Positions 1 through 64,000 of a stretch of 64,000 nt of DNA are shown one piece after another. The position numbers were made by a program, and so were the translations under genes. Position 1 is the first letter of the stretch. Each line of letters starts with the position of its first letter. The stretch covers positions 33,904,213 to 33,968,212 of the forward strand of contig OZ234493.1 of assembly GCA_965153455.1 (NCBI GenBank). The letters are read 5' to 3'. Under the pieces are notes generated by a model, which was given only the letters and a program-made list of their open reading frames with translations, was not told the DNA's origin and did not search any database. Source of the stretch: Sphagnum compactum (Eukaryota).

Positions 1-647
1 TACCCTAATGCATTCTCAAATGTGCGACGCACCTATTATCATCAACCAAACCCCCATTTCACCATGCTCAAGAACAAGCCTGAACACAACAAGATTCATG
101 ATCCCTTCTCACTTCTGCACTGTACAGAACCCCTAACCCTAAAAAAAATTAAAATGATGATCAAATTTTGCAGTTAAGACTTTGACAGCAGCAAGCAAGA
201 CTCACAAAACACACAAGACATGATCAAGGTTTTCTAGGGTTTCTGAGTTTTTGTACCTCCTACCTTTGATTTCTCCTCCAGAGGAAGAGCAAAGAAGTTG
301 AGGGCGTTTGTCTCCACTTCTTCCAGAAGAGAAAGAGAGATGCCATGGTTGATCACCTGGAAAAACCCCCACTCTTCACATGCTTTACCCACCTGCTTAA
401 CTAGCTGCTCGTGGATCAGAGATTTCCTCCTCTTTCCTTCTTCTCCTTCTTCTTCTTCTTCTTCTTCTTCCCCGGGGTTTTTGTTGCTCCTCCTGAGTGA
501 GCTAAGGTCGATGACAGGCACTTGCTCACCAGCAGCGGTATAGTCGTTGTACTTGCGCGTGGGTCTATGCTCCGGTGGCAACACAAAATCCGGATCGATT
601 TGCAAATTTGCCAGCTGCTGCACCAAGACTGGATCCTCTACACCCAT
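1..647 (-). CDS. 2-oxoglutarate/Fe(II)-dependent dioxygenase (DOXC class), 5' part only; exon 1 647-264, exon 2 32-<1, continues beyond the window
   Basis: ATG at 647 (MGVEDP...). DIOX_N motifs VPVIDLS and ACEEWGFFQVINHGI. Donor AAG|GTAGG at 264/263; acceptor at 34-33 resumes in frame as K|VRRTFENALG(Y), typical of plant 2OGDs. Confidence 0.88.
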
Positions 648-707
648 CTCAAAATTCTCTTTCAAGATCCAAATCCTCGATCTCCTCGCCACCCAAAGCT
701 CCTTCAA

Positions 708-711
<4 letters not shown>

Positions 712-750
<39 letters not shown>
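712..750. repeat. (CT)n microsatellite upstream of the 2OGD start codon
   Basis: Direct dinucleotide run; it explains the spurious RERERE and SLSLSL ORFs. Confidence 0.95.
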
Positions 751-755
<5 letters not shown>

Positions 756-1429
756 CAACAACTCCTACTCAAATCTTTACTTCAAAATCTTCCCTTTCAC
801 AAAATTCTTCCGAAAAGGAACTTGGAACTTCGTATTACTTCTTCTTCTGCAAATGGGTGGCAGATTCTCGCGCAAAAATTCTGTGTGAGCGCAAAAATTC
901 TTCGACAAAACTCTCGCTCTCTTCAAGTGCATGAGAAAACAGTGAATTTATGCAGTCCGTCTGAGCACCAGTTATGTGGCTTTTTATTTTGGTCTGAAAC
1001 AGAACTCTACTTTTACAAGTGATGTATAGCTAGCAACTTATGTGGCTTTTTATTGGAAAGGTTACAAGTGTCAAGGGCAAGGCAAAAAAATCAGCTAAGT
1101 ATTTTTGATGTTTTATGCATGGGGTCAGAAATAGGGCCAAATTCATTTTGATGGAGTTTTTTTTTTCCTCCCCTAAATTTTTTTAGAAAAATAATTTAAT
1201 GTCTTTTTTAATAATAATTGTTTTTGGTGGCTTGGTTAGAGTGGTGGGAGCCCAAGTTTGGGGATAATCTGGAAGTCTCCAGGGCAATTGCCTCCCCCCT
1301 ATGTATAGCCAATAGTGACTTTGCGGGCAGCTTTTTTTTTTTTTTTTTTTGGTTGGCGATGTTTTTATAATAATATTTTGGTCTGAATAAGTAGCCAAAA
1401 ATACAAAAGAATGATTAAAATTTGTACTT

Positions 1430-1505
1430 TCTTTGGTTTTTAGCCAGATTTGGCTAAATCTTCCTATGGATGATCACCACTTTTGGCTGCTGCATCACAA
1501 AAATT
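1430..1505. repeat. Dispersed repeat family with palindromic core TAGCCAAATTTGGCTA; related copies near 13655-13700, 33290-33365 and 59165-59230
   Basis: TAGCCAGATTTGGCTAAATCTTCCTATGGATGATCA here; TTGCCAAATTTGGCTAAATCATATTATGGATCATCA at ~33295; a reverse-orientation copy GATCATCCACAAGAGGAATTAGCCAAATTTGG at ~59200. Confidence 0.6.
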
Positions 1506-2059
1506 CATTAAAAGTAAAGAAAACACTGGCCCCCACACTTGGTGAAGCTTCATTCTTCCTTTAATATATGTAATGTTTTGCAGTTTGCACACCCGAAGGT
1601 GCTTGTGCTTGCACTTGCACTTAGCTGCTTGTTGTTTCCCATGCTCTTTCCTTCTTTTCTTTTGGTGCTTTTGAGGGAGATGAGTGGAGTTCTTTGTACC
1701 TGGCTTTGTAAGGACTCCCCCACTTGCTAGGCTAAAAAGGAGTGAGCCTCGTCTGCTTTTGTTGGACACTTGTGCTTGTGAAATATGCTTTTCTTTACAC
1801 CACCACAAACTGATTGGGTGTTTGTTGTTTGCAGTAAGACAAAATCAGCTGCAAGCAAAAAATTCATGCAAAGAATCAAGTCTAAAGCTCTGAATCAAAC
1901 TAGTTCCTGCCAAACTGCTTATTTTCAGCTGCAAAGTTATGGGTACAGTCGAGCGATCAGCGGCCGAGAACGGCCAGTTTTGGCATGATAGATCATCAAA
2001 TGCTTAATTGGGAATGAAATTTTAACAAAACGAAATAACTAGGACCCATAGTAGTTTTT

Positions 2060-2332
2060 CCACCAATTTTGGTGATAAACTGAGTCTCATCCCCCCGTCT
2101 CCTTTTCCTTGAGTGCCTTCACTGCTGCTACATGTGTTTTCATTGCTCCTACCTGTACGACTGTACAACTGTTATAATTACTCTGGAACCTTGTGCATTA
2201 AATGCTGAGTTTCAGCGTTTCGTACTGAGATTTAATAAAATTTCCTTACTTTGCGGATACTACTCAAAGAGGGGATAGGGGGTGAAAGCAGAGAAAATGA
2301 GGGGTGAAAGAGAGGGTGAGTTTACAGATAAC
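2060..2332 (-). mobile_element. Non-autonomous ~290-bp dispersed element (family A), copy 1, inverted relative to the other two
   Basis: The reverse complement aligns along its length with 10163-10451 and 34353-34642, e.g. AACCTTGTGCATTAAATGCTGAGTTTCAGC versus GCTGAAACTCGGCATTCAATGCACAAGGTT. Confidence 0.8.
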
Positions 2333-5231
2333 GTTATTGTATTAGTCTAGATGCTTGACAGCAGGTGTCAAGGATCCGGCGCTCAAGGACCCAGTTGCTG
2401 GTAGCTTTGCTCTTGTATAGCTGAATTTTGGTTTTTGCTACTAGTGTCTTTTTCCCCCAAATTTTATATTTTGTGAAGGGTAGGATTTTTTTATTTTTTT
2501 TAATTTCTATGAAAAATTTGGAAACATTGCAACTAATGTGCATAAGGGTTATGATAAGCTACAACAAAACAAGCTTAGTCAACATAAGTCCAAAAATACA
2601 CCAAAGATGAACTTGAATGAATGAAGTAGATATGCAAAGAAATATCCAAATATGATTTTACTCACGACACGATTAGAACTCTTGAAAAACATGGAGCAAA
2701 GTGGACAAGAGTATGGGGCCAAGGTTGTACTTCAAACTCATGATAATTTGGTTGAAGAGGGGCCTACCTTTATTTATACCTATTCAAGGAAGGAACTTTC
2801 ATGAGGTCACTTTCCATATATGTCTTATGGACTAAAAGTGGATAGTTTTGAACAAAGTTGATTCATTATGAATGAAAAACAAATGTTCATGATCAATAAA
2901 CTTTATCCATGAATAACAAATTAATCTACATGAATTATCATATCAATTATTATATTTTTTATATTAATTAGTTTGAAATTTTCTTATATATGTTTTGCAC
3001 CCTATTTTGGGGTTGGTTGTTGGATGCCATGTGTGAGACCATGTTGACAAGGAAACAAATTGCATCTCATGTTGTTAGGAATGTTGTCATTTATTGAATT
3101 ATATTTGTTTATCAAATAAATGCTCTTGCATATATATATATGAGATATAATATAAACTCTATCTATAATTGCTTACAATTTTAATTAACATTTTTCTTAC
3201 TTACAACAAGGTTGTAATTAGTGTTGGGCATATATTTTAAAAAGTGAAAATTGGGTAGGGTTTTAGGCCAATTTTCATTTTATCACCAAGTATCACATTT
3301 GTACCTTTGACAATACCATGTTCGAGATTCACCCCAAAGGTTTTTATTAAAATGAGAAGTGGTCACTTGAAAATTATCATTTTTTTAAAAAGGTTGATAT
3401 GTTAGTAGGGCATTAATGAATAGGAAGGTCTAATTTTCAACATAGGGTTGTAGGGGTCCACATTGGGTGATAGGTGGGATCCAAGGTCTAGTATATGTCT
3501 AGTGTTTAAGGTGGTAGGCAGAGTTTCCAAAAAATAAATTAGAAGAAGGATGGAGTATGGCTAAATGACTATTTTTTTACATGTTGAACTTTTACATTTT
3601 TCGTTAGCTAACTCTTATGCTTTTGATCAAAAGGATTGGTAAATCGTTTTTTTAATATCATTAAACATGTGATTGGTGTAAATATCAACATAAAAATTTA
3701 AATGTTTCAATATGAAATAGTATCTAATTAATTAAAAATTGATAAAAATCTAAATGCATGAGAAATGACATTTTGAAAATCAACTCAAATTCTTTTTTTC
3801 AAAATTTTGAAGCCCTTGTTAATTCTTTTAAAATGAAAAAAATGCATGGCAAGAAACCCTTCTTCTACAAAAGCAAAGCCAAAAGGAAACGTAACACAAG
3901 GGCATTATTATAAAATTAACCTTTGAAACCAAATGTTTTCACAATTGCAAAAAACCCTGTAACTATCAGATTTTCAAAAGACATCTATTCCACCTTAACA
4001 TTTTGGCATGAAAGAATGATGTATTCACCATTGTCTTCCATGCTGATTGATTATTATCAAACTTTGTCACCTTCTCATTGAGTTACATCTTTCTCCAAAC
4101 AAACAACTTAAGATGTGCACATATCACATGAGTCTTTATAAAAATTATCCCATTTGTTTTGTTGCATCCAATGCGACCGATCTTCAGAACAAATCTTGGC
4201 ATTAAAACATTGCAAATTGCTTATTTTGATTGACAAATGATGCATCATAACATTTAAAGATTCACTAGATATATAAGAAGATAGTCATTAGTAACAAATC
4301 AAGCCCAACAAATGTAAACATCTAATCATAAGGTTTTCATTTAACACAATTTGCATTTGTACAATTGCACGTTGCAAAACATCAACATTTGACACATTGT
4401 GTGGTGATGCAAAGGTTACATATGCACGTTTTCCACATTGAAAGTTGAAATGCTAGCATATGAGCGAGGGTCATTGATGCAGTTTCTTTAACTCTATGCA
4501 CATTCCCAATAACACAATCTGTCTTTTTTTTTAAGTTGAAAATACATAATGCATTTAATCATGAAATGCCCACCTTGGTGAGAAGTACATGTTCACGATG
4601 TTTTCAAGCTCCTATCAATACCGGGTACATGTATGAAGACCAACAATGCTAGACGTTCGTACTCAAAAAACAAAAGTCACCACCCAATTTTTTTTAAATT
4701 CAAGCCCATTTCCATTGCAAAATGCAAGATCTTTGTGAAATGTGTGGTCGTTGAATCAGAGTTCCTCGATTTGCCTAACAATGAATTCAAAACTCCTCTT
4801 CAGACTAGATGTGTCAAGAAGATGGAAAAATACAAAATATCAAGAAAAAAACATGCTTGCAATTTCATGGGAACAATGTTATTGCAACGAATTGCAACAC
4901 CAATGTTGCAAACATCAAAAGAACTTCAAAACAAGATACCCACCTTCTTCTTCTTCAAGTTGAATCATACAAAAAGTGACGCAAAGCTCAAAAACAATTC
5001 AAAACCTAATACCCACCTTGTTCAAGTTGCATAATTTACAACAATCGACACTTGAAAATTAAAAAGAAGCAAACAATAAACAATGTTTAAAGATTACAAA
5101 ACAACCAAAGAGAAATCCATGTTCGAAAATTGAATTAAGAATGAGCAAAGAGAAAACTAAAAGGTGCCAACATGGTGCCATGAAAAAATTAACAAAGTGA
5201 CAACATGTCAATTATGTGTTCAAAGTTCTTC

Positions 5232-5745
5232 CTAAACAAAATACATATCCAACAAATCCTAAACCCTAACAACTAAACATGTATTATGCATAATTCTTTT
5301 TTCTTTTTTTTTTAATGAACACTATTAGGCAAAGGGATAGCACATAGGATGTTGATGATGGCCTAACAAAATACATATCCAACAAATCCTAAACCCTAAC
5401 AACTAAATATGTATTATGCATAACTCCCTTTTGTTCTTTTTCTTATGAATAATGTTAGGCATAGGGATATCACATATGACGGCCTAACAAAATACATATT
5501 CAACAAACCCTAAACTCTTTATGTATTATGCATAACTCCATTTTCCTTCTTTTTTTTGAAAATCATAAGGATAGCACATATGATGGCCTAACAAAATACA
5601 TAGTCGACATACCCTAACCCCTAATTATGCATAACTCCCTTTTTCTTTTTTTTTATGGCTATTGTTAGGCATATGGATAGCACATAGTATAGCCCAACAA
5701 AATACATATCCGACAAACCCTAACGCTGAATATGTATTATGCAAA
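5232..5745. repeat. Degenerate tandem array, ~4-5 units of ~105-130 bp
   Basis: The motif CCTAACAAAATACATATCCAACAAA...CCCTAA...TATTATGCATAA...GGATAGCACATA recurs at ~5232, 5362, 5483, 5587 and 5694. Confidence 0.85.
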
Positions 5746-6152
5746 GTACAAACTATCCGGATATGGGTTTCCTCCCCATCAGGTCATCATGCACGTCGAT
5801 ATCCGGATATATGTCCATATACCCGGCCAACAATGGAAATGTCCGAGAACTGGTCAAATCCCGGAAGGTTCTGCGAAGATCCCCAAACCCTAATCCCTGA
5901 TTTGCCCTAAAATCGCTTGTTCCCTCTTGTGTCCTCTTTCCCTCCTTCCGTCCCTTCCATTTGTAGACGAAGAAGCTCGTGGATCAGACTCTGAGCGTCG
6001 CATCCGCAATGGCGATGTCATTTTTTCTCGCGCGCCATCTTCTTTGTTTGCTGCTTTGATCGCGGTTGTCTAAAGAATTAGAATTTGCTTTTTTTTCCTC
6101 GACAGAAAGCGTGAAAATTGAGTCACGTTAGTTTTTGGGCCAGTTTTCGGCG

Positions 6153-9082
6153 ATGGCGGAGCAAGCAGCAGGAGCTGGTAGTACGGCTGTGGATGTTACA
6201 GATTCTCTGGAACTGAAGAAAGACGGTGAGAAAGTAGTGGATGGGGAATTGAGAAGAGGTGAAGAAGAGACGCGCGGTGCAGGAGGAGAGGAGGAGATTC
6301 AGAAAAATGTGGTTAACAAGGACCAGGCGCCATCTCCACCACCACCTAAGAAACTGTGGGCTGACGTTGAATTCGGTGACGAGCTGGAGGCCTTAACCGT
6401 AACGGAGCCTGAGAAGAAGCAACAACAACAGGAAGAAGAAGAAGACGTGGTGGACACTTCGCCTGCTGAGACGGGAGGCAGCAAAACTCTCAAGTTCGTT
6501 GGAGCTTTGGAAGCTGAAACTGAGATAAAGAAGGTACGCAATGGGGCTCACGATGGATGTCAATGGATGGAGTCAGGGTTATGTTGCAGTGGTAGATTTG
6601 GGGTTTAGGGTTTAGGAATGAGGGATGAGGGATGCAATGCAATTTCCGACATCCCAGGTATTATTATTATTTTCATCATGAGGGGAAGTGCAGGTGGTAG
6701 CAGACGACACCCCTTACACATCTGCAAAATCCTTCGAGGACTTGAAGCTGTCGCCTGAGCTTCTGCAGGGTTTGTACTCTGAGATGAAGTTTGAGAAACC
6801 CAGTAAGATCCAGGCAGAAACTCTGCCCATGATTGTTACACCTCCTTATAAGAACCTGATTGCCCAAGCACACAATGGCTCCGGAAAGACCACTTGCTTT
6901 GTGCTCGGTATGCTGAGCCGCGTCGACCCGAAGATGAAAGCTCCACAAGCACTTTGTGTTTGCCCAACACGAGAGCTTGTCATCCAGGTACATCACAGAG
7001 AATCTAAACCCATCTTCTTTTCTGGCTGCTTAGGGTTTAGGGTTAAGGGCACGAGCAGGATCAGCCTTTGAAATATGGAGTTGTTGTTGTTGACTGGACA
7101 AGCAGAATGAAGAGGTGGTGTTGAGGATGGCACGATATACAGGTGTAACAACTGCAAGCACAGCCAATGCTGATAGTAACCCCTTGTCTACCTCAAGCTC
7201 ACGATTAGGCAAGATTGTTGACCAGGTTGTCATCGGCACTCCTGGCACATTGAAGCGATGGATGACGAGAGACCGGATTCTTGAAACTAAGCATATCAAG
7301 ATCCTTGTCTTTGATGAAGCTGATCAAATGCTTGCCCAGGTACTGAAATTTCAACCACTATGCAAGTGTGTATGTATGGAATTGAAGTCCTAGGTGAAGT
7401 GCTTCTCAGAGTGTGGCCTTCGCTTGTTGTGCATGCAGGATGGGTTCCAAGACGATTCCATGAGAATGCTAAAAAATATTGAACGAAGTCATGGGAACTT
7501 GCAAGTACGTGGAGTCATGACCTGGTCACATTATGTGAGAATTGCAGTTAAAGAGGACCTGTTGATGAGTCAATACCTGCTGCAAATGTAGTACCTGTTG
7601 ACAAGGCAAAATGCAAGTAAGTGTTGCAAGGTCCAGTATGGCTGAGGTTTTGCTCATTACTTGTCTTTCTTTTGCCAGGTGTTGCTCTTCTCAGCAACAT
7701 TTAGTGATCAGGTGAAAGATTTTGCTCTGAGAACAATCCCCCGGGCAAACTACATATTTGTAGAAAAGGAAGCGCTTTCACTGGATGTGATCAAGCAGTA
7801 CAAAATCCACTGTCCTACCTCCTCTGCAAAAATTGACACCCTGAAAGATCGAATCTTCCCAGCAGCTGAAAAGCTGGGTCAGTCTATCATATTTGTGCGC
7901 ACACGGGGCAGTGCTAGTGAGCTTCACAAACGTTTGGAAGCAGATGGCCACAAGTGCACCAGTATACAAGGGGGTCTTACCCATGAGGAGCGTGACCGTG
8001 TGATCCGAGAGTTTCGCTCAGGCAGGACAAAGATTTTGATTGCCACAGATGTTCTTGCCCGAGGTTTTGATCAGGCTCAGGTATTTGGTTTCCCTCTTTA
8101 GTCTTCTTGTGGATTATGTTCATGGTGTTCAAACTTCTCCTCAGTCTTTTCTCTGTTTTTAGTTTGGGTCTCCTTTTTTTGAAGAACTTTTCCATGTTCA
8201 GTGATACGTTGTTGGACCTGAAATCTCTATAACCTTGTTTTCTGGGCATCTCTCAATTCTATTCAGGTTGACTTGAATTGTAAGTATTTTGAAGCTCTCA
8301 ATACTTAATGAAGATACCTCCTTATGGACTCTGCCTCTTTGGCCTGTTGGTGATCCTCCTGTCTGGCTGTGCAGGTCACATTGGTGGTCAACTATGATAT
8401 CCCTGTGAAGAATACTCACCCTTATGAACCTGACTATGAGACATATTTGCATCGAATTGGTCGCAGTGGACGCTTTGGCCGAAAAGGTGTAGCTCGATGT
8501 CCAATATCAAATGATGTGACTTTGTTTAGTTTCTCTCTTCTCTCAGCATTTGACTTCCTGGATGTCTATGCAAACGGTTAGCTGAGAGGATATGAAGCAC
8601 AGGACAGGGTTAAGATTTGAGGCCACAACTCTTTTTAAGACCTGCATTACTTGGATATCTTTCTTGATATTTTAGTTCAGTTTGGGGAAGGTTTTGGCCT
8701 CCTACTGAATATTGTGGGGGTAGTTGTTCCCTTCATTACATGCTCGGTTGGGTTCTTAACATTATGGCTACTTTTCCAGGTGCGGCTTTCAATTTGCTGG
8801 TCAATGAACAAGATGAAAGGAACTTGAGGAAGATTGAGCGTCATTTCAACAAAATGATTCCTGATGTAAGGCTGTCATTTTGACTTTGGGGTCTCATGAG
8901 AAATGGGGGATTGACTTTAGTGTTCTTGCATAACTCACCCTAGAAATGTGTTTTTTAAAATTTGTATTCTGGTGGAGATCTCTTCCTTGTCTGATATCCA
9001 GTTGTTTGCTTTTGTTCGGCAGGTGGCATGGGATGATGACAATGGGATTGAGCAAGTTTTGAAGGATGCTGGCCTTGCATAG
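6153..9082 (+). CDS. RH38: DEAD-box ATP-dependent RNA helicase 38 (LOS4/DBP5-like mRNA export helicase); exons 6153-6533, 6694-6987, 7106-7339, 7439-7504, 7679-8080, 8375-8486, 8780-8865, 9023-9082
   Basis: Motifs: Q (FEKPSKIQ), I (AHNGSGKT), Ia (PTREL), Ib (GTPG), II (DEAD), III (SAT), V (ARGFD), VI (HRIGRSGR). All introns are GT-AG and keep the frame; stop TAG at 9080-9082. Confidence 0.93.
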
Positions 9083-9968
9083 TGCACTTTCATAATTTTT
9101 GTTGAAGATACAAAGTTGCATTTTACATCACCAGAATGCCTAGCTTTTCCCTCTAGGCTTTTCCATCTTTTCAGGAGAAGAGCCATGACCCAGCCACAAT
9201 AGTTTGGGTAGATAGGGGAATCTAGTTTCAGCGGTTAGTGTTTTGATAATTCCTCTCCAAAGGCATTGGACACAAAGAACTGTCAGAAGTGACAAGAGAA
9301 CCTGAGATGACAATGTTCTCATAGATATAGAAGGGTATTTGTGCCATGAGTGAGACACATACACCACACCTTACTTGCTCACCTAGAATGAACTATACTT
9401 GTTTCAAAGATGCCAGGCACACATGGAGGTAGGAAATGGGTACCAATTTCTCTATTGAACTTAGAGTGTGTATAACCTAACCTGACCACCAGGCAAGTGT
9501 TGTCAAATGTGTGTCGATAAATGCCCCATGTCCCAAGGGGGGTTCCAATGCATGCGTGGATACCTTCCATTCATTGCACATGCAAGCAGGGTTTAAATTG
9601 AAACCTTATTGTCCTTCAAAGGGGGTTTCTAGTATCTAGTTTCTACCAGTGCTTAAATTCATGGCAAAATTCCATTACTGTGTCCCCAAAGGAGTGATAA
9701 TCCAGATGGATCCATATCAAAATTATGAGAACTGAAATCAGATGTTCCATGCATTGTCTAGAGTGATGATGGTTGTCGGAGCTCTCAGATCTGGAGTCAC
9801 ATGGCCAAGACATTCAACAGTAGGGTTGGAAATGATGGAAACCAGGGAAAAGAAAGTGGAGTAAGTGAAGAAAATCTTCATGATACACACACACTCACAA
9901 ATTGGATAACTCAAAAGATAAAACTTTGGGCTGAAAGTGGATAAAATGTGAGATAGAAGATGCTTTGG

Positions 9969-10042
9969 TGGCCCATGCAGGTTTCGAACCTGCGACCTTC
10001 GCGTTATTAGCACGACGCTCTAACCAACTGAGCTAATGGGCC
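9969..10042 (-). tRNA. tRNA-Ile, anticodon AAU
   Basis: Minus strand reads GGCCCATTAGCTCAGTTGGTTAGAGCGTCGTGCTAATAACGCGAAGGTCGCAGGTTCGAAACCTGCATGGGCCA: full cloverleaf, acceptor stem GGCCCAT/ATGGGCC, anticodon loop CTAATAA, T-loop TTCGAAA, and a T4 run ~20 nt downstream. Confidence 0.97.
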
Positions 10043-10162
10043 ATACAGAGACGCTGCTCGACATGTTCTTTCTAACGGTTTTTCGTTCAAAACTCCACAG
10101 ACAGATGAATTCTGTGCTGCAATGGTTTTGGAGTTCAATTATTAAAAGAAAGGAATTCAAAC

Positions 10163-10451
10163 ATTAGAGTTATCGGTAAAGTAACCCTGTCTTCACCCGG
10201 TCTTTGGGCCTCCTTTCACTCCCAATCCCCTCTTTCAGTGGTATGCCTAAAGTAAAGACATTTTATTAAATCTCAGTATGAAATGCTGAAACTCGGCATT
10301 CAATGCACAAGGTTCGAGACTAATTATAGTAGTTGTACAAGTAGGAGCAGTGAAAACATATGTAGCAGCAGTGCAGTGGAGGCGCTCAGGAAAATGGAAA
10401 GACTGAATGAAACTCAGTTTACCACCAAAATTGATGGTTTTCTGAGTCTCA
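10163..10451 (+). mobile_element. Non-autonomous ~290-bp element (family A), copy 2
   Basis: Near-collinear match to 34353-34642, from ATTAGAGTTATC.GTAAAGTAACCCTGTCTTCACCC to AAAATTGATGGTTTTCTGAGT. Confidence 0.85.
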
Positions 10452-11529
10452 AATCAGTGCTGGGTGGGTACCTGCTCTGGTGGGTAAGAACTAAGAACCA
10501 AATCAGATCAAGCAGAACCTGAATCAAAAGCCGGAATCAAATTTGATTTTTACAGAACCAAACTTGGAACTGGATTCTTCAAGATACATGCTTTAGAACT
10601 GGGGTCAATTGAGATTTAACCCCAATAGTTAGCTGCTAGTTCTGATTCTAGTCCAGATTAGTAAAAAACCTGGACCCAAACTTGAACTCTTTCTTTTCTT
10701 TGAAGAATTAAATCCGGAACATTTATGTGTGGAACTGGAACTGCAACATGGAGAGATTTTCATCCTTAACAAATGGTCCTGGAATCTAAAAGACTATGCC
10801 CATTTTGGGTGCTGCAAAAAGTTGCAAATTTCCTTCTACTGGATCAAATTTGCAGCTGTGCATCATAAGGGAAAAAATCTCTCATCTAAAGCCTTTTTTA
10901 AGGGTGACATAAGTTCTGTACAACAACAAACTGCAATTTCCAATATGGATCCACAAATTGAATTAGAATGAATTCCACAAAATATGAATTCACAAATTGA
11001 TTTAGAATGATTTGGAATCCACAAATTGATAGTGGAACTAATTCCTAGACCACTTTGTCGATTCATATTGCAAAATAGAGACTTGGACTATACAAATTGA
11101 TTAATCAAATTCATGCTAAATCATTTTGTGCATTCATTTTTCATTGATGCTGATAATCAAAACTGGTATAGGTGGATCATCACCATGACAATTCCGTGCA
11201 ATCCACTTGAGAATTATGAAAACGTTTCATAATTACCTCACTCCTTTCATCAACCCACTTACATGGATATGAAAAGGCAAATTAACATATGCCTTCTCAT
11301 AACTGAATTTTGCATAATTTGGTTGAATTGAACTCAAAAAATTTATGAAAACAATTCAATTTATTGGAATTCAATTTAAAGTTGCATTGTGCAAATTCAT
11401 TCGATATTAAATCATTCTAATGGAACTTCATTTCTACAAAATCAACTCATGTTTTTCATTAATTCATCATCACTAGTCCTGTGGAGCCCAAGTCGGAAAT
11501 AGAGACTTGAATTATCACAATGTTAATGC

Positions 11530-12150
11530 GTCCAAGCACACTAAAGTATACCCAAAAAAGAGTAGTCCTTGACAAATGCAGAAAATGAAATGCATGAAAC
11601 CAGAACTAGAAAGTATGCGAAAGTATGCATCATCAAAACACCAAAACCCTTGTTCATAAGTTCACTAAAATTTGCACATTACTGCAGAGATGCGCCCACC
11701 ACGTATGGACAGGTCCAAACATGCTAAAGTATACCAGAAAAGTAGTCCTTGACAAAACATTATCAAAACACCAAACCCTCTTCACTCCCAAAAATCTGCA
11801 CACTGCTGCAAATGTCAATACCTTGTTAGCTTGTTGACATGTGCTGAAGAAGTTCAGATGTGCACACCATGTACATGAAAGGGTCCAAGCACACTTAAAG
11901 TATATACCATAGAAGGTATACCATCCTCAATTTCCAATGCAAAATATGATGAAGTGCATGCGAAAACAAAGCTACAAAGTATGCATCATCAAAACACCAA
12001 AACTGGCCTGTTTGAAGTGCTCCCTAAAATCCACACACTAACTGCAGGAGATGGATCCACATTGTCAAATTTACCTTGTTGCAGGTACTCTAGCACAATT
12101 TGCAAGCTTTTCGACATGCACCTGGAAGTTCAGATGTGCCAACCATGTAT
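11530..12150. repeat. Degenerate tandem duplications of the P4H 3' end and downstream sequence
   Basis: The blocks CCAAGCACACTAAAGTATAC, AGTATGCATCATCAAAACACCAAA and AGATGTGC.CACCATGTA each recur 2-3 times; the last occurrence lies inside the P4H coding sequence. Confidence 0.7.
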
Positions 12151-13145
12151 GCTGGATTGTTTTGGCACTCACCAGAAGCTGCCCATTTGTCACAATGGGG
12201 ATTCTCATTCTCACAAGACAGGGAGTTGCCATTCTTGATCTGCTGCTGCTGCTGCTGCTTCCTGTCATATGCTCCCACATGGATCCACACAGGGGCCGAC
12301 CATTTCTCACCTTCTATAACTGGACAAGCCATATGCAAGCTTGCCTCGTCTGGTGCAGTTGAAGGATCCAAACTGAAGAACAGCAAGGCATCACCCTTCT
12401 TTGGCTTCACACCTAACCCTCGTTTCCCACACTCGGACCAAGAATCATCAGCTCCTGATGCAGATCCTGATCCTGTCATGTGATCTTGTGCAGCAGCAAC
12501 AGCAGCAGATGGGAAGATGGTCTCACCTCCTTTGATGACATCCGACAAATACATCAAAACTGTGGCCATTCTATGACCCCCAAGAGCTTGGTTGTTCTTG
12601 TCATGGAAGAAATCGAAATGGGGTTCATACTTTTGGTCTCTTTTGTACCTCAGGACTTGAATCTGCTCTGCATTCTCCTTGGGCAAGAGAGTCCAGACTG
12701 CAATCCTGTCCTCAATTGCTGAAACGACTGCATCTTGTCCCTTTCTCAAAAACATTCCTGAGCTTGTTCGCACTTTGCTTTTCACACTCTTGCCTGATTC
12801 ATTGTCTGCTACCATGGATTCCTCTAGTTTGTCTTTCGCAAGCTTGATCAGATGATCACACTCCCAATCTGACAGAAACTGCTTCGCTAAAAATGCTCGC
12901 GGTTTCCACGATAGCTGAATCACTGATGTGGGATCGAAACCTCTGGTCACCTGCTGGTCTTCTTCTTCTGTGTAGCTTCTTGTTCTCGAACTCTCCTGCT
13001 GCAATTCCTTGGGCACTGCAGCCTCTGGATTATACGATTCCCCCATCCATCCCGGCAAGTCATGATCCACATTTACTGCTACTGCTGGTGTTCTTCCGCC
13101 TTGAATCAAACAGATTAGTACCAGCAAAAGCTCCAACAACCTCAT
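12090..13145 (-). CDS. Prolyl 4-hydroxylase with signal peptide and C-terminal ShK (ShKT) domain, single exon, ~351 aa
   Basis: ATG at 13145 (MRLLELLLVLICLI, hydrophobic N-terminus). P4H motifs LSWKPRAF, VRTSSGMF, YEPHFD (HxD), GGET, SLH..CPVIEGEKW. Cys-rich tail CENENPHCDKWAASGECQNNPAYM...CRKACKLC. Confidence 0.92.
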   Translation of the reverse strand: MRLLELLLVLICLIQGGRTPAVAVNVDHDLPGWMGESYNPEAAVPKELQQESSRTRSYTEEEDQQVTRGFDPTSVIQLSWKPRAFLAKQFLSDWECDHLIKLAKDKLEESMVADNESGKSVKSKVRTSSGMFLRKGQDAVVSAIEDRIAVWTLLPKENAEQIQVLRYKRDQKYEPHFDFFHDKNNQALGGHRMATVLMYLSDVIKGGETIFPSAAVAAAQDHMTGSGSASGADDSWSECGKRGLGVKPKKGDALLFFSLDPSTAPDEASLHMACPVIEGEKWSAPVWIHVGAYDRKQQQQQQIKNGNSLSCENENPHCDKWAASGECQNNPAYMVGTSELPGACRKACKLC

Positions 13146-16100
13146 CCTCCTCACGCAGGCCAGAGCGTCAGCTTCTTTTCTTCTTCTTCTTCTTCTTCTT
13201 CTTATTCTTATTCTGCAAAACAACTCGATCCTCGCAGACCCAAACAAAGACTCAAAACAATCAAGAACTTGAATTTTTTCGACAATAACTTTTTCAATCC
13301 AACAAGTGTTGCTACACTTACTTAATTTCTTAAGAACATTGTGCACAAAAAACACACAGCGACGAGAATGCGTTCGAAAGCTGTGGTTTTCAAGCAGCGG
13401 TCCCGGCGCCGCAGCGCGCACGCTGACAACGCGCGCGAAGGAAGAAAGACGAAGGAAAGACGAAGAAGGGCTTTGCTAAGCTGACGCAGAAAGAAAAGAA
13501 AAGAAAAGAAAAGAAAGAAATGAAAAGAAAATGAAAGAAAGAAATGGGGAGGAGGGCCTAACCACAGTTCAGGTTACTTTAACCTACCGACAGTTGGGTT
13601 AAACGGGCTCCGGTCACCGTTCACTGTTTTTTTTTTTTTAAAGGAATTATTTTTGTTTGTAGCCAAAGTAGCAATCGTCCAATCAATAGGAAAAATACGG
13701 CGATAAACCAAATATTAACTGAAAATATTTAATCATGCGTCCTGTATATATATTTAATAGTACGAATTGGAAACCAATCACGGAAATCTGGTTTTTTTTT
13801 TAAAAATTTCTACTTCTAGCGATTGAAAAAAATTCAAAAATCTCGAATATTTTTTATTTTAAATTCTCTAGTTGGCAAATTTTCACAAATAAATAAATAA
13901 ATAGAAAATAAATAAATAAATAAAAGCTGCCCTGGTGTGGTGCCCTGGCTAGGGTTTTTTCTTCCCCATCCCCCTCCCCAGAATTCGAAAGCCTGATTTA
14001 TTCAATGTAAAAAACCCTAGTTTTTGAAAAATCTTTGATTTTTATTGCCCCAAGCTAAGCTAATGGACGCGCATGTGTAGATTTTGGGTGAACCCATCCA
14101 ATTGATGGGTTGTTTTGAAGTTTACCCATCTACTTACTACTTGTTGGGTTTCTTCTCAAAATATGAATGTTGGGTACCTGATTTAATCATGCCTCTATTA
14201 TATCATTTGAGCTCCCTCTTGTTGCTGCGCATTACCAATGATGATGACCAATTATTTTTCATTTTTCTTATGTTTTCATATATTATGTCAATGTCAAATT
14301 TAATTTAAATTAATATACATTTCATCAACATGAAAATACACATGTTAATTTTTTTTTAATATTCATGTTGGTGGATAGGAACAAAAAGTGAAGTAATTTA
14401 TAAAATGGAGGTAGATATTATCAAATGGAGGTAGTCATTAGGAAAGGTGAGATAGTTATTATGAAAGTTAAATAAGGAAAGGAAATAGTTATAAAGAAAG
14501 AAGTTTAGGCTTGAAAATGAAATAATTATTTTTGATTTGTCTTTGGAATGGTCCAAGGACGACCATTTATATCCTTTTTGTATCATGAGGTTTCATATCC
14601 ATATGAAATGTGAAAAAAGTTCATATGATTAAATTTTTTAAATGAAATTTGTTTGATAAACATACAAATATTTAACTTCAATTCCTTCAAATCTATTAAA
14701 ATGAGGTTCTATTGATTTGAAAGATTTATGCAAGAATTGATTCAAATAAAAAACACATCAATTTTTTAATAATTTAATAATATAAAAATGTGAGAAATAA
14801 ATGTTTTTGATTAATTTGATGTTATTTTTAAAACGTCAATAAAGCTTTGATTAATGAAGATTCATTTTTTAAAATAAAAATTAATTTAATTTTTTTTAAT
14901 TGATTAATTTGTTTGTATTGTTGTTGCCTTTTATGTTATAAAGATTTATTATTGCCCTAACATAGTAAACACGCATGTATGATTTTAGGTTTTACCAAGC
15001 ATGTATTGGGGGGGGGGGAAGGAAACACAACTTTAAATTGTGAAAGAACCGCCGGGTCCAGCTTTCTGGTCAGTGTGAACCACTACCACCAGCACCCACC
15101 AGCGCACCATCCACTGGATGCCTGTGATGACTCAGGTGTGGATGAACCTTAACTTGAGTTAATAACAGCTGGTTTGGGCGTGGTAACCCATTCTGTAAGA
15201 AGTAATTCCTATACCTAGATTGATGGGGAGGGGGTGGGGGAAGAATACCCCAGTAATTACTATACCTAGATTGATGGTGAATACCCAGTAAGTAGGTGAA
15301 GGCTATTTTTTACTACCTACCTAGTAAGGATAGGAGGTAATTAAAAAAGCAACTGATCTTCATACTGTGGTTAGCTACGGAACTGAAACTCAACGAAAAA
15401 CCATTTCCTGATCACTTATCATCCATCCTTTGTGGTGTGCTGGTTTACTCTTGCCCAATTTTAGGAAATAGTCTACATTCAGAGAACCGCCGGTTCCAAT
15501 TTTTTTGAAAATCAAATCAAATCAAAGAATTTCTGGTTCCACCGACGGTTATATGTCCAGCTATTTTATATTTTCAAATTTTCGAACATGGTTATATACC
15601 AGAACTAGTTATTTGAATTTTTTTAGACCCGTGGTTACGCAACCTAAGAACCGCCCTGATGGCTGTTGGGGTCTGTTCCTGTTTCTAATAACCACCAAAC
15701 ATTGCCTTTAAAGTTTGATAAGCCAAAAAACGGCTTTTTAAGAAAAATTTATTCATATGGTCATTTATATATATATATAATTAAAAATGGGTCTCAATGA
15801 ATTAAAAATATATATTATAATATGAACATAAATAATTAACATACCTGCAAATACCGGAAATCATCTATCTATGAAGGAAGGTTATTATTTTGTTTGTCAT
15901 GTTGAGATCTCCCAAACCACGACATGATGTCTTGTTGTCATGCACGCTCTTGGTGCGATTGAAAAGCCCTCCATGAGTTCGGGTGCACTAAGTTGATTTC
16001 ATAATGTTTTGACTCACGGTGGAGAACTTATTGAATATCATAGTAGTACAAGGGTAGCTTCCACACAATGTCCATCAAATAATTAATTAAATTTAAATAT

Positions 16101-17927
16101 TTCATTTTCAACAATAAATTATTCACAAAGATTCTCTAATTAACTTCAAAAACAATATTTTAAGAAAAAATTTCAACATTTTTGGAAATAATAATAATAA
16201 TAATTAGTGTCAAAGTTGTCGAGGTATTACAATATTGAAAAATTATAGAGGAATTGGGATGTTGTCCTTGTAAGAAACCTCTTGCTCTATCTTGACAAGA
16301 AGATTACGCCTCGTAACGTGACCTAAAAATTTACATTATGCACTTCCGTCGAGGTCATTACGAAAAAGAAAAACCCTTTCTCTCCTGCCTCCCAGTAAGG
16401 TATTCTCTCTTCCGTCTTCTTCATTAAGGAGTTGCACCTTCAGGGGTGTGCAAGTTTGACATACCATTGTTTTTTGCAAGACAACAGGGAAGCCTGGCTG
16501 CACCTTCAGCCTAAAACTTTAATATGCTAATGGAAAGAAACCCTATCAAGTTCCAACCCCTTCAATGCATGCTACCTGGCATGTTCCGTGCCCACTTGAT
16601 ACTTGTAACATGAGAGGTTATGGGTGCAGAAGAACATGGCAAGGTTATTCTATTAAATCACAAACCTAAATATCTCAAGGAATTGTAGACATTCCTTCAA
16701 CCAAAACTTTCTAGAAATAACAACCAACAGGACGTTGTGTAATAGTTCCAAGTTTATCTATAATGGTTTTTGTAATTCAGCTTTTGATGAAGACAATTTG
16801 CAATTGTGATCATTTTGTGTATTGGATGTTTTCTGGTTTCATTTTCCATTAATGGTTTAACAAAGCTATGTTGTTGACATTAGTTTGAAAGACAACCAAA
16901 TTGGAAATTTCAATCAATTGGGAAACTCCACAAATTCCATTCTCCTGAGCTAAACAACTCAGAAGGGGGTTGCTGGATTTTGCAGACTTTGTGACCCATT
17001 TGGAAGATACAGGACAGACATGTCTTCAGATTGTAATCCCCAAAACAATAGCAGAGGACCTAGGCCCTTAGGATTATTTATTGTCTTTCATCCCCCAAAT
17101 GCAAAACTTGTTCTAAATTGGAAGATACACCGTTGGAGCAGGCAAGCAAAAGGACTAACCAAGTAGTAATGTCCATAATACCCAATCTCCAGAAAAAATG
17201 TGTGAAGCAAAGAAGAAATGGAGGAGATACTGCAATTTACTGCATAAGTGATCTTTTGTACAATTCTCCTAAACGCTCAGTTGCATGTCAAAGACATGAT
17301 CACATTTTGTGAAACCAGAAATGAACATCAGATACTTGTTATCTACTACAAACACATGAGCGTATCTACTCATAAAACTCTGCATCTGTGAGAATCGCCA
17401 CACCCCAAACCTGCAAAAATCCAGCAGATCTACAAGACAGATTCTCAACAGATTTCCGAGACTTGACATCACAAAGATGATGATGTTATGTGAGGAGGGA
17501 AGTCAACTGATAAAACGTGACTCTCAGCTTGTGATCGATATTCAAATGTTTACATCTGAGAGGAGAGAATAGGTATGGAAAAAATCAGGCAAAAATTGTC
17601 ACCGTATAATCTTCTCCCAGATCATCCATCACATTCAGCCTGTTGCAACTAACGATGTACATCTTGCTAATATAGTTTTCTAACTTGAAGCTGCTGTGAA
17701 CAGAAAAACCACATCAATCCTCTACAAAAAGCAATATGAAGCAGCAATGTAAGAATCCGAAAGCAGCTCTTAAGAAAAGCAAGATAAACCCTAAACCAAA
17801 TAGCTTCAAGGGCGGATGCTGAATTGAAATCCACTCAAATGCTTTTTGCAAACACCTTCTTAGTCCTCTTGCAACTAGCTTGTCAAGCTCCACTCGTACA
17901 GCAGCAGTAACAACAACGAGATGGATT

Positions 17928-18452
17928 TCAACATGCAGGTCTGAATGCAGCAAACAAGAAACAATCCCTTACTTGACCCTTGATAACAATGTATTTCAAC
18001 AAAGTACCTTCGAGCTGGAATCCTGCTTTCTCAAGCACTCGCCGTGAGGCAGAATTTGACAACTGAACCAAAGCTTCTATGCGCACGACATCCAAATCCA
18101 GAAACCCAGTGGAAAGAGCCAATTTCACAGCAATTGTCATAATCCCTTGACCCCAGTATTTCTTGGCAATGCAATACCCTAAAGTGGCTCTGCAACTGTC
18201 CATCATACCTTGACCCTTCTCCAAGCTTATAGATCCCACTGCCCTTCCATCAACACAAATGGCTTTTAGCCAAGGATGAGGAATGGCCACAGAGTTCAAG
18301 AACTTCATACCCTGCTCTTGGGATTCATAGGAATCCCACACCAAAGTCTTGGTGACATCGTCGTCCGTTGCCCACTCCATGAAGTCCGGAAGGTCAGCAG
18401 CTGTAAAACGTCGCAGCGTGACTCGGGAAGCATCGACATTGCTCGACATCAT
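17928..18452 (-). CDS. GNAT-family (RimJ/RimL-like) N-acetyltransferase, single coding exon
   Basis: 174-aa ORF with VTLRRF...DFMEWATD, LGYCIAKKYWGQGIMT (acetyl-CoA-binding loop) and NSASRRVLEKAGFQLEG. Confidence 0.9.
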   Translation of the reverse strand: MMSSNVDASRVTLRRFTAADLPDFMEWATDDDVTKTLVWDSYESQEQGMKFLNSVAIPHPWLKAICVDGRAVGSISLEKGQGMMDSCRATLGYCIAKKYWGQGIMTIAVKLALSTGFLDLDVVRIEALVQLSNSASRRVLEKAGFQLEGTLLKYIVIKGQVRDCFLFAAFRPAC

Positions 18453-18587
18453 CAGCTAGCTAGCTGCTGATCTCGTCTGTCTTCTGCTTCTTCCGCTCTT
18501 CGTCTCTCTCTCCCCTCCACAACTGCTGACCAGAGTGAAACAACCCACCTTCTTAACTACCTACCAACTTCAAAAATACAGGCAAGT

Positions 18588-18715
18588 ATTCAAACTACCT
18601 CTATTATTGTGAGGTTCAGCAATCGTCACTCTTACAAGTGCCATCATGTTCATTCAAACTACCTCTATTATTGTGAGGTTCAGCAATCGTCACTCTTACA
18701 AGTGCCATCATGTTC
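18588..18715. repeat. Perfect 64-bp tandem duplication upstream of the GNAT gene
   Basis: 18588-18651 is identical to 18652-18715 (ATTCAAACTACCTC...GCCATCATGTTC). Confidence 0.95.
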
Positions 18716-19278
18716 TAATAGTAGCATGGGTCATAGATTTCCTTCTCTTCCATCATGACACACCTTTAAATACATTCCCACTAACTACATGTCCACAATT
18801 AATGTCACATTAAATTGAAAAAACTTTGTTAATTTCTATGAATTACTTATCTCTTGTGAGAAAGTGGAAACCTATGCACTTGAACATTATGATTTGGATC
18901 TAACATATTTTCTAATATCTTGGTTTTCATACAAGAAGCATCAATTTGTACTTATTGTACGACCTAAATGGACACCCCCATGTGCATGGAGATTGGGCCC
19001 AAAAGGAGTAAGGTTGAAGTGAATATGCATATGTCAAAGGAAGCCATGTAGCCACGTACCAAGGGTGCACCACTAGTAGATTGTTTTCCAACACATTTCA
19101 ATGTGCCAAGAAAGCAACATAATAGGGTTTCAGGTACCAATTGTGAAGTCTAAAAGAACTAACAACCCCAACTAACCACCCAAACAACACGCATGAATCA
19201 ACATTCTTAACTAACAACACAACAACAATACAAAGTTTTGCAATTAATAAACAACTTAATGTGTCTAAGTGAAACATG

Positions 19279-21058
19279 TGGACAAATCAACAATTAGAGG
19301 ATACCATGAATATAGTGGAGAGGGGACACACATATTTAAGGAAAGCTAGCAAGTATTATAACATCTTGTTAATCACCTCAATGGTAGAACTAGAAGCAAG
19401 AAAGTGAGCCCCCAGGGTGTGTTAACAGAACAAAAGGATGAAAAAATTACCACTTGGGTTCAAAACATGCAAAAGGTTGGTTAATTTGTCACCCTTCATC
19501 AACTGAAATTGAAGGTTGTTGAAATCAACAAACCGGACAAGTACCCCCATTTTGAAATGGTGTTCCAAAAAATACCTAGTGGTTATGGTTCAAGAAATGT
19601 TATCCAAAAATTAACATATGCCTTGTAGAAGGATTAGAAGTTTCTATGGCAAAGGGGTCAACTAAGGAAATATGCCATATCATTTATTACAACTTGGAAA
19701 ACTTATACACATCACACAAATACCCATCATATCACATTTGGAATTCAAATAGAACAAGAATCCGGTGCTAGGGTTTTGGCTAGACAAAGCTCACGTGATG
19801 TTTACAACACCATTTCCAAGTCTTAGAAGTGGTTGACTATGAATTGTTTTGTTAATGCAACATGAATAGCTTTACCCTCCTTTTACATTTTTAGAGGCTC
19901 AAGGATGCGAGAAAACTACATAAAGTTATGTAGACCAGGAACATGCATGGCCATGTAGAAAAACTCTTGGATGACAATTTACCTTTTCAATCATTGGTTT
20001 TTTTTTTACACAAATCTATTTAAGGGGGGTTCTCAAAAGAATCAACATCTCTTGATTCCCAATGGGCATGGGTCATATGTTACAATAAAGGCCCTTGAAC
20101 AAACAATAGAACTAAGTTTGGACATGGTTACCTTACTTGCACATACTTCGCATGCACTCCAACCATTGGAGATTGCCTACTTCAAACCATTCAAAAATGC
20201 ATTTAGAATGGAAAGAGATTGTGATATGGCAAAACACAAGTATCTTGAACTAGACAAAATAACATTGGTAGAATGGGTGGACAAGGCCTTGAAACAATCC
20301 TAGAAAAAAAAAACATAAAATCAAGGTTCAAGGTTTGTGGAATCTAGCCATTGAATCCTATAGCCATGGTTGGAAAGTTTGGTCCAAGAGAAATGTTCAT
20401 TGCTACAAAAAAGGAAAATCATGAAAATTATACCAATCAAATGTAACAAATGAATCCAGCAACAATGGGGATGAGGTCAAAGCTACCATAGAGATGCTAA
20501 ACATTGTTGAGATTTTCCAACTAGTGTCTACAACTATTCCTACATCTGAATGCTCCTCTTCACCCACAATCGACTACTATGTAGAAATGCCATACATTTA
20601 TACCACCCCAACAAACAACCACAAAGAAAATCAATTGGTGGTGAACTTGGAAGATCTTACTCTTGAATTAAATGACCTAATTGGTCTGAATCAAACTCAA
20701 GAAGTTTTTGGATTAACTAACCTATTGTCTCTACCATGATTACTAACAAGGAAAGACAATGCAAAGAACCGCTAGTGGATTATTGCAATTCACATGTGGT
20801 CACATCAGACCATACCTAGCAATGCTGAAACATAAGGCAATGGACAAAGAAGTTTCTAATAAAATCAAAGAGTTAAAAACAAAGAAAAAGGAGGAAAGAA
20901 GATCAAGAAGGGTTGAAACTACATTTACCCAAGCTAAGATAGCATTTCAAAGGAGAATTGAGAAGGATAATAGAACTAAATTCAATGTTGTATCGTCTAT
21001 TGTTATTGTTAGGGCTATTGGTGAAAGATTCCACAATAATTCAAAAATAGAGTGGTAA
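19279..21058 (+). mobile_element. Decayed pogo/Tigger-type (DDE_1) transposase remnant
   Basis: psq-HTH-like WTNQQLEDTMNIVERG..LRKASKYYNI, then WLWFKK.YP, HIWNS, LPSFYIFRG, HLLIPNGHGSYVT (cf. LLILDGHGSH) and AHTSHALQPLEIAYFKPFK (cf. PHTSHxLQPLD). Many stops and frameshifts; catalytic Asp positions are substituted; no terminal inverted repeats identified. Confidence 0.82.
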
Positions 21059-24000
21059 ATACAGAATTTTTAATCCTATATTTTGATTTAATTCCAAACT
21101 AAAACATCTCATAAAAATAAAATTTTCTCATTATATCTATTCATATCTAGTTTCAAAATTAAAATCTAGTCGTGAAAGTATGACAAAAACATCAAAACGT
21201 GAAATTTGGCTATGAAATTAAAGCTTTTCTAGAAAACAAAATGCTTTTGTTTCATACTCCATCAAAACTCATGTTCTACAATGAATAATACTCTTTCATT
21301 CTCTTCCTTCTTCCAAGATATAACCATTTAAAAAAAATAGTCTCACGATCTATTCAAATTCAAATGGTGAGAAAAACTATGTAATCTAGCTAGTAATTTT
21401 TAAAACAGTAACTAGGTAAGTAGAAATATACTAACTAACTATTACCATGAATAATTATTCCCTTAACATAGGGTTTTGATCCCATCCTCTAGGGTACATA
21501 AGGTTTGGCTTAGGAAACACATATGTGCAACAAAGAAGTGATAGACAAGAAAAATGGGCAAAAATGCAGCTTGATGGGCATGTCCTAACCGAATTGCAAC
21601 CTACCACTCAATAACATAAATGAAAGAAACAAGGGTTTTTAATGGGTTCTGATGGCACTAATGATGGTCAATCAATAGAGAAAAAAGGTATGGAGAGGTA
21701 TGGGGATTTTATGATGGGTTCTATTGGCTTTAGTGATTCAAAAGAGATAGAGAAAAAAGAAGGAACAAAGGAAAAAGAGGCCCAAAAAAATGTTTTTGTA
21801 GATAAAGAAAAAGGGATAAATATATTTTAAAGTACAAAAACAATTTGAACTAAAAATTTAAGTTACAAATTTTTTTTAATAATTTCAATTGCACAATTCA
21901 TTTACAATGGAAAATTTGGGTATTATATAAAATTTTCTAGAAAATTTGAGGTCTGTAAATATGTAGTTAGCTATACACTAAACATTTGATTATTAAAAAT
22001 AAAATTAGGTTTCAAAGTTTGGGTATCCAGCTTTGCAATTGAACTAAGTGCTAAAACATTTTCCAATGATAATGAGATGTGAAGGGTCAAAGTCATTTGT
22101 CTTCTTCTTCACCAACACCACCATCATTATTGATTCATTCTACGACAACACGTAAACACAAACAAACACAAATCAATCACAAGATGGTGTAGATGGTGTT
22201 GACTTATAAACACAAAATAAATAGGAAGGGTCATAAACGAAAAAACATAAGGGGTAAGGAATTTAAAATACGCAATAATTTATGTTCATCATGAATGACA
22301 ACGATAGTGATGGCAAGGGTCTGCTATGATCTGTGAAGTTCACACGATGGCGTCGATGACTTAGGTCAGGCTTATGTAAACAAACACAACATGAACAAGA
22401 TACTTGAAATCAAAAGAGAGAAAGAGACTTGAGATTGAGAAGGAATGGGAGACTAAAATTGAGATTTTAAAGAAACTAAAATTGAAAAATGTGCACACAT
22501 GCATTGAACCCCTACATCCTTTTCATGCAATGGTGTCAAGTTCATGTTAAAAGGTAGAAATATTTAGATTAGTTAGTACCATAAGCCTTTTGATAACTAA
22601 TGGTTATTAATGGTAGACTTACCGTCCCTTACCCAAGGGGTGAAGCTCGTGGGATTAAGTAGTTCATGTTAGTGAATGGTTGGGGGTAATAAACCCAATC
22701 CTCTAAAAGATTTCTAAGAAGAAATTAGGATAAAGGCCCTATTTTCATGGGCTCAATGTGGGCCTTGTGTGGTTTTGTTGAAAAGAAGGATTAGAGGAGG
22801 TTTTGGAGGACTTCTAAAGCATTTGATATCTTTGTAGTTGTGAGTTGAAATGAGGGACTTTCTTGGAGAAATGTGTGTTGTATTACTAGGGAGTAGAAGG
22901 TAGTGAGGAAATATACTTGTATTTGTGTGTGATTTTAATGGAAAATGGTTGAAGAGCTCGATGTCTTTTAGTGTGCATCTATTTTATTAGGAGGTGTGGA
23001 AAGTAGAACAATGGGATATTATACAAAGTATGTTGCTCCTTGACATGGTATTTTTGTATTTCTTTTAGAACAAAGAGTAAAGAGGCATACCACTTGGTAG
23101 CCTCTAGAGTAGTAAGTTACTGGCTTCCACATTAAGGTAGTAACCAATATTTGGTTGTAGTAATAAGGGGGAGATCATTAGCAGGTAGCTGCTTGTAGAC
23201 TAGAATGTACTATAGGTGGTAGGCAATGGCTATGAATGGATGTAGTGTGGTGCAAATGGTAGAAAGCCATGGGGAGGCATTCCGAAGTGTTGCAAGCAAC
23301 AAGAAAATCTCTAAAGGGCATGCATGCATGGTTGAGGTGAAGACAATAGTTGTAAGAGGTCTGTAGACCCCACTAGGGCAACACCCAAGGCCGTTGAAGG
23401 TACTACAAAACCTTGGAAAATAATTACTCTCGAGTTATGATCATTTCCCATATTGCCTTTCTCTATTTTCTTCCCTACCCCCTAGATTAACCTACATACA
23501 TGACAATAAGTCTATTCATAAACAACATACCTACCTTCTTCCTTTGTTTTTTGTTTGACTTCCTACTTACTACTTGAGTAGTTGGAGTCTAGTAAGCTAG
23601 TGAAGGCAATTTCTTTCTGTTGAATAATAAGGTGTTGACCTTGTTCCCTCTATCTTACCTCTTGGAGGATGGTAAGGATTAGGGGTCACAATTTCACCCC
23701 TTAATAGTTCCTATTGAGACACATAGAAAATTCAAACCTAAGAAAGAAATTGAATTCGTATAGAAACACACAACAAACTCAAAAGCTTGAAAGCAAAGTC
23801 GAATTCTTGTAAAAAAACACAAAAAATTCAAACGTGAAAAATAAATCAAGTTCCTATAAAAACACATAAAAAACTCATGGACATGAAAGAAAATGAAATT
23901 CTAGCTCCGACTCTAAGAGAGAAGGAGATTCAAAATGAGAAAAATGCATTGTCATGCACACGTATCGAACCCTTGAACCTCTATTTCCTCTTCACACGAT

Positions 24001-26039
24001 GTTGTTGCAATGGCCTTGAATTCTTGGGTAGATGGCATCATAATGGTGTCAAGTTCTTATAATGACACAACATGAAAAACATACAAACTTTAAAAGACGG
24101 AAAATGAAATGTAAATAGGGAAGGAAACTTTGAATGATAAACACACATGCATTGAACCCCTAAGAAAGGGAGACTTAGATTATGAGAGGGGGGGAAATTG
24201 AGAGACTGAAAGAAAGATCAAAAGTAAGAGAAAGAAATAAACAAACCTAAACCAATTTGAAGAGCAAACTACAATGACCATCACTGTAATGTTCTTTTTT
24301 CAAATCTAAGAGGAGACAAGGAAATTATCCCATGTAGCATCTAGGAGGTTGTTAATCTCAGGGTAATCATGAGTTACAATTTAAAATATGCATATTTCAA
24401 AACCCTAAATAAACCTATGACTACGCGATTAGTGCTCCAAATATTTGGACTTCTTATAATTTTGAAAAAATCTAAACAAGAATAAAAAATAATTTAAATT
24501 TAATGATATTAGTATTCTTTTATTTATGGGAAGTAAGGTGTCCTTCCATAAGATTTAAATTGTTATTTATAAGGTGTGAATTGCACAAAGATAAAATTGT
24601 TTTATGTTTTATCCATTTGTTTCAAAACATTGAAACTCCCTTCATTTTCAATAGTAGCAACTTTCTCATTTTTGTTCAAAATTGAGTGTCGTAAACACCT
24701 ACTAGTGTTGTGGCTAAAGACTCACTTAAGCTCTTTGAAAACCTTGATGAAAAAGTGCACAATTATTAAACCTTTAAGCTCTGAACTCTTAAATGTTTGC
24801 TCAGGGCTGTTCTACCTTATATGGAACAAGAAATGTTCTTTTTAAAAAAAGTGGAATTGAAAAAAATCTCAACTTCGAAAAACTATACACTAAGTGATAA
24901 ACAAAACTATATTCCATTCATTTTTAAAAATATTTTATTAGCTTTAAATATAGCTTTAATTTTCCCACTTAATATTTTGTAATTCCTATTTAATTATACT
25001 TCAAATGTAGGGCACACTTAAATATAATTATGGCATCATCACAAACTTCTCATCCCACGATTTAATAATAAATTTTGTGTGAATTTTGAATGAACCTATG
25101 AAGTTAATCAGTTTGTGATGATGTTTTGCATTTGTATATGTTCGTATAGACATCAAGGTTTAAGGCATCTAACATTAAAGTTATTTAAGGTTTAGGATTT
25201 AAAATTCAATGCATGTTGTGGGTTTCATAAAAATAAATTGTTTCCTTTTGTATAGGTTTGTTAAGCTACTAGTGTTTAGGGCATCCACCATTCATTAGGG
25301 CTCAGTCTTTTTTATTCAATTAATTATTTAAAACTGAGAATTAATTTTTTTCACTCCTTTGTTTTTGGAACTTAATTTGCCTTCAAAGTTCAATGCGAAA
25401 TGTGGGTTTCATATGTTTATTTTGATTTATCTTTATATTGGATTATAAGGCTATTAGTTTTTAGGGTTGAGTCCATTAGAATTATTTAGGGTTTTGGGAT
25501 ATGGGTTTAATGAATTGTGGGTTTTAAATTTTTTCAATGTTATGTTCTTAAGTGACATTACCCATCCTTAACACTAATGGTATGTTTACCTCTTTTAGTT
25601 TTTTAAAAAAGCATAATTGTGTATTTGTTTTTAGAATTCATGTACTTTTGGTTTGCTTTGGACTAATTTAGCAAAATCATAAATTTGCATTAAGAAAAGT
25701 CCACAATTGAAACATGGGTGTTACATTTTTGGCCCCTCACAAACAATGTGCATTTTTACATTATGTGGAATGGAGTATTACATTTATAATAACCATACAT
25801 TACTACAAATCATGACCTTTTAAAAAACCCAACTTGATCAAAGTGTTTTTTTTCAACTAGAAGTGATGTTCATTTTGACTAATGGGTCAAGGCATGAAAA
25901 ACATGTGTTATTTTTTACTAGTACATTTGACTAAAGTGACATTTTTGATTAGGTGTCAATCGGTCATCTAGTCAAAAGGGATAAACAAAAGAAAAAGGTC
26001 AATCAAAATGACCATGCCTTAATCAAATTGAACATACCG

Positions 26040-26830
26040 ATTTGATATTAGTTAGGTAGGCTTAAGTCAAAACTACCTACATACTTAACATACATAATTA
26101 ATTAACCTATTATAACTAGCCTACTAGCTTATTAATTAGGCTTAAGTTACCTACCTAACATAATTTGTAGTCCATTAATAAAACTTAGGTACTTGTTACT
26201 TACCTAACTTAATAATTTAAGTTGTTAGGTAGCCAAGCTAAACCTAACAAGGTACATATAATTGCTTAAAGGCCTAGTTTTAAGCTAATTAAATAGGTCA
26301 ATTATACCTACCCTATCAACCTACCTACCTACCTACCTACCCATTCACCCTACCCTATTTATTTAAAGCATACATATTTATTTGATTTACATACCTACGT
26401 ACCTTAACAACTAGCCAATTTACCTACCTATACCAACTTAATCACCTTAACAACCTCCTTACCTACCTACTTACCTGGACCTACCTCCTACCTACCTACC
26501 AACTACCTCCCTACCTAGTTAGCTACCTACCTACATACCCTAACAACCTACCTACATACCTACCCACCTAAACCTATTTACTTACCTTAGGTCTACTTAC
26601 GTACCAATGTATACCTACCTACCTATACCTACCTCCCTAACTACCTACTAATTTACTAGGTAGCTAGAATTATATTGAAGTTTACTAATTAGCTACTAGT
26701 TATTAATTACCTCGGTAACTAGGTAGGTCTATTAATTAAGTAACATATATTACCTAGCTACTATCTAGTTCCTAACTACTACATATTAATTGTACTACCT
26801 AATACTTATTAGTTCCTACTCAATAATACT
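26040..26830. repeat. Low-complexity (CCTA/TACC)n-rich degenerate repeat
   Basis: Repeated CTACCTAC runs mixed with TAGGTAG and TAATTA. Confidence 0.85.
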
Positions 26831-27116
26831 TACTAAGTTTACATGTACACATAACTATAAATCTTGAAGGAAAAATATAAGTTGAATTTTGTGAACATAA
26901 TTCAATTTCAAGAAAGTTTTTTTCACAAATCATTTAAATTTTTATACCTATTGTGCATATGAATGGATAGATCTTCAAATAAAATTTCTCGCAAATAAAT
27001 ATTCATTTTTTTTATTTGAGTAAGACGTGAAGAAGAAAATGCATTTCAAAGTTTGAATGTCAATTTTTTTGAAATGGAACATGTTAATAACAAAGTTTCA
27101 CATATCATAACATTAA

Positions 27117-27290
27117 GGTGTGGTGAGTTGGTTAAGGACTTGGTAAGTACATATGGCCGAAGAGGTCAAGGATTCAACTCCCATTATTTATATGCCTATG
27201 GGAATATGTGAAGATGGTGTACAACCCTAGGCTATGGAATGTACAACTATCCACCACACCCTAGGTGAGTAACTAGGGTCTACCTATAGA
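27117..27290 (+). mobile_element. Putative tRNA-derived SINE-like element or degenerate tRNA head
   Basis: A-box-like GTGGTGAGTTGGTTAAG (~27119-27135) and B-box-like GGATTCAACTCCC (27170-27182) at tRNA-like spacing, but no intact cloverleaf. Confidence 0.45.
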
Positions 27291-28088
27291 TCAATGCGAC
27301 AAACTAAATCCATGTGAATTCGCCACCGCATCAAGAGAGAAAGCAAGAGAGAGCGCGCACGTGATTTTCTTCAAATATTACAGGTATTTTCTTTTTTCCA
27401 TAAATGTGTGTTTAGTATAGTTGCTTTAAACATTCTGCGCTGGAAAAGGTTGTTGGAAAAGGTGTTTTCCAACCCATAAAGTACTGCCTGGATTTTTCCT
27501 TGTATTTTCAGCTCCCTTACCTGCTTGATGAAACCTGTTTTCACCAAGCGGGATCTTTTGCTGTGGAAGGTAGTAGCCAGGCTGTACTGAGATCTTCTGA
27601 CCAGAAGAAGGTACCAACAAGCCTGTAACTATTTCTAAAAAGTGAAAAAATCCCAGCTCTGCTTTCCGTAGGAGAAGGACCTGAGTATAGGCCCTTCCGA
27701 TATTTTCGACTTGTTCCCTCATCCTACCAGCCTCCGGCACAGATCTCAAATCACAGAAGAGCCTGTACTCAGACCCTTCTCCTATACAGAATATTTAATT
27801 TGAAATTATGTAACCTTTTGGGGGCTCTTACACACCTTGTAACTTTAGCCATGAGCCTAGCTTGCCCATATTCCAACATGGCATTTCAAAAGCATCCATA
27901 TGAGGACTTTGCACATGTGAACAACTTTCAAGTATTTTACACCATAGCCATAGGTAACAAATTCATGGAACTAGACATATACGCAAAATGACAAGTTCCA
28001 ACTCAACTTCCAATAATTTCCTTAACATTTTGGTAGGTGAAAACTATCAATCACAAGCATATTCAAGATTGGCAACATATCTACTTTA

Positions 28089-28142
28089 ATGGCACAATGA
28101 AAGATGGAGTACGTCAAACCACTCAGTCTTTCATTGTGCCAT
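28089..28142. other. Inverted repeat / hairpin with a perfect 16-bp stem
   Basis: ATGGCACAATGAAAGA (28089-28104) is the exact reverse complement of TCTTTCATTGTGCCAT (28127-28142); inner GAGT/ACTC extends the stem around a 10-nt loop. Confidence 0.9.
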
Positions 28143-28796
28143 GACAACATGGATGACCCAATCAAACATAAAACCTATAGGCAGCTTCGATTCCATCTGG
28201 CCCATCATCCATCCATAAGGTGAAACCTGAAATACAATTTGATTGTTCAACCATATATTTTTGCCTCATTTTTATTAAAAAATATTCGATAGCAACACAC
28301 ACTATTTGCAAAAAAATTGTTGGCAAACTTATTAGTATAGTTAATCTTTATTTTATACAAAATGAATTTTGCAACAGAGCATAGAATTTTCACCTGTATG
28401 TGGAACTTGAGAGCTGGCTTTCTTTTGCAGTTGGAAGATGAAACCTGTGTGGTGAAAGCAAGCAGCTGCAATAAGACTGCAATTTTGGGTCTCAGATTTT
28501 AAAAGCTTCCAGAGCAAGCTCTACAGATGGGGTTGGTCTTCTGGTATTGGAACACAGAAGGACCTAGTGCAGGGAAATTGTGATAGCAGAACCTGTGAAC
28601 AAAATAGCTTTGAAAGCAAATCAGAAAAGTCAAAAGACCCATATGTAACCTCTTGCAAGCATTGAACTTTTTTGGAGCCCCCTGTGAAACGAAACCTTTT
28701 ACTCCTGATCCTTGAGTAGAAATGACCACACCATGATCAGATCTGGCTGGCTGGGGGGAAAAAAAAATTCCAACCAAAACACAATTGCAAAGGAGA

Positions 28797-31718
28797 TCAA
28801 AAAATTGAGGCCAAATGCTTGGGGCGTCTCCTGCCTGACACCCTAGACTTGATGCTCCTAACGGGTGATAAAGGTGCACTGGAGGATGATACCCTTTGGT
28901 CTCTAAGAAGCTGACCACCCCTCAATCGTTTGTTGGTTTGTCTTCGTGGAGACCTGGTGGGTCCAATCCCCCCAGGCTTACGAAACCTCACTGATGTTCG
29001 CAATTGTCCTAATGCCTCCTCAGCAGCCTGATGCTTAGCTTTCTCCCAAGTGATCCCACTACCCTTTCCTAATGTGCGTCCGGCAACATCCACCTGACAG
29101 TGGAAGACCTGATGATTCCCAAGCGTACTCGATGGCATCGCCCTAAAGTGTACATTGATGCCCTCAATTGTACACAATTCTTTTAAAGCAGAAACCACAT
29201 TGAATGTGTGATCAACACCATCATCAGACCTGTAGTCCCCTGATGATGATGGCAGTACATAGCCAGAGGTACTAGCAACAAACCGAGTTTCATCATCCAT
29301 TGCTACTGGCCCAGGACCAGCATGTAATCGAGGATCTCTGAGGCTCCTCCCATGGGAAGAAAGCTGGCCATATTCCTCAGGCCCAGAGTAGGAATTGCTC
29401 ATCAGTTCTACCTGCTGATGCCCATTCATACTTTCATTCACTAGAAAATTGAGTGCATCTTTTGCAGCCATGGTATTCGCTTCTTTCTTGGTGCACCCTG
29501 TGCCCTCTCCAACTTTCTGACCACCAAATATGATCTCCACATTGAAACTAAGTTGTGAGGAAGTCATCAACTTTGTTCGATACTGAACTGTCGCATTCAC
29601 CTTCTGCCCAAATTCGTGCAGAGCACTGATAGGATTATTGTTAGCACCCATTCCTACTAAGGAGGCATGGAATGAGGTTTCCCTTGGAGAGACAACTTTG
29701 ATAGTACTTCCACCTACATCCTCATCATCTAAGAAAGCCAATGTGTCAGCCCCGGATCTCTTCTCTGACAGAAACACCTTTTCTTGTGGCTGATGCAGCT
29801 TTGGGGGATTGTCTTGCCCATGTTGCAAAATCAGCAACCGACGACGAGTGTCCGGGTCAATGTCAGTTTCTGGGACTTCTCCATCCTCTCTGGCCAGGGA
29901 CCCTCCTCCTACTTGTCTATGCAATGTGGGGAGAAAACTGTAGTGCACTTCTTCTCCGCGTTTCGGGTATGACAAAGAAGTCTCCCCTTGCTGATACAAC
30001 AGCGCATCGCCTTGCACAAGCTGTGATGATGGCAACGTCATCAAGTCTTCATCATCAGGTTGCACATGATGGGTCAGTAGCAGCCGCCCCCCATTTGTCC
30101 CCTGTTCTATCATCTTCGATGGAGCTAGGAGTTTCACAGCATCCACACCATCAACAGCATACTTCTTGTTTGTGCTGATTGTGCCAAAACCCGGAACCAC
30201 TTCATCTGAGACAATAATACTCTCAGTGGCCGCCAGCATCATATAGCTGGAAACATCAGGTGGCTTTGGTAAAGTTGCCACATCCGTATCAAATCGGACA
30301 TCTGCCATTTGATGTGTCAGAATCTCATCCAGATCCTTGAAAAATCCAGCTCGCACATTACATGCAATGTTCCTGGCAATGCAAAGAGGTGGCGTTTCAT
30401 GAAGTGTTTCTGCCATGGGATCGCTAGTGTATGGCTGGAATGCTTGCACTTGATGCACTCGGGGTTGGTCCAGCTTCTCCCAAACAGGTAAGCGGTCATC
30501 AATCACCATAGCCATCTTGGGATGACATAGGCGGTGAGGAAACACATGTTTGAGGGATTTCTTGGCGTCAGATTTGACACAGATCACACGCTCGTTGAGC
30601 TCCTGAGAATTGATGAGGCGTGAATCTGGATCCAGCAACCGCCACATCTCGAGGGCATAATCCCTCTCCGACATGGTGCAGATGAAGACTTCAAATCGCT
30701 TTCTCCCCTTCTTTGCCATCAGATAGTTTCGGAGATCATCCCAGGCTGGCCGCAATCGCACAAGTACACTGGTATCCCGCACGGCTGGGTTGATCCGCGT
30801 AAGAATGAGGTTGTTGTTGTGCTGCTCAAGAAGACGAATCACAGGCCGAGTGATGGGCATCCCTCCTTCGACTACGGGAGCAACTACCTCGGATTGCGCC
30901 TTGTACAGCTTCCCATTGATGAAAACCTGGTCAGTCTTGTAGTATTGCTCCAGAAGGGTTTTGTCTTCTTGGAGACGTTTCAATGCAGAGGAGGATGAGT
31001 CTTCTTGTCCAGTCTGCTGCTGCTGCTGCTGCAAGGAGCGGCGTCGGCGGCTCAGAACATCAATCCTATCATCAAAGGTCTTCATTGTATTGGCAACAAT
31101 GAGGGTTTCGTCCAAGTCCAACACCATAGCCAGACAACGGAGGTTGAGCAAGGCAAGGCAGGAGGCATACATAGCTTCTTCTCCAACCAAGACTCCCCAG
31201 AAACAAGCATGTTCTCCGCCATTCTCAAGATGAGTCTGTGACACAGGCATGGCCACCAAGTGAATCTCGAGACCGCCGGCTTCTTCTACTGGGACCACGG
31301 CTGTCTTGGATTCTGCCAGGCAGCAGGAATGAAGGCTGTTGAGACGCCGCCGAGTAGCATCGGTAGACGCAAGCTGCTGTCTTTGTTGAGTACTGGGAAC
31401 AAGCTTGAACATGACCCGGGAGCCGATGGTATGTAGCACCAGAAGCGGCGAGCAGCGGTCACTGGAAGCGGAGAAAGAAAGGAAGCGAATCTGTTTGCTG
31501 AACAAGGCATGGCTCAAGTGTGTTGCGTCTGCAGTCTGTGGCATCAGCAGCACTTCACCATAACAGGAGTCTTGTGCATCAAACAGACTTGTAGCAAACC
31601 CCCCCCCATCGCTGGACATCTCCTCCATAGCTAAATTCTTCTGTGTCAGGGAGGAGGAGTCTGTAGTACTAGTAGTAGTCAGGACGGACACATCTTCTGT
31701 TGCCCCGATTCTTCCCAT
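28797..31718 (-). CDS. CPL1: RNA polymerase II C-terminal domain phosphatase-like protein (CPL1/CPL2 family), single coding exon, ~973 aa
   Basis: First ATG at 31718. FCP1-like catalytic motif DLDETL and CPL blocks (RDYALEMWRLLDP, MAMVIDDR, GEVPETDIDPDTRRRLLILQHGQD). Two dsRNA-binding motifs (GEGTGCTKKEANTMAA; GKGSGITWEKAKHQAAE) and a basic C-terminal NKRLR. Confidence 0.92.
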   Translation of the reverse strand: MGRIGATEDVSVLTTTSTTDSSSLTQKNLAMEEMSSDGGGFATSLFDAQDSCYGEVLLMPQTADATHLSHALFSKQIRFLSFSASSDRCSPLLVLHTIGSRVMFKLVPSTQQRQQLASTDATRRRLNSLHSCCLAESKTAVVPVEEAGGLEIHLVAMPVSQTHLENGGEHACFWGVLVGEEAMYASCLALLNLRCLAMVLDLDETLIVANTMKTFDDRIDVLSRRRRSLQQQQQQTGQEDSSSSALKRLQEDKTLLEQYYKTDQVFINGKLYKAQSEVVAPVVEGGMPITRPVIRLLEQHNNNLILTRINPAVRDTSVLVRLRPAWDDLRNYLMAKKGRKRFEVFICTMSERDYALEMWRLLDPDSRLINSQELNERVICVKSDAKKSLKHVFPHRLCHPKMAMVIDDRLPVWEKLDQPRVHQVQAFQPYTSDPMAETLHETPPLCIARNIACNVRAGFFKDLDEILTHQMADVRFDTDVATLPKPPDVSSYMMLAATESIIVSDEVVPGFGTISTNKKYAVDGVDAVKLLAPSKMIEQGTNGGRLLLTHHVQPDDEDLMTLPSSQLVQGDALLYQQGETSLSYPKRGEEVHYSFLPTLHRQVGGGSLAREDGEVPETDIDPDTRRRLLILQHGQDNPPKLHQPQEKVFLSEKRSGADTLAFLDDEDVGGSTIKVVSPRETSFHASLVGMGANNNPISALHEFGQKVNATVQYRTKLMTSSQLSFNVEIIFGGQKVGEGTGCTKKEANTMAAKDALNFLVNESMNGHQQVELMSNSYSGPEEYGQLSSHGRSLRDPRLHAGPGPVAMDDETRFVASTSGYVLPSSSGDYRSDDGVDHTFNVVSALKELCTIEGINVHFRAMPSSTLGNHQVFHCQVDVAGRTLGKGSGITWEKAKHQAAEEALGQLRTSVRFRKPGGIGPTRSPRRQTNKRLRGGQLLRDQRVSSSSAPLSPVRSIKSRVSGRRRPKHLASIF

Positions 31719-32169
31719 TGCACACCGCAACGATGATGATGATGATGTTCTTCTTCTTCTTCTTCTCAAGCTTCTTTGCTACTGGAAGAAGAAGAAGCTT
31801 TGCTTCTCAGTATTAGGGTTTAAAGAGCGTCGCGTTTTCTTCCCTTCCCTGCTGGTTTTGCTTGTTCTAGGGTTTGATCCTCTTCAAGTTTTCTTCCCCC
31901 CTGCTACTCCCATCTCAAGTACCACACTACAGCAAAAATGCATCTGTCTCTTGCTCCTCCTCCTGATGTCAAACCAACGGAAGCAAGCAAGCTCTCGTCC
32001 GTGGGACTTACTTAGGGTATCATCTTCTTCTTTCTGCACACAAAGTCTCTATTGCTTAGGGTCACTGATTTCTCGCGCTCATTCCGTATATCTACTACTC
32101 GGTTTGTTCCCAGTTTCACACAAGCTTCATGGATGGTTGTTCAAGCCAAGGGCTTCTCTCTCTCTTTCC

Positions 32170-32202
<33 letters not shown>

Positions 32203-34352
32203 CTTTTCCCCTGGCAACAGCATGCGCTTCCCCCGTCTTCCTAACTCTACTTTCTCTCTAGAAGCACATCATTATCATCCTGCTCATCTTCCTCCTTGGC
32301 TTCCGGTGTGTTTCCCTGTTATGGTATCTCAAGTCAAGTATGGACAACGTTGACATCTAGTACGTATACCAGACAAGAGAAAAGCTTGTGATCAATCCGA
32401 AGAAGAAAGTAGCAGGGAACGGCGACAGCAGCAACAACAACAATATCAGCGGCGTGGCATGTGTGTTGTTGCCATAGCTCTATGTTCCACGGCTTGCCAT
32501 GGGGAATGGAAAGGAGGACAAAACAACATCAACAACAACAACGACGACAACAAGAGGAAGCTGCGAAGTTGTTGTGAGAGGAGAAGAAGACGACGACGAC
32601 GACGACGACGACGACGATGATGGGCAGGGTTTGGTTCCAACACATGAATGATTCTTATAACAAGAGGTGTTCCATCACTGAAAAGAAGAGTGTATATACT
32701 ACTGTTCCAATGATTGCGGCGGCACTCCTGTGTGTTGTTGTGGACTGTGTGAGCGCAATCTCTTGAAAGCTCTTTCGATTTTCTTCTCTTCCTAACATCT
32801 GGTGTGCCATGATATTGCAAAAAAATCACGCCGCACCAAAGCACAGCGGCAAGGGATTGGAGGTCGGTCGGTGCGCGAAACCCTCAAGTGCGTGAAAGCT
32901 TCTTCACTGCACTGTCCTCGAGTAAGACTGCGTCGTCGCGCTCCCGCCCGGCCGCCCGACCACCCGCCCGGGTTAATATTAGGCCTTGGTTGGTACCATG
33001 GTAAAAATCCCAAAATCCATTTATATTTAATTCTAAATAGGAATTACAAAATTTGATGATTGAATTTTGTTTTCGTAGTTTTCCAAAGTAAACTAATAGT
33101 TCAATGTGTAACAACTATAATGGGGGGGGGGACAAAAAATCAAATTGGTAAAAGTTTAATGTTTTTTTTAAAAATTCATCATCAAAATCTGAAAAAAATT
33201 AAATTAATTAAATTAAATGGCAAATTTTTATCCTAAATTCTTGCAAGTAACCAAAAATATTTTTTAATATTTCTTTTATTTTCATATTTTCTTATTGCCA
33301 AATTTGGCTAAATCATATTATGGATCATCATCACATGAGCAACATCACAAAACTGAGAAAAAAAATGGCGTACAACCTTCGTCTATGTTAGCAACCTAAT
33401 ATTTATAGTTTATAAGAAACATTATCAACTTTCATTAACCTTGTTTTTTTTTTTTCATAACCATGATATTACTTGGATGAAAACATCATTATTTTTCTCT
33501 TCATAGATGAAAATAATATTTATAGTACATTCATTTCAAATATGTTGTTAATGATAAAAATGACGACAAATAGGTATGAAATAAAAAATGCATGGTACTA
33601 ACTAAAAAATTACTAACATGTTCTCCAACTACCTAAGCATGGCAAGTCATCTCAATTCTCACAACAATCAATTAGGCTTAGTAATTGGTTTAGTGCCACT
33701 AATTATCAAAAATACTAGCCTTGGCTTTCTTATGCTTTGACTATTTGTAATAGCTAACAACCTTTCACCAATTACTTAGTATGTAAGCCTTTGATGCATT
33801 TACTTTTGCTCATTTGGAAATTTCTCAATGTGATTGGGCTCGGATTCTTGCATTGCATTAGAAGTGAGAATTGCACCCACCAACTTGATGTGACTAGTAG
33901 GCTTGGATTCTTATATTGCATTGCAAGTGAAAATTGCACCCACCAATTGTTCAACATCCATCAAATCCTCCAACTTGTTGTGACAATTTTTGGACTATTG
34001 AACAATTTTCAAAGAATGATTTTGCTTGCATGTAAAGTGGATAGGTCCATGTAAATACCAATTCATGTCATGGTCCATTTTGTTTCCAAATTTAATGCTT
34101 GTAATGTACAACAATTCAATTTTTTGAAAGAAATTTGATGTCATTTCTAATGTTATAAATGGTGATTTTAATTTTCATCCCCATGTAACCAGATAGAGGT
34201 AATTGATAAGAAAAAAAAGTGAAATGGTCATAAGGATGGAGGTAATTAGTAGGAAAGGATATAATTATCAGGAAATAAGTGAGGTAGTTAGACTTGAAAA
34301 TGAGATAATTGTTTTTAAATTGTCGTTGGAATTGTCCAAGGAGGACCATTCA

Positions 34353-34642
34353 ATTAGAGTTATCTGTAAAGTAACCCTGTCTTCACCCTGTCTTTGGGCC
34401 TCCTTTCACCCCCTATCCTCTCTTTTTGTCATATCCACAAAGTAAAGACATTTTATACAATCTCCGTATGAAATGCTAAAACTCAGCATTTAATGCACAA
34501 GGTTTGAGACCAATTATAGTAGTTGTCCAGTTAGGAGCAGCAGTGAAAATATATGTAGCAGCAGTGGAGGCGCTCAGAAAAAAGGAAAGACAGGATGAAA
34601 CTCAGTTTACCACCAAAATTGATGGTTTTCTGAGTTTCATCC
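34353..34642 (+). mobile_element. Non-autonomous ~290-bp element (family A), copy 3, with terminal hairpin
   Basis: Matches 10163-10451; ends with the inverted pair GGATGAAACTCAG (34593-34605) / CTGAGTTTCATCC (34630-34642). Confidence 0.85.
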
Positions 34643-36242
34643 CCCCTTGAATGCTAATGTATTTTTTTGCAGGTTTCTTTCTTTCTTTCTTTCTTTCTTA
34701 TAGTGTACACTAGTGTGGCCTATGCTATTGAGCACATATTTTGTATTATTGAATGAACTTTGATATGGCAAATGCTACACACCTTCTTTAGCCTAAGTCT
34801 GAAATCCAATTTTCATAAATATTTTGATGATTTATTTTTTTATTGAATTTTCAATGACAAAAAAGTTACTCAATATATCTCCCGCACCTTAGGTGTCTAG
34901 AATGTACCAAATCACCTACCTCATTGAGAGCTTCCCAACAACACCAAGAAGAGCGCACAACCAATTTCCCTTAAAAAAAATAAAAAAATAGTTTTGATTT
35001 TTATTGAATTGAATGTTTCAAATGACAAAATTATTCAATTTTCAATAACTCTTACACCATAGGTTTGAACATTACAAAACCACTTTGGTCACCGATGTGA
35101 GGTACCAAGTTAGTTAGGGCATGACGAGTGGGTCGCTATGGTTGATTAACTAAACCTTTGCTAAAGTTGATTTAACTCTAGCCTAGAGGGAAAGAGACTT
35201 TTCACTATGTATGATTTTGGGACCATTTCTTCTTTTTGCAAACACTTGATTGATGAAAAATACTTTGCTTGAAAAAAAAAGCAATGGGTTGTTCACTAGT
35301 CAAGCTGACATGGTAGAACATGAGTGAGTGGTTGTCACAGACAAAAATGAAAAAATTTCCATGATTAACAAGCATTACATTCAAATTGTTTTAATTTTGT
35401 TTCAATTGACTTGGCAACCAATTTGTAAGAATGCGGGAGACCTAGGAGACCTCGCTATATACTCTCCTTGAAAGCTGTTTCTTTGTTCATGTCGTCTTTC
35501 TTGCAGAGAGTATTCATTCACCAGCCCCCTGGCAAAAAAGATGTAAAACCTACAAGTAGACTACAAAACCCATGTTGGGACATCTACAATTCTAAATGAC
35601 CTGCAAATCTTTCATATCGCTACCAACTTCCCGCTTGTATGAAAGAATCTTGGTATGACGAGCTGCAAATCTGTCACTGCATATATCAAGTTCCTACCAG
35701 AGCCTCTCATGCCCACGTTTCTCGGTATTTCGTTGTCGCTAGTCTGTTTCCTGCAAAAGAAAAACCCGAAGTCATTCCAGCATCTATGGGGATCACCAAC
35801 ACCATAGACAGCCAAACTGACAGAAAATGAAACACGAAGGTTGAATCAGATCTTCACAACTTAGATGAGATAGTAAGCATTTCTTCAAGGCAACGCCTTT
35901 TTAAGAAAAGGGGTTGGTGGAGTTTGATAATTTCTGCATGTGCATGATGAAGTGGGAGTGAAAAAAAGGGTAGCCAACAGGTTTAGGGTTTAGGGTTTAG
36001 CGCATATGCAATTGTTACAAAAAGATTACAAGATGGGTATCGGATCCTTACACTGAATCAGTTTGATGTGATCTATACATGCGCTTGAAAGGTAAACTCT
36101 GTTGCTCCAGATCTTCTGTCATCATACTCTTGTATAATAACAGTTCTTTTTTTTTCTGTTTCTGCAACTTGAACAAACCAAGCACAATTTGAGCTGTGAA
36201 AGTAGATTCAGTCTGGAAGAACCCCATCGAGTGTCAATGCTT

Positions 36243-39200
36243 TTAAGAGGGTCCATTTGAAAATGTTAATGGAATGTCGTCCTGTTCCACTGATTTCCGG
36301 TGAGGGTGGTGGTGTGGCCTTTTTTGATGGTGCCCCTTTTGTTGAGGTTGTTGCCATAGGGGGGAGTCTGCTGGCTGAAAGGAATCTGATCGCAAAGGTT
36401 CAATATTATTATGGTCCCCTCTGTCCAGTGATCGTTGTCGCTGATGGTGCCCCTTTGTCTGATGTGATGACCTCGATGTTTCGGCTGATTTTTGTGTTCC
36501 AGGAGTGTTCGCAGGAGGATTTGACCTTGTTCTGAAGATGCTGCTCTCTCTCTCCCATTGCTGCTGCTCCTGCTACTCATGGGTCAGTTAGCATCCACAT
36601 CTGAGAATGTGTCAACTTACCATACCCATTCTAGCTCACATCCATACCCTCAGCATCAGGCACCTAAACCCTAAACCCTAAATCCACATCAAGGTGCACA
36701 GGCAGGCATTTCCAAGAAACCAAACTGGGAATCATAAAGTGAAGCTATACTACCTGTGATGCCTGCTGCAAGCTGGAAGCAGCAGCAGCAGTCCCCTTGC
36801 AAACACAGAGCCGATGCTGCTCAGATTTTGTGTCGAGCAGTCCACTCACAGTTACCACCATTACCACAACCTTGGCCTTCTTGTCATCCCTCCACCAGTT
36901 TGGCTGCCCTCTTGAAACCTGCGAGCTAGCACTCATCGATGAGCCTGGCCCAACATAGCGTATGCTGATTTCTATGCTGCTGTTGGGTCCAATCACACCA
37001 GCTGCCGGTTGCACCTGAAGGAAGAGAATGCAACTTCAACCAAGAGTTCTTTCAAGTGTAACAAAATCATCACAATTTTGCCATCCTGATTGACCAACAA
37101 GACAAAATGCTGAATGACAAAGAAGCATCCCGAGAACCTACATACTTTTTTTTCTTGGCAGCAACATCATACCTGAAGCCATTGGGGAAACCCATAGCCA
37201 CCCCTAAAAGTTTGGCCTTTGCTTGTAGTAGTATTAAAGTTGGTGGTATAATGGTCTCCGCAAGGACATTCTCCACCACGAGGCTCCCCATCACAGTGAA
37301 CTGTAAAAGTTGCAGGCAACTTGCTGCTCTCATTTGTAACACGTAATAACACAAAAGAGGAACTCTCGTCAAGCGTTGCTTTTTTGGTACTCACACTCGT
37401 TCTGGGAATAATGTTGCACTTCTCCAAATAAGCCTGCATCACGGGGTGGTTGTGCAAAATGTCCCCAAATTCTTGTCGGCGAGCAGCTTGATTGATAACT
37501 GCAAGGTCTACACTCAGCACACAACGCACCGGTTTGTGGTCACTATCTGTTATGTCCATGCAAGCTTCATACCTGCATTCCAAATGGAAATCCATCAGAA
37601 TCATGGGTTGTGTCCTCTACTGATGTCCTCCTCCATCCTGAGCTACTAGGTACCACTCAACCTTCCTTGATAGCAGCAGAAGGGGCCTACAAAGATTGGT
37701 GTAAGTGGGTTCACATCAAATTCCATGTCAAAGAAGAATCTACAAACATTGAGCTTCGCAAAGCACCAAACTAGGATTGCATACACATCCTAAACCCTAA
37801 AAACCTAAACCCATCCTCTCTCCAATTGTGGACTCCACCAATACATACTACATACATACCCAGCAACTGTAACCTTAGCAGGCCGAGAAAGTTTGATGGG
37901 TTCAGCAGCAGCAGCAGCATCATTTCCATCAATGCTGTCCCGAAAGATGACCCGATCACAATATGCAGGAACTCTCCTCTTTTCACTTGTATCATACACT
38001 GTCACCGAAGAATCACAGCAGCAGAGCAGCCCCAAATTAATTAGTGAGTGAGTGATGATGACTCACACCCTCGCATCTGACTTCTCTAGGTGGAAACTGA
38101 TAGCATGACAATCTGAGCTCAAAACCTCTTTCTTAACACCCAAGAACCCTAAACCCACTGTCAACAGACTACCTTGGCTACCACGATCAAACTTGTAGGT
38201 TGGTGCAAATTTGATAAAGCCTTCCCGCATGCCTTGAAATGTGCGCCCAGACTTCATCTCATTCCTTAACTGATCCTTTAAAAGCAGCAAGTCATATTTC
38301 TTTTGCCGAATCAAATCCATGGCCTCATCATAAGACACATCAATCCTGTAGTTGAGGTCTCCAAACCAAATCAGAATGTCTGCCTGTGAGAGGTCTGGCA
38401 TCATTGCCTCTCCCATTACTTCTGACTGCTGCAAAGTAAGTCCCCCCACAAAAAAAAAACTCTTCTTTCAGCAACAAGACATTATTACATTTTCACCTTT
38501 CACATGTACTTCTGAATAAACCCAAGAAAGTTTAGGGTTTAGGGTTTGATGGCCTCATCATCGGCCTGAGAAATGAGAACAGCACTCTAGGAGGAGGACC
38601 AAGCAAACTAAAGAATAATGATTACAGTTGAAATAGAACCCACAGAGATTTAGATTTTACCGTGTACAAAGAAGGTGGATCTCCTTCCTTGAATGTAGTG
38701 GTATCCTGAAACTCTGAGTTTGATGTATTTTTGCGCCCATTTCCTCGCTGCACATACTGTACTGTTTGTTGGTACCCAAGACCCACAAACTTAGGGTTAG
38801 CATACATACACACCTACGATGCATGTAACTATTGCTGTAAGGCAAGGAGAGATTGTTGTTGCTACTGTTCGATGTTTGCTACAAAAGACAGGAGACGAAT
38901 AGATCAGGAAGCAGACACTACCTGGTTTATTCCCAAGTGACATCTGGTTGTAGATATATTCAAAGTCTGCATTTCGACTGGCAACTTTCTCCTGATGAGC
39001 AGCAAAATGGCTATTCACCACACACACTGTACGCCTAAAAACTGTCATTTTGAGACCAACAGCTCCCTGAAAACCTCAATTGCTTAAAAGACATCAGTTT
39101 CTTCATAAGACCATACTTGTGTTCCTGAAAACCATTTGTTGAATGTGTAGAAAAATAAGCACATTAACTTCATAGGGTTTAGGGTTCAGGGCTTTGGGTT

Positions 39201-42200
39201 TAGCAAGATCCTGCTCCCATTGGAGTGTATGAATGCTATTAACATTATGGAACCTTGATCAGTTCCTGCTCCCAGTGCAGGTTTTTTGTTAAACCTGAAG
39301 CCTTAAACCCTAAACCCTATGAAAAATCTGTAGAAGCCCTAAATCCTAAAACAAATATCTGCGGACACCCGATTGGTTGAAAAAGCTTACTTTGTTACCC
39401 AATGTTCGCCCAAATCCACAAGCCACAGCTGCTGCATCTACATCTCCAATATGGGTACGGAACTTCTTCCTCACCCTGTCAATTTGTCAATAGGTTTAGC
39501 AACTAGAGAGGCTGCTATGTACTACAAGTGAGAGATTCAAGAGTTGAAATGCTGGAGAAAGAAAAAATAAATAAAATTGCAAAATCCACTTTGATTTTCA
39601 AATGTTTGGGATCTAACATGATACTAGCAGCAGAGATTTTCTTGACAGAATAATATTGACCACTGCCTACTAATGTGGGTAGTACCCACCAGACACCAAG
39701 CAGAAGGCCTGCCAATTGGCGAGACGCAAGGCGCTCAAAATCTTTGCCTTCACCGATCACAGCACCAATATTATCAAGCCACCACTGGCCATTTGCACTG
39801 CCCTTCTCCTGAAGCCCACCTCCTACCTTCATGACAGAACAAAAACCCAACCGGGTACATCAGAATAGTAGGTTACAGGACCCTGAGTAGCAACATATCT
39901 GTGGCAAGATCTCAAGCAATCGAGGGACACACACAAAAAGGACTAAGTGCAAGCTGAGATAGACACACACCGTTTCCTTCACAGCTGCAATGCCGATTGC
40001 ACCTGCACCCATCTCCATCTCTTGAATCCCCACAAAAACCATACTTGCATCTGCTGATGGCTCAGCTAGCCACATCCGGAGCGACTGTAGTGAAGGCTTC
40101 TCTTGGCTGACATTCCATGTGCCAGCAAACAACCTGAAGCAGTAGGTTTAGGGTTTAGTCCAGACAGCTGCAGTTCACCATATTAAATTCTTCATGTAGA
40201 TTCTTCATGCCAATAATGGTTTTTTTTCTTTACCCATCTGTCAGTCTGTCCATCTGTCATCAAGGTTCCTTTACCATCCAGATTCACAACAACACAATGT
40301 CCTGTGGGAAGGAATTATTCACTTCTCATATAGTAGAACTTAAACTATTACCTGAAGTGTTGTTGCTGTGTGAAAGAGCCAGCTCTTGCAGACAGCTCCA
40401 TTTGGAGAAGAGAGTCAAATTCTGGGCTGAGTGATGCAATGTGCCAACCACGGATACCCCCATTTGATGCGAGTGTAAAAACATAGTTTTTGCCTCTCAC
40501 CATCTGAACCAGCGGTGAATGGTGCGCACCCCATGATCCAACTAAAACCCTATTCCCAATCTGCCATACCTGCAGACACCAGTCACAGACATCACAGTTG
40601 CTTTGAGAATCCCCCTGTAGCTTAGCTTACATGCATGCACTTCATTCTAAGAGATCAAATCTATGTAAACCCAAAAGTGCAAATCTTTGTATAAAAAATG
40701 AGAGAAAAACAGACAAAGGTGATGATGACCGTCATGCCTGAATCTTGCCGTTAGTGTAGCCTGCCCACAAGCAGCTCCCGACTACCAACAAGCATTTGAC
40801 AGCCACTGGAGCTACGGGTAACTCATTCACACGATTGCCACCAGCATCCCACTGAACAAGGAGCCCATTTCCGAGACCTCCCCACACTGTTCCATCTGGA
40901 GAGGCCACCAGAGCCTGGAGTCTTCGAGCATCCTCTAAGACCTGCACTGATCTGTCTGTTGCGCGCCGCACTGCATCAGCTGCTCCCATGAAGCCATTCC
41001 TCGAGCGGTGCAACCAGCGTCCAAGGCTCTTCTCCTTCTTCAGTGCCCTTTCTTCAGTTAGCACTTCATGACCTGGTGAGAATTCCTGGATCGAAAGATT
41101 CGGCTCTGAGAATACACTTGCCCCAAATACCTTGATGATCTCCCTTGTTCTTGCATCCCTGCCACCAGCCCAAGGAGAGTTATTCTCCTGTTTTCAGAAC
41201 TCTAGGCACAACAAACCCAACTCTGAAATGCAGAAAATTTGCCCAATGACCTGCATTGATCTATCTGCATAGAGAAATGGGTGAACCTGTAATGTGGCTT
41301 ATGATAATCTATTCACAACCGAGACTGTGGAAGTTTCCAAAACACACATACCAGAGTGCTATGTGATGAATTCCTCCCGCCCAAATCCTTCCATTTGAAT
41401 GCTCGGCAACTAAGAACCGTACTTCAGTTAGTGCAGGGCTCATTCCAGTTGTCGGACCCCTAAGCGTCAAAGACGATTTTGCCATGAATGCAGCTACTGC
41501 ATATTCACCTTCTGCACCGCTACTGCGTAATCCATGTGATGTAACTTCACAAGGCCATGCCTTCATTGACCCACTTTCCGACCCTGTCCAGAGCTCGCCT
41601 GAATACTCAAACAGTGATGTGTCAGTAAAGTTTAAACCCAATCCGGAAGAGGAATGCATGAGGTTTTTGTTACAATCTCCCACCACCTCAGAGAAATATT
41701 TGTCGCACCCAATTTTCATACTGCAAGTAAGCAAACAAGGAGAGAGAGAAAAAAAAGAAAGACAGTGCATGAGTGTTGCCATGTCTTTCTCTAAGACACC
41801 CACCGTATGAAGTGACAACAATTGCAGTCACAGGTGTGCGATGACCCTCCCACACCAAGCTGGGGAGGGTGGGGTCCCATCGTGTGCGTTTGACTTGCGC
41901 TGGCCAAGCTCTCACCTTTCCATCTTTGTGGCCACTCCAAACTATCTCATTGGCAATGTCCAATGCAAGGCATAAAGTTGGTGATGCATGAACAGAAAGT
42001 ACACAGTACGCTGCAGCATCTTCATCGCCTACCAAATTGTCGACTCCTTCACTGAAACATCTGGTTGCACTCTCAATATCCCAGACTTGGAGCCCAAAAT
42101 CAAATGCTGCCCATAAGGAAGTTTCAGTGCAAAGGATGGTCTTTGTTGACTGATGGATGTCCTTCAATGGGTGTGGTCGAAGCTCCAAAGCTACTGGGTG

Positions 42201-43454
42201 ACCAGCTTGGAGAAATCCTCTAGATGGTGCCCTGTACACTGATCCCTTTCCCCCTCCAGATGCCAGAAAATCACAAGACTGCCTTGCTTGCTTTGACTCT
42301 GCAACAACAACAGAAGACTGCTTGAAAGGAGATCCGGGAGGCACTGACAGTCGTGGAGGTGGTGGTGCTGGAGATGACCGCTGTGGGGTTGGTGGTGGTT
42401 TTGAGACCATTTCAGCATCAAGAGGCCTTTTGGGTCTTCCATTAGACTCAAGGAAGGTGGTGATGCTGGAGGCAGCGAGCTTTGAAGACACAACAATTGG
42501 AGCCTCTGGGTTATTCCTGATTAGAGAACTTTCTGACCTCAGTGACCTCGAATGAAACAGTCTTCCCCCCCCACGAGGAGCATCCTGCCTTTCAACATCC
42601 ATCCCAGCAGACCTATTGGTTGCAGTTCCTGGATGGCTCGTTGGGATTGCTGGACTTCCATTGGAAACATTCACCTTGCTGAAAGCATCAGTTAGGAAAT
42701 GATCTTCCCCAACCAGTACCTGAGGAGGAGCAGCATACTTCACTACAGTTGGTGGCAATGTGGACTCAATCCAAGGAGCAGCAGGTTCACCAGTCACCTG
42801 ATTGCTCAACCTTCTTCCCAAAGCTGAACTATTTCCTGATAAGCCACCAGCTTCCAAGTACCCAGATGATCTCAACAAGAAATCATCTCTTGGTGAGGAA
42901 GAGGCAGCTCTGAAGGGATTTGAAGAAGCCTCAGACCAAGGTGGCGGCGGTGGAAGTGCCACATTATCCAAGGAACCTGTCAGTAGATCCATACCACCTG
43001 GAGTACACTGAAATGGGTTGTGCTCATCTGTGTCAATCCGTGACTGCCTGGAATTGCTGCTGCTGCTGACAACACTGTTCTGGTGTGATGTAAATGAAGC
43101 AGATTGCTGTGGCAAGCTTTGTGCAGCAGATGAACTAACAAAGAAATATTCAGGAGTTGGAGGAGGAGTCTGAGGATGTGTTTCTCTGACCAAAGTGTAA
43201 GGAGTATGATGATGATGATGATCACTACTACTACTCCAGCTGAAAGGATCCACCACAGGCTGCTGGTCAAGTCCTTTGATGACGACATTGCCATTTGCTG
43301 CCGAGCAGAAGGAGGAAGGTTGATTCATGTCATCATCCCCAAAATCAATCAATGGTGGCTCAAAAGAGTCTCCACCACCACAAGAGAATCCACTCTGTTT
43401 GCTCGGAGGCATCATGTGATGATGATGCAGCATCGACTCATCGTTTCCACACAT
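36243..43454 (-). CDS. Type II inositol polyphosphate 5-phosphatase with WD40 region (5PTase12/13/FRA3-like). Exons 43454-41804, 41598-41352, 41158-40738, 40569-40352, 40133-39971, 39826-39690, 39475-39391, 39066-38922, small exon(s) ~38835-38661, ~38428-38173, 37998-37860, 37572-37173, 37014-36754, 36569-36243
   Basis: WD-like segments [13 protein letters not shown] and ELWTGSESG. 5-phosphatase motifs [66 protein letters not shown] and SDHKPV. Splice phases are consistent; the last exon and the small exons are less certain. Confidence 0.9.
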
Positions 43455-45797
43455 GCCTGGCTAAATCACAAGATAATTCCATATCTCTTTTTTATTTCTA
43501 TTACCTGCAAGTCTCTTTACTCCCGGTAAGGAAGGAATGCTGACATTTTATTCTGGATCCAAGCCATAGATTGACATGTATACAACAACTTGAACATATT
43601 GGGTAGGCCCACAAATGCATCGTAGTGGAACTTATTGATTTGGCTAACAGGTTTTGGGTCGGAGTAGCATATAAGAAACTGACCTCTTTTGAGCTAGCAT
43701 GTGGAACACGTGTTACTTAAGTGCATTGTTGGTTTTTGACAGATGACTTCTTCCCATCATCATCACCTCATCAAGAGCGCAATCTTGTGTGCCTCCTTGT
43801 CAAGGCAGTAATTTCTGGCATGTCTTCAGCTTCCATGTCTTTTGAGACCAGCCAGATGTGTGTGCTTTCCTTAAGACTTCCTTTCATCATCAAGCTGCTG
43901 CAACAACTGAGCTTGTAGGTAAACTTCCATTTTCTTTTAGCTTGCCGATGTACAAAGTTGAAAGAAAAAATTGCAGAGCACACAAACTCCTACTACAAAC
44001 TTTGATCCCCAAATATATATTTTCGGACAGAACCAGAATACTTATACTCATGTATTTGTACATCCACCTAGCAAAAAAAATCAATTGTATGACACACCTT
44101 CTTCTGAAATGCTTGTCTTACAACCATTCCAGTGGATTCTGTTTGAATTTTGACCTCTTCCTGCCTCCCTGCCTGCCTGCTTTCATGTCAACCTCAAAAG
44201 AGTGCATAATTACTTTTCCATCTTCAGCCAAGTCAAGCCGCAAAATAGTAGCGTTGCCTACGCAATCAAAAAATTGCTGAAAGCCAGGCAATCAAGGATT
44301 TCCAAAAGATGGGCAAATCTTTGAAAGGCATCACATGTAGATAGCAAAAGCAGAGCAAATGACAGAAGGGCACTTACTGCCAGGAAACAAACAAAATCCA
44401 CAACAGGAGATTAGGTCAAAAACACACAGACACACACGCACGCACAAACTCAGAGAGTTTTTTGCAAACAAACATATAAATTCAACAACTGCAATCACAT
44501 CAAAACAGTGTGACCAATTGATTGTTCAAGGTACAAAAGACTGGCATTTAGTTAGTCCATGTGAAAAAAACACACACACAATCACCTGACAGTTTGGTCA
44601 ACCCACAACACCCAAATTTGACAATATCTTCAAACAACATGCCCACAAAAAGAGTGGGAACAACATTATGAGACAGCAAGGGCATAGACAAAACCACACG
44701 ACAAAAAAAAGAATTGATCATCAGAAAATTCATGACCCGGTTGTATTTGGAGCACCCTTCACTTGGTAAATTATTATGGAGTTTTGATTTTGAAAAACCA
44801 AGTTTTAGGTTGGCACTTCACAAACAAGACTACAAAACCATCAGAGACATACACATTTTGTTTTGTGTCCATCTGCTGTGCTGCTGGTGATAAGCAACCT
44901 ACCTGTTGGTGCTGGTGATACCAAGCATCTCAAGATGATGAAAATGTGGAGCAGCAGTTACAATGAATCAAGCAAGCAAGGATCTTGTCTTGGCTGTTTT
45001 TTTTCCCTCTGGTACCCACAAAACACAGGGGTTCATAGCAAGAGTTAGCACCGTAGCAGAAGGACAAAAAACACATTTGTTTTGTACAATGCCTTGAGCA
45101 TAACCCAATTAGCCTGAAGAGAGGAGAAATGGGAGATGGGTAGGGAGACATAGGGGAGAAAGCTACAAGTGCCCAGCAACTGAAAAATGCATGACCCAAA
45201 ACCACAAAATGAAGAAGCACATTGTGTTCGTCTTCTTCTTCTTCTTTCTGCCCTGTTTTCTGCTTCCAGACGAAACAGCAGATCTAAAGGATTTTGGGGG
45301 TTGTGATCAAGCAAACACCAAAATGACCCTTCAAATCATCACACAAAGTGAAAGAAAAATGAAATGAAAAGTTGGAAAAACCTAAAACTTCAATCTTCCT
45401 AAATCCCTACACCCAAAAACAAATCTGCTTTTGCTTTGAAGTCTTCTTCTCTACAAAACCAAAACCCAAAAAACCCAAACTTGTTTTTCTTTCCTTTTCT
45501 TTTTTCCACACATTATGCTGTACCCCTTCCCCCACTCCTCCAAAATGCATCACACACACACACCCACACCGACATCAGAAACAACAACAACAATGAGGGT
45601 AGTAGGTGACTTGACAAAGGAGCAAATTGGAAAAGAAACCCAAAAACCCACAAACCATCTGTTTTGCTCCATCAAAACTCCACACCCACAAACCAAACTC
45701 ACCCAAAAACCAAACCCCGACTGTTTTCCTCCATCAAAGCTCCACACTCCCAAAAAAAACTCCAAATCCCTGCAAAAATTACAGCACTCTTGAAACC

Positions 45798-45828
<31 letters not shown>

Positions 45829-48689
45829 TCTTCATCTTCTTTCCTTTTGCTTCTTCTACTTCTTCTTCTTCTTCTTCTTGAGCAAATTATGAATAACCCA
45901 CCAAAAACAAATTACTTGGCAGACACCCAAAGCTCCAAGAAATGGTCAAAGATTGGAGCTTTGAGGGATTTGGAGCAAAATTGGTCAAGAGAAAGACCCA
46001 CAAATTACCCACAAAGTGAAGGAGAAGAAGAAAGAGCTGAGAAGGAAAGAGGGGAAGAGTGGGGGGGGGAGAGAGAGAGGGGAAGGATCCCACACAAAGA
46101 CTTTTCCCCCAAAACAAAAATCATATTAATTAATTGAGTAGATAATAATTTTTATCATTTAACAACATTATTAAAAATTGACTAAGTATTCCTTTTCACA
46201 TGAATTTTATAAAATTTCCTAACTACATTTTATTTATTTTCAATTTCATAATTCAATTTTTTTAGATAATTTTTTAATATCCCCCTAATTAACAACCCAA
46301 ATTTATGTTTCTTTGGAGATATCTCAATAAAATTTGGAACAAACTAAATTTAATAGCAATGGTAAAAAATTATTGACAACCCAATTCAGATAATACAAAA
46401 AACCATCCATCCAACCATACATCCATCCATCCATTCATCATCCATCCATCCATCCATCCATCCATCTTAAGGACAAAGTTTTATGAAGCTTGGGTACCTT
46501 CCCATGACATAAAGAGATATATTGTACTCATTTTGTCCCCAATTTATTCATGCATTAAATCATTCATTCACTCATTCATTCATTATGTATGTGGGGTGTT
46601 CATTAATTAATGTCACGTGTAACTTAGTTGTAAGTAGATCCAAATTCTCATAAACTAAATGACTTTACTTTCTCTTTCTTAATTGAAAGAAAGACTTCTT
46701 CTTCTTCTTCATCATCTCTAGAGTGTAGACTCTAATCACTTGCTATTACTAGATGCTCAATTTATAAGCAATGCAATGTTAATAATAAGTAAATGACAAA
46801 TACTTAAGACCAAGTTGAGTTTGATACGTTAGAGATGATGGACCATGGGAGAGCCCCAGTGAATGAATGAATGAATGCATGAATGGATGGATGGATGGAT
46901 GAATGAATTCATTAAGTTTGTTGGGTGGGTAAGTTAGTTGTTGTGGATCTACTTTTTTTGTGTTTTGGGGGTTTTTTCTAATCGAAAGATGACTTGTCTA
47001 AATCTCCATCCAACATGTTTCTTCGCTCAACTAACAAGCCTTCCCGAGTAGTAGGGAACTTCAATAATGAATAGAATTAGATACTAGAGAGATATGGGGA
47101 GGAATGGAAATGTTGTGCACACATACCCACCACTCGGAAGTGTATTAAAGAAAGGGATGAATAAGTTTAATATTATGAAAGATGGTAAATGGGTGTGGGG
47201 AACACATGTCGAGTGAGCATCTCAAGGCCCGGGCAATTTCAAGTTCCAAGTTGCTAAGTTATGGGGGTAAGTAGTACCCTAGAATTCAACTCTTGTATGG
47301 GGTTTTTCGTGTTTTTTTATTTTTTTCTCGGGTTTCGGGGTTTCTTTCTTTCGGTGTTGATCTCGTCCGAGATGGTTGTCGTTATTGTTGCCGGAGGTTG
47401 TTGTTGTCACTTGCATCATCAAACCTATCCACAAAGTTCGGACACCCAAGTTCGGGATTTGGGTGGTTACGAGAATCGTGGATTATTGTCGTCGAGGAAT
47501 TGTGATTTATAATCAAAAAGAAATTCTATTGTGTTTGTTGTGGACTATATAATAACATAGTGTTCCAAAATTCTATCAACAAGTTCCAAATTTTGAGATA
47601 GGGTTTTTTTTTTTTTTTTTTTTTTTTGGGGGGGGGGGGGGGGGGTGAGGAGTTGGCTATTAACTCTCTTTCAAACTTTGTTCTAGTTATTATATTAGGT
47701 ACTTTGTCAACAATTTTTTTGTTATGGCGTATGGTGGCGTAACAATTTTTTTTAAAAAAAATGTTTTCTACCAATATTTTATACGCCTTCAACATCTAGA
47801 AAAAAAGACTATTGAAGTGGTACCTCTTTGAGAATTGAGTATTTTACGATCGACTCAAATACCCATAATAACAACCCAAATGCCTCATTGGTATGTACAC
47901 TTATGGGTTTTGCTTTGTTAGCCTTAAATACCCCCGAATTGGGAAAGCTTGAACTATAATAGCATTTTTCTCTTACAATTGTGTACAACAACTCTTGAAG
48001 TCTAATAAGAATGTTGCCCCAAAAAAATCTCTTTTGTAATTTTATCAATTAATTCCATATCTTCAACCTCAATTTTAGAGCTCAAATATGATAATTTTTT
48101 AATTGGATATGTATACAAACATTTTTTTGGGTGGTGATATTTAATGGGATTATTTGGAAAAATGAGGGACACATTACTAGATACTTAAACAATCTAAACA
48201 ACATTTATCCATTTGATATTTTTGTTTTGAGATAAATCCTTTTTTTAGAGTAATAAATAATGTAGGGACTTATTCTAATGGTTACCTATTGGGATCACAT
48301 TTTTATGGAATATAAATAATACTTTACAAAATTTAATATTCTTGAGTATTTTCCTCCTCTTTGGACTAGATGCTTGCTTCTAAGTGAGCTTCAACTAGTT
48401 TCATGTGACTTGGTCCAACTCCAAAGGTACCTACCTACCTACCTATGCAATTAAAAATTTAAAAAATAACATTGGGTTGTTGTTGCCAGCTTTGTAAGAC
48501 CTCCACTACTTCCCTCTCCACTCTCCCATTCCCATTTGTGTATGGGGGACAATAGTGTACTAAGAAGGTACAAAGAGTTTAGGGTTTAGGGTTTAAGGGC
48601 AAACCCTAAAAAAGGCCAAAGCAAGTTGTACAAAAGATCTTTGTCTATTTGGTTAGGGGAAAGAAGAGTGTATTTTTGTTGTTGTTGTT

Positions 48690-49880
48690 GTTGGCTTTGC
48701 CTACCAAGCAAGGCAAAGGATATTGTGTTTAGATTCGTTGTTATAGAGTATAGTAGCTTAAGGGATTTTTATAGGCCCTTAGGTAATAAATTAATAGGTC
48801 TATTTTTATAAGAGGATTTTTTTTTTTTTGAAAGATGATATTTTTTGGCTTGTGTTGAAACTTGAGATTAGTTATAAAGTTATATAATATCTTGAAGGAT
48901 TTTGGTTTCTTTTAGAAGGATTTTTGAAAATTATATTTTCACATGGTGAAATATTGGAGTTTCCATAATTGTAAACTAGTAGTCACCAATGACCGAGTAC
49001 ATGTCTTAAAACCTTTTTACACCTTCAACTTACTATCGCTACCATAGTACCTTGAACAATAGTTATAATTAATTATTTTCAGGAAAGTTAAAAAAATTTC
49101 CCCTAAAAAAATTTTCAAAGAACAAATTTTTTTGTGAATGAATCTTCGAGAATTGTGAAAGGAATAAAAATAAAAAGTGAAAATATTGCAACGGAAGAGC
49201 AAATGAAACTTGAACAAGCTACACACATCAAGAAAGAGGTTGTCAATGCATTGAAATTTTGGTGCAATTGCAAAAAACATTAAACATTGAGTTGTATAGT
49301 TAGTGGCATTGGAGTTCATAGTACCATAGTAGTCTAATAATGGGTTTGGCAATAAATAAAAATTATTTTTAAAAAATCTGCACTTTCTAGATATTATTAA
49401 GGCATATTTTCAAATATATTAAAAAAATTTAAAAATGAATTTTCATTTTTTTAAAAATTGAATAAATAGAAATTAATGAGATTCTTTTGTGGTTTTTTTT
49501 ATGGCAATAGGAATAGGTCAAGAGTAGGAGAGTGTAGTGGAATACATAATACTTTGTAAATGTGTAGGGCTAAGTTCAAGGGAATCCTTATTAGTCCAAT
49601 GAACTAACTAATTAAATTAGTGAATTTTAAAATCAACAAAATCTTTCTTGTTGTAGCATATATCTTCATGTTGTTCTTCCACAACAATTTTTAAAAATGA
49701 TGGAACAACTAGTTTTATTGGACCAATTGAAAATTGCCCCAAAAAAATAATAATACCCTCAAAAAATTGCCAAGTATTTTAAAAATTTATATTTTTGCAT
49801 GGTGAAATATTTGAGTTTCCATAATTATTCTTTTGCCTTAAGAGACGACGGTTTTTGATGTAAATGACAAGGCCATAGTG
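48690..49880 (+). mobile_element. Dispersed non-autonomous element (family B), in two pieces (48690-48970 and 49790-49880) separated by ~820 bp
   Basis: Both pieces are reverse-complement matches to the contiguous copy at 60130-60480; CATGGTGAAATATT.GAGTTTCCATAATT occurs at both ~48942 and ~49798. Confidence 0.7.
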
Positions 49881-52052
49881 AAGCTTTGAACTTGTTTAAT
49901 TTTGCTTATTATTTTTTAATTCTATTTAAAAATCAACATCAAAAAATATTCACAAAAGAATCAATCCATGTGCACTTTCTCCAAGCTCCCCAAGCCTCAA
50001 ATTTCAAACAAATGGAATAGCAAAATATGAAATCACCTCCGGTGCCATGATTTTCCTTATGTTGCAAGTTGTAACTCATTTTTAAACCCTATATAACATG
50101 AAAGTAAAAGGCATTTGTGAACCTCATGTGAAATGAAATGGACATGCGTATATGCTAAACTAGGCAAAATGAACTACACCACTTTAGATGGTGACCAAGA
50201 AACCCTAATGCCCAAAATGCAAAAGATTGGACATTGACCACATGGAGAAGAAGAAGTGTTTTAGAGCAAACATTACTTGTCATCAAACTCTAGTATCCTT
50301 CCCTAAGGTCCACATAAAAGACAAAACCGATAAATCTTTTAGCCAAAAGATTGCAAAAGAATTAGTGTCCAATGTTTTTATCCATGTTGATGGTGTGGAA
50401 CTTGAAGTTCAAGTTGTTAAAACCTCAACCCTAAATCCTAAAAAAAAGTCATGCAATTGGAATGAGAACTATGTCTTGCATTTCATAGAATGGGAACCCA
50501 AGATCTCATCTATATACCACAACCAAGAGTTGCATCCAAGGAAGGAAAGTGAGTTGTGTGAGCTTGGCTCTTGAATTCATATATATTCTCATGTGGTGAA
50601 GACAAAATTTGGGAATATGTGTTTTTATCTTTTTTATCTTTTTTTTTTGGGTTTCAAAAAAATCATATATAATAAAAATATATTATTGCCCCCATAGATA
50701 AAATGTAAGTCATCACATTAGCTTTTAGACTAGGTACATCTTTTTGTGAATACCTAAAACTCTTGGCCTCTTAGAATCTCCAAAACAACCAACCCTTTTG
50801 TTGGGGGCCTTTGGTGAATGTACAATTGGGTCTATAGGAATGTGTTTGTCAAATGAATATTCATCGACTTTAGTACACTCGTGTTATGTATGTATGTGTA
50901 TATAAGGTATTGCAAGTTGCCACCAACCCGACAACAAGTCATGTTGTTCAATGACTTAATGCATAACTAAGAACCCATGTTCTTAAATTTCAACCACCAT
51001 GTCTACATTGCTAAATAGAGGACGTGTTGTGAATGAATACTTGTAAAATTTTTGGAAGATCTACATTGTTGGGAGGCAATGGCTTCAAAACCAAGCCAAC
51101 ACAAAACAACAATTGAAATAGCCCATAGATTCTTTTGAATTTGTTGCAATGAACAAGCACGTAAATGAAATGAAATGAAATCGGTCCATGCAAAATCTAT
51201 ACCTTTAAGTTCTAGAGGTTGAAATGTGGTAGGTTTATAGATTAGGGTAATTGCATAGATTTTCTCTCTATGTCCTCATAATTTTCATGTCCATGGGATA
51301 AGTTGAGGGAGTTGAAGGCCACTTCATCCAACCTCTTCTCCGTTGGGGGATTTCAAATGGACATGGGTGATGATTTATTTTTATTTTGGCGCCCCGATCT
51401 TAGATGTAGGTTGACTAATCATCGCTGGTGTCAGCTGCGAAGCCAGCGTTCAGCCGGCGCACTTGCAGGCAATCAAACTCGCAGGGATTTATTTTTATCT
51501 TTTTTTCAAAAAAAAATCAAAAATCTTATGAGACTTTCTGAGAGTTTTGCAGATGGTGTACTAATCGGGAATTTTCACATAAATTTTGGGTGAATTTTTT
51601 ATCAAGTAAGGGAACATATTAAACCACGAATTGATTAGTGGCTAAATTGATAAGTGGTGAAAATCATAAGTGGGAAGCAAGGGGCTAATCTCGAAACTCA
51701 TTTATGGAAGTGAAAAAGCTTAAAAAACATTGCTCAACAACAAAAGGTTTAGGTTTGGGAATGAACTCACCTCCTTTGAAAGGAAGTTTGATTGATACAT
51801 GTTCTGGGATGCGGAATTCCCTCTGGCAATACAAACCCAATTGAAATTACTTGTATAACAGAATGCCCAAACAACCCTTCCAGTCTTGTATACATCATGC
51901 AGAGTCCAGCCACTGGACAACCATCTCATACAGGAAGGCAAACCCAGCTTGAAAGACATTCTTCTTCTAACACATACCATTCTTTTACATTTGTGCTTCA
52001 GTGGGTTTCATTTGTATCCTTTCCCTCTATCAATACTTCAAACCTTGGGAAT

Positions 52053-55000
52053 CTAGACATGGAAGCTCTGAAGCCTGTTCGTGTCATTGAGCGTGTTTCG
52101 GTACAACCGATCACTGTCACTGATACAATAGAAGTCAGCCAGATACTCAAGGGCCTCTAGGTTTGTGTTACAAACTTTCCACAGACTGTCAAGCTCACCA
52201 GCAGACAACATTCCCCACTCTTGACAAGATTTTAAGAACTGTATCAAGCCTGTGAAAAAGCCGTCGTAGTTCAAAACAAGGAGTGGAACTGGAAACGCAG
52301 ACCCAAGTCGTTTCAGCTGGATTAGTGTCAAGATTTCAAACATTTCATCCAAAGTTCCCACGCCCCCAGGTAGTGACACGTAGGCTGTGCAGTCTGCCTG
52401 TTTATCCCGAACTCCAGCATCTGCAAGGCCGTGCTTGCGAGCTGAGAAGAACCTGTAGAAAAGGATTCCATATGATCTTTTTGCCCTTGTGAATCTATTG
52501 GGTCCTATCTATCAAACAGTTGGTGGAGTGAACTTGATACAGAAATCCAGAAAAGATGCAAGCAGGAGAGTGAATTGGGTCGCTAAGGAACATTGAATCT
52601 TTGAAAACCTTGATCAACACACATATAGACAGAAACTTGTCTCAATAGCATCAAAGGAGTTGATTTTGGTATGAAGTCAATAGCCAAGTAGTAGGCGTCA
52701 GGGCAACTTTGTGTGGTGCAATCAATCATTAAAACCCCAGCTATGTTCATGCTATATGTCCAAACATAAGTATCAAGTTATAGCTATAACAAGGTGCCAT
52801 GAGCAAATATAGATAGGGTTTAGGGTTTAGCTATAAGTAATCAAGGTTTAGTGCTATAACATGTGTATTGAGCAAATATAGATCGTTCTTCTTCTCAGTA
52901 CATTCCACACTTCCATCAGCATTAGCATTTGCTCTAGCATGTAAGAAGAGATATTGCTCAAAGGGAAACAAGAAACACAATGCTCATTTTCTGAATTAGC
53001 ATGAGAAGTACTAAGTTTTAGAGACACAAAACAGCAATGGATAAAAAGTTGGCAGAAGGAAACACCGGTGACTCACCGGCAAGTCAGATAAGTGTGATCA
53101 GAGAGGTAGGGGTGAACACAGGAATTGGTCCAGGTGCCACCCTCATTTGAGATTTTGAACCCACCCACAGGTTTGTGGGCTTGTAATGCACCTTGAGTGA
53201 CTGCATCCATCATGCCTGGCCCCACCCCTGTCCATGACGTGCAGTTGAGCAGTAGAGCCACCTGCACCCCCGCCACTCTCTTCCTCCTCTCAGCCCATCA
53301 TTCCTATTTGCCTACATTTTGTATCCTTGGACAAATCATCCAATGGGCACCTGATTGGCTATTACACATACAAAATTTGGAATGTGTCTCATGCTACATC
53401 ACAAGCTATCATTTGTTATGTTGCAAATACTGGCAGCATCAACTATCAAATACCAAGCCACTGCACAACTATAGGGCATTCGCTTTGAGATCAGGAGAGT
53501 TCAGAGCCTGTCAGACTTCTGCTTACAGAACCCAGTTGCCCACAACTTTGTCAAGCATGATCAACCAGATTGTGCAACCCGGACATCACCATATCATTAG
53601 CTGCTTGATTTGAACTTATGAAGAAAGATTAGTGGAATCAAAAAGTCACATCTCAGGACTCACACAGCACAATAGTTCCAGAAACAATTCAAAGACACAT
53701 AATGAGATGGCAGGACAGCCATGTAACCCTACTTGCCAAAGTGCCAGGTAATAACTTAGAGGACTTACTTCCCGTCCCAGCTCCATGGCCTGTAAGTAAT
53801 GAGGGTGGTCTGCTTTTGTTCGCGAAGATCCAAAATACACAACACCCTTCCCAAGCTTCTGCACTAGTGCATAGCACTCCAGAATCTCTTTCCGCACCTG
53901 CAAAGTGTCAGTGTACACCAAGGTATACAGGTCAATAGGCACCAAACTTCAGTGTAAGAAGTAATGTGGTCATTGCCATAACAGTGGAACAACTGGCTCA
54001 TCACATAATGGCTCTGCCCTTTAAATGGCATCCATAAAGATGATAAAAATTTGAACATACTAAATTGGAAACACATGATGATTAGCAAGGTGAAGCCCTG
54101 AGTAGATCCTTCAGTTATGCTGGAAATGTTTCATTAGTGCACTCCACATGAACCTAGAATGTAGGGATACCAAACTGTTGCTCGTTTCTGGGTGCATCAC
54201 AATGTCTCTACCCTCATAGAAGGGCAGAGCCAATAAAGCTCACATTGCAACCTCTCATGTAGTCAAATAGGACTAGTCATAGATCCATGTTTTTTTGGAG
54301 CAGTGCAAATAAAACTTAGGCATAAATCCATGCTTTTGGCTTAGTGCAAATAGGACTAATCATAGATCCACATTTTTGGCATGGTGCAAATGTGACTAGT
54401 CATAGATTCACGCTTTTGGCATACTGCAAATAAGACTAGTCATAGATCCACATTTTTGACATAATGCAAATGTGACTAGTCATAGATTCACACTTCTGGC
54501 ATGGTGCAAATAAGACTCATCATAGATCTGCATTTTTAGCACAGTGCAAAGAAGTCTAGTCAGAGATCCGTGTTCTTGGTGTAGTGCAAATGTGACTAGT
54601 CATAGATCCACATTTTTGGCATAGAATGTGACTGGTCATGGATCCAGGTTTTTGGCATAGTGCAAATGCGACTATTCATAGATTCATGTTTTTGGCATAG
54701 TTTTTTGCAGAGTGCAAATAGGACTAGTCATAGATCCATGTTTTTGGCATAGTAGTGCACAACCGAACTAAAGTGTGGGCAATGTTCTGATACCTCATCA
54801 GCACTTGTTCGTGTGCGTAGCTCGTCATTGTATGCTGGGGGCATGCTATCACCACTCCCCTTTGATTGCAGGACAATTGACTCCCCTCTTTTCAGGCAAG
54901 AAGAAGATGAAGCAGCAGCAGCAGCAGCAAATGAAAATCCTTGTTTGAATCCCCCATCCACACTTTGTTTTAGGTCATGAGAATTACAACACCTGGTGAA

Positions 55001-55216
55001 GAAGATTGGCCTGAAAGAGGAGGAGGAGGGCCAAGCTTGATGATGAACTTGAGAAGAGGAGCACCTGGTGCAGAGCTCTAGGTGGTCAATCACCATCATC
55101 ATCTTTTCTCCTGAATTTTGCATTTGCTTGCTGCTGCTGAGGGTAATACTACTACTCCCTTGAGAACAAACTTCAGAAGAGAACACTAGAGGTGCACAAC
55201 AATAAGAAGAAGTCAT
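52053..55216 (-). CDS. LOG-like protein (lysine-decarboxylase/phosphoribohydrolase family) with putative plastid transit peptide; exons 55216-54794, 53897-53769, 53261-53077, 52452-52053
   Basis: GVVYFGSSR, WTGVGPGMMDAV, CRFFSARKHGL and the family motif PGGVGTLDE. Ser-rich N-terminus; GT-AG introns keep the frame. Confidence 0.88.
54262..54760. repeat. Minisatellite, ~12 degenerate copies of a 40-bp unit, in intron 1 of the LOG-like gene
   Basis: Consensus approximately GTGCAAATAGGACTAGTCATAGATCCACATTTTTGGCATA, repeated head-to-tail with no unique spacers. Confidence 0.92.
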
Positions 55217-55458
55217 GGTTTTTCAAGCTTTCAGTGCTGCACCTGCTGCTTGCTGCTGCTGCTGCACACATGGGAAAACACCAGTCAGCCAGCCAGGCGC
55301 CCACACCTTCCGCTCAAAAGGCCAAAAAAAAAAAAAAAAAGGCCCCTCTACAACGCTTCTCTCAGAAACTTAGTTCTCGCATACACTAGGGCTTTCAAAT
55401 CCTAGGGTTTCTGTCATTACACTAGTGTTTCTCTAGGAGAGAGAGGAGGAGCTATGGA
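55217..55458. promoter_or_regulatory. Putative bidirectional promoter between the divergent LOG-like and PPR genes
   Basis: Only 242 bp separate the two divergent ATGs; contains a telo-box (TAGGGTTT, 55403-55410) and GGCCC/GCCCA site-II-like motifs. Confidence 0.55.
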
Positions 55459-58418
55459 ATGAACATCATGGCCATGCGACAATCTGCAGTACTACATCTA
55501 TCGCGCCTTTTCCTCGGTGAGTTTGAGCCTTGAGAATGATGATGATTGTTTCTTGTCTTTTGAAATGTTGGTTCTCTTTCTTTCTTCTCCATGGTTTCGA
55601 GAAAATCTGCTTCAAGAATTAGGGTTAAGCAACCAAGCAATCTCTCTCTCTCTCTCTCAAATCTTTGCAAACTATGAAACATGTCTCATGAGGCCAGTCA
55701 ATTGAACTATCTTGCATTTGGCAGGTTTTGCAAGGTTGCACAAAACCCTAGCCTCTTCTGCAAGAAGAGGAGATCATCATCATCTTCTTCCAGTAACCAA
55801 ACCAATTCCATTATTGTCAGGTGAGCAGCAGGTGTTTTTTTGTGTGTTTCTGTATGTGTATGAATGTTGAAGACTCCAAATCATTTTATTTTATTTTGTT
55901 TTTTTTTTCACAAAGGGTTGTTTTGTTTTGTTGGGTTGTGCAAAATCTTTATCAACTTGAACCCTAGCTATCCATCATCCCTTCTGCAAGAAAGATGGCA
56001 CAGAAAGTCCCAACCCAAGGAATTCTCTCTTTATTTCTTAGGGTGGTTTGTTGTTGTTTATTCACCAGTTTTGTGTGGTTTGATGGCAGACCAGAAAAGG
56101 ATTGTTGAGAAACTTTGGCAGGAGCTTTTTGCAGATCCTTCACAGTGGTGGGATCACAGGCCAGAGAAGGTACCCAATTGAAAACAACCCCACTGAGCTG
56201 CAAATATCTTGGGTGATTTGACGCAGGAAGAAGTTGGTACATCATCCATTCTTTCTTGTCTAGGTCATGAATTGCTCTGGGTCTTTTACCCCAGGCCTGT
56301 GAGGAATGCAAAAGCTGATCACCTGCATTTGGATATATATTCTGATCTCAGGGAAATGTGAGGTATCCGGATTTTAAACACAAGAAGACACAGGAGGCAC
56401 TTTGGCTCAATGGAAGTTTCACCCCACAATGGGTGGAAGCAAAGCTTGCAGCATTGGCACCAGGGACTGTACAATTAAGCAATTTCCAATGGAATGTTAA
56501 GCTTGCAAGGTATGTCAAGTCAGGGCACTATGAGAAGACCTTGGAGCTCTTTGAGCAAATGCTTCAAGAAGGCATGCTTCCTGACAAGTTCACTTTTGTG
56601 CCAGTGCTCAATGCATGTGCTAGTTTGCAAGCACTTGATAAGGGCAGATCCATCCATGCCCAGATCCTGACAAGTGGGTTTGAGTCAGATGTTTACATGG
56701 GTAATAGCCTTGTGGATATGTATTCCAAATGTGGGAGCATCGACGATGCTTGGAGAGTGTTCAGCAAGATGCCTACACGTGGTGCAGTTGCTTGGAGTGC
56801 TATAATTTTGGGACATGTGAAATGTGGACAAGGGCATAAGGCATTAGCATTGTCTCAACAAATGCAACAGGAAGGGGTGGATCCAGACCCTGTCACTTTC
56901 GTGGGGATTTTGAACGCATGTGCCAGTGTTGCAGCTCTTGAAGAGGGCAGAAATGTTCATGATCATATCATTCGGAGTGGTTGTGAGTCTAATGTGTTTG
57001 TGGGCAGTAGCCTCATTGACATGTATGCCAAATGTGGGAAGTCGGAGGAAGCACAAAGAGTGTTTGACAGGATGCCAATCCGCAATGTGGTCTCTTGGAA
57101 TGCTATGATTGTGGGACATGTGAAATGTGGATATGGGCGGAAGGCCCTGGAAATATATCAACAAATGCAACTGGAAGGGGTGGAACCAAATGCTTTCACC
57201 TTTGTGGCGATTCTCAATGCATGTGCCAGTGTAGGGGAACTTGAAGAAGGTAGGCGTGTGCATAAGCAGATTATTCACAGTGGATGTGAGTCTGACATTT
57301 TTGTCAGCAATAGCCTCATTGACATGTATGCCAAATGTGGGTGTATAGAGGATTCTTGTAGGGTGTTCAGCACAATGCGTATACGTGATGTGTTTGCTTG
57401 GAGTGCCATGATTCTGGGATATGTCAGATGTGGCCAAGGGGCAAAGGCATTGGAACTATTTCGACAAATGCAACTGGAGAGAGTGAAGCCAGACCCTGTC
57501 ATCTTTGTGGCAGTGTTGAATGCATGTGCTAGTGTAATGGCACTTCCTGAAGGAAAGAGAATTCATGATCAGATCATTCAGAATGGCTGTGAGTCTGAGA
57601 TCTTTGTGGCTAGTAGCCTTGTTGACATGTATGCTAAATGTGGAAGCATAGAGGATGCACAAAGGGTGTTTGACAGGATGTCCACACGCAATGTGGTCGC
57701 TTGGAATGCCATGATCCTGGGACATGTGAAATGTGGGCAAGGGCAGAAGGCATTAACATTGTTTCAACAAATGCAACAGGAAGGGGTGCAGCCAGATGCT
57801 GCCACTTTTGTGGGGGCCCTAAATGCATGTGCCAGTGTAGTGGCACTTGAAGAAGGTCAGCATGTTCACAAACAGATCATTGAAAATGGTTTTCAGTCTG
57901 ACATCTCTGTAAGCAGTAGCCTCATTGACATGTATGCCAAATGTGGGAGCATAGAAGATGCACAGAATGTGTTCAACGGTATGGCAACACGTAATGTGGT
58001 TTCATGGACAGCCATGCTAGGATGCTATGCAATGCATGGGCATGGTAAGGAAGCTCTTGGACACTTTGAACAGATGTGTCAAGAAGAAGTTGAGATGGAT
58101 CAAGTCACTTTTGTTGCTCTTTTGTCAGCTTGTAGCCATGCCGGCCTAGTGGATGAAGGTTGGCGCTACTTTGAATCCATGGGTCTGGTTCACAGTATTT
58201 CTGCAACAGTGGAGCATTATGCCTGCATGGTTGATCTTCTTGGCCGTGCTGGTCATCTGCAGGAGGCAGAAGATTTCATCAATACAATGTCCTTCAAACC
58301 CAGTGCTTCTGTTTGGAGGGCCTTGCTGTGTGCTTGCAGAAATCATGGTAATGTGGAGATGGGAGAATCCATAGCAAAAAAAATTCCTGACATTGGACCC
58401 TGGGAACGCTACTATTGA
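55459..58418 (+). CDS. PLS-class PPR protein with N-terminal transit-like peptide and OSB-type PDF motif, truncated in the E region; exons 55459-55516, 55725-55820, 56069-56169, 56352-58418
   Basis: In-frame splicing gives MNIMAMRQSAVLHLSRLFLGFARLHKTLASSARR...LWQELFADPSQWWDHRPEK|GNVRYPDFKHKKTQEALWL...PQWV. Five P-L-S triplets follow with an exact 303-bp period (DMY.KCG at 56715, 57018, 57321, 57624, 57927), then P2-L2-S2 (LLSACSHAGLVDEG, HYACMVDLLGRAG) and the start of E1. Confidence 0.88.
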
Positions 58419-58960
58419 TCTGAGTCTATCAAACATCTATGCGGCCACTGGCAAGTGCAAACTCAGTGCTGACGGTCAACAACCAAGATTGGAAAGAGCT
58501 TTGTAGAAACAGCTCACAGTGTACTTGATTTGAAGTATATAATGAGGTGCATACATTTGCAATAATGGATGATGAAAGGCCATCCTCACATGAGTGAAAT
58601 CCACAGAGAACAAAAGCGACTATCCAGATATATGAAGAATGCCAGATATGTGTGAGATGTGAATTCTGGGCTGCATGATGTGACGGAAGGAGAAAAAAGG
58701 TGTCTCATTGGTGTCACCACGTCAAGAAGCTGGTCATTGCATTTGGGCTATGAACACACACACCCTTCTGCTACAACAGTCCACAATCTCAAGAATCAAT
58801 GGGTATGAGATGACTACCCACAATTGCATCAAGCCCCAATTTTCTCAAAGCTTTTGTCTCAAAGATAGTTGAGAGATCACTCATAGTAAGAGATGTGAAT
58901 TGGGTTCCATGACCATGCAGATCGACTTTTGTTCTTGCAGAGGCGTGTTCCAGCGATGAG
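58376..58960 (+). pseudogene. Decayed E2/DYW deaminase domain downstream of the PPR stop codon
   Basis: Out-of-frame remnants: LDPGNAT...LSNIYAATGK, CT*FEVYNEVHTF, HPHMSEIH, YV*D..LHDV, CHHVKKLVIAFGL*, KNQWV*DD, FVSKIVERSLIVRDVN, CSCR. Confidence 0.88.
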
Positions 58961-60129
58961 CAGTATTTTCTCAACAGCACCATTAGTTTAATTTTTGTTT
59001 AATGAAATTGAGTCTCTCAACTATACCTGCGAGTCTCTCAAATGTGAAGAGTCTCCGTGATAAGAAAAACATGTACAATACACAATTACATCTCTCAACA
59101 TTTGATACATAATTCACGAAAATTCCAGTTATACTAGTTGGAAACATGTTTGTCTTTTTTCTTTTTGCAATTTTGTGAGATAGCTACTACACTGGTGAGG
59201 ATCATCCACAAGAGGAATTAGCCAAATTTGGAGATGGGTGAGAGAGGAAAGTGGAAAAAATTTAAGAATCGTTCTATCTTTTGGAGACTTGCTGCATAAT
59301 AGTAAAAGAGATGAAGGTTTATCGATTTTGTAATTATTTTTATAAAAGATAATTTTTTTTATATAATCATTTTAAAATAAATTACAAAATGTAGACTAAT
59401 AATCAAATGAATCTTCAAATTTGTAAATTTTATTATCATTTTTTTAAGCTTCCCTTTGTATGAGAAAGAGGTAAGAATAATAGTAAAGAAGGTGGAAGTT
59501 TTATAATCCATTTAATTATTATTTTTAGAAAAAAGAAAAATAATAATAAGCATTTGAATTTTTATTTTTTTTGGAATGTACTCTAGTTAGTTAATTGAAA
59601 TTTTTTTAAAATTCTAATTTTAATTAAGGTTTCATTTTGAAAGGGAAAGTTTCAAAGGGTATGTGATAAAGAGATAAAAGACAATGGTAAAAGAGGTGGA
59701 GATTTTTGAAACCATAGTAGGTATAATACTTTTATACCACACTAACATCTTCTTGATGAATTTTTTTTTTTTTTCATTTATTTTTTCATTTTAGCAATAT
59801 TTTTTTAAAAATCTTGAAGTTCCTACATTTTAGATGAGGAAAAAAAAAATGTCAATTTTTTTTGCATTATTTAGGAACAAAATTGCAATTTAAAGGAAAA
59901 AATAACATTTATTGAAAATATTTTTAACTATTGCTGAAATGATAATAAAGATATTATTACAATATTTGCAAAATAAAGGTTTTTTTTTTAAAAAGTAAGT
60001 GGGTAGGGGAGAGGAGTGAGGTAGCTAGGCTTGGAGCAAGTAGTGTGGATGGCATATACATACATACATACATATATACATACATAATGACAAGAATTAT
60101 GTGACTATGTCACCACAAGGGGTGGGTCA

Positions 60130-60480
60130 CAACTGTAGCCTTGCCATTTACATTAAAAAGTATTATCTTATTTAAGGCAAAAGAAAAAGAATATTATGGA
60201 AACTCAAACATTTCACCATGTAAAAATATATTAATCTTCAAAAACTCCTCCAAAGGAAACCCAAAATCTTTCAAGATATTATTATAACTCTATAAAATAA
60301 CTAATCTCTTAAGTTTCAACACAAGCCAAAATATATCATCTTTCAAAAAAAAAATCCTCATATAAAAATAGACTTATAATTAATTACCTCGGGGCTATTA
60401 AAATCCATTAAGCTATTATATTTTATAATGAATCTAAATGCAGTATTATCCTTTTGCCTCGGTAGGCCAAGGCCAACAAA
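60130..60480 (-). mobile_element. Dispersed element (family B), contiguous copy, ending near GCCTCGGTAGGCCAAGGCC
   Basis: Reverse-complement match to 48690-48970 and 49790-49880. Confidence 0.72.
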
Positions 60481-60533
60481 GGTAATAAAAATAAGGAAAT
60501 ATAAAGTAGAAAATAATAAAATTTACTACCAGT

Positions 60534-61027
60534 TTATTATTACAAAATGTGGGTGTAGTTCACTAGACCAATGCTTATTATTACAAAATGCGGGTGCAGT
60601 TCACTAGACCAATGCTTTTTATTACAAAATGGGGGTGCAATTCACTAGACCAATGCTTATTATTACAAAATGTGGGTGCAGTTCACTAAACCAATGCTTA
60701 TTATTACAAAATGCGGGTGCAATTCATTAGACCAATGCTTTTTATTACAAAATGTGGGTGCAGTTCACTATATCAATGCTTATTATTACAAAATGTGGGT
60801 GCAGTTCACTAGACCAATGCTTATTATTACAAAATGTGGGTGCAGTTCACTAGACCAATGCTTACTACTACAAAATGTGAGTGCAGTTCATTAGACCAAT
60901 GCTTATTACTACAAAATGTGAGTGCACTTCACTAGACCAATGCTTATTATTACAAAATGTGGGTGCAGTTCACTAGACCACCAATGCTTATTATTACAAA
61001 ATGTGGGTGCAGTTTACTAGACCAATG
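60534..61027. repeat. Minisatellite, ~12 highly similar copies of a 41-bp unit
   Basis: Unit TTATTATTACAAAATGTGGGTGCAGTTCACTAGACCAATGC, head-to-tail with period 41 (TACAAAAT at 60541, 60582, 60623, 60664...), no spacers. Confidence 0.95.
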
Positions 61028-61605
61028 AATTCACACTTCTCATTAATCCTTATTCATTACGACTCGTGAATTCGCTCAAAATTCAGTGAAATCACTTGAC
61101 ACACAAAGACACCTTTTATTTTATTGTAATGTGCGTAAAGACTTCCAATTTAGTGTTAAACAAGGATTAACAAAACCCTAAAGACAATTAATCAAAACCA
61201 TCCAAAGGGTCAAGAGCAACTTTACATTTTCTTTTTTTCTAAATGCCCCGCCCTTCGTAGACGAAAAATTCCATGCAAATAAGGCGGCGGTTCTTTGATT
61301 GGGCAGGATTGGAAGAACCGGAACCGGGGGGGAGGGTTCTTTGAAAATTCAAGGAACCGCCGGCCAGTGCTGACCCTAGTACGACTATGACGAGCCGGGC
61401 GGGAAACGGCGAAGCGACCAAACCAAAGCGGCGCGCAGAAACGGAAAACGGAAGAATGTTTTTTTTGTGCAGATCGATGCGCTTCGTCTGCCATCACCGC
61501 CACGGGCGGGCTTGCGCGACGATTTCCTGCTTTTCCTCGTCGGTGATACGTACCTATCAGCGGAGTGCCAGTCTGCTGCCGCATGGTGTTCCATTCTTGG
61601 AAGCA

Positions 61606-64000
61606 ATGAACAGCACGCAAAGCCGCGCCTCTCGATGTGTGTTTGGTAACAAAAACATTTCCGACATCTCCTCTGTTTCTGTTTTGCGTTTTTCGGCCTA
61701 ATAATAATAAGAAGCTCTTCTCTTCTCTATCGTCCCTCGTTCTCTTCTGTCAAGTTCTTCTCTCTATGATGACTATTGTCTCTCTTTCTCTTTGAAAGTT
61801 CTTTTGTTTTCATTTGTCGTCTTGGAAGATTTGAAGTTTTCGACGACGACTCTTGTCTTTCCTGTTGTTTTTTTTCATTTGTTTTTACTCGTCTACATAG
61901 AGATGACGGAATTGCAGTTGTTGTTGTTGCTGTCCTCGCCGTCTTCTCTGATTGCTTCTTGTTATTTGTTTTCCGTGTGATAATTTCAAGTTGCTTGTTC
62001 GTTCGTTTGTTTGTTTTCGTTCTGGTCTCGCGAGGAAGAGGTGGAGTTCTTGAAGGCTTAGGAAAAAAATAGACACCAGAAAAAGAAGGTTTAGAGCTCT
62101 TTTGTCGGATCTTGATAGGAGAAAAGAGTTCTTGAAATTTTGCGCAATCAGATTTTGTTTGCCCCTGAAGGCCGTTTTTTCAGTGATGCTGGTTTTGTTG
62201 TTGTTTTTTTCTTTCTTTCTTTAGAGAAGCGGAGGCGGTTTTAAGCTTTGGTTTTGAGTGCGCTGGGAAATCCTGGTGGCATTTTATTGTAGTTGGAAAC
62301 ATACCGTATGATACAAGAGAGGAGCCAGCTTGTACACATCTGCGAAGAAGTCGGCCCTGTTGTGAACTTTCGGTAATGCGCTAGTCTCTTTCTTTCCTCT
62401 CTTCTATTGTTCTTTGCTTCTGGTTCTCTACAGCCAAGCTAGTTCTCTTTGTGGATAGATTACCAAGAGCTCAAAACGAGGTTCTTTGTTTTGCAGCAAC
62501 GTGAACGATGAACCAGTGCTCTTTTTTCATTGAAGCTGAAGGATAGGAGGAACTCATTATTGGCAATTTTTCTTTTGTTTTCTTGCCCAGACTGGTATTG
62601 GACAGGGAAACTGGAAAGCCAAAAGGCTATGGTTTCCGTGAGTTTAGGGATGAGGAGACAGCTTTGAGTGCACGGCGCAATTTGCAGGGTTATGAGGTCA
62701 ATGGACGGCAGCTCCGAGTGGACTTCGCCGAGAATGAGAAAGGAGGGATTGGTGTGCAAAATCAAGACCAGGTGCTTCTGCTGCCTTTGTTGTCATACAT
62801 TGTTCACTGTTGAAGATTCTGCAATGCATTCTGTATGGATTCTATATGCATGCTGTGAATTTGTGTTCATATCAGGCCTGAGGTGTTCTCTTGGCAATCT
62901 CAATTTGCAGTCATGTTTAAAGTTTCTAAGCAGTTGCAACACATTGCAGACCCTAATCTCTACTATAATTGTTGTAAGCAGCACTGGTTATATTTCCATG
63001 GTAGTCATCTCTCTTACTGATGAGATTCTTCAGAGTTTCACCTAAGCATTCAGATTTAGGGTGTTCTTTGGATTTGCAGAAGCAGGTTGGACAGGGTCTG
63101 CTACCATCAGGTGCTGTCACTGTCAGTAAGGTTCTTGACTTGTTCAATTGGTTGTTCCTAGATTTCTTCAATTGCTAGAATCCATCGTCTGGCAAACTAC
63201 TACTTGACAGTCTGCAACAACAGCCATTTAAACTCTTCACAGCTTAACAGTTTTTAAAATAATTGCATGTGCCGTCAAGAGTTCCATCATGCTTTCTGGT
63301 TCCATCAAGCTTTGTTGGACTTTATCTTTTTAAATAGTGTTGTCACTGCTTTGTAAGTGGACAATGACAGAGTCCCCTGATTTCATGGAGGGGAGGAAGA
63401 AATGTACCAGCATGTGCTTGAGGTGTTGGGTGTATTTATTTTTTCCGCAGATCTACTGAGGCAAGTAGGGACAGGACAGACCAGAGTTGGGATTGTGGGA
63501 GAGAGAGCTGGTGAGCTGCCAGTAGGGCAATCTGTTGCTGTGGCAGCAGCTTGTATCATGGCAGGTGCTTTGGGAGGCAACCAACAGCAGGTGCAGCTTT
63601 TGTCTTTTAAATTGCTGTCTCTTTTGAATTGTGAAGCATGCAGTGGTCATATGGTGAGTGTTGAATGTCATCTGCTGTTTGTAGTATCATTAATTAAGAC
63701 CGTTCTCCTGTATATAGTATGGCCCAAATGTGAACGGACATTCTATGCCCATGGCCAATGGGGGCACAGGCATAGGGAGCAATGATGCTCTGTCCAATAA
63801 CTTGGCTGGCATGTCCAAGCACCAGCTGTACGAGGTTATGGTGCAGATGAAGGTGCATTCTACTTTCATACTCCCTCGTCACATTAACAAACCTGCAGTC
63901 TGTTTGGACTTTGACTTGCACTAGGTTTATCTATACTGTGCTACACCATGACCAGAGTTGTTCTGAACTTGTGGTGCAGATGCTGATACAGCAAAACCAA
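61606..64000 (+). pseudogene. CSTF64: Cleavage stimulation factor 64 kDa subunit (CstF64) gene, 5' part, with a +1 frameshift in exon 2 (pseudogene or assembly error). Exons 61606-61645, 62293-62372, 62591-62771, further exons, hinge exon ending ~63852, 63980->64000
   Basis: [74 protein letters not shown] (RRM) and hinge NLAGMSKHQLYEVMVQMK|MLIQQNQ. An extra C at 62325/62326 breaks the frame. Confidence 0.75.

What the first reader, a model, noticed from the sequence alone, without database searches (positions are those of the whole stretch)
55459..58418. OSB-type PDF ssDNA-binding motif fused to an organelle-targeted PLS-class PPR array
Seen: the ORF track hides this because an intron (56170-56351) splits the motif. 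Splicing restores LWQELFADPSQWWDHRPEKGNVRYPDFKHKKTQEALWLNGSFTPQWV directly before the first PPR repeat. Two further in-frame exons add an Arg/Ser/Leu-rich, acid-poor N-terminus resembling a mitochondrial presequence. Established: W..FF..P..WWDNR..K...YPDFKHK....ALW....P.WV is the PDF motif of plant Organellar Single-stranded DNA Binding (OSB) proteins, where it follows an OB fold and binds ssDNA; PLS PPR proteins are sequence-specific organellar C-to-U editing factors. Inference: this is a PDF-PPR(-DYW) chimera with no OB fold. It could tether an RNA-recognition module to organellar ssDNA, nucleoids or R-loops, or allow such proteins to act on ssDNA. I do not know of a described protein with this architecture, but I cannot search to confirm novelty.
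Basis: partly seen in the sequence, partly recalled or inferred. Interest (0 to 1): 0.8.

Follow-up and report, generated by a model that had tools for sequence, protein, structure and literature searches.

The report
OSB-type PDF motif on moss PPR protein
A transcribed peat-moss gene encodes an organelle-type RNA-binding PPR protein whose front end carries the single-stranded-DNA-binding "PDF" motif otherwise known from OSB proteins, and the same unreported domain combination turns out to be a large family in mosses, a clubmoss and a fern.

Summary
A four-exon gene on the + strand (55459-58418) encodes a short acid-poor N-terminus, one PDF motif split by a GT-AG intron (56170-56351), and a PLS-class PPR array. 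RNA contigs and reads confirm junctions 55516/55725 and 56169/56352. The second intron ends at 56090, not 56069.

A profile built only from PDF copies of SSB/OB-fold (OSB-type) proteins scores the spliced motif 82.9 bits. The best of 1000 shuffles scored 8.9.

There is no OB fold, and this copy has no DYW domain. Its E/DYW end is decayed, with stops and frameshifts. The window's A8 run is A7 in RNA and in three orthologous contigs.

The architecture is not unique to this gene. 110 stored proteins carry both PDF and PPR, from six Sphagnum species, Diphasiastrum complanatum and Adiantum. 34 of the 110 have an HxE...CxxCH deaminase signature. Peat metagenomes hold at least 33 paralogues with the same intron position.

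Pfam has no PDF model, and eight literature searches found no paper describing the fusion.

I read the PDF motif as an accessory single-stranded nucleic-acid-binding module on editing-type PPR proteins of seed-free plants. That function is inferred, not shown.

The parts
55459..55516 (+). Exon 1: start codon and first part of an acid-poor, R/S/L-rich N-terminus (putative organelle presequence)
   Evidence: ATG at 55459 and donor GT. Joint 55516/55725 in contigs of X2, X1 and X17. Composition.
55517..55724 (+). Intron 1 (208 nt, GT..AG), sometimes retained
   Evidence: the joint skips 208 nt. Unspliced contigs cover 55473/55489-55753.
55725..55820 (+). Exon 2: rest of the N-terminal presequence-like region
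55821..56089 (+). Intron 2 (269 nt, GT..AG).
   Evidence: joint 55817>56087 (cut +3), skips 269 nt, side 81, in contigs of X2, X1 and X17. Depth is 0 in bin 55870-55983.
56090..56169 (+). Exon 3: linker and first half of the PDF motif (motif starts about 56107), ending ...WWDHRPEK
   Evidence: tblastn of P0006 residues 54-83.
56170..56351 (+). Intron 3 (182 nt, GT..AG), which splits the PDF motif at profile position 26-29. The position is conserved in paralogues.
   Evidence: joint in 2 raw X23 reads and in contigs of X2, X1 and X17, with depth 0 in bin 56212-56325; 64 of 80 related loci are split at the same profile position.
56352..56456 (+). Start of exon 4: second half of the PDF motif (GNVRYPDFKHKKTQEALWL...PQWV...)
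   Evidence: domain residues 58-113 of the spliced protein. (hits with E down to 6.7e-18).
56457..58375 (+). Rest of exon 4: PLS-class PPR array, with four 303-nt (101-aa) P-L-S triplets at 56790-58000, then P2/L2/S2-like repeats and the start of a degenerate E1 motif
   Evidence: Pfam PPR_2 2.1e-101 and PPR 2.1e-89. TRF period 303 x 4.0 copies.
58376..58383 (+). A8 homopolymer, one base longer than in RNA and in orthologous contigs. It shifts the frame so that the window ORF stops at 58416-58418.
   Evidence: table 4 (8 of 10 X23 reads; contigs of X1, X17 and X2). (A7 in L001-L003).
58384..58506 (+). Remainder of the degenerate E1 motif, read in the A7 frame. The stop is at 58504-58506, and the orthologue P0001 ends at the same place.
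   Evidence: ORF 58375..58506. P0001 C-terminus.
58507..58900 (+). Decayed E2/DYW deaminase remnant, now 3' UTR: stops, frameshifts, HxE and CxxC lost
   Evidence: tblastn against the P0006 C-terminus. RNA depth continues at 8-24. 10-16 indel bases versus L001-L003.

Best explanation
This is a real, transcribed and spliced nuclear gene of a Sphagnum-type moss. It encodes a presequence-like N-terminus, one OSB-type PDF motif and a PLS-class PPR array.

It belongs to a large and apparently old family of PDF-PLS-PPR(-E-DYW) proteins found in Sphagnum, the lycophyte Diphasiastrum and the fern Adiantum. In that family, one to three PDF motifs always sit directly upstream of the PPR tract.

Shown here:
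- the gene structure;
- expression of the gene;
- homology of the motif to the PDF motif of OSB proteins;
- absence of an OB fold;
- the spread of the family;
- the conserved intron inside the motif;
- stronger conservation of the motif than of the PPR repeats.

Inferred: the PDF motif works as an accessory, sequence-unspecific binder of single-stranded nucleic acid. PPR tracts bind RNA with their N-terminal repeats towards the RNA 5' end. The motif would therefore contact the strand just 5' of the PPR footprint, or nearby nucleoid ssDNA, and raise the affinity or local concentration of the editing factor.

This particular copy has lost its own E2/DYW deaminase. If it is still functional, it acts as a recognition or binding factor without catalytic activity.
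For: Gene model and expression
- Spliced contigs and reads, with the first mate on the minus strand, so the RNA comes from the + strand.
- Annotated models in six named Sphagnum species carry the contiguous motif before the PPR array.

Homology
- The spliced motif scores 82.9 bits against the OSB-only PDF profile, versus at most 8.9 bits for shuffles.
- The Sphagnum-PPR profile finds 1068 representatives at E<=1e-3.
- 15 of 21 sampled non-PPR hits carry SSB PF00436 upstream of the PDF copies at E<=1e-3; 9 of them are above the curated cut-off.
- Many hits are named OSB1/2/3.

Family
- 110 of 313 stored proteins have both PDF and PPR. PDF lies upstream of PPR in 109 of 110; the exception, P0261, is PDF-PPR-PDF-PPR.
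- 75 hits are all from Diphasiastrum complanatum.
- 34 of 110 have HxE...CxxCH.

Constraint
- Among 9 Sphagnum paralogues the PDF segment is 71% identical, the next 210 aa 61% and the presequence 27%.
- 27 of the 28 invariant columns of A1 are kept in the window copy.
- The intron position is shared by 64 of 80 loci. Four cDNA-like contigs carry the spliced motif and cluster with split genomic loci.

Structure
- AlphaFold2 gives a confident small alpha/beta domain rich in conserved W/F/Y and K/R/H (pLDDT 88.2).

Literature (passages read)
- The PDF motif of AtOSB1 suffices for ssDNA binding (PMC6963530).
- OSB1/2 prefer ssDNA over dsDNA or RNA (PMC4166229).

ORF maintenance in this copy
- Exon 4 has 0 indels in 2019 nt versus three orthologues.
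- The 394-nt DYW remnant has 10-16 indel bases and several stops.
Against: - No binding, localisation or editing data exist for any PDF-PPR protein. The function of the motif in this context is pure inference.
- OSB PDF motifs prefer ssDNA to RNA (PMC4166229 passage), so an RNA-clamp role is not the obvious default.
- This copy lacks DYW, and the window carries a frameshifting A8 run.
- Against the orthologues, synonymous to non-synonymous differences in exon 4 are only 18:20, 12:20 and 12:20. Exon identity (98.1-98.4%) is no higher than intron identity (96.1-99.5%). Constraint on this copy is therefore weak or relaxed.
- Organelle targeting rests on composition only.
- The predicted fold has no significant match in the PDB, so structure gives no functional support.
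Confidence: 0.6

Rival explanations
1. Nucleoid or ssDNA tether. The PDF motif binds organellar ssDNA (replication or recombination intermediates, the non-template strand, R-loops). This places PLS-PPR editing factors on the nucleoid so that editing is coupled to transcription. In the extreme form, it lets the DYW deaminase reach ssDNA.
For: - PDF motifs of OSB proteins bind ssDNA, preferentially over RNA (passages in PMC6963530 and PMC4166229).
- The PPR-linked motif keeps the OSB consensus, including W, WWD.R, PDFKHK, ALW and P.WV.
- 34 of 110 family members have an apparently intact deaminase signature.
Against: - There is no experimental link between PPR editing factors and DNA in these calls.
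- The motif abuts the first PPR repeat, with a median gap of 19 residues. That placement fits co-linear contact with the same strand as well as it fits tethering.
- The window copy has no deaminase.
Confidence: 0.25
2. The window copy is a decaying, transcribed pseudogene. After losing E2/DYW it no longer does anything, and the intact PDF and PPR parts are only not yet eroded.
For: - The DYW remnant has stops and frameshifts.
- The window has an A8 frameshift where all RNA and orthologous DNA examined has A7.
- The syn:non ratio is near 1:1 to 1:1.7, and exons are no more conserved than introns.
- Among 24 listed RNA differences, 10 are synonymous and 14 non-synonymous.
Against: - The 2.3-kb spliced ORF is open.
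- Exon 4 has 0 indels in 2019 nt versus three orthologues, while the 394-nt remnant has 10-16 indel bases.
- The same truncated end is shared with P0001 and L001-L003.
- The transcript is spliced and polyadenylated (X23 is a polyA library).
- 27 of 28 invariant PDF columns are kept.
Confidence: 0.25
3. In PPR proteins the PDF motif is a protein-protein interaction or assembly module (for example with OSB proteins or with itself) rather than a nucleic-acid binder.
For: - AtOSB2 is a tetramer (PMC6963530 passage).
- PDF copies occur in tandem arrays of up to 13 and on unrelated partners such as a kinesin. This suggests a portable module.
Against: - The only activity reported for the motif in the passages read is ssDNA binding.
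- Oligomerisation of OSB has not been mapped to the PDF motif in those passages.
Confidence: 0.1
4. Gene-model artefact: the PDF exon belongs to a separate upstream OSB-like gene and is only fortuitously in frame with the PPR exon.
For: None beyond the fact that the motif is split by an intron and hidden from ORF lists.
Against: - Contigs and raw reads join exon 3 to exon 4, and exon 2 to exon 3.
- There is no SSB domain, and only 51 residues lie upstream.
- The same layout occurs in annotated models of six Sphagnum species and in four cDNA-like contigs.
Confidence: 0.02

Closest known systems
[quoted passage not shown]
   Same: - The same about 55-residue PDF motif (W..lF..P..WWDnR..K....PDFKHK.tgeaLW....P.WV), scoring 82.9 bits against an OSB-only profile.
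- A presequence-like N-terminus.
- Reciprocal profile searches retrieve proteins named OSB1/2/3.
   Different: - No SSB/OB-fold domain.
- The motif is N-terminal to a long PPR array, instead of C-terminal to an OB fold.
- A single copy here, against one to five in OSBs (PMC13393729 passages) and up to 13 in some deposited proteins.
PLS-class PPR-E-DYW RNA-editing factors of land plants (for example the Physcomitrium DYW-type proteins reviewed in PMC9459714)
   Same: - P-L-S triplet array with a 101-aa period.
- Paralogues carry E, E+ and DYW Pfam domains ending in ...DYW.
   Different: - An extra N-terminal PDF motif, which is not among the accessory domains listed in the figure legend read in PMC9459714.
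- The window copy has lost E2/DYW.
PPR proteins with an added nucleic-acid-binding or enzymatic domain (maize PPR4 with an N-terminal RRM; PPR-SMR; OTP51 with LAGLIDADG)
   Same: The concept is the same: a PPR tract combined with a second, unrelated nucleic-acid-related module. PPR4 also carries its module at the N-terminus (PMC9459714 passage).
   Different: - Those are P-class proteins with RRM, SMR or LAGLIDADG domains.
- Here a PLS-class, editing-type tract is combined with a motif known only as an ssDNA binder.

Membership tests
OSB (organellar ssDNA-binding) family | One or more PDF motifs | tested here: met
   82.9 bits against a profile of 27 PDF copies from SSB-bearing proteins; shuffles score at most 8.9.
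OSB (organellar ssDNA-binding) family | Central SSB-like OB-fold domain N-terminal to the PDF motif(s) | tested here: not met
   Only 51 residues precede the motif. No PF00436 on the window pieces or on full-length P0006, P0013 or P0011. PF00436 is absent from all PPR-bearing rows.
OSB (organellar ssDNA-binding) family | N-terminal organelle transit peptide | tested here: inconclusive
   Composition only: 0 acidic and 6 basic residues in the first 35. No targeting predictor or localisation was available.
OSB (organellar ssDNA-binding) family | High-affinity binding to ssDNA | not testable with these tools
   Needs EMSA or similar.
PLS-class PPR proteins | Tandem PPR motifs | tested here: met
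   PF13041 2.1e-101 (11 stretches) and PF01535 2.1e-89 (14 stretches).
PLS-class PPR proteins | P-L-S triplet periodicity (about 35+35/36+31 residues) | tested here: met
   Tandem period of 303 nt (101 aa) x 4.0 copies at 56790-58000.
PPR-E-DYW editing factors | E1/E2 motifs after the PPR array | tested here: not met
   No PF20431 hit on the window ORF. Only a degenerate E1 remnant exists, out of frame in the window. Paralogues P0006 and P0013 do have it.
PPR-E-DYW editing factors | DYW cytidine-deaminase domain with HxE and CxxC zinc ligands | tested here: not met
   The downstream remnant has stops in both aligned frames, HSE is changed to HVK and the CxxC region is lost. It is intact in 34 of 110 family members by signature, and PF14432 is found in P0006, P0013 and P0011.
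PPR-E-DYW editing factors | C-to-U editing of a defined organellar site | not testable with these tools
   Needs organelle transcriptome data and genetics or a heterologous assay.

The most novel reading that the evidence does not exclude
PDF-PLS-PPR-DYW is an ancient architecture of land-plant RNA-editing factors that arose once. 43 of 50 PPR-linked PDF copies from moss, lycophyte and fern fall in one clade.

In this reading the PDF motif supplies general single-strand affinity or nucleoid/R-loop coupling. It does so in lineages that, as I recall and did not test here, lack the MORF/RIP helper proteins of seed plants. Editing factors of seed-free plants would then be physically coupled to organellar ssDNA or to nascent transcripts. 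The motif could be a portable affinity module for designer PPR editors.
Probability: 0.25. Interest if true: 0.85.

Novelty: new variant of a known kind. Interest (0 to 1): 0.68.

Why it matters
PLS-DYW PPR proteins are the site-specific C-to-U editing factors of plant organelles and the basis of programmable RNA editors. OSB proteins guard mitochondrial genome stability through the PDF motif.

A large, conserved family that joins the two modules has, as far as my searches reach, not been described. It would add a new accessory domain to the editing machinery of seed-free plants. It would also suggest a physical link between organellar DNA or nascent RNA and editing, and widen the known contexts of the PDF motif.

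No PDB sequence matches the PDF profile, and the predicted fold has no clear match in the PDB. The motif's function is directly testable by EMSA and by editing assays with and without the motif.

The recent OSB survey (PMC13393729) required both an OB fold and a PDF motif, so it would have filtered these proteins out.

Tried and rejected
Tools and look-ups that gave nothing
- No genome is held for this window, so no genome-wide census of PPR genes with and without PDF could be made.
The taxa of several PDF-PPR representatives (P0031, P0070, P0104, P0141, P0143) therefore stay unknown. The Atlas look-up of P0104 gave only 'Streptophyta'.
- Zaegel et al. 2006 could not be read. Its content is cited only through passages of reviews. 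Supplementary tables of PMC13393729 were not seen.
- Earlier scan notes: nothing by place, words or sequence.

Searches without a match
- Pfam holds no model that matches the PDF region.
- The PDF profile found no PDB sequence at E<=1.
- Fold searches of the AlphaFold2 PDF model gave nothing significant: Foldseek best E 4.9 (a WW domain), and VIA-align best Z 2.7 of 48161 chains. This is inconclusive and is not proof of a new fold.

Weak or limited analyses
- The rough syn/non count from the RNA differences (10:14) mixes strains and possibly paralogues. I give it little weight.
- My first regex scan for split motifs found both halves in only 51 of 80 loci, because the pattern was too strict. 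The profile-based scan replaced it (64 split, 5 contiguous, 11 second half only).
- In the tree my script wrongly put the 5 Sanguina rows in the 'PPR' group, so its group table (55/50 rows, 4 changes) is off. I recounted from the drawn tree. The tree has only 62 columns, a quick search, and 62 of 102 forks unresolved.

Rejected readings
- PDF exon of a separate gene.
- Chance or compositional similarity.
Full report
**1. What is in the window**

Public RNA data were laid on 55300-58700. The runs were one raw polyA RNA-seq run (X23), two metatranscriptome contig sets (X2, X17) and one probable RNA contig set (X1). Results:
- Joint 55516/55725 appears in one contig in each of X2, X1 and X17 (side 27-30).
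- Joint 56169/56352 appears in 2 raw X23 reads (side 73) and one contig in each of X2, X1 and X17 (side 81).
- The second intron is joined 55820/56090, not 55820/56069 (one contig in each of X2, X1 and X17, side 81).
- Introns 2 and 3 have depth 0 in their inner bins. Intron 1 is also covered by unspliced contigs.
- X23 reads lie with the first mate on the minus strand, as expected for RNA from the + strand.

The corrected model is 55459-55516 / 55725-55820 / 56090-56169 / 56352-58418, 766 aa in the window's frame. It is the only PPR gene in the window.

The nearest recognisable neighbour is a LOG-like exon (PF03641) on the minus strand at 52056-52508.

**2. The motif is a PDF motif**

Pfam has no family for this region. 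The window pieces and three full-length relatives match PPR, E and DYW families only.

I therefore built a profile from the motif region of eight Sphagnum PPR proteins (A1) and ran it over 1.84 billion representatives:
- 1068 hits at E<=1e-3, 398 at E<=1e-10 and 50 at E<=1e-30.
- Of the listed hits, most are non-PPR proteins with 1-13 tandem copies. They typically have about 200 residues followed by 1-4 copies.
- Of 21 such proteins sent to Pfam, 15 carry SSB PF00436 upstream of the copies at E<=1e-3, 9 of them above the curated cut-off.
- This is the OSB layout described in the passages I read of PMC6963530, PMC4166229 and PMC13393729.

A second profile search that returns source names (A2) gave 1272 hits of 7351 candidates, with the best 120 listed. 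It lists many 'protein OSB1/OSB2/OSB3' and 'organellar single-stranded DNA binding protein 3' entries. These include P0096, P0101 and P0027, which I had used as OSB-type examples.

As the direct test, I built a profile from only 27 PDF copies of 14 SSB-bearing proteins. It scores the window's spliced protein 82.9 bits over residues 58-113. The best of 1000 shuffles of its N-terminal 115 residues scores 8.9 bits.

**3. What this copy lacks**

- Only 51 residues precede the motif, so there is no room for an OB fold, and none is detected.
- These residues are acid-poor and R/S/L-rich: 0 acidic and 6 basic residues in the first 35. That is compatible with an organelle presequence, but no predictor was available.
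- The PPR part is PLS-class. It has four 303-nt (101-aa) units at 74% identity and strong PPR family scores.
- The C-terminal end is degenerate. The E1 motif is atypical.
- The window's A8 run at 58376-58383 shifts the frame to a stop at 58418.
- Downstream, the E2/DYW region aligns to the C-terminus of paralogue P0006 only through several stops in two frames. HSE is changed to HVK and the CxxC region is lost.
- The A-run is one base shorter in 8 of 10 X23 reads, in contigs of X1, X17 and X2, and in three orthologous metagenome contigs L001-L003.
- In that A7 frame the protein continues into the ORF 58375..58506 and ends where the 98%-identical orthologue P0001 ends.
- Either way there is no deaminase. 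The A8 is either a private frameshift or an assembly error.

**4. Is this copy alive?**

For:
- It is spliced and present in a polyA library.
- The 2.3-kb ORF is open.
- Exon 4 shows 0 indels in 2019 nt against three orthologues, while the 394-nt DYW remnant shows 10-16 indel bases.
- 27 of the 28 invariant motif columns of A1 are kept.

Against:
- Synonymous to non-synonymous differences are 18:20, 12:20 and 12:20.
- Exons are no more conserved than introns.

I read it as a truncated member under relaxed constraint. A transcribed pseudogene stays a serious rival.

**5. The architecture is a family, not a one-off**

- The 43-residue start of exon 4 found 18 proteins of 25 candidates. Every hit that a source names (9 of the 18) comes from one of six Sphagnum species, and 16 of the 18 carry PPR.
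- Full-length annotated models carry the contiguous motif directly before the array, and seven of the 16 end in a DYW signature.
- The motif region of representative P0126 found 75 proteins of 85 candidates, all named Diphasiastrum complanatum and all with PPR families.
- adds Adiantum capillus-veneris P0058 (two PDF copies plus PPR) and two transcriptome-derived proteins of unknown taxon (P0031, P0254; three copies).
- Over all 313 stored proteins, 110 have both PDF and PPR.
- PDF lies upstream in 109 of the 110. The exception, P0261, reads PDF-PPR-PDF-PPR and is probably two merged tandem genes.
- Copy numbers are 1 (71 proteins), 2 (31) and 3 (8).
- The median gap to the first PPR match is 19 residues.
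- 34 of the 110 carry HxE...CxxCH near the C-terminus.
- No PPR-bearing row in the top-120 list is from a seed plant. The lists are truncated, so absence there is not shown.

**6. Gene structure and constraint in paralogues**

560 were confirmed, and the best 80 loci were kept. These collapse to 35 clusters at 97% identity, or 33 at 93%.

Scoring + strand ORF pieces with the PDF profile gave:
- 64 of 80 loci with the motif split at profile position 26-29, by 127-794 nt (2 nt in L013);
- 5 contiguous;
- 11 with the second half only. Several of these showed the first half in the regex scan.

Four contiguous loci (L008, L019, L026, L075) come from another contig series. They cluster at >=97% identity with split genomic loci, so they are the spliced forms of four further paralogues.

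Among nine Sphagnum paralogues the PDF segment is the most conserved part: 71% mean identity, against 61% for the next 210 residues and 27% for the presequence.

**7. Origin**

- A quick maximum-likelihood tree of 105 PDF copies (62 columns, many forks unresolved) puts 43 of the 50 PPR-linked copies in one group (SH-aLRT 91). These include all Sphagnum and Diphasiastrum copies, one Adiantum copy, and P0070, P0104, P0141, P0143 and P0053.
- The six copies of P0031 and P0254 group with seed-plant OSB copies (SH-aLRT 94). The second Adiantum copy, on a long branch, sits elsewhere (my group table there is mislabelled and I recounted by hand).
- This fits one old fusion plus at least one separate one, but the support is modest.
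- OSB genes occur in streptophyte algae (PMC13393729 and PMC4166229 passages). The motif therefore probably predates its capture by PPR genes. This is inference.

**8. Structure**

- AlphaFold2 on a 31-row alignment predicts a compact helix / beta-hairpin-like / helix domain (pLDDT 88.2, pTM 0.74).
- Its invariant positions are aromatic (W8, W18, F33, W43) and charged or proline (D20, R22, P31, D32). K25, H35, K36 and W52 are nearly invariant.
- No PDB sequence matches the profile, and no fold match is significant.

**9. How it most likely works**

Shown: a PDF motif homologous to the ssDNA-binding motif of OSB proteins is fixed, under constraint, immediately N-terminal to PLS-PPR tracts.

Established knowledge (recalled, not from a call): PPR tracts bind RNA with N-terminal repeats towards the 5' end, and the DYW domain acts just 3' of the footprint.

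Inference: the motif adds sequence-unspecific single-strand affinity on the 5' side, or ties the factor to nucleoid ssDNA. I cannot separate these two readings with the tools at hand. Action of DYW on DNA is the least likely variant.

**10. Novelty**

None of the following searches returned a paper that describes the fusion:
- 'PDF motif' with OSB1, and with pentatricopeptide;
- Sphagnum + pentatricopeptide + DYW;
- OSB + DYW + N-terminal + PPR;
- 'PDF motifs' / 'PDF domain' / 'OSB-like';
- pentatricopeptide + OSB1 + DYW;
- Diphasiastrum + DYW;
- 'organellar single-stranded DNA' + PPR + fusion.

The 2026 OSB survey PMC13393729 (passages read) kept only proteins with both an OB fold and a PDF motif, and it does not mention PPR.

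The library lacks most subscription papers and all supplements, and Zaegel 2006 could not be read, so prior mention cannot be excluded.

The proteins themselves are already deposited as 'hypothetical' or 'unnamed' products. I rate the finding as a new variant of a known kind.

Noticed in passing
P0051: A Coptis chinensis protein of 1526 aa has three PDF copies (190-389) followed by a kinesin motor domain (PF00225, 458-765). This is either another unusual partner for the PDF motif or a merged gene model.
   Followed up: no
P0019, P0020, P0021-P0023: Some deposited proteins carry 9-13 tandem PDF copies. One is Kingdonia uniflora P0019, with 13 copies and a weak SSB match at 935-1023. This is far above the one to five copies described in the OSB survey passages.
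   Followed up: partly
P0025: A 521-aa protein with five PDF copies is labelled as coming from a MAG of the snow alga Sanguina aurantia (a chlorophyte). It could extend the range of the motif, or it could be contamination.
   Followed up: no
window 55517-55724: Intron 1 is covered by unspliced contigs in three runs (55473/55489-55753), beside the spliced joint. Retention would stop the frame shortly after exon 1. The intron holds a (CT)n run near 55646-55660.
   Followed up: partly
window 56790-58000: The four PLS triplets are 74% identical to each other at the DNA level (period 303). This suggests recent internal duplication or homogenisation of repeats.
   Followed up: no
window 52056-52508 (-): An ORF piece matches PF03641 (LOG / 'possible lysine decarboxylase', 2.4e-19). 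It is an unrelated neighbouring gene on the opposite strand.
   Followed up: no
P0261: A Diphasiastrum model of 1362 aa reads PDF-PPR-PDF-PPR. It is probably two tandem PDF-PPR genes merged by annotation, which would mean tandem arrays of such genes.
   Followed up: no
P0031 / P0254: Two proteins of about 1370 aa from transcriptome sources have three PDF copies before a PPR array. Their PDF copies group with seed-plant OSB copies rather than with the other PPR-linked copies. This may be a second, independent fusion. The taxon is unknown.
   Followed up: partly
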